Assembly: GCA_965218645.1 (NCBI GenBank)
Contig: OZ244627.1
Location: forward strand, 3,563,771-3,587,770
Source: Waterburya sp.
GTDB taxonomy: Bacteria > Cyanobacteriota > Cyanobacteriia > Cyanobacteriales > Xenococcaceae
Length of the DNA stretch: 24,000 nt
Reading direction: 5' to 3'
Shown: piece by piece, positions 1 through 24,000 of the stretch
How the letters are laid out: every line of letters begins with the position of its first letter
Position numbering within the stretch: the stretch's first letter is position 1
Made by a program: the position numbers and the translations under genes
The notes under the pieces: model-generated
Told to the model about the DNA's origin: nothing
The model's input: only the letters and a program-made list of their open reading frames with translations
Databases searched by the model: none

Positions 1-195
1 GGAATCTGGTTGGGGATAAATTTTAATTGGGCGATCGCTACTGGGAGCAGTTAAAGTAGCAGCTTGATTGAGTTCTTGATTATTTTGATAATTACCATAA
101 GTATTAGCAGCTAAAGCAGTGGAGACACCACCTAAGAAAAAAGCGATCGTCGTAACTAAAATTAAAAGCTGGTGGCGCACTCGGTTCAAATTCAT
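1..195 (-). CDS. Hypothetical exported protein; only the N-terminal 65 codons are in the window (gene runs off the left edge)
   Basis: A reverse-strand ATG (complement of 193-195) opens a frame that stays open to position 1: MNLNRVRHQLLILVTTIAFFLGGVSTALAANTYGNYQNNQELNQ... It has a basic n-region, a hydrophobic core and an ALA|A signal-peptidase-like site. It is absent from the ORF track because it is truncated by the window. Confidence 0.45.
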   Translation of the reverse strand, partial: MNLNRVRHQLLILVTTIAFFLGGVSTALAANTYGNYQNNQELNQAATLTAPSSDRPIKIYPQPDS

Positions 196-303
196 CTTAA
201 AACTCCAAAATAAATTAATAAGTAAATCGAAACTATTTAGACAAACTAATTATCACAAATCATTCAAAATCGATATTTGAGCAAGTCTTTAAAACAATTG
301 GTT

Positions 304-1734
304 TTATCCAAAACGCAACGTCATAAAGACAAATCTAATTACAAAAATAACTGCCAAAATCCAGGTTACTAAAGGTACTTCTTTAGCTTGACCCTTAAAA
401 GTTTTCAGCACGGGATAGCTAATCAAACCAGCAGATAACCCTGCTGCGATCGAAAATCCCATCGGAATAAAGAAAATAGTCAAAAAAGCAGGTATTGCTT
501 CGGTCAAATCGTCCCATTTAATATTAACAATGCTCATCATCATCAACACCCCAACAATAGTTAATGCTGGTGCAGTGGCAAAGGCGGGAATTGCTTCAAA
601 AATCGGGGTAAAAATTAAAGAGATAAAAAATAAGGCAGCGACAATTACTGAGGTAAATCCCGTTCTTCCTCCTTCGGCTACCCCTGAAGCAGATTCAACA
701 AAGGTGGTAACACTAGATGTACCCATAATCGCTCCTGCCGTAGTTGCGATCGCATCGGCAGAAAGAGCTTTATTGGCTCTAGGTAATTCGCCGTTTTCAT
801 CAATGTAACCTGCTTGGGTACCCACTCCCGCTAGAGTACCAATCGTATCAAACATATCCACAAACAAAAATACTAGCAGTACGGCAATAAAATCGATGAA
901 ATTACTCCCATTAAGCCCACCCAAACCAACGAAGGCTGCGCCAAAAAGCTCTTTGGGAAAAACAGGAATCGCAGCAATTCCTTTGGGTGCAGCAGCTATG
1001 CCAAAAACCCAACCTAAAATGGCTGTGCCTAAAATACCCCAAAGTAACGCTCCTTTGATGCGTCGAATCATGAAGAATGCCGTCAGAAAAATACCGAATA
1101 CAGCCATGAGCGTTTGGGGTTGGCGAAAACTTCCAAAGGCAGTTTTGGTTACTTCATTGGCAACTACTAACCCCGCACCACCTGTTTCTGTCGCACCACC
1201 CAAACCAATATAAGCAAGAAACAAACCAATTCCAACAGTAGTAGCTACTTTAATTGTATTGGGAACGGCGGTAATTAGATGTCGGCGAATATCGGTAACT
1301 GTCAAGCCAATAAACACCAATCCCTCGACAAAGACACAGGCTAGAGCTAATCGCCAATCAATGTTTAGTCCTAATACTACAGAGTAGGCAAAAAAGGCAT
1401 TGATTCCCATACCAGGGGCAAGAGCAAAAGGGTATTTAGCCAATAACGCCATAATCAGCGTACCAATACCTGACGAAACTGCTGTGGCAACAACTAGTTC
1501 GGTAAATAAATCTTTGGGTTCGCTAAGGAAAATGGCATCGGATAAAATTAACGGATTGACTACCAGAATATATGCCATCGTCATAAAGGTAGTAATTCCA
1601 GCCAAAATCTCAGTGCGGAAATTAGTCCCATAACCATCAAACTGAAAATAATTAGCGATCGCACCTTGCCATCCGCTCCTGTCAGGCGTGGCTCTTACGT
1701 CCTTTCTCTCCAACACATCTTTTTCAATACTCAT
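304..1734 (-). CDS. NCS2-family nucleobase permease (AzgA/PbuG-like adenine/guanine/hypoxanthine permease)
   Basis: 476-aa polytopic membrane protein. The N-terminal FQFDGYGTNFRTEILAGITTFMTMAYILVVNPLIL block and the glycine-rich TM segments are typical of the xanthine/uracil/vitamin C permease superfamily, AzgA subgroup. Confidence 0.88.
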   Translation of the reverse strand: MSIEKDVLERKDVRATPDRSGWQGAIANYFQFDGYGTNFRTEILAGITTFMTMAYILVVNPLILSDAIFLSEPKDLFTELVVATAVSSGIGTLIMALLAKYPFALAPGMGINAFFAYSVVLGLNIDWRLALACVFVEGLVFIGLTVTDIRRHLITAVPNTIKVATTVGIGLFLAYIGLGGATETGGAGLVVANEVTKTAFGSFRQPQTLMAVFGIFLTAFFMIRRIKGALLWGILGTAILGWVFGIAAAPKGIAAIPVFPKELFGAAFVGLGGLNGSNFIDFIAVLLVFLFVDMFDTIGTLAGVGTQAGYIDENGELPRANKALSADAIATTAGAIMGTSSVTTFVESASGVAEGGRTGFTSVIVAALFFISLIFTPIFEAIPAFATAPALTIVGVLMMMSIVNIKWDDLTEAIPAFLTIFFIPMGFSIAAGLSAGLISYPVLKTFKGQAKEVPLVTWILAVIFVIRFVFMTLRFG

Positions 1735-1875
1735 CTTTTCATTTTTATTTCAGCATCGTTTTTTGTATACGGTATACTTTACAGCTCTGTTTAAAATATT
1801 TTGTAATTTTAAATACGTTTTTTCTGAAAAAAATCTATACAGTATCGAGTAGTGATGCTTACCAATTAATGAGCA

Positions 1876-2886
1876 ATGACCTTAGAAAACAATTCACCAA
1901 ATAATTGGGCGCGATCGCCTATAGTTTTAATTGCACCCTTCTTTTTTCTCGGCACGGCAATGGTAGCAATGAAAGCTATCATTAACGATACTACGCCTTT
2001 ATTTATGGCTGGGTTTCGTTTAGTTCCTGCTGGAATTATTATTTTGCTATTAGCAGCGTGGTGGAAATTACCCCAACCCAAAACCTGGCAAGCTTGGTCG
2101 TGGATAATATTGTTTGCTCTTATTGATGGAGCAATGTTTCAGGGTTTTCTAACAGAAGGATTAGTTAATACGGGGGCAGGCATCGGTGCAGTATTAATTG
2201 ATGCCCAACCTTTGGTAGTGGCAGTTCTCTCTAGATTTCTGTTCGCAGAATTAATTGGTTTATGGGGTTGGTTAGGTTTGACTTTAGGATTGATTGGGAT
2301 TTGTTGTTGTGGACTGCCAAATCAATGGATCACTAGCCTAGTTTCAGGAAATTTTAACTTTTTACAAAGTCAATTCACTTCTCTTAGCTGGCAAAGTGTA
2401 CTCCAAAGCGGTGAATTATTGATGCTTTTAGCTGCTCTTTCTATGTCTTTTGGCACAATTATGATTCGTTATGTACGTCAACACGTAGATGTAGTTGTGG
2501 CGACAGGCTGGCATATGCTCTTAGGGGGAATTCCTTTATTAATTGCCTCTGCATGGACTGAATCCAATCAATGGAGTAATTTAAATAGTACGGGTTGGTC
2601 AGCTTTGGCTTATGCGACTTTGTTCGGCACGGCATTAACTTACGGACTCTTCTTTTATTTAGCTTCTATCGGTAACCTTACTAGTGTCAGCGCACTTATA
2701 TTTCTGACACCCGTTTTTGCTATGTTGTTTAGTTACATATTTTTGTCAGAAACGCTCACTTTTATTCAATGGATAGGTGTTGTTTTGGCTTTAATCGGTG
2801 TGATGCTAGTTATTCAACGAGAAAAAATTACTGCCAAGCTAAACTCTCTAGTAGATGAGCCAGATAGCCTGACTAATCCAAATTAA
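1876..2886 (+). CDS. EamA/DMT-superfamily transporter (10-TM drug/metabolite exporter type)
   Basis: 336-aa protein with about 10 hydrophobic segments arranged as two EamA-like halves. It is transcribed divergently from the permease. Confidence 0.82.
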   Translation: MTLENNSPNNWARSPIVLIAPFFFLGTAMVAMKAIINDTTPLFMAGFRLVPAGIIILLLAAWWKLPQPKTWQAWSWIILFALIDGAMFQGFLTEGLVNTGAGIGAVLIDAQPLVVAVLSRFLFAELIGLWGWLGLTLGLIGICCCGLPNQWITSLVSGNFNFLQSQFTSLSWQSVLQSGELLMLLAALSMSFGTIMIRYVRQHVDVVVATGWHMLLGGIPLLIASAWTESNQWSNLNSTGWSALAYATLFGTALTYGLFFYLASIGNLTSVSALIFLTPVFAMLFSYIFLSETLTFIQWIGVVLALIGVMLVIQREKITAKLNSLVDEPDSLTNPN

Positions 2887-3016
2887 CTTATACAAAAACA
2901 GTTAACTTTATTTTGCCCTGCTTATTAAAACTCAATTGTATACTGTATACAGCTATACTTTTGTTCTCAGCCAATAATGATAATTTTGCCTATTATCAAC
3001 AGGTGTGAGAGTCAAA

Positions 3017-4879
3017 ATGAGTATTCCAAAAATAAAACAATGGCAGTTAGAATCTAGCAGTAGATTTAATTTAATCAACACTTCAATTCTATTATTCTTA
3101 CCTTTTGCTATATTATCGACCTCGGCACTTGAAGCTACAGCATCAGAAAAAGTGAATAGCTTCGACGACACTAGCGGGATGTCGGAGGTTAATAATGTTA
3201 GACAGTTAAAATCAAAAAAAGGTTTGGAAAGCCGTGATGATAATAGCGAAATGTCTCAGGTTACCAACGTTCAGCAGCTAAAAGATGTTTCGCCCACAGA
3301 TTGGGCTTATGAGGCATTACGTTCATTGGTAGATCGTTATGGTTGCATTGCTGGTTTTCCCAATCAAACTTATCGCGGTAGTCAACCCCTGTCTCGCTAC
3401 GAATTTGCTGCGGGTTTAAACTCCTGTCTCAGTCAAATCGAGCGATTAATTGCCTCGTCAGGAAGCGTTTCTCAATCTGATATAGATACTATCCAACGTT
3501 TAAACCAAGAATTTGCAGCAGAATTAGCAACCCTTGGTGGCAGAGTCGATGAATTGGAAAGTCGCACTGCTGTATTAGAAGATAGTCAGTTTTCAACGAC
3601 AGCCAAATTTACAGGTAATGTATTTCTGAACGCTACAGGTGCAACTGCTGGTGATGATGTTCTAGCTGAAACGGCAAGTCTTGATGGACCCTTTAGTCTT
3701 CGCAACGCAGGGCGGGATGCAAATAATAATCCTCTAATCAGCAACATTACCGAAGATCCAGAAATTACCTTTAGTTATTACACTTGGTTAAACTTTGATT
3801 CTTCATTTACAGGAGAAGATAACTTAACAGTTCAATTAGTTGCAGGTAACGGTAATTCTCCCGCTAACAATTATATTTCCGCAGGGCTTTACAACACTTT
3901 TGGCGTTCCATTTACCGACCAAACAGGTGCAGCGGGAGGTGCAAATTCCGTTGGGCTACGAGAATTATCATATGATTTTCCTGTTGGTGAAAAGTTTAGG
4001 GTTATAGTTGGACCTAGAATTAACTGGTATCGCTATTTTGACAACAACAACTATACCTTCTTCCTTACAGGCGCAAGTAGCTATAACTCTAGTGGTGGTA
4101 CTTTAGTAAATCCAATTGATCGCGGTTCGGGTGCAATAATAACTTATGATATTATTGATTCATTAAGCTTTAAAGTCGGTTATTTAGGAGAAAACACTGA
4201 GTTTTTACCCGCAGAGTTCTTTAATACTTCTTCTGATCCTAATAAAGGCTTATTTAGTGCTACTCAAAGCCTCACTGCCGAATTAGATTTGGCGATCGCC
4301 GAAAAAGCAAATATTCGCTTATTATATACCAGGGCTACTATAGATAATAATCAACCGATCCTGGATGCAAATGGCAATGTCACAGGCTTTGGTGTAGGTG
4401 GGTCAACAGGCGAACCCATCTATGGTGTGGCTGATGATGGTTTTGGCGGCACAATTGGAGATGCGCCTTCTGATACTTTTTTAGTTAACTTTGACTGGAC
4501 AATTTTTGATAAGCTGGGAGTATTTGGACGCTATGAATATGGCAGCACTAGCATTAGACCGACAAATCCCGCTTTAGACAATGGTAAAGTGAATGCTCAG
4601 TCTTTCCAGGCTGGATTAGCTTTCCCTGACTTGGGCAAAGAAGGTGCATTAGGAACTTTATCTTTTGTAGTTCCTTTTGACGTGCTTGATGGAGAAGAGT
4701 TTCTAGTATCTGGTTCGGGTGATGGAGGTACTCAATACGACTTTGAAGCTACCTATAATTTCCCTGTAAATGATAACATCTCTATTCTTCCTGCTTTTTA
4801 TCTAACAATTAACCCCAATAACTTTCAAGATAACCCCGATATTTATGTAGGTAATTTGCGGATGCAGTTTAAGCTATAG
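3017..4879 (+). CDS. Cyanobacterial outer-membrane porin with an N-terminal SLH domain, coiled-coil linker and OprB-type beta-barrel
   Basis: Signal peptide, then the SLH motif DVSPTDWAYEALRSLVDRYGCIAGFPNQTYRGSQPLSRYEFAAGLNSCL, a coiled-coil linker (ELATLGGRVDELESRTAVLE), and a Gly/aromatic-rich barrel ending in ...GNLRMQFKL. The ORF track starts at GTG 3005; the in-frame ATG at 3017 (MSIPKIK...) is the more likely start. Confidence 0.9.
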   Translation: MSIPKIKQWQLESSSRFNLINTSILLFLPFAILSTSALEATASEKVNSFDDTSGMSEVNNVRQLKSKKGLESRDDNSEMSQVTNVQQLKDVSPTDWAYEALRSLVDRYGCIAGFPNQTYRGSQPLSRYEFAAGLNSCLSQIERLIASSGSVSQSDIDTIQRLNQEFAAELATLGGRVDELESRTAVLEDSQFSTTAKFTGNVFLNATGATAGDDVLAETASLDGPFSLRNAGRDANNNPLISNITEDPEITFSYYTWLNFDSSFTGEDNLTVQLVAGNGNSPANNYISAGLYNTFGVPFTDQTGAAGGANSVGLRELSYDFPVGEKFRVIVGPRINWYRYFDNNNYTFFLTGASSYNSSGGTLVNPIDRGSGAIITYDIIDSLSFKVGYLGENTEFLPAEFFNTSSDPNKGLFSATQSLTAELDLAIAEKANIRLLYTRATIDNNQPILDANGNVTGFGVGGSTGEPIYGVADDGFGGTIGDAPSDTFLVNFDWTIFDKLGVFGRYEYGSTSIRPTNPALDNGKVNAQSFQAGLAFPDLGKEGALGTLSFVVPFDVLDGEEFLVSGSGDGGTQYDFEATYNFPVNDNISILPAFYLTINPNNFQDNPDIYVGNLRMQFKL

Positions 4880-4950
4880 TCATTACTGAGCAAAAATGAA
4901 AGAATTTAAAAAACGGACTAAACAAGTTAAGTAAATTCTTTCTTAGCTTA

Positions 4951-4979
4951 ATTCAAGCAATATGAATTATTGCTTGAAT
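4951..4979 (+). terminator. Perfect 12-bp stem hairpin downstream of the porin gene (candidate terminator)
   Basis: attcaagcaata (4951-4962) pairs perfectly with tattgcttgaat (4968-4979) around a 5-nt loop. The 3' tail (cttcggctttg) is only moderately T-rich. Confidence 0.4.
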
Positions 4980-5016
4980 CTTCGGCTTTGCTGCATGAAT
5001 TCCAAGAAAGAATGAT

Positions 5017-5740
5017 ATGAATCAGGTGACAAGAGTGTTTGAGGGGAAGAGAAGTTATTGGGGCAATAAAGTTTCTATTCCATCCTCTCTACTTCTCCAT
5101 CTCCATTACTTCACTTGTAGCTCGCCTTATTGGTAAGATATACAAAGAATTAGGCATTCTCAAAAAAGGACATTGTATCGAAACAGATCGTTCGTGAATG
5201 GTAGCAGAATATATCGGACATACTGCCCCCAAGGTGGATAAATTAATTGAATCAGCCTTAGATGGTGTTTTGTTTATTGATGAAGCCTATACTCTAAAAC
5301 CAGAAAACGCGGGTAAAAATTTTGGGCAAAAAGCGATTGATACTTTATTAAAAAGAATGGAAGATTATCGCGATCGCATTGTAGTTATTGTCGCAGGTTA
5401 TAATCAGGAAATGTCTCGTTTTATTGAATCTAACCCAGGATTGCAATCTAGATTTACGCGCTATTTCACTTTTGAAGATTATCAACCAAATGAATTATTA
5501 ACTATCTTTCAAAAAATATGCAATTCTCATCATTATAAATTAGACAAAGCAGCAGAAAAAGTATTACTAACAAAATTTACAAAGTTATTTGAGGAGAGAA
5601 ATAAAAATTTTGGCAATGGTAGATTGGTACGCAATCTTTTTGAGAGAACTATAGAAAAGCAAGCCACAAGGCTAACTAAACTTTCTGAACTTGATCGAGA
5701 AAATATTGCCACCATCATGATAGAAGATATTGCTGTATAG
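5017..5740 (+). pseudogene. Decayed AAA+ ATPase gene (CbbX/SpoVK-type) with the P-loop deleted, a frameshift and an in-frame stop
   Basis: The 180-aa ORF at 5198-5740 carries the Walker B and downstream AAA motifs ([35 protein letters not shown]). Upstream in the same frame, VARLIGKIYKELGILKKGHCIETDRS runs into TGA at 5195-5197, where family members read DRSGLVA. Further upstream, in another frame, ...SSLLLHLHYFT stops exactly where GNPGTGKT should follow. Confidence 0.7.
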
Positions 5741-5770
5741 CATTTCTCAGTTTACTAAAGTACATCTAAC

Positions 5771-5840
5771 TTCTGCCTAGCTGCGACGAACAAGCCTTGC
5801 TGCCTAGCTGCGGTGGGTACACCTTGCTGCCCTCTGCCTT
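5771..5840. repeat. About 2.5 degenerate copies of a 27-bp tandem repeat (GC-rich)
   Basis: ctgcctagctgcg occurs at 5773-5785 and 5800-5812. ccttgctgcc occurs at 5795-5804 and 5822-5831. Both pairs are spaced 27 bp apart. Confidence 0.6.
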
Positions 5841-5930
5841 AAAACGATTTACTTTGTACCTGACTAATTTGAGAACCGCTATATAGTCATGAGTAATCTT
5901 AAATATTATTGTTAACGCAAATAACAAATC

Positions 5931-5975
5931 GAAAAAACCTCCTGATCGGATTTAGTGATCCAGCGTCAAGAGGTT
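5931..5975 (-). terminator. Candidate rho-independent terminator of the hli gene
   Basis: On the minus strand there is an imperfect hairpin (aacctc...gaggtt outer stem 5936-5941/5970-5975, inner ggat/atcc) followed by a TTTTTT run (complement of 5932-5937). It lies 28 nt downstream of the hli stop. Confidence 0.5.
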
Positions 5976-6002
5976 AAGTAATATCCACCTTAGATTATAC
6001 AA

Positions 6003-6146
6003 TTACATTAGACCAAACTGAGCCAAAACTCCATGTCCAGTATTCATTTCTAGAATAATAGCTGCAACAAAACCAATCATCGCTAAACGACCATTCCAGA
6101 TTTCTGCATAATTGGTAAAGCCAAACTTGCCTTCTTTCTTTTGCAT
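6003..6146 (-). CDS. hli: High-light-inducible protein (HLIP/Scp, single-helix CAB-family protein), 47 aa
   Basis: My own translation of the reverse strand gives [47 protein letters not shown]. It contains the chlorophyll-binding CAB motif E-x-x-N-G-R-x-A-M-x-G-F. It is below the size cutoff of the ORF track. Confidence 0.82.
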
Positions 6147-6190
6147 AATTAATTACTCCATTAGTTGCAGAGAACTGCTTAGGTCAACTA

Positions 6191-6208
6191 TTCTTAACTA
6201 AGTGTAAC
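6191..6208 (-). promoter_or_regulatory. HLR1-like direct repeat (possible RpaB-type site) upstream of hli
   Basis: The minus strand reads GTTACACT-TA-GTTAAGAA, 45-62 nt upstream of the hli ATG. The HLR1 consensus is (G/T)TTACA(T/A)(T/A)-NN-(G/T)TTACA(T/A)(T/A). The first half-site is nearly perfect and the second has two core mismatches. Confidence 0.25.
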
Positions 6209-6410
6209 TTTTTTACATAAAGCGTTGCAATATACTTTAGATAATAAGATTGCTTTCACAAAAACTTTTAGCGTTCTAAGCAGAGATCGAAGAAATTAGA
6301 TTTCTTTGATCGTCTAAAACCGATCCTCTTACCCTGGAGTGAAGACAAAGCATACCGCTACAGGCTAATTTAATTATTAAGATTGGCAATATAAACAAGA
6401 TAGACCGAGC

Positions 6411-8816
6411 GTGATTACCACAGAAACTTTAGATTTATTAGAATGGCATCGCCTATGCCAAAACTTATCCACCTTTGCAGCGACGAAACTGGGGGTTGTG
6501 GCAGCGCGTCAGTTGAAATTGCCGAATACGCAAGCAGAAAGCGAAAGACTATTAGCCCAAACAAACGAGATGTATAGCTTAGAACAAGAGTTAGATTCTG
6601 GCTGGACTTTCAAAGGAATAAAAGATGTAGGTGCAGCCTTAGAAAGAGTTAGCATCGGCGGGGTACTATCGGCACAAGAGCTTTTAGATTTGGCTACTAC
6701 CTTGGCTGGGATGCGCTATCTACGTCGTTTAATTGACAGCAAAAGCGAATTACCTACCCTGACCAAATTAGTTGCCGATGTCCGCACCTATCCTGAAATT
6801 GAAAAAGACATTCATCACTGTATCGACGATCGCGCCGAAATAGCCGATCGCGCTAATCCCAAATTAGCAGAAATCCGCAGCGAAATTAAAAACCTGCGTA
6901 GTCGAATTTATAAAGTGCTTCAGGGCATTATGCAGCGTAACTCTACGGCAATACAAGAAGCCGTAATTACTCAAAGAGGCGATCGCTTTGTTTTACCAGT
7001 TAAGCCAGCCCAGAAAGAGACAATTAAGGGTATTGTTCATGATGTTTCTAGTACGGGTTCAACCTATTATATCGAGCCAAATGCAGTAGTAGAACTAGGT
7101 AATCAGTTACGGCAAAAGGAACGCCAGGAAAAGCGGGAAGAAGAAATAATCTTAAAAGCTCTATCAGAAAAGGTAGGGGAGGTGCAGTCAGATTTAGAGC
7201 AAGTTTTAGCTGTAGCCACCATGTTAGATCTAGCTACAGCTAGGGCGCGATATGGCTTATGGTTAGAAGCAAATCCTCCCAGGTTTATTGATACTGCAAA
7301 AAGCGAAACCACAACCTTACGTCGTCTGCGTCATCCTTTGTTAGTTTGGCAACAACGTCACGAGGAAGGAACAGAAGTAGTTCCCATTGATGTTTTAGTA
7401 AAACCCGAAACAAAAGTTGTGGCGATCACCGGACCAAACACGGGAGGTAAAACCGTTACCCTCAAGACAATGGGCTTGGCTGCGCTTATGGCAAAAGCAG
7501 GAATGTTTGTTCCCGCGCAAGTGCCTGTTGAGTTGCCTTGGTTTGATGTGATCTTAGCAGATATTGGCGATGAACAGTCTTTACAGCAAAGTTTATCGAC
7601 ATTTTCGGGGCATATACGCCGTATTAGTCGCATAATTGCAGCTTTAAAGGATAATGCTGCTGCCAACTCTCTAATCCTTTTAGACGAAGTTGGTGCAGGA
7701 ACAGATCCTGTCGAAGGAAGTGCTTTGGCGATCGCCCTTTTAAAATATTTAGCAGAACACGGCTTGTTAACTATTGCCACAACTCACTACGGGGAATTAA
7801 AAGCTCTTAAGTACGAAGATACTAGATTTGAAAATGCCTCGGTAGAGTTTGACGATAGTACTCTTCAGCCTACTTATCGCCTGCTGTGGGGGATTCCTGG
7901 GCGTTCCAATGCCCTGACTATTGCTCAACGTTTAGGCTTAAATAGTGAGATTATTGAACAAGCCCAATCTCTGGTGGGTACAGGTTCAGACGAAGATGTA
8001 AATCAGGTAATTGCAGCTTTAGAAGCACAAAGGCGAGAACAAGAAGCTAAAGCCCAAGAAGCAGGAAAGCTATTAGAACAAACCGAGCGTTTTTATGCCG
8101 AAGTATCAGAAAAGGCGGCTTCTCTTCAAGAAAGAGAACAGGCATTAAAAGTTTACCAGGAACAGACGGTACAAGATGCGATCGCTCAAGCCAAAAAAGA
8201 AGTGGCAAAAGTTATTCATCGGCTACAGCAGGGCGATCAAACCATGCAAAAAACCCAACAGGCGACAGAGGCTTTAGATAGAATTACAGCTAAAGAATTA
8301 GCGAAAACTCAAACACCAAAAGCCAAAAAGCCAGGTTACAAGCCAAAAGTAGGTGAAAAAATCAGAATTCCTCGCCTCAATCAAACAGCAGACGTACTCA
8401 GCTTTGATGAAGATACGGAACAGCTAGCGGTACGATTTGGCATTATGAAAATGAATGTCGGCTTGGCAGAGATTGAGTCTCTTGACGGACAAAAAGCCGA
8501 AGTCAAGCCTAAAACCCCAGCCACGAAAAAACCTCTGGCACAAACCCAGCCAAAAAAACCTGCGGTGCTGGTAAGAACTTCTAAGAATACCTTAGATATA
8601 CGTGGTCAACGGGTAGATAGTGCCGAAATTGAAATAGATAATGCGATCGCCCGTGCTATAGAATCAGGAGTACTCTGGATAATTCACGGCAAAGGTACAG
8701 GGCGTTTACGTCAAGGTGTGCATGAATTTCTTAAACGCCATTCTCAAGTAGATAAGTTTGAACTAGCCGAACAAAAAGAAGGTGGTTCTGGAGTGACTAT
8801 AGTACATCTTAAATAG
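6411..8816 (+). CDS. mutS2: Endonuclease MutS2 (MutS-family ATPase with a C-terminal Smr domain)
   Basis: 801 aa with a GTG start. It has Walker A GPNTGGKTVTLKT, a DEVGAGTDPVEGSALA box, THYGELK, a long Q/E/K-rich linker, and a C-terminal Smr domain (LDIRGQRVDSAEIEID...IHGKGTGRLRQGVHEFL). Confidence 0.95.
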   Translation: MITTETLDLLEWHRLCQNLSTFAATKLGVVAARQLKLPNTQAESERLLAQTNEMYSLEQELDSGWTFKGIKDVGAALERVSIGGVLSAQELLDLATTLAGMRYLRRLIDSKSELPTLTKLVADVRTYPEIEKDIHHCIDDRAEIADRANPKLAEIRSEIKNLRSRIYKVLQGIMQRNSTAIQEAVITQRGDRFVLPVKPAQKETIKGIVHDVSSTGSTYYIEPNAVVELGNQLRQKERQEKREEEIILKALSEKVGEVQSDLEQVLAVATMLDLATARARYGLWLEANPPRFIDTAKSETTTLRRLRHPLLVWQQRHEEGTEVVPIDVLVKPETKVVAITGPNTGGKTVTLKTMGLAALMAKAGMFVPAQVPVELPWFDVILADIGDEQSLQQSLSTFSGHIRRISRIIAALKDNAAANSLILLDEVGAGTDPVEGSALAIALLKYLAEHGLLTIATTHYGELKALKYEDTRFENASVEFDDSTLQPTYRLLWGIPGRSNALTIAQRLGLNSEIIEQAQSLVGTGSDEDVNQVIAALEAQRREQEAKAQEAGKLLEQTERFYAEVSEKAASLQEREQALKVYQEQTVQDAIAQAKKEVAKVIHRLQQGDQTMQKTQQATEALDRITAKELAKTQTPKAKKPGYKPKVGEKIRIPRLNQTADVLSFDEDTEQLAVRFGIMKMNVGLAEIESLDGQKAEVKPKTPATKKPLAQTQPKKPAVLVRTSKNTLDIRGQRVDSAEIEIDNAIARAIESGVLWIIHGKGTGRLRQGVHEFLKRHSQVDKFELAEQKEGGSGVTIVHLK

Positions 8817-8911
8817 AGTCAGGGAATTTTCGCAACCGACTATTTTGCTCTTGATTTATTAGTCAAGTTGATTTTATAATCATTTTGCGTCTGAATGAGA
8901 GTCGGTAATTA

Positions 8912-10744
8912 GTGATGGAAGAATTGCTTAAGGCGATCGCTAACAGCAGTATTGAACAACAAGTATCTTTGTTACCCCAAGCGTTAGAGTACGGAGAATC
9001 AGGCATTGATTTTTTAATCGATCGCCTAAGTAATTCTGAACTGGAAGTAAGAGCAAGAGCTTATGATCTTTTACAAGATGTTGAGTCGGAGAAAGCACGA
9101 AAAGCTATAGCCCCAGGACTTTTATTTAATTCAGGAGATAGAGTCTACAGCGTTTATCAATCTGGTACATCGTTTGATGACAGTGGATACTATCTCAATG
9201 ACAATATTGCCTATTTTGACGAGTTTGATCTTTTCGTTGATGGGGAAGACTACTTTTACTATCATGAGAAAGAGGAATTTTGCAAGAGTAAACGTTTGTT
9301 TTGCTATTTGAACCAGGACGCAGCAGAAGAAAAAGCAGAAGCTTTACATAGAGAACTTATTCAAAAAGAAAATATTGGCGGTCTTGGTTTTGAATGGGAA
9401 CAAAAAGATTCAAGTTTTGAGCAGTGGTGTGTCGAACACAATATTGATTATGATAAAAACAATTGGAAGAGTAGAAGCGATGTATTAGATTACCTTTACT
9501 TACCAGAAAATATTGAGTTACTTAGTAAGTTTTGGAAAGATGGTATAGGACGTTTTGCCTTTGTCCAAGAAGAATTTATTCAGCAAAAGGTTCAGTTAAG
9601 AATTGAAGAAAAGCTGACTCAAAGAACATTTGAAGAAAACATAGTGGCAGAATTTATTGCCAGACCAAAAGATCATCAACAAAAGTCTTTTAACTTTCTT
9701 ATTAGAGCTTGGGAAAGCGATCGCAGCAAAACTTATTTACTACCTGAGTTTTTGAAGTATGGCGAATCAGGCATGGATTTTTTGGTCAAATGTCTTGAAG
9801 ATCCCGAATTAGAAATTAGAGCAACGGCATATAAACTCTTGGGAGATATAGAGTCGGAGAAAGCACGAAAAGCGATCGCACCTGGACTTTTATTTAACCC
9901 TGGGGATAAAATTTTTTATGTTAGAAAAAGCACAATGTGGTTTGACGATCATTGTTATAGGTTACATCAGCCCTCAAATGTAAATAAAGAAAGACATTTA
10001 ATTAACTACAATGACTATATCAATCAAAATTATAAAATCATCAGATTTGATAAAGTAGCTTATATAATTACTTTTGCTCCATACTTTATTAATTATCAGC
10101 AGGCAAAATTATCGGCAGAATTATTACACAATAAAAGAATATCTGAAGTAAGCATTACAGAATTCGATCTTAAGGACGATAGAGAAACAATTAAACAGTG
10201 GTGCGATTGCTATGGCATAACACAAGCAGTCAATGATCTTCAAACAGAAAAGGATCTAAAACAAGGTTTGGATAGATGGCATAAAATCTACGGTATATCA
10301 AATTCTAAAGACTATATCTATTGGTCAACTGTCGAAAGTTACTTAAAATCCAGCGAAAACTTAGATTTATTAAATTGGCTTTGGCAAGATTTAGTAGGCA
10401 GTTTCGCATTTGTCACTAAAGTAGTTTTTGATAAAACTACTTATTTAAGTATCGATCCATATTATTCTCAGATCGTGGGGTATAAAGACACATATAAATA
10501 TTCTTATGGTCAAGATGTAGAAGAATTATCATTATCTTCAGAAGAATCAGAAACAAATTCACTATTAGCAGCACTCAATAGTTCTCAGTTAGAAATTAGA
10601 AACCTTGCTTATCAATTGTTGCAGGGAATTAAATCAGAAAACGCGCAACAGGCTATTTGTCAAGGAGTAAGACTCAACCCTGGAGACAAAATATACAGCG
10701 TTTATCAATATATACAGCGTTTATCAATCTGGCGTAGAATTTGA
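8912..10744 (+). CDS. Large modular HEAT-like-repeat protein, upstream fragment (modules 1, 2 and the start of 3); frame broken by a 19-bp tandem duplication
   Basis: 610-aa ORF (GTG 8912; ATG at 8915). A HEAT-like unit (ELEVRARAYDLLQDVESEKARKAIAPGLLFN) recurs at aa ~40, ~300 and ~565. The ORF ends ...IYSVYQYIQRLSIWRRI*, immediately after the duplicated 19-mer. Confidence 0.75.
   Translation: MMEELLKAIANSSIEQQVSLLPQALEYGESGIDFLIDRLSNSELEVRARAYDLLQDVESEKARKAIAPGLLFNSGDRVYSVYQSGTSFDDSGYYLNDNIAYFDEFDLFVDGEDYFYYHEKEEFCKSKRLFCYLNQDAAEEKAEALHRELIQKENIGGLGFEWEQKDSSFEQWCVEHNIDYDKNNWKSRSDVLDYLYLPENIELLSKFWKDGIGRFAFVQEEFIQQKVQLRIEEKLTQRTFEENIVAEFIARPKDHQQKSFNFLIRAWESDRSKTYLLPEFLKYGESGMDFLVKCLEDPELEIRATAYKLLGDIESEKARKAIAPGLLFNPGDKIFYVRKSTMWFDDHCYRLHQPSNVNKERHLINYNDYINQNYKIIRFDKVAYIITFAPYFINYQQAKLSAELLHNKRISEVSITEFDLKDDRETIKQWCDCYGITQAVNDLQTEKDLKQGLDRWHKIYGISNSKDYIYWSTVESYLKSSENLDLLNWLWQDLVGSFAFVTKVVFDKTTYLSIDPYYSQIVGYKDTYKYSYGQDVEELSLSSEESETNSLLAALNSSQLEIRNLAYQLLQGIKSENAQQAICQGVRLNPGDKIYSVYQYIQRLSIWRRI
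10691..10728 (+). repeat. Perfect 2 x 19-bp tandem duplication (atatacagcgtttatcaat) that causes the frameshift
   Basis: Positions 10691-10709 and 10710-10728 are identical. Deleting either copy joins the two ORFs to read GDKIYSVYQSGVEFDDQMYYML. This parallels module 1, where the same sequence tacagcgtttatcaatctgg occurs once at 9146-9165 (GDRVYSVYQSGTSFDD). Confidence 0.9.
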
Positions 10745-10751
10745 TGACCAG

Positions 10752-11528
10752 ATGTATTATATGCTCAAAGATGATATTGATTATATTGAGCAACTTCGTA
10801 GTCAGATTAATAATAGTCATGAATACCCAAGGGTATATTCTCAGCGCATATATTGCTTTACAGATAAAAAGCAAGCTAAAGAAGCAGCAGAGACTTTACA
10901 TCGAAAGTTAATTAAAGAAAAAAAATTTGCTTTGGAATGGGGTAAAGCAAATCCAAATTTCGATCTAAAAAAGTGGTGTATTGACAATAATGTTGCTTAC
11001 AAAGATGAGTGGGAAGAATCTAAATGGGATGGCATAGATAGTTATACTGCAATTTTTGAAATTAAAGAACTAATTGCTGACGATGAACAGCTAAGGGACA
11101 ATTTGAGACGAAGTAGATATATATATCATCCAAGACAGATGGACACTTGGTGTAAAGATAATCATATTTGTTATGAGCAGATTTGCGATGATAATCATCC
11201 CGACTATTGGCACAATTATAGAAAAGTTTTGGATTATATAAATTTGCCAGAAAATATTGAGCTATTAAGCAAGTTTTGGAAAGACGGTGAGGGTAACTTT
11301 GCTTTTGTCAAAGAAGAAATTGTGCTGCGAAAAGTATACATAAAAATCGGCGAAGAACTTCATAGTCAAGCTGAAGCCAGTAATTTATTTGCCGTGTCAG
11401 AAGAATATCGAGAAGCAGCAGGCAACTTATTAGTAGAAATATTAGAAAATAGCAAAACACAGGCTGAATCTAAATTAAAAGCACGAAAAGTACTGCAAGA
11501 TCTTGATTGGGACGAAATTCCTTTTTAA
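10752..11528 (+). CDS. Downstream fragment (rest of module 3) of the same modular protein
   Basis: 258-aa ORF. Its frame is already open from 10671 and reads IYSVYQSGVEFDDQ before the first Met. The C-terminal block VLDYINLPENIELLSKFWKDGEGNFAFVKEE matches VLDYLYLPENIELLSKFWKDGIGRFAFVQEE of module 1. Confidence 0.75.
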   Translation: MYYMLKDDIDYIEQLRSQINNSHEYPRVYSQRIYCFTDKKQAKEAAETLHRKLIKEKKFALEWGKANPNFDLKKWCIDNNVAYKDEWEESKWDGIDSYTAIFEIKELIADDEQLRDNLRRSRYIYHPRQMDTWCKDNHICYEQICDDNHPDYWHNYRKVLDYINLPENIELLSKFWKDGEGNFAFVKEEIVLRKVYIKIGEELHSQAEASNLFAVSEEYREAAGNLLVEILENSKTQAESKLKARKVLQDLDWDEIPF

Positions 11529-11557
11529 AAATTTCACTATTAAAGATTATTTATTAA

Positions 11558-12271
11558 ATGAAAGGATTAAGTATAACGGCTATTGGCTTGAGGGGTTTTG
11601 ATGAGTGTCTGGATATTTTTCACACTCTAAAGTCACCTTTAAAATTAGATTATCTGGAATTAGCGATTGGCAGTAAATGCGAGATCGATCGTGACTATCT
11701 AGATATTCCTTTAATTCTCCACGATTCTTGTTTATATGATCGCTATTTTCGCTATAGACTAGATCCTTTACAACCGTTAACCTGGAAAACTTACGCTGAT
11801 TTCACTACCAGTCATAAAGTTTTAGCCGTATCTCTTCATCCACCACCAAGAAGTCATTGCAGTCAAAAAGAATTAGAAGTGGCAATGATAAAAATGCAGA
11901 AAGCATTACAAGTACCTGTGTATTTGGAGGTGGTGCCTTCGGATAAGTATTGGTGTTCTAGTATCCAAACTCTAATTGATTTTCCTTTATTACTCGATGT
12001 CTCTCATGTAAACATTTGGTATCAGGGTAACACCACTGCAACTAAAGAGACTTGTCTGAATTTGCTTAATTCTGATTCAGTGGGGGCAATTCATCTGAGT
12101 CATAATGCAGGAAAAGCAGATACTCACGATCTCATTCCCAATAACATTTGGTTTAATAATTATTTGGAAGAATGGAATGATGATTATTTGGTTACTTACG
12201 AAAGCTTGCCTATTGATTACGCAGCTTATGAAAGGCTAGATAAATGTCGTAAATTTGAGCTTGATAGTTGA
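11558..12271 (+). CDS. Hypothetical protein, possibly a xylose-isomerase-like (AP endonuclease 2 type) TIM barrel
   Basis: 237 aa, starting 30 bp after the modular protein. The LLLDVSHVN and IHLSHNAGKADTHDLIP blocks resemble the metal-ligand His/Asp motifs of sugar-phosphate isomerase/epimerase-type TIM barrels. The functional assignment is weak. Confidence 0.6.
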   Translation: MKGLSITAIGLRGFDECLDIFHTLKSPLKLDYLELAIGSKCEIDRDYLDIPLILHDSCLYDRYFRYRLDPLQPLTWKTYADFTTSHKVLAVSLHPPPRSHCSQKELEVAMIKMQKALQVPVYLEVVPSDKYWCSSIQTLIDFPLLLDVSHVNIWYQGNTTATKETCLNLLNSDSVGAIHLSHNAGKADTHDLIPNNIWFNNYLEEWNDDYLVTYESLPIDYAAYERLDKCRKFELDS

Positions 12272-12284
12272 AAAGTGCGATCGC
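12141..12284 (+). repeat. Direct repeat copy 1 (the intact 3' end of CDS 11558-12271 plus 13 bp ending in HIP1)
   Basis: 144 bp, with about 13 mismatches to 12991-13134. The offset between copies is exactly 850 bp, with no indels. Confidence 0.9.
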
Positions 12285-12349
12285 CCTTACGAGATATCTG
12301 TAATAAACACCATTTAATTTGGTATTATTAATCAATTTAAAAACACCAA

Positions 12350-12619
12350 CTAATACACCTGATCGTGATTGCCAATATCAATAAAAACAGCGTTTCCATT
12401 ATCTGTAAAGTAAAATAAAACTCGCTCGTCATATTCTACGCTAAAGCTCCATAAGTCCTTCAGTTTTCCTGATAACTTATGAGTTTTGAGACTTGAATCG
12501 AAAGGATCTTTAGTAAATACTTCTATTTTTGCCCAAGATCTAGATTCTAACTCTGTCTTGCCTTTAATTCTTTTTTTGAACGATCGCCGAAAAGATGAAC
12601 TAAAGCTAACCTTGATCAT
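12350..12619 (-). CDS. Type II toxin, RelE/StbE-family mRNA interferase
   Basis: 89 aa. ...THKLSGKLKDLWSFSVEYDERVLFYFTDNGNAVFIDIGNHDQVY has the family pattern H-x-L-x-G-x-L ... D-x-R-hydrophobic ... G-x-H-D-x-V-Y at the C-terminus. Its start overlaps the antitoxin stop by 1 nt (TAATG). Confidence 0.85.
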   Translation of the reverse strand: MIKVSFSSSFRRSFKKRIKGKTELESRSWAKIEVFTKDPFDSSLKTHKLSGKLKDLWSFSVEYDERVLFYFTDNGNAVFIDIGNHDQVY

Positions 12620-12825
12620 TAATCTTCAATTAATTGTTTTAATTCATCAACATTCGAGGAAAAAATTAATTTACTATTTTGCTCTTCAAGACGGCTTTTT
12701 TGATAGTTACTATATATTGCTTCGCGTCGTTCCTCACGTAAGTATTGAGCTAAGAGTGCCTGAATTTCCAGTTTTTCTTCAAGGGAGAGGTTTTTAATTG
12801 TTTCAACTATATCACTAAAGCTCAT
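12619..12825 (-). CDS. Cognate antitoxin (small acidic helical protein)
   Basis: 68 aa, located immediately upstream of the toxin and translationally coupled to it. I recognise no family by eye, so the call rests on position and size. Confidence 0.65.
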   Translation of the reverse strand: MSFSDIVETIKNLSLEEKLEIQALLAQYLREERREAIYSNYQKSRLEEQNSKLIFSSNVDELKQLIED

Positions 12826-12849
12826 AATTTAATTAAATACTTTTCAATC

Positions 12850-12873
12850 ATTGTGCAATAAATTTAGCACAAT
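12850..12873. promoter_or_regulatory. Inverted repeat upstream of the antitoxin gene (candidate autoregulatory operator)
   Basis: attgtgc (12850-12856) and gcacaat (12867-12873) are separated by a 10-bp AT-rich spacer, 25-48 bp upstream of the antitoxin ATG. On the minus strand a TATATT hexamer overlaps the upstream arm of the repeat by 3 nt. Confidence 0.35.
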
Positions 12874-12990
12874 ATAAATAGCTAGTTAGGCTTTTCTCAA
12901 AAGTAAAACTTTGCTTCTGAAGGGTAACAAAAGCAGAGTTTTGACAATCTAAGAATAATTTTGCCGAGCTATAAAGCTTTTAAATTCGCT

Positions 12991-13134
12991 ATAACGTTTG
13001 GTTTAATAATTATCTACAGAAATGGAGTGATGATTATTTAGTTACTTAGGAAAGCTTGCCTATTGATTACGCAGCTTATGAGAGGCTAGATAAATGTCGT
13101 AAATTTGAGCTTGATATTTAAAAAGCGCGATCGC
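12991..13134 (+). repeat. Direct repeat copy 2 (decayed duplicate of the 3' end of CDS 11558-12271)
   Basis: It aligns without gaps to 12141-12284. The reading frame is broken because TAC becomes TAG (gttacttaCg versus gttacttaGg). It ends in the same HIP1 site. Confidence 0.9.
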
Positions 13135-13208
13135 TTTCGCCTGCGAACGAATATATATATAAGTGACAATAATCGCTATAATTTACCCAAAATATACCAG
13201 TTAATAAA

Positions 13209-13529
13209 ATGTTTGATTTTCTTAATCCTCTTTTAAATCGTCACCCAGAAAAATATAAAGCTGACGTAGAAATTTACACTTGGGCTACTTGTCCTTTTTG
13301 TATTCGTGCCAAGCTATTAATGTGGTGGAAAGGAGTTGAATTTACCGAATATAAGATAGACGGCGATGAACAAGCTAGAACGCAAATGGCTCAACGGGCT
13401 AATGGTAAAAGAAGCGTACCCCAGATTTTTGTTAATAATCAGCATTTAGGTGGCTGTGACGATCTTTATGATTTAGATGCTCAAGGACAGTTAGAACCAT
13501 TGTTAATTAAAGAATCTAGTTCCGTTTAA
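13209..13529 (+). CDS. grxC: Glutaredoxin 3 (dithiol CPFC type)
   Basis: 106 aa. It has the active site WATCPFCIRAK, the SVPQIFVNNQHLGGCDDL motif, and a typical Grx3 size. Confidence 0.9.
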   Translation: MFDFLNPLLNRHPEKYKADVEIYTWATCPFCIRAKLLMWWKGVEFTEYKIDGDEQARTQMAQRANGKRSVPQIFVNNQHLGGCDDLYDLDAQGQLEPLLIKESSSV

Positions 13530-13533
13530 TTGT

Positions 13534-13577
13534 AAAAGGCGATCGCTCTATCAAGATAACTAGCGATCGCTTTTTTG
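13534..13577 (+). terminator. Rho-independent terminator after grxC
   Basis: The stem is formed by two HIP1-containing arms (gcgatcgct 13539-13547 and agcgatcgc 13562-13570), flanked by aaaa and tttttt. Confidence 0.6.
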
Positions 13578-13754
13578 TTGTATCCGTTTTTTTTACTTGA
13601 ATTTGGTTTTCTAAGGAGGAAAATAAGTACATCGTAATCCTATAGCTCCCTAGACTAAGATAGTAGATTGACTAGGAAGTAATTCATAAGCTATTACTAA
13701 CAAACATAGAACCTCTAAGCTGTAATAGTCATAAAATCATAATTGAAAACCAGT

Positions 13755-15179
13755 ATGAGTAAGTTAAGCCTTAAACCTAAAGCCCGTAGTCGAAACTCCA
13801 AACGTCAGGAATTAGAAGTTGACCCGATCTTTCTGTTGCTATTGGCATTGGGAGTTTTTCTAGTCACCTATGTTGTAATTGGTATTGTGCCACCATTGAG
13901 GCAATCTTATGTTGGGGTACTACTATTTGAAAGAGGTCCTATTCAATACTTAGTAGTGGCATTATCAGCGATAGTGTTGTCCACTACTATATTGAAATTT
14001 TTGCTGCTGAGAAAGGAATATACTGCCTTGAGCAAAATATGGATTGCCGATCATATACCTTTAGATCAGCCTGATGCTCATGAGGTTGACTATTTTCAGC
14101 AGAGGTTGATGAAGGACAATAACTTAATAGCACTAAGATGTGGGCGGATCTTGAAAGCCTATGTAAAAAGTGGCGATCGCACTGTGGCTAACGAGTTTGC
14201 TCTAGATGATTCTTCTTTTTATCTGAGTGCTTCAGAATCTTCTTACTCTGTACCTCGTATTTTGGTTTGGGCAATTCCTCTCTTAGGCTTTATTGGTACG
14301 GTCGTAGGGATTAGTAGCGCGGTTAATAATTTTTCTGGTCTTTTAAACACCGCTGGAGACATCGAAAAAATTAAAGCGGGAATTGGAGCAGTAACACAAG
14401 GCTTAGGTGTAGCATTTGATACTACTTTGCTAGCACTGTTTTTGAGTGTACTGGTTATGATTCCCTTGGTGATAGTAGAAAAGTACGAGTCTAAATTACT
14501 TTTGGGAATTGATGTCTTTATCAACGATAAATTGTTGCCCCGATTAAAAAAGAAAAATGAACAGCTAGATCCAGCAACTATCGATCGAGCTGTAGAAGGC
14601 GCAATCAAAGAATATTTTCCCCAACCTCAAGACTTGATCCAGCCAGCCAATGCCTACGCTGAACAAGCTGCCGAAAGACTATCTAAAGGATTTTTATCTG
14701 AAATAGGCAAGGTTCAGGACGTTAGCTCTCAGGTTATTGCTCAAGTTACCGAAGTCAGAGAAATGGCAGATCGCGATCGCCATGAGTTTCTGAGCTTTTT
14801 TGCCGAGCAACAGCAAGCGAACCAAGAGTTAGTCGTGCAAATTCGCGCAATTTTAGAAGAGATTAGAAGCAAAAATATGGCAGTTGCCAACGATCTCAAC
14901 GCTCAAACCCAAGGAATTAGCAACCAGCTAGAAAAAGCTGCTCAAGTTTTAGAAAGTAGAGTTGGTTCATTAGAAACCGCAACTCAGAAAATGACTGATT
15001 TTCAAGAGATACAGCTGGGTTTAGAAAGAAGTTTTGCTTCCTTGGAAAAGACTGCCCAACTAGAAAATGTTCTAGCAGGAGTTAAAGATAACTTATCTCA
15101 GCTTCAGCCCATTCTCCAACAGCTAAATAAGCCTCGTCGCATCACTTTTGTCGAACAGGACAATGGTAATAATTCTTAG
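13755..15179 (+). CDS. MotA/ExbB/TolQ-family proton-channel protein with a long C-terminal coiled-coil tail
   Basis: The ORF track starts at TTG 13743; ATG 13755 (MSKLSL...) is the more likely start. There are four predicted TM helices. The MotA_ExbB core is IPLLGFIGTVVGI...GIGAVTQGLGVAFDTTLLALFLSVLVMIPLV. Residues ~268-478 are Q/E/L-rich, helix-forming sequence. Confidence 0.85.
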   Translation: MSKLSLKPKARSRNSKRQELEVDPIFLLLLALGVFLVTYVVIGIVPPLRQSYVGVLLFERGPIQYLVVALSAIVLSTTILKFLLLRKEYTALSKIWIADHIPLDQPDAHEVDYFQQRLMKDNNLIALRCGRILKAYVKSGDRTVANEFALDDSSFYLSASESSYSVPRILVWAIPLLGFIGTVVGISSAVNNFSGLLNTAGDIEKIKAGIGAVTQGLGVAFDTTLLALFLSVLVMIPLVIVEKYESKLLLGIDVFINDKLLPRLKKKNEQLDPATIDRAVEGAIKEYFPQPQDLIQPANAYAEQAAERLSKGFLSEIGKVQDVSSQVIAQVTEVREMADRDRHEFLSFFAEQQQANQELVVQIRAILEEIRSKNMAVANDLNAQTQGISNQLEKAAQVLESRVGSLETATQKMTDFQEIQLGLERSFASLEKTAQLENVLAGVKDNLSQLQPILQQLNKPRRITFVEQDNGNNS

Positions 15180-15200
15180 TAAAACTAGACAGCATTTTTT

Positions 15201-15665
15201 ATGTCAAGGCGTAATATTCATCGCAAAAAGCAGGCAGAGGTAGAGCTATTTCCCTTTCTCTCTGTTCTTGCCTGTACCATTGGTACTTTAATTTTATTAA
15301 TTATCGTTTTAACTACCCAAGCTTTAAAACCTCAAGAGGCTGTTGTAGTTGCTAAAGCTGAAAAGGATGGTAAAGGTATTAATAAAAACAAAACTCCTCT
15401 TTATATTGAATGTCGTCAAGATGGTTTTATAATTCATCCCAGCAAAGAATTTGCTCCTAGAGCCGATATATACGACCAAAACTCTCCCTTAAGAAAAACA
15501 ATTGCCAAGTTAAAAGCTAACAAAGATAAACAGTATTTAATTGTTATTTTGCGTCCCGATGGTTTGGAAATGTTTGATAAACTGCGCGCACTCGTAGACA
15601 AAGAAGGAATTGATATTGGTTATGAGCCTTTAGAATTTGGCTTGGAACTAAAAATAGAAAGTTAA
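15201..15665 (+). CDS. ExbD/TolR-like single-pass membrane protein, paralog 1 (Ser in place of the TM Asp)
   Basis: 154 aa. A basic N-terminus is followed by ELFPFLSVLACTIGTLILLIIVL, which is alignable to ExbD TPFIDVMLVLLIIFMV. The C-terminal QYLIVILRPDGLEMFDKLRALVDKEGIDIGYEP resembles the ExbD periplasmic domain pattern (v-l-i-r-a-D...y..vv.vmd....aG...vgl). Confidence 0.6.
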   Translation: MSRRNIHRKKQAEVELFPFLSVLACTIGTLILLIIVLTTQALKPQEAVVVAKAEKDGKGINKNKTPLYIECRQDGFIIHPSKEFAPRADIYDQNSPLRKTIAKLKANKDKQYLIVILRPDGLEMFDKLRALVDKEGIDIGYEPLEFGLELKIES

Positions 15666-15706
15666 GACTAACAAAATAAACTAAATTTTAAAAACTAAAA
15701 TTATTA

Positions 15707-16420
15707 ATGAGAAGCAGAGCAAGGCGAACAACCAATTATGCCAGCCAAAATTTAGATTCTTTTTTAGATATTCTGACAAACACTGTTGGCGTATTGATGT
15801 TTATCAGTTTGTTTGTAACTTTGATCGCCACTGGTAGTAACCCTAAAACTACAGTAACAATTCAGACTCCTTTATCCTCTCCAACCAAAAAAGAGTCTTT
15901 GTGGTTTGAAATAAAAAACAACAAAGTAATCTACCTAAACCTGCGTCAAGTAAGAGAAAAAGAACTGGAATTGACAGAGAACCTGCCTAACTGCAATAAA
16001 CCAGCAAACGGCTTAGATTCACCTGCGAGTCTAAGTAATTACCAGTCTTGTCTACTAAGCGTTTTGGGTCGTCAAAGCAACTTTAGAACTAGCACCAAAA
16101 ACTATGAGGTTCAAGCCGTAGACGAAGGTGTATCTTTGCTCTTCAGACCAATATCTGAAGAGGTAGGGGAGACAAATAGCCAGCTAGCGGCAGCAGATTC
16201 TCAGTTTAAAGAAGTTTTGTCTCAACACAAACCCAATCAAGACTATTTGGTATTTATTGTTAGACCAGATAGCTTTGAGACTTTTCGCGCAGCTAGAAAA
16301 CAAGCTTGGGATGCTGGGTATCAGGTAGGTTGGGAACCCCAAGCTCAAAACGCGCCGATAAAAATCCGTACTATACTCGGTTCTGAACTTCCTGGAGGTC
16401 AGTCTATCGGTGTGCAGTAG
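15707..16420 (+). CDS. ExbD/TolR-like single-pass membrane protein, paralog 2 (TM Asp retained)
   Basis: 237 aa. NLDSFLDILTNTVGVLMFISLFV carries Asp21 at the ExbD D25-equivalent position. The C-terminal DYLVFIVRPDSFETFRAARKQAWDAGYQVGWEP is clearly paralogous to the preceding gene. Confidence 0.6.
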   Translation: MRSRARRTTNYASQNLDSFLDILTNTVGVLMFISLFVTLIATGSNPKTTVTIQTPLSSPTKKESLWFEIKNNKVIYLNLRQVREKELELTENLPNCNKPANGLDSPASLSNYQSCLLSVLGRQSNFRTSTKNYEVQAVDEGVSLLFRPISEEVGETNSQLAAADSQFKEVLSQHKPNQDYLVFIVRPDSFETFRAARKQAWDAGYQVGWEPQAQNAPIKIRTILGSELPGGQSIGVQ

Positions 16421-16467
16421 GATGAGGAATGAGGAAAGAAAAATTGCTTGAATTATAAGTTGAAATT

Positions 16468-17184
16468 ATGACTATAACTACTTATAAATGGTCAATTGAA
16501 GAATATCACCTGCTAATTGAATCTGGACTATTAGAAGGAAAATCTGTTGAGTTGTTAGATGGTGAAATAGTTGAAATGAGTCCAGAACGAGAAGAACATA
16601 GCTATACTAATGATGATGTGGCAGAGCTACTACGAACAAAACTCAAAGGATTAGCTAAAATACGTGAATCTCATCCAATTACTTTAAACAATTCCCTTAA
16701 TTCAAGGGCAAGTGAGCCAGAACCCGATATCGCAGTCGTTAGATTACCCAAGACTATTTATCTTCAGCATCATCCATATCCTGAAGATATTTATTGGTTG
16801 ATAGAGGTGCGACCCCCTAAAGAGTTCAGCAGTTCCTTCAAGTCGGGAAACCCGCCCAACGGACTGCTTCACCGCGTCGCCGTCAGGCGCAAACGTCCGA
16901 CTCAAGCTTCCGAAATAAATTCGGAAGTCGCGGACTTGGGAACGCGCACCTTTGAAGTTTCCAACAAAACTTTAAGTAAAGATTTAGCAGAAAAAAGTAT
17001 CATTTATGCCAGTAACAACATTCAAGAGTATTGGGTAATAGATTTGGTAAACAAAAAGCTAATTGTTCATACTCATCCTCAAAACAATAGCTATTCTAAA
17101 ATAACAGAATATACTGATGGTTCAATTTCTCATTTGGCTTTTCCCGATCTTGAAATTGCTCTAGATCAACTTTTATTGTTTTAA
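16468..17184 (+). CDS. Uma2-family (DUF820) PD-(D/E)xK endonuclease carrying an in-frame 50-codon insertion
   Basis: YKWSIEEYHLLIESGLL...VELLDGEIVEMSPE, EPDIAVV, YWLIEV and, after the insertion, SKDLAEKSIIYASNNIQEYWVIDL are the standard Uma2 blocks. The insertion sits between the IEV and the D...K motifs. Confidence 0.8.
   Translation: MTITTYKWSIEEYHLLIESGLLEGKSVELLDGEIVEMSPEREEHSYTNDDVAELLRTKLKGLAKIRESHPITLNNSLNSRASEPEPDIAVVRLPKTIYLQHHPYPEDIYWLIEVRPPKEFSSSFKSGNPPNGLLHRVAVRRKRPTQASEINSEVADLGTRTFEVSNKTLSKDLAEKSIIYASNNIQEYWVIDLVNKKLIVHTHPQNNSYSKITEYTDGSISHLAFPDLEIALDQLLLF
16809..16958. mobile_element. 150-bp GC-rich, hairpin-rich MITE-like insertion inside the Uma2 gene
   Basis: The composition shifts abruptly from AT-rich to GC-rich. 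Terminal inverted repeat: ggtgcg (16806-16811) / cgcacc (16945-16950). Internal hairpins: cttccgaa-ataaa-ttcggaag, cggg-aaa-cccg, cgcc-gtca-ggcg. It is flanked by gaggt (16804-16808) and gaagt (16954-16958), a possible target duplication. Confidence 0.45.
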
Positions 17185-17198
17185 CTTTTTTATTGCTC

Positions 17199-17426
17199 AT
17201 GAAAGCATTTGTAGGTTTATTAAATTTTTCGATGTGGGCAGGTTATGTTGCAGCGATCGCCATTTTCTCAATTCAAAACATTAAACCTGTATCGCTTAAG
17301 TTTCTCATGTTTCAATCTATCAATTTACCCGTAGGAGTATTATTGACTTTTTGTGGCGCAGCAGGAATAATTATTGGCTGGTTCATTCCCTTATTATTTT
17401 CTAGAAGAAGAAGAGCTAACTTGTAA
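17199..17426 (+). CDS. Small membrane protein, LapA-domain (DUF1049)-like
   Basis: About 75 aa with two TM helices and a C-terminal RRRRANL. The pattern ...SIQNIKPVSLKFLMFQSINLPVGVLL... is typical of DUF1049. The track begins at TTG 17193; ATG 17199 is the more likely start. Confidence 0.55.
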   Translation: MKAFVGLLNFSMWAGYVAAIAIFSIQNIKPVSLKFLMFQSINLPVGVLLTFCGAAGIIIGWFIPLLFSRRRRANL

Positions 17427-17448
17427 CTTTATCTAAAAAGCTAAAAGC

Positions 17449-17501
17449 GCAGCGCATTCGCGCAGTCCGCACTCTTAGGGCTTCGATGCTTCGCATTGTG
17501 T
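17449..17501. repeat. 53-bp GC-rich insert flanked by a 10-bp direct repeat (agctaaaagc)
   Basis: agctaaaagc occurs at 17439-17448 and 17502-17511, bracketing gcagcgcattcgcgcagtccgcactcttagggcttcgatgcttcgcattgtgt in an otherwise AT-rich convergent intergenic region. Confidence 0.35.
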
Positions 17502-17572
17502 AGCTAAAAGCTGATAGCTAAAAACCAGTTAATTAAAAACGTAGTCCATCAAGCATGAAAACTGCTGTAATA

Positions 17573-18253
17573 TCATTGCTTTTGAGAAGCCAATTTATCT
17601 GCCCATCTAGTAGTCTCAGGCAAACGGTATTTTGTCAAACAGCCCATCACATATTCGATCGCCGTAGGCAAACTGATCTTGTGTCCTATTGATACATAAA
17701 TAGGCTTTACTTTGGTGCGCGATCGCAACACCATGCCGATAGTCTCATCCTTATCTATTAAAGGCTGCTTGCTACCTTTGGCTAAAGCAACTTCTTCGTG
17801 TTTACCAATAAACAAGGATTTTGCTACTCCAATAGTGGGAATATCTAACAGCACTCCTAAATGAGATGCCAACCCTAGGCGACGAGGATGAGCCAAACCT
17901 TGACCGTCACATAGAATAAGATCAGGGATAGTATTTAACTGGGGAAAGGCTGCCAAAATTGCGGGAATTTCGCGAAAAGAAAGATATCCAGGCACATAAG
18001 GAAAAGCTGTAGGAATACGAGCGATCGCTTTTTCCACTAACTCTAATTCTGGATAACTCAATACCACTACTGCTGCTTTGGAAATAGCATAGTTAGCTTC
18101 AAAGCCAATATCTACTCCAGCTACATATTTAACCTCTCCCAAAGTGTCTGTGGTAATTACTTGATGTCTTAATTGCTCCTGAATTTCCTTGGCTTCGGCT
18201 ACAGTTTTGACCCAGGGATGGTTAAAATTAATTTTCAATTTATCTACTCTCAT
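17573..18253 (-). CDS. nfi: Endonuclease V (deoxyinosine 3' endonuclease)
   Basis: 226 aa. VAGVDIGFE, FPYVPGYLSFREIP, ILCDGQGLAHPRRLGLASHLGVLLDIPTIGVAKS are canonical Nfi motifs. Confidence 0.92.
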   Translation of the reverse strand: MRVDKLKINFNHPWVKTVAEAKEIQEQLRHQVITTDTLGEVKYVAGVDIGFEANYAISKAAVVVLSYPELELVEKAIARIPTAFPYVPGYLSFREIPAILAAFPQLNTIPDLILCDGQGLAHPRRLGLASHLGVLLDIPTIGVAKSLFIGKHEEVALAKGSKQPLIDKDETIGMVLRSRTKVKPIYVSIGHKISLPTAIEYVMGCLTKYRLPETTRWADKLASQKQ

Positions 18254-18285
18254 TTGCCTTACAACTTTTATTAAGTAACGTTAAG

Positions 18286-19599
18286 ATGTCTGTAGCTGAT
18301 TCCCTTCAGCAATTTTTATCACTAAGAAAATTTGTGAAAGCCTGGAAAGTTCTCGAAAAAGCCACAAAACAAAAGCTGATTAACTTATTTACGGCAGGAT
18401 TGCTATTCTGGATTAGCATCACCTTATTATTACCAACTTTACCTACTTATATCCAAGTAATGGGCGGTACTACTCAACAGGTAGGAATAGTAATGAGTTG
18501 TTTTGCGATTGGGCTTTTGGGTTCTCGTACTTGGTTAGGAAAAGTAGCAGATTACCGTAGCCGAAAACTAGTGATTTTAATTGGTGCGCTAGTAGCAGCT
18601 ATAGCACCTATAGGCTATTTACTGGTTGATTCTATAGTTGGTTTAGCAGAGATTAGGGCTTTTCACGGCATTAGTATCGCCGCTTTTACCATTGGCTATA
18701 GTGCTTTGGTAGTGGATTTAGCACCGCTACAACATCGAGGAACGTTGATTGGCTATATGAATTTGGCTGTGCCGATTGGGATGTCTGTAGGACCAGCTAT
18801 GGGGGGATTTTTACAGGCTAGTGGCAAACTATTTGTTCGCGATGGTACGGGCTACGAAGTTGTATTTATAAGCTCAATAATCTGCGGTATTTTGGCTTTT
18901 TTATTGGCTAGTCAAATTAAAGAATCAGCCTTACCAGAAGCAGAATCTCAACCAAAGTTGAGTAACAGTAGGCGAGATTTTTGGCAGTTAACCAAAGATC
19001 CTGGTTTAATTGTGCCAACTATTATTTTATTGCTGGTAGGTTTGGTTTTTGGGACTTTAGTTGCTTTTCTACCTTTATATATTAAAGAGTTGCAGCTAAA
19101 CTTTAATGTAGGATTATTTTATACTGCAACGGCGATCGCCTCTTTTTCAGTCAGACTGTTTATTGGTCAAGCAAGCGATCGCTATGGTCGGGGCTTATTT
19201 ATCAGTGGCGCACTTGTTTGCTATATTATTTCGATGGTGTTGCTGACCTTGGCACAGACTCCCATCATGTTTATCTTAGCTGCGATCGCCGAAGGAGCAG
19301 GAGCAGGAATACTAATTCCTTTGGTTTTAGCTTTAATTGCCGATCGCTCCTATGCCCAAGAAAGAGGACGGGTTTTTGCCTTGTGTATGGGAGGATTTGA
19401 CTTAGGAATTGCCCTAGGAGGCTTTATTCTTGGTTCTCTATCTTTTGTCTTAGGAGGTTATCAAGGCATCTTTGCCTTAGCTGCAATCTTGGCTTTAGTC
19501 GCCCTAGTCATCTTTGTGACCCAAGCAGGCAAAAACTTCCGTCATTCTCTTTACTTTGCCCTGGGAAAAGCTCAGGATGTTTATGCCCTAAATAAATAG
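18286..19599 (+). CDS. MFS transporter
   Basis: 437 aa, about 12 TM helices. It has MFS loop motifs (GKVADYRSRK between TM2 and TM3; ASDRYGRG in the second half). Confidence 0.85.
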   Translation: MSVADSLQQFLSLRKFVKAWKVLEKATKQKLINLFTAGLLFWISITLLLPTLPTYIQVMGGTTQQVGIVMSCFAIGLLGSRTWLGKVADYRSRKLVILIGALVAAIAPIGYLLVDSIVGLAEIRAFHGISIAAFTIGYSALVVDLAPLQHRGTLIGYMNLAVPIGMSVGPAMGGFLQASGKLFVRDGTGYEVVFISSIICGILAFLLASQIKESALPEAESQPKLSNSRRDFWQLTKDPGLIVPTIILLLVGLVFGTLVAFLPLYIKELQLNFNVGLFYTATAIASFSVRLFIGQASDRYGRGLFISGALVCYIISMVLLTLAQTPIMFILAAIAEGAGAGILIPLVLALIADRSYAQERGRVFALCMGGFDLGIALGGFILGSLSFVLGGYQGIFALAAILALVALVIFVTQAGKNFRHSLYFALGKAQDVYALNK

Positions 19600-19621
19600 T
19601 CGACGTAAATCCAGGATAAGC

Positions 19622-19921
19622 CTATTGTTCTTGTTCCATCGAATTAGACTGTACTGACCCCAACTGTTGTCTAACGTCATCAATTGCCAAATTCAATTGA
19701 GCAATTTTGTCTTCTAAACCATGACGAGCTAGTTCAATACTCTCTTCACTATCAAAAGGTGTTGCTTTACCACTGCGTAAAATTGTATTATCTTGTTCTA
19801 CAACTTGTTTCTCGCTGCGATTTGCCAGTGCTGTCCCCAGCAGTCCGCCAACAACACCGCCAATAATTGAACCGAAAATAAATCCACTGCCAAAACCATT
19901 CTGTTGACTCATAGTAATCAA
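19622..19921 (-). CDS. YtxH-domain-like small protein (glycine-zipper TM helix plus amphipathic helix)
   Basis: 99 aa. GFGSGFIFGSIIGGVVGGLLGTALANR is followed by a charged helical C-terminus. The start may be the fourth codon (MSQQ). Confidence 0.55.
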   Translation of the reverse strand: MITMSQQNGFGSGFIFGSIIGGVVGGLLGTALANRSEKQVVEQDNTILRSGKATPFDSEESIELARHGLEDKIAQLNLAIDDVRQQLGSVQSNSMEQEQ

Positions 19922-19955
19922 ACTACTTAATACTGTTTATTTGAAGTTTGGTAAT

Positions 19956-20606
19956 TTAAGTGCCAAAAGCGCGATCGCCTGCGTCCCCTAAACCAGGAAC
20001 TATATATCCTTTGCTGTTTAATCCTTCATCGATAGTAGCCGTATAAATTTCTAGTCCAGGATAATTTTCGCTCAATTGTCTAAGAGCAGGAGGAGCAGCA
20101 ACCACGGAGACAATCCGAATAAACTCAGGCTGGACACCTCGACTAACAATCTCCTTCATTGCCATCATAATCGATCCTCCCGTAGCTAGCATCGGTTCAA
20201 GGATAACGATTCTTACTTGGGGGTTAAAGCGATCGGGTAATTTATTTAAATAACACTCAGGTTCAAGAGTTGATTCATTCCGTGCCAGACCTAAATGATA
20301 AATCCCTGCTAAAGGCAGAATTTGTTGCACTCCATCTAACAATACCAAACCTGCTCGTAAAATTGGTACTATTCCCACAGGCATCTCAGGGTTAATAAAT
20401 GTGGCAGAGCATTCTTTTAATGGGGTTTGGACTACTGTATCTAAAGTAGGCAGCCAATTTCTGGTCGCTTCATAAGTCAACCATCGTCCTAATTCCGTCA
20501 TCGCACTTTTGAATAGCACAGAAGGTGTATCAACGTCCCGTGCAACCGCCAGCCAATGTTTAATCAAAGGATGTTCTGGAACATAAACTCGCAGTTGTAA
20601 AGTCAT
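19956..20606 (-). CDS. upp: Uracil phosphoribosyltransferase
   Basis: 216 aa. HPLIKHWLAVARD, the PRPP-binding loop ILEPMLATGGS, and the C-terminal YIVPGLGDAGDRAFGT are diagnostic. Confidence 0.95.
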   Translation of the reverse strand: MTLQLRVYVPEHPLIKHWLAVARDVDTPSVLFKSAMTELGRWLTYEATRNWLPTLDTVVQTPLKECSATFINPEMPVGIVPILRAGLVLLDGVQQILPLAGIYHLGLARNESTLEPECYLNKLPDRFNPQVRIVILEPMLATGGSIMMAMKEIVSRGVQPEFIRIVSVVAAPPALRQLSENYPGLEIYTATIDEGLNSKGYIVPGLGDAGDRAFGT

Positions 20607-20735
20607 ATTGGCAAAATATTCTGTGCTGAAAAACGTCGAACCTACAGCAAGGTTAGCATTACGTAGCCATTCTACAAACCTGCCGCCAGCTTCTAAATTT
20701 AATTCTGCCTAATATTTTACCGATAAAAATACCAA

Positions 20736-20948
20736 TTAAATCGATCTACATCTTTGATCGATCCAATGTTTAGCTTGACGAATAGCATCTATACTGGTCA
20801 TAGCAAAAGGTACAGCTACAGCACAGCCTCGCTCATGATTGACCCATGCTGCATAGATACAGTGTCCATCTAATTCGTCACGGTCTATTTCTACTTTGCA
20901 GCCACGATAAGCAAAAGAGAGAATAATCTGAGGATAATTAGGCTTCAT
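20736..20948 (-). CDS. Hypothetical protein (70 aa)
   Basis: ORF with balanced composition. I recognise no motif. Confidence 0.45.
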   Translation of the reverse strand: MKPNYPQIILSFAYRGCKVEIDRDELDGHCIYAAWVNHERGCAVAVPFAMTSIDAIRQAKHWIDQRCRSI

Positions 20949-21200
20949 TATGGTTGTTCAAAAAACAAAATTGACGGTATCGAATCAAATGATTGCTAAT
21001 AAATGAACTATTTACACGCTCGAATTAGCGACTCGTTCAAGTTTTACTGGTTTTGTTTCTCGCTTCAACAATTTCCCAAATTTCCTGCCATCTATTAACA
21101 ATTATGCGCCTCATTTTGTTTGATTGCCATTGAGGAATACTACGGGTTTGAGAGTTTTTGAATTTAGTCACGATACTCATTTGTTAAATATGAATTAAGT

Positions 21201-21237
21201 GAGCGGATATAGAGTTAAATATCCAAAATATCCGCTC
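21201..21237 (-). terminator. Hairpin 17 nt downstream of the sodB stop (candidate terminator)
   Basis: gagcggatat (21201-21210) pairs perfectly with atatccgctc (21228-21237). The T-tract is better on the plus strand (ttgttttaatttc) than on the minus strand, so it may act bidirectionally or only as a stabiliser. Confidence 0.4.
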
Positions 21238-21253
21238 TTGTTTTAATTTCTAC

Positions 21254-21853
21254 TTACGCAGCAGCCAAATTTTGAGCCACAAAATCCCAATTGACTAATT
21301 TACCGAGAAAATCATCGATATAAGCAGGACGTTTATTTTGATAATCGAGATAGTAGGCATGTTCCCAAACATCCATAGTTAGTAGAGGAACTTGTTCGCT
21401 AGTTAGAGGATTATCAGCATTCAGAGTTTTAGTAACTTTGAGTGTATCGCCATCTAAAACTAGCCACGCCCAACCACTGCCAAACTGAGTCGCACCTGCG
21501 TTTTTAAAAGCTTCGACAAATTTGTCAAAACTACCAAAGTCAGCCTCAATTTTTTGAGCTAATTCTCCTGTAGGAGTACCACCGCCATTGGGTTTCATAC
21601 ATTGCCAATAAAAAGTATGATTCCAAGCTTGGGCAGCATTGTTAAACAGTCCAGCTTTGCTGGTATCTTGGGCGATCGCTTTGATGACCTCTTCAATAGA
21701 TTGGCTATCTAATTCTGTTCCTTTTACTGCGTCATTGTATTTACTAACATAGGCAGCATGATGCTTGTCATGATGAAATTCCAAGGTGCTTTGAGAAATT
21801 GATGGTTCTAAAGCCTTGTAGTCGTAAGGAAGGGATGGTAATTCGTAAGCCAT
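21254..21853 (-). CDS. sodB: Iron superoxide dismutase
   Basis: 199 aa from MAYELPSLPYDYKALEP. It has FHHDKHH, AAQAWNHTFYW (Fe-type signature) and DVWEHAYYLDYQNKRP. The ORF-track version (to 22030) adds 59 non-homologous residues from a non-ATG start. Confidence 0.95.
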   Translation of the reverse strand: MAYELPSLPYDYKALEPSISQSTLEFHHDKHHAAYVSKYNDAVKGTELDSQSIEEVIKAIAQDTSKAGLFNNAAQAWNHTFYWQCMKPNGGGTPTGELAQKIEADFGSFDKFVEAFKNAGATQFGSGWAWLVLDGDTLKVTKTLNADNPLTSEQVPLLTMDVWEHAYYLDYQNKRPAYIDDFLGKLVNWDFVAQNLAAA

Positions 21854-22307
21854 TTTTGTTTGTTCTCTCGCTATAAAAAATTGCGGTAGCCAAATATTTG
21901 GAACATTGCTTTTGTTATTAGCGTGATTTTGGCAGCAAATAACGGATGTTAAGCCTATTTCCAGTCCTTTTGCTGATATTACCGTAGTTTTGATAAATAA
22001 AAAATGCTTATCCCCAGGAGGGGGAATCAAGTGGTTTGAGGAAAGACCAATTGAGAGTAACCCTGCTGCTGAATCTTGCTGAACATTTTACTAAAAGCGA
22101 TCGCTCGGCTACGGATCATGTAACCGCCCTCAAAAAAAACGAATATCTGGCGACAAGTTACCTGTAGACAAGTCCTTTATTACGAAATAATTTCAAGTCG
22201 GCTTTTTTTACTTCCAGTCAACCAAAATAAAAATGTTTTGTAAATGTGTTGCAGTTTATTTAAGATTGTATTAAAATTAAATTTCAAATAAATCAAGTCG
22301 TAAATTT

Positions 22308-23369
22308 ATGATCAAAAGTAAGCAATTTATAGGTTGGATGTTAGCAGGGCTAATCGCTAGCGGTGCGATCGCTAGTTGTTCTTCTTTCCAAGGTAAAGCT
22401 AGTAGCAGTAGCCAAGCCCAAGCACAAGAGCCAGAAGAAGCCAAGCTGACTTTAGTTTCCTACGCGGTTACTCAGAGTGCCTACGAAAAAATTATTCCTA
22501 AATTTACGCAACAATGGAAAGCCAAAACTGGACAGGATGTAGTTATCGAGCAGAGTTATGGCGGTTCTGGTTCACAAACTCGCGCTGTAATTGATGGTTT
22601 AGAAGCAGATGTTGTAGCCTTGGCATTAGCTTTAGATACCAAAAAGATCGAAGAAGCAGGATTGATCGAACCAAACTGGGAACAAGAGTTACCCAATGAA
22701 TCGATCGCCCATAAATCCGTAGTGGCAATAGTTAAACGGGATGATAGCGTCAAAGTATCGAAATGGTCGGATTTAGCTAATCCAGGGATTGAAGTAATTA
22801 CCGCTAATCCAAAAACCTCTGGTGGTGCGAGATGGAATTATCTGGCTCTCTGGGGTTCTATAACCCAGGCTGGAGGAAGCCAGCAAAAAGCAGAAGCCTT
22901 TACCGAAAAAATATTTGCCAACGCTCCTGTATTACCTGAAGATGCCCGCGAAGCGAGTGATGTTTTCTATCAACAGGGACAGGGTAATGTCTTAATCAAT
23001 TACGAAAACGAAGTCTTACTAGCTAAACAAAAAGGCGAAACTTTGCCTTACATTATTCCTACCGATTACAACATTTCAATTGATAGTCCAGTAGCGGTAG
23101 TCGATGCCAATGTGGATAAGCACGGTACAAGAGAAGTTGCTCAGGCTTTTACTGAATTTCTTTTTACTCCTGAAGCACAACAAGAATTCGCTCAAGCTGG
23201 CTTTCGTCCCATCGAAACAACTGTCAACAAAGAATTTATCAAACAATATCCCGTAATCAACAAACTATTTACCGTCAAGGATTTAGGTAGCTGGGATAAA
23301 ATCCAGGGGCAATTTTTTGATGATGGTGCAGAGTTCGACAAAATGATGACCAAAATCAACCAAAAATAG
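22308..23369 (+). CDS. sbpA: Sulfate/thiosulfate ABC transporter substrate-binding protein
   Basis: 353 aa with a lipoprotein-like signal (ASGAIASCSS). SYGGSGSQTRAVIDGLEADVVALALALD and ANPKTSGGARWNYLALWG are Sbp/CysP family blocks. cysT follows. Confidence 0.9.
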   Translation: MIKSKQFIGWMLAGLIASGAIASCSSFQGKASSSSQAQAQEPEEAKLTLVSYAVTQSAYEKIIPKFTQQWKAKTGQDVVIEQSYGGSGSQTRAVIDGLEADVVALALALDTKKIEEAGLIEPNWEQELPNESIAHKSVVAIVKRDDSVKVSKWSDLANPGIEVITANPKTSGGARWNYLALWGSITQAGGSQQKAEAFTEKIFANAPVLPEDAREASDVFYQQGQGNVLINYENEVLLAKQKGETLPYIIPTDYNISIDSPVAVVDANVDKHGTREVAQAFTEFLFTPEAQQEFAQAGFRPIETTVNKEFIKQYPVINKLFTVKDLGSWDKIQGQFFDDGAEFDKMMTKINQK

Positions 23370-23569
23370 TTTTAAGCATCAATTAATTCTACTTAGCAAA
23401 AATATTCAGGTGTAATTATGAAAAACCAAAAATCGAATCTGCAAACAATACTGTGAAAATCTTGACTCTTTGAGGGTCAAATTGGCTCTTAAAATTCCCA
23501 AGCATAATTTTTCTGAGTTGATGCTATGGAATGTAGCTCAGGTCACAATGGTCGATTTACAAATTATTT

Positions 23570-23666
23570 CCAAGTTACCAGGTAATCAATAGCGATCGCT
23601 TCTTGATGCAGTCGCTTATGGGGGAAACCCCCAAGACCGCGCTGCATCGCTTTGACTGGTATTTGG
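23570..23666. repeat. About 97-nt extended imperfect hairpin (MITE-like or structured-RNA element) in the sbpA-cysT spacer
   Basis: Nested pairings: ccaa/ttgg (23570-73/23663-66), taccag/ctggta (23576-81/23656-61), tcaa/ttga (23586-89/23652-55), gatgcag/ctgcatc (23605-11/23642-48), and an apical ggggg-aaa-ccccc (23620-23632). Confidence 0.45.
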
Positions 23667-23791
23667 TAGAAATTTTGGGAACATTTGAAGATTTGTTTTT
23701 TACAATTAATTGCTGGGAGGAACTAGGAGTCGAAAAATATTTGGTAATTCCAGCTTAATAGTTGCCTCAGTAAACCATAAACCATAAATTT

Positions 23792-24000
23792 ATGACTAGT
23801 CTTCAATCCAAGTTGCGATCGCGATTGACTCGCAACTATCAGCAAAGCAACGCCAAGAAAATTTCCCTTCCTTGGGTAATGACCATCAGCTATTTGAGCT
23901 TGATTCTACTCTTGCCTTTGGCAGCTTTAATTACTAAGTCTCTAAGCATCGGCACGGTTGAATTTTGGCAAACTGCTACCGATCCTGTTGCCCTGTCAGC
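23792..24000 (+). CDS. cysT: Sulfate ABC transporter permease CysT, N-terminal part (continues beyond the window)
   Basis: ATG at 23792. MTSLQSKLRSRLTRNYQQSNAKKISLPWVMTISYLSLILLLPLAALITKSL... is the typical CysT N-terminus (the LPG/W...YLSLIVLLPL region). Its position after sbpA supports the call. Confidence 0.75.
   Translation, partial: MTSLQSKLRSRLTRNYQQSNAKKISLPWVMTISYLSLILLLPLAALITKSLSIGTVEFWQTATDPVALS

Follow-up and report, generated by a model that had tools for sequence, protein, structure and literature searches.

A conserved three-gene module of Waterburya sp. encoding a tailed, ZorA-like channel subunit and two ExbD-like paralogs, a candidate housekeeping motor of the 5:2 kind

The window analyzed here is a stretch of 24,000 nucleotides (24 kb) from Waterburya sp., in which three neighbouring ORFs on the forward strand, designated genes A, B and C (Table 1), are separated by gaps of 21 bp (A-B) and 41 bp (B-C). 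This same-strand trio with its short gaps had been claimed in the original prediction, and the ORF coordinates agree with it. An upstream TTG at 13743 would extend the product of gene A to 478 aa; orthologs, and a database protein of 474 aa that is 100% identical, speak for the ATG start. The strong terminator that had been proposed 3' of grxC was recovered by RNA folding as a hairpin of -18.3 kcal/mol (z = -3.9), a stability equalled by 0 of 200 shuffled sequences, with a stem made of two HIP1 GCGATCGC palindromes. It sets the trio apart from upstream transcription and is followed by a spacer of about 170 bp up to gene A.

Table 1. Features of the locus, in positions of the 24-kb window.
Feature	Position	Strand	Description
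grxC	13209-13529		Pfam Glutaredoxin, E=3e-19
Intrinsic terminator after grxC	13534-13581	+	RNA fold; 14-bp stem followed by a U-run
Gene A	13755-15179	+	474 aa from ATG; MotA/ExbB/ZorA-like channel (rotor) subunit
Gene B	15201-15665	+	154 aa; single-pass ExbD-like subunit without transmembrane Asp
Gene C	15707-16420	+	237 aa; single-pass paralog of B with transmembrane Asp
Uma2-family gene	16468-17184		Between gene C and the LapA-domain gene
LapA-domain membrane protein gene	17193-17426	+	77 aa; Pfam LapA_dom, E=9e-8

Ordinary chromosomal genes surround the trio (grxC, the Uma2-family and LapA-domain genes, nfi and an MFS transporter), and close relatives have the same flanks. The setting is that of housekeeping genes rather than of a defence island. 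A Pfam scan of the 17 neighbouring ORFs of the window detected no TonB, TolA, Pal, OmpA-like or TonB-dependent receptor domains, just as had been predicted, and no iron-related genes lie within the window. A solute-binding protein encoded near the trio is a sulfate binder.

Gene A had been described as encoding a MotA/ExbB-core protein of about twice the usual size, and both parts of this description hold. The protein reaches Pfam MotA_ExbB (PF01618) over residues 162-241 by a narrow margin (27.4 bits, cut-off 22.9), and precomputed PF01618 matches are present on many, not all, of its orthologs. It is about twice as long as a normal ExbB or TolQ, the difference being due to a helical C-terminal tail of about 225 aa (residues ~250-474) that is rich in Q, L, A and E. 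Ahead of the tail, hydropathy delimits four hydrophobic segments (residues 18-49, 61-86, 165-191 and 216-245), and the N-terminus is basic. Across representatives, the tip of the tail carries a conserved L.P.L..LNKPRRITFVE motif, with KPRRITLVE in one group and a basic RGWFGRR-type end in another, and protein length in the A family varies widely, from 274 to 1023 aa. Besides P175, the motifs GF.GTV.G (178-185) and AFDTT (220-224) are invariant; in 16 A proteins, down to 23% identity, the residues P175, G178, F179, G181, T182, V183, G185, A220, F221 and T224 are all retained. The GF.GTV and AFDTT motifs sit in the third and fourth hydrophobic segments, and we take them as the putative equivalent of the ring of Ser/Thr residues that, in 5:2 motors of solved structure, encircles the Asp of the axle.

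A search of the PDB with an A-family profile returned ZorA (8vvn) as the best match (E=6e-9), aligned over the final two membrane segments as well as the tail, and ExbB, TolQ and MotA chains were absent from the best 60 matches. Judged by this profile comparison, the solved relative nearest to A is ZorA, not ExbB, TolQ or MotA. The closeness of A to ZorA over ExbB is a point that the original prediction lacked.

A single hydrophobic segment at the N-terminus is present in the products of both gene B and gene C, which also share the C-terminal motif YL..(V/L)RPD..E.F...R.....G..(I/V)G(Y/W)EP. In an hhalign comparison, C met B with a probability of 97% (E=8e-11), and on this evidence the two are paralogs. 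Their proposed nature as divergent ExbD/TolR-like proteins was upheld, for B by its own similarity to ExbD and for C by its paralogy to B. Gene B matched Pfam ExbD (PF02472) with E=0.0023 and 18.4 bits, under the cut-off of 25.4; C gave no match to this model, and 2 of 16 diverse B/C proteins matched it at E<=1. The AF2 model of B (pLDDT 73) has a periplasmic layout of beta-beta-beta-alpha-beta-alpha-beta, and its top PDB match in Foldseek was the periplasmic domain of E. coli ExbD (8p9r_B; probability 0.96, TM-score 0.68). An alignment of diverse B proteins matched ExbD/TolR in hhalign with E=9e-5 (probability 60%, 110 columns) and in register, the position of ExbD Asp25 included. In both fold and profile comparison, B appears to resemble ExbD.

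Profile searches against PDB sequences gave no matches with either B or C, and C had no match in Pfam, NCBIfam, PADLOC or the PDB sequences, nor did its model find a convincing fold match. The AF2 model of C has a pLDDT above 90 over residues 61-220 and shows a periplasmic domain in which the common beta...alpha-beta-alpha-beta core is joined by an insertion of about 85 aa (residues ~77-160) carrying two invariant cysteines, C96 and C115. Neither B nor C matched an OmpA-like or peptidoglycan-binding domain in Pfam, NCBIfam or PADLOC; the layout of their models appears ExbD-like instead.

The two paralogs differ at the position of the transmembrane Asp. The helix of B reads ELFPFLS21VLAC, with Ser where ExbD has Asp25, and this Ser21 is near-invariant across 121 sequences. 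The helix of C reads NLD17SFLD21ILTN and keeps the transmembrane Asp, which is invariant in 119 close homologs and found in 41/41 distant C-type proteins; the C-type protein L029 has Ser at this position. B usually lacks the transmembrane Asp, but this loss is not universal in the sequences compared: among 59 B-type proteins, the residue was Ser in 29, Ala in 8, Asn in 7, and Thr and Pro in one each, and 13 retained Asp. The presence of Asp in C, combined with its usual absence from B, suggests that the axle mixes B with C and binds ions at one site. That the Asp is confined to C within the trio is a further point that the original prediction did not contain.

Searches at E<=1e-3 retrieved 572 homologs of A, 529 of B and 446 of C, and with hundreds of homologs for each gene the trio is not a product of chance. 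Nor is it a peculiarity of one genome. Among named cyanobacteria it is carried by Pleurocapsales, Gloeothece, Geminocystis, Thermosynechococcus and a Synechococcus, whose genomes include large and small (~2.6 Mb) ones, and it also occurs in at least one phylum unrelated to cyanobacteria, with named members from Kiritimatiellia, and at many further metagenomic loci. In the survey of ortholog neighbourhoods, a B-type and then a C-type gene follow A in 31 of the 40 distant metagenomic loci that have enough downstream sequence, and the A-B-C order recurs in Gloeothece, CP073341 and PVC-like contigs. Linkage is not obligatory; in several genomes C lies apart from A-B. Among 80 loci, no further gene family was conserved next to the trio as a fourth member, and the lack of a linked output partner, which had been claimed for this locus, holds across the family as well. 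A search of 2.9 million viral contigs yielded one weak relative only. By these sequence comparisons, the trio is a widespread, conserved chromosomal module. A lone A homolog was seen in a phage-like region, and a Pleurocapsa genome holds a second copy that adjoins glycosyltransferases.

The LapA-domain gene may, tentatively, be regarded as a lineage-specific fourth member of the module. It directly follows C in other Pleurocapsales loci, with 15 loci in which it comes after C, among them one (L119) where C is apart from A-B. Outside the Pleurocapsales lineage, the gene is absent after C.

ExbB-ExbD complexes are said to be required for iron uptake, with redundancy among three clusters, a result reportedly obtained by Jiang and colleagues in 2015. 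Reviews likewise report that these complexes are necessary for iron uptake and that the three clusters are redundant, and sll0477-0479 is handled in the literature as the third exbB-exbD cluster of Synechocystis sp. PCC 6803. This cluster has been annotated as "ExbB-like" followed by "HP" and "HP" and forms one transcription unit that is 6.7-fold induced without iron (PMC4195498); under the names exbB, exbD3 and exbD4, the genes sll0477, sll0478 and sll0479 have been described as responding to iron, and in strain 6803 they have a Fur box (PMC8634477). Compared by gene order and annotation pattern, our trio is probably the counterpart of sll0477-0479. Both present an ExbB-like protein and then two hypothetical proteins, the Synechocystis genes constitute a single transcription unit in a cyanobacterium, and the trio family occurs in several named cyanobacterial lineages. 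In contrast, sll0477-0479 has been treated as an ordinary ExbB-ExbD system, and the tail, the affinity to ZorA and the Asp asymmetry are undescribed in the literature examined. By this analogy the trio is probably the syntenic ortholog of a characterised ExbB-ExbD iron-uptake cluster, a case that the original prediction had itself set against its claim of novelty. The argument that the motor is an orphan for want of a TonB also proved weak: tonB rarely adjoins exbB-exbD (PMC12204202), and because it is rarely linked to its motor, a missing TonB nearby is uninformative.

We consider it rather likely that the trio encodes a housekeeping motor of the 5:2 kind (MotAB/ExbBD/ZorAB) that belongs to a distinct, unnamed family and in cyanobacteria is likely orthologous to sll0477-0479. 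By homology, A would build a five-membered ring in the membrane, with C-terminal tails reaching into the cytoplasm like the bundled tail of ZorA. A central axle, about which rotation is presumed, would be composed of two transmembrane helices, one from B and one from C. D21 of C would be the single protonatable Asp, facing the Thr/Ser ring of A (T182, T223/T224), and B, with Ser at the Asp position, would be a partner that does not conduct. In the periplasm, the ExbD-like domains of both proteins may hold or pull a partner encoded elsewhere. In cyanobacteria, we posit that such an iron-starvation-induced cluster would add to envelope energy transduction for iron uptake. The stoichiometry could be A5:B1:C1 or, with B peripheral, A5:C2, and separate A5B2 and A5C2 complexes could also be formed.

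A bolder proposal, which we advance tentatively as a real possibility, is that the module represents an unrecognised major branch of 5:2 motors, defined by a tailed ZorA-like ring and an obligately mixed axle of one Asp and one Asp-less subunit. It would then be related to the Zorya motor but have a housekeeping role, and the cyanobacterial "third ExbB-ExbD" would have been misfiled. With a cytoplasmic tail on the ring and a mixed, ExbD-like axle, such a motor could do work both inside and outside the membrane, the conserved tail tip engaging a cytoplasmic partner.

The most conventional alternative is a third redundant Ton-system motor. A5 with B/C would then work just as ExbB-ExbD does, supplying energy to a TonB encoded elsewhere and to TonB-dependent receptors, and both the tail and the lack of Asp in B would be neutral features. 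This is how the literature files sll0477-0479, as exbB-exbD and redundant among three clusters for iron uptake, and the ExbD domain that is the top structural match of B was solved in complex with TonB (8p9r). A tonB gene apart from its motor would also be normal (PMC12204202). We nevertheless consider this explanation unlikely, if worth keeping in view, as the A-family profile finds ZorA and misses ExbB/TolQ chains among its best 60 PDB matches, B and C remain outside the Pfam ExbD threshold, and a conserved B-then-C pairing with Asp only in C departs from the homodimeric ExbD. Furthermore, the tail and the C-terminal motif are conserved across phyla, which points to selection on a cytoplasmic function that ExbB lacks.

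Rather improbable, in our view, is a Tol-like motor for envelope maintenance or division, whose proton flow would stabilise or remodel the outer membrane and peptidoglycan in lineages without Tol-Pal. Cyanobacteria would be such a lineage because curated Tol-Pal systems are restricted to Gracilicutes (PMC12204202), and a chromosomal module conserved in cyanobacteria with large as well as ~2.6 Mb genomes would fit this role. So would the linkage of C in Pleurocapsales to the LapA-domain gene, the domain being named for LPS assembly, and the glycosyltransferases beside the second Pleurocapsa copy. However, no TolA-, TolB- or Pal-like partner or conserved fourth gene was found family-wide, the sole regulation data indicate iron limitation, and the trio is also present in Kiritimatiellia, within a group that has Tol-Pal.

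A Zorya-related sensor, a tailed motor that detects envelope perturbation such as phage attack and signals via its tail to effectors elsewhere, is very unlikely. The best solved relative of A is indeed ZorA, the match covers part of the tail, tail length is highly variable, as in ZorA, and one A homolog on its own is located in a phage-like region. Weak matches to PADLOC ZorA/ZorB models were also obtained, those of A to the ZorA models ranging from E=6e-6 to 0.04 with best stretches in the core helices only, but its score against NCBIfam ZorA_2 (17.4 bits) was far under the cut-off of 100. No Zorya effector genes (zorCD, zorE, zorFG) or other conserved neighbours accompany the trio in the 80 loci, and neither B nor C has the defining feature of ZorB, an OmpA-like peptidoglycan-binding domain. 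The housekeeping context, the stable flanks in close relatives and the near absence from viral contigs likewise argue against it.

Least probable of all is a motor for surface motility or secretion in the manner of AglRQS or GldLM, serving a gliding, pilus-linked or secretion-linked process: one channel gene plus two anchor genes matches the AglR/AglQ/AglS architecture, a CheA-like/MCP cluster lies directly after A-B in five Pleurocapsales loci, and Gloeothece has a GAF-MCP gene 4.8 kb downstream, but these chemotaxis-type neighbours are convergent or distant and not conserved family-wide, no Glt, Gld or secretion genes lie nearby, and most of the named carriers (Thermosynechococcus, a Synechococcus, Geminocystis) are unicellular cyanobacteria, for which Agl/Gld-type gliding has, to our knowledge, not been described.

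Motors of the 5:2 type form a small, intensively studied set that comprises flagellar stators and the Ton, Tol, gliding, type 9 secretion and Zorya systems. A further widespread branch would be a new case in which to see how rotation might be driven, or restricted, by one ion-binding site, and with the trio the role of a ZorA-type tail can be asked about outside defence. Should the link to sll0477-0479 be true, a different machine would be among the three "ExbB-ExbD" clusters that have been called jointly essential for the uptake of iron, the published redundancy would have to be reread, and TonB-independent inorganic iron uptake would become directly testable.

The trio had been predicted to match none of ExbBD, AglRQS and Zorya cleanly, and this holds. 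With ZorA-ZorB (PDB 8vvn, 8qyd), it shares a channel protein built of a MotA/ExbB-type core and a long helical C-terminal tail of variable length, as well as the Ser/Thr ring and the axle Asp. ZorA, however, has three transmembrane helices against the four hydrophobic segments of A. ZorB forms a homodimer and carries an OmpA-like peptidoglycan-binding domain, whereas the trio has two different ExbD-like proteins, only one of them with Asp, and occupies a housekeeping locus without a ZorC/D/E/F/G effector. The ties to ExbB-ExbD and TolQ-TolR are the MotA_ExbB match of A, the ExbD-like periplasmic domain of B and the grouping of the probable, iron-regulated Synechocystis ortholog with exbB-exbD. 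In contrast to these systems, A adds an N-terminal membrane hairpin and the tail, B and C stay under the Pfam ExbD threshold with no TonB or TolA linked, and the proposed axle consists of two paralogs with Asp only in C instead of a homodimer.

Like AglR-AglQ-AglS of Myxococcus, the trio has one TolQ-like and two TolR-like genes in a row, which implies a mixed axle. No sequence affinity to these proteins emerged in any search, AglR is not known to carry a long tail, and the trio, unlike the Myxococcus genes, has no Glt gliding genes in the window or family-wide. A further parallel (PMC12204202) is provided by TolQ-like pentamers whose partners are heterologous vWA proteins with a trans-pore helix. 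While both vWA axle proteins carry the Asp, and those of the trio are ExbD-like with one usually lacking it, the two modules are alike in being of a non-canonical 5:2 type in which a two-protein axle is encoded beside the channel gene (PMC12204202).

According to our analysis, the channel-like protein A and the two single-pass proteins B and C are encoded by a genuine conserved module. The window belongs to a cyanobacterium of the Pleurocapsales, whose nearest named relatives are Waterburya and Pleurocapsa. ORF analysis reproduced the three-gene layout of the original prediction, including its coordinates and the gaps of 21 bp between A and B and 41 bp between B and C. The start codon chosen for A is also the start of a 100%-identical database protein. 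The upstream neighbor of the trio is the glutaredoxin gene grxC, and the strong terminator proposed to follow it is seen as a hairpin with a U-run, whose stability lies far above that of shuffled sequence (z -3.9). No Rfam match was found in the window, and no promoter was assigned because the sites found by the promoter scan were no more numerous than in shuffled sequence. A minus-strand ORF located entirely within A is of low complexity and was taken as spurious.

The remaining ORFs of the window are ordinary chromosomal functions. As predicted, none of them encodes a TonB, TolA, Pal, OmpA-like or TonB-dependent receptor domain. The argument built on this absence, namely that the motor is an orphan, has no force because tonB seldom adjoins exbB-exbD, according to passages of a survey of MotAB relatives (PMC12204202). 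Three further spots within the window may be mentioned. Between an unannotated 237-aa gene and grxC, a YafQ-family toxin ORF (89 aa, Pfam E=1.5e-7) shares one base with the stop codon of the 68-aa ORF that precedes it, and the two are probably a type II toxin-antitoxin pair. For two neighboring ORFs of 258 and 237 aa, neither Pfam nor NCBIfam gave a match; the second ORF is kept beside grxC in the close relatives L001, L002, and L021 (77-95% identity). A 180-aa ORF aligns with no more than the C-terminal portion of an AAA ATPase and its lid domain (AAA profile positions 36-129) and could represent a truncated gene or one whose start was miscalled.

Features of the trio locus and other ORFs of the window
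Feature	Position	Strand	Description
Gene A	13755-15179	+	474 aa, counted from ATG
Gene B	15201-15665	+	154 aa
Gene C	15707-16420	+	237 aa
Hairpin and U-run	13534-13581		3' of the glutaredoxin gene; hairpin made of two HIP1 palindromes
ORF within A	14243-14608	-	Taken as spurious
YafQ-family toxin ORF and 68-aa ORF	12350-12825	-	Probable toxin-antitoxin pair
Two ORFs without family match	10752-12271	+	258 and 237 aa
AAA-related ORF	5198-5740	+	180 aa
Sulfate-binding protein	22308-23369
Permeases and transporters			Xanthine/uracil permease, EamA transporter, MFS transporter
Membrane proteins			OprB/SLH porin, LapA-domain protein
Enzymes			MutS2, endonuclease V, UPRTase, Fe-SOD
Other ORFs			HEAT-repeat protein, Uma2-family protein

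Protein A exceeds the Pfam MotA_ExbB cut-off of 22.9 by a narrow margin (27.4 bits, residues 162-241) and matches the ZorA models of NCBIfam and PADLOC only weakly. Its four hydrophobic segments (18-49, 61-86, 165-191, and 216-245) and strongly basic N-terminus suggest a MotA-like layout with both termini in the cytoplasm. Across 16 aligned family members, with identities as low as 23%, invariant residues concentrate in the last two membrane segments (P175, GF.GTV.G at 178-185, and AF(D)TT at 220-224). These motifs probably correspond to the Ser/Thr ring around the axle Asp of 5:2 motors with known structures, in which five channel subunits enclose two axle subunits. A PDB search with A alone returned coiled-coil noise only. 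The top match of the 16-member profile was ZorA of the Shewanella type I Zorya system (8vvn, E=6e-9), in an alignment that extends over the two core helices and into part of the tail. The best 60 PDB matches of this profile include no ExbB, TolQ, MotA, or PomA chain.

The tail of A (about 250 to 474) is rich in Q, L, A, and E, and its PDB matches are helical-bundle proteins only. The shortest family member, at 274 aa, is a tailless protein of a Synechococcus; the longest reaches 1023 aa and contains tandem helical repeats. Many members end in a conserved L.P.L..L.(K/Q)PR(R/V)I.L.E motif. Among the family representatives P0361-P0510, tail length varies between 0 and about 760 residues, and tandem repeats occur; this motif ends the tails of cyanobacteria and a Kiritimatiellia-like group, and a different group carries a basic, RGWFGRR-like end of the RGW(F/S)(L)FGRR type.

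Proteins B and C each consist of one N-terminal helix and a periplasmic domain, as judged from AF2 models and hydropathy. The alignment of their profiles (97% probability, E=8e-11) takes in both the helix and the C-terminal beta-alpha-beta unit, and by this sequence comparison they are paralogs. That the second gene is ExbD/TolR-like, as had been proposed, is borne out for B by profile and by Foldseek. Four lines of evidence agree here: a Pfam ExbD match, under the cut-off (E=0.0023); the beta-beta-beta-alpha-beta-alpha-beta order of the AF2 model; its best Foldseek match in the PDB, the periplasmic domain of E. coli ExbD (8p9r_B, probability 0.96, TM-score 0.68, E=0.07); and an hhalign comparison of a diverse B alignment with E. 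coli ExbD/TolR (110 columns, E=9e-5, probability 60%). The ExbD and TolR sequences used for the latter were verified against the PDB; shallow alignments were uninformative against E. coli ExbD, and the comparison improved only with diverse sequences. PDB sequence searches with close-homolog profiles of B and C gave no match even at E<=10.

The AF2 model of C (pLDDT above 90 over residues 61-220) shares its first strands and its last alpha-beta-alpha-beta unit with B and carries an inserted stretch of about 85 aa, in which two cysteines are invariant. C is modeled as an elaborated version of the B layout, and a fold search with its model gave no clear match to any solved fold. Neither B nor C passes the ExbD family threshold, and only two of 16 diverse B/C members match ExbD at E<=1. 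A separate family inside the ExbD/TolR superfamily is the most fitting description of them.

The two proteins differ at the residue that aligns with the essential Asp25 of ExbD: B has Ser21 there (ELFPFLSVLAC), and C has Asp21 (NLDSFLDILTN). Ser21 is nearly invariant among 121 close homologs of B and Asp21 is invariant among 119 of C. Across 80 metagenomic loci and the reference loci, Asp is present in all aligned C-type proteins (41/41), and B-type proteins carry Ser (29), Asp (13), Ala (8), Asn (7), Thr (1), or Pro (1). Exceptions are the C-type protein of reference locus L029, which has Ser, and one Synechococcus with Asp in both types. At metagenomic locus L037 (1151-2792), A is followed by three axle genes: an Asp-less B-type, a second B-type with Asp (NLESFLDILTC), and a C-type.

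For the trio as a whole (ring, axle, ion site, tails, and partners) we infer a mechanism from its homology with solved 5:2 motors. A pentamer of A would encircle the helix pair of B and C, with Asp21 of C as the sole ion-binding site, and ion flow would move the ring relative to the axle. As an A5B2 complex would lack the Asp and be canonically inactive, B would have to act together with C, inside or beside the ring. The tails of A would reach into the cytoplasm like the bundled ZorA tail, where the conserved tail tip suggests a second contact. The periplasmic ExbD-like domains of B and C may contact a partner encoded elsewhere, with TonB as the obvious candidate.

An exhaustive profile-free search with A found relatives in 2885 clusters (50% identity) at E<=1e-3, of which 123 reached E<=1e-30; a genome-collection scan with one protein gave Pleurocapsales relatives and, apart from these, a single weak Desulfobacterales match. 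Named carriers include Gloeothece verrucosa, Geminocystis herdmanii, many Thermosynechococcus strains, Synechococcus sp. CS-1329, and a Kiritimatiellia bacterium. The order A, B-type, C-type was seen in Gloeothece, in genome CP073341, and on non-cyanobacterial contigs with planctomycete-like neighbors. Of the 40 metagenomic loci whose sequence extends 2.5 kb or more past A, 31 also show this order, six have one of the two genes, and three have neither. The three genes need not lie together: C is located apart from A-B in one Pleurocapsales subclade and in Geminocystis. Clustering of all neighboring ORFs of 80 metagenomic loci revealed no fourth recurrent family (A at 69 loci, B/C at 47, the next cluster at 7). 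A phage origin of the trio was rejected, as the viral contig search yielded one weak relative only.

Several neighborhoods deserve mention. A 77-aa LapA-domain gene immediately follows C in Pleurocapsales relatives (L005, L006, L009, L010, L016, L017, L019, L020, L036, L119) and remains with C at L119, where C has moved off A-B; in Waterburya agarophytonicola the two lie together on a separate contig. In the window (16468-17426) and the closest relatives, a Uma2-family gene separates them, and the association is absent beyond the Pleurocapsales lineage. A convergent CheA-like kinase/MCP cluster lies right after B in five Pleurocapsales loci missing C (L007, L011, L012, L013, L015), and Gloeothece has a GAF-MCP gene 4.8 kb downstream (L024:12561-13755); these neighbors are probably coincidental. 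Some Pleurocapsa genomes contain a second, shorter paralogous trio (372, 150, and 235 aa; L117:4679-6960, L118:6001-8048) adjoining glycosyltransferase genes and a polyketide synthase gene. On a 103-kb contig (Logan SRR18577679, L113:7001-8269), a 422-aa A homolog with 48% identity lacks B, C, and the KPRRI tail tip and is surrounded by about 30 same-strand small ORFs without Pfam matches and by IS605/TnpB genes, in what looks like a phage or other mobile element.

In Synechocystis sp. PCC 6803, sll0477-sll0478-sll0479, annotated as an ExbB-like protein and two hypothetical proteins, form one transcription unit that is 6.7-fold induced under iron limitation (PMC4195498). These genes are named exbB, exbD3, and exbD4; exbD3 and exbD4 respond to iron in two strains, and a Fur box was detected in strain 6803 (PMC8634477). 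Reviews refer to Jiang et al. 2015 for the requirement of three ExbB-ExbD complexes in iron uptake. We consider it likely that the trio is orthologous to this cluster, because a canonical ExbD would be annotated as such, as sll1405 is, and because the A-B-C family occurs in several named cyanobacterial lineages. The work of Jiang and colleagues from 2015 reportedly points to redundancy, with single and double mutants taking up less iron and a triple mutant that is apparently lethal. Residual synteny with futA2 (slr0513) was looked for since the near-consecutive transcription-unit numbers of sll0477-0479 and futA2 (TU3083, TU3085; PMC4195498) were taken as chromosomal closeness. It was dropped: the solute-binding protein of the window is a sulfate binder, and the Geminocystis copy has no adjoining FutA.

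Recent surveys of MotAB relatives describe heterogeneous "generic ion transporters" with extra domains and TolQ-like rings paired with heterologous axle proteins, and the A-B-C family was not found in their passages or term matches (PMC12505986, PMC12204202). The trio has probably been recorded already as the third "exbB-exbD" cluster of Synechocystis and is therefore not a wholly new system. The view that it fits none of ExbBD, Zorya, and AglRQS cleanly is upheld, and its ZorA affinity, the conserved tip of the tail, and the Asp/non-Asp pair seen across the family appear to be undescribed features.
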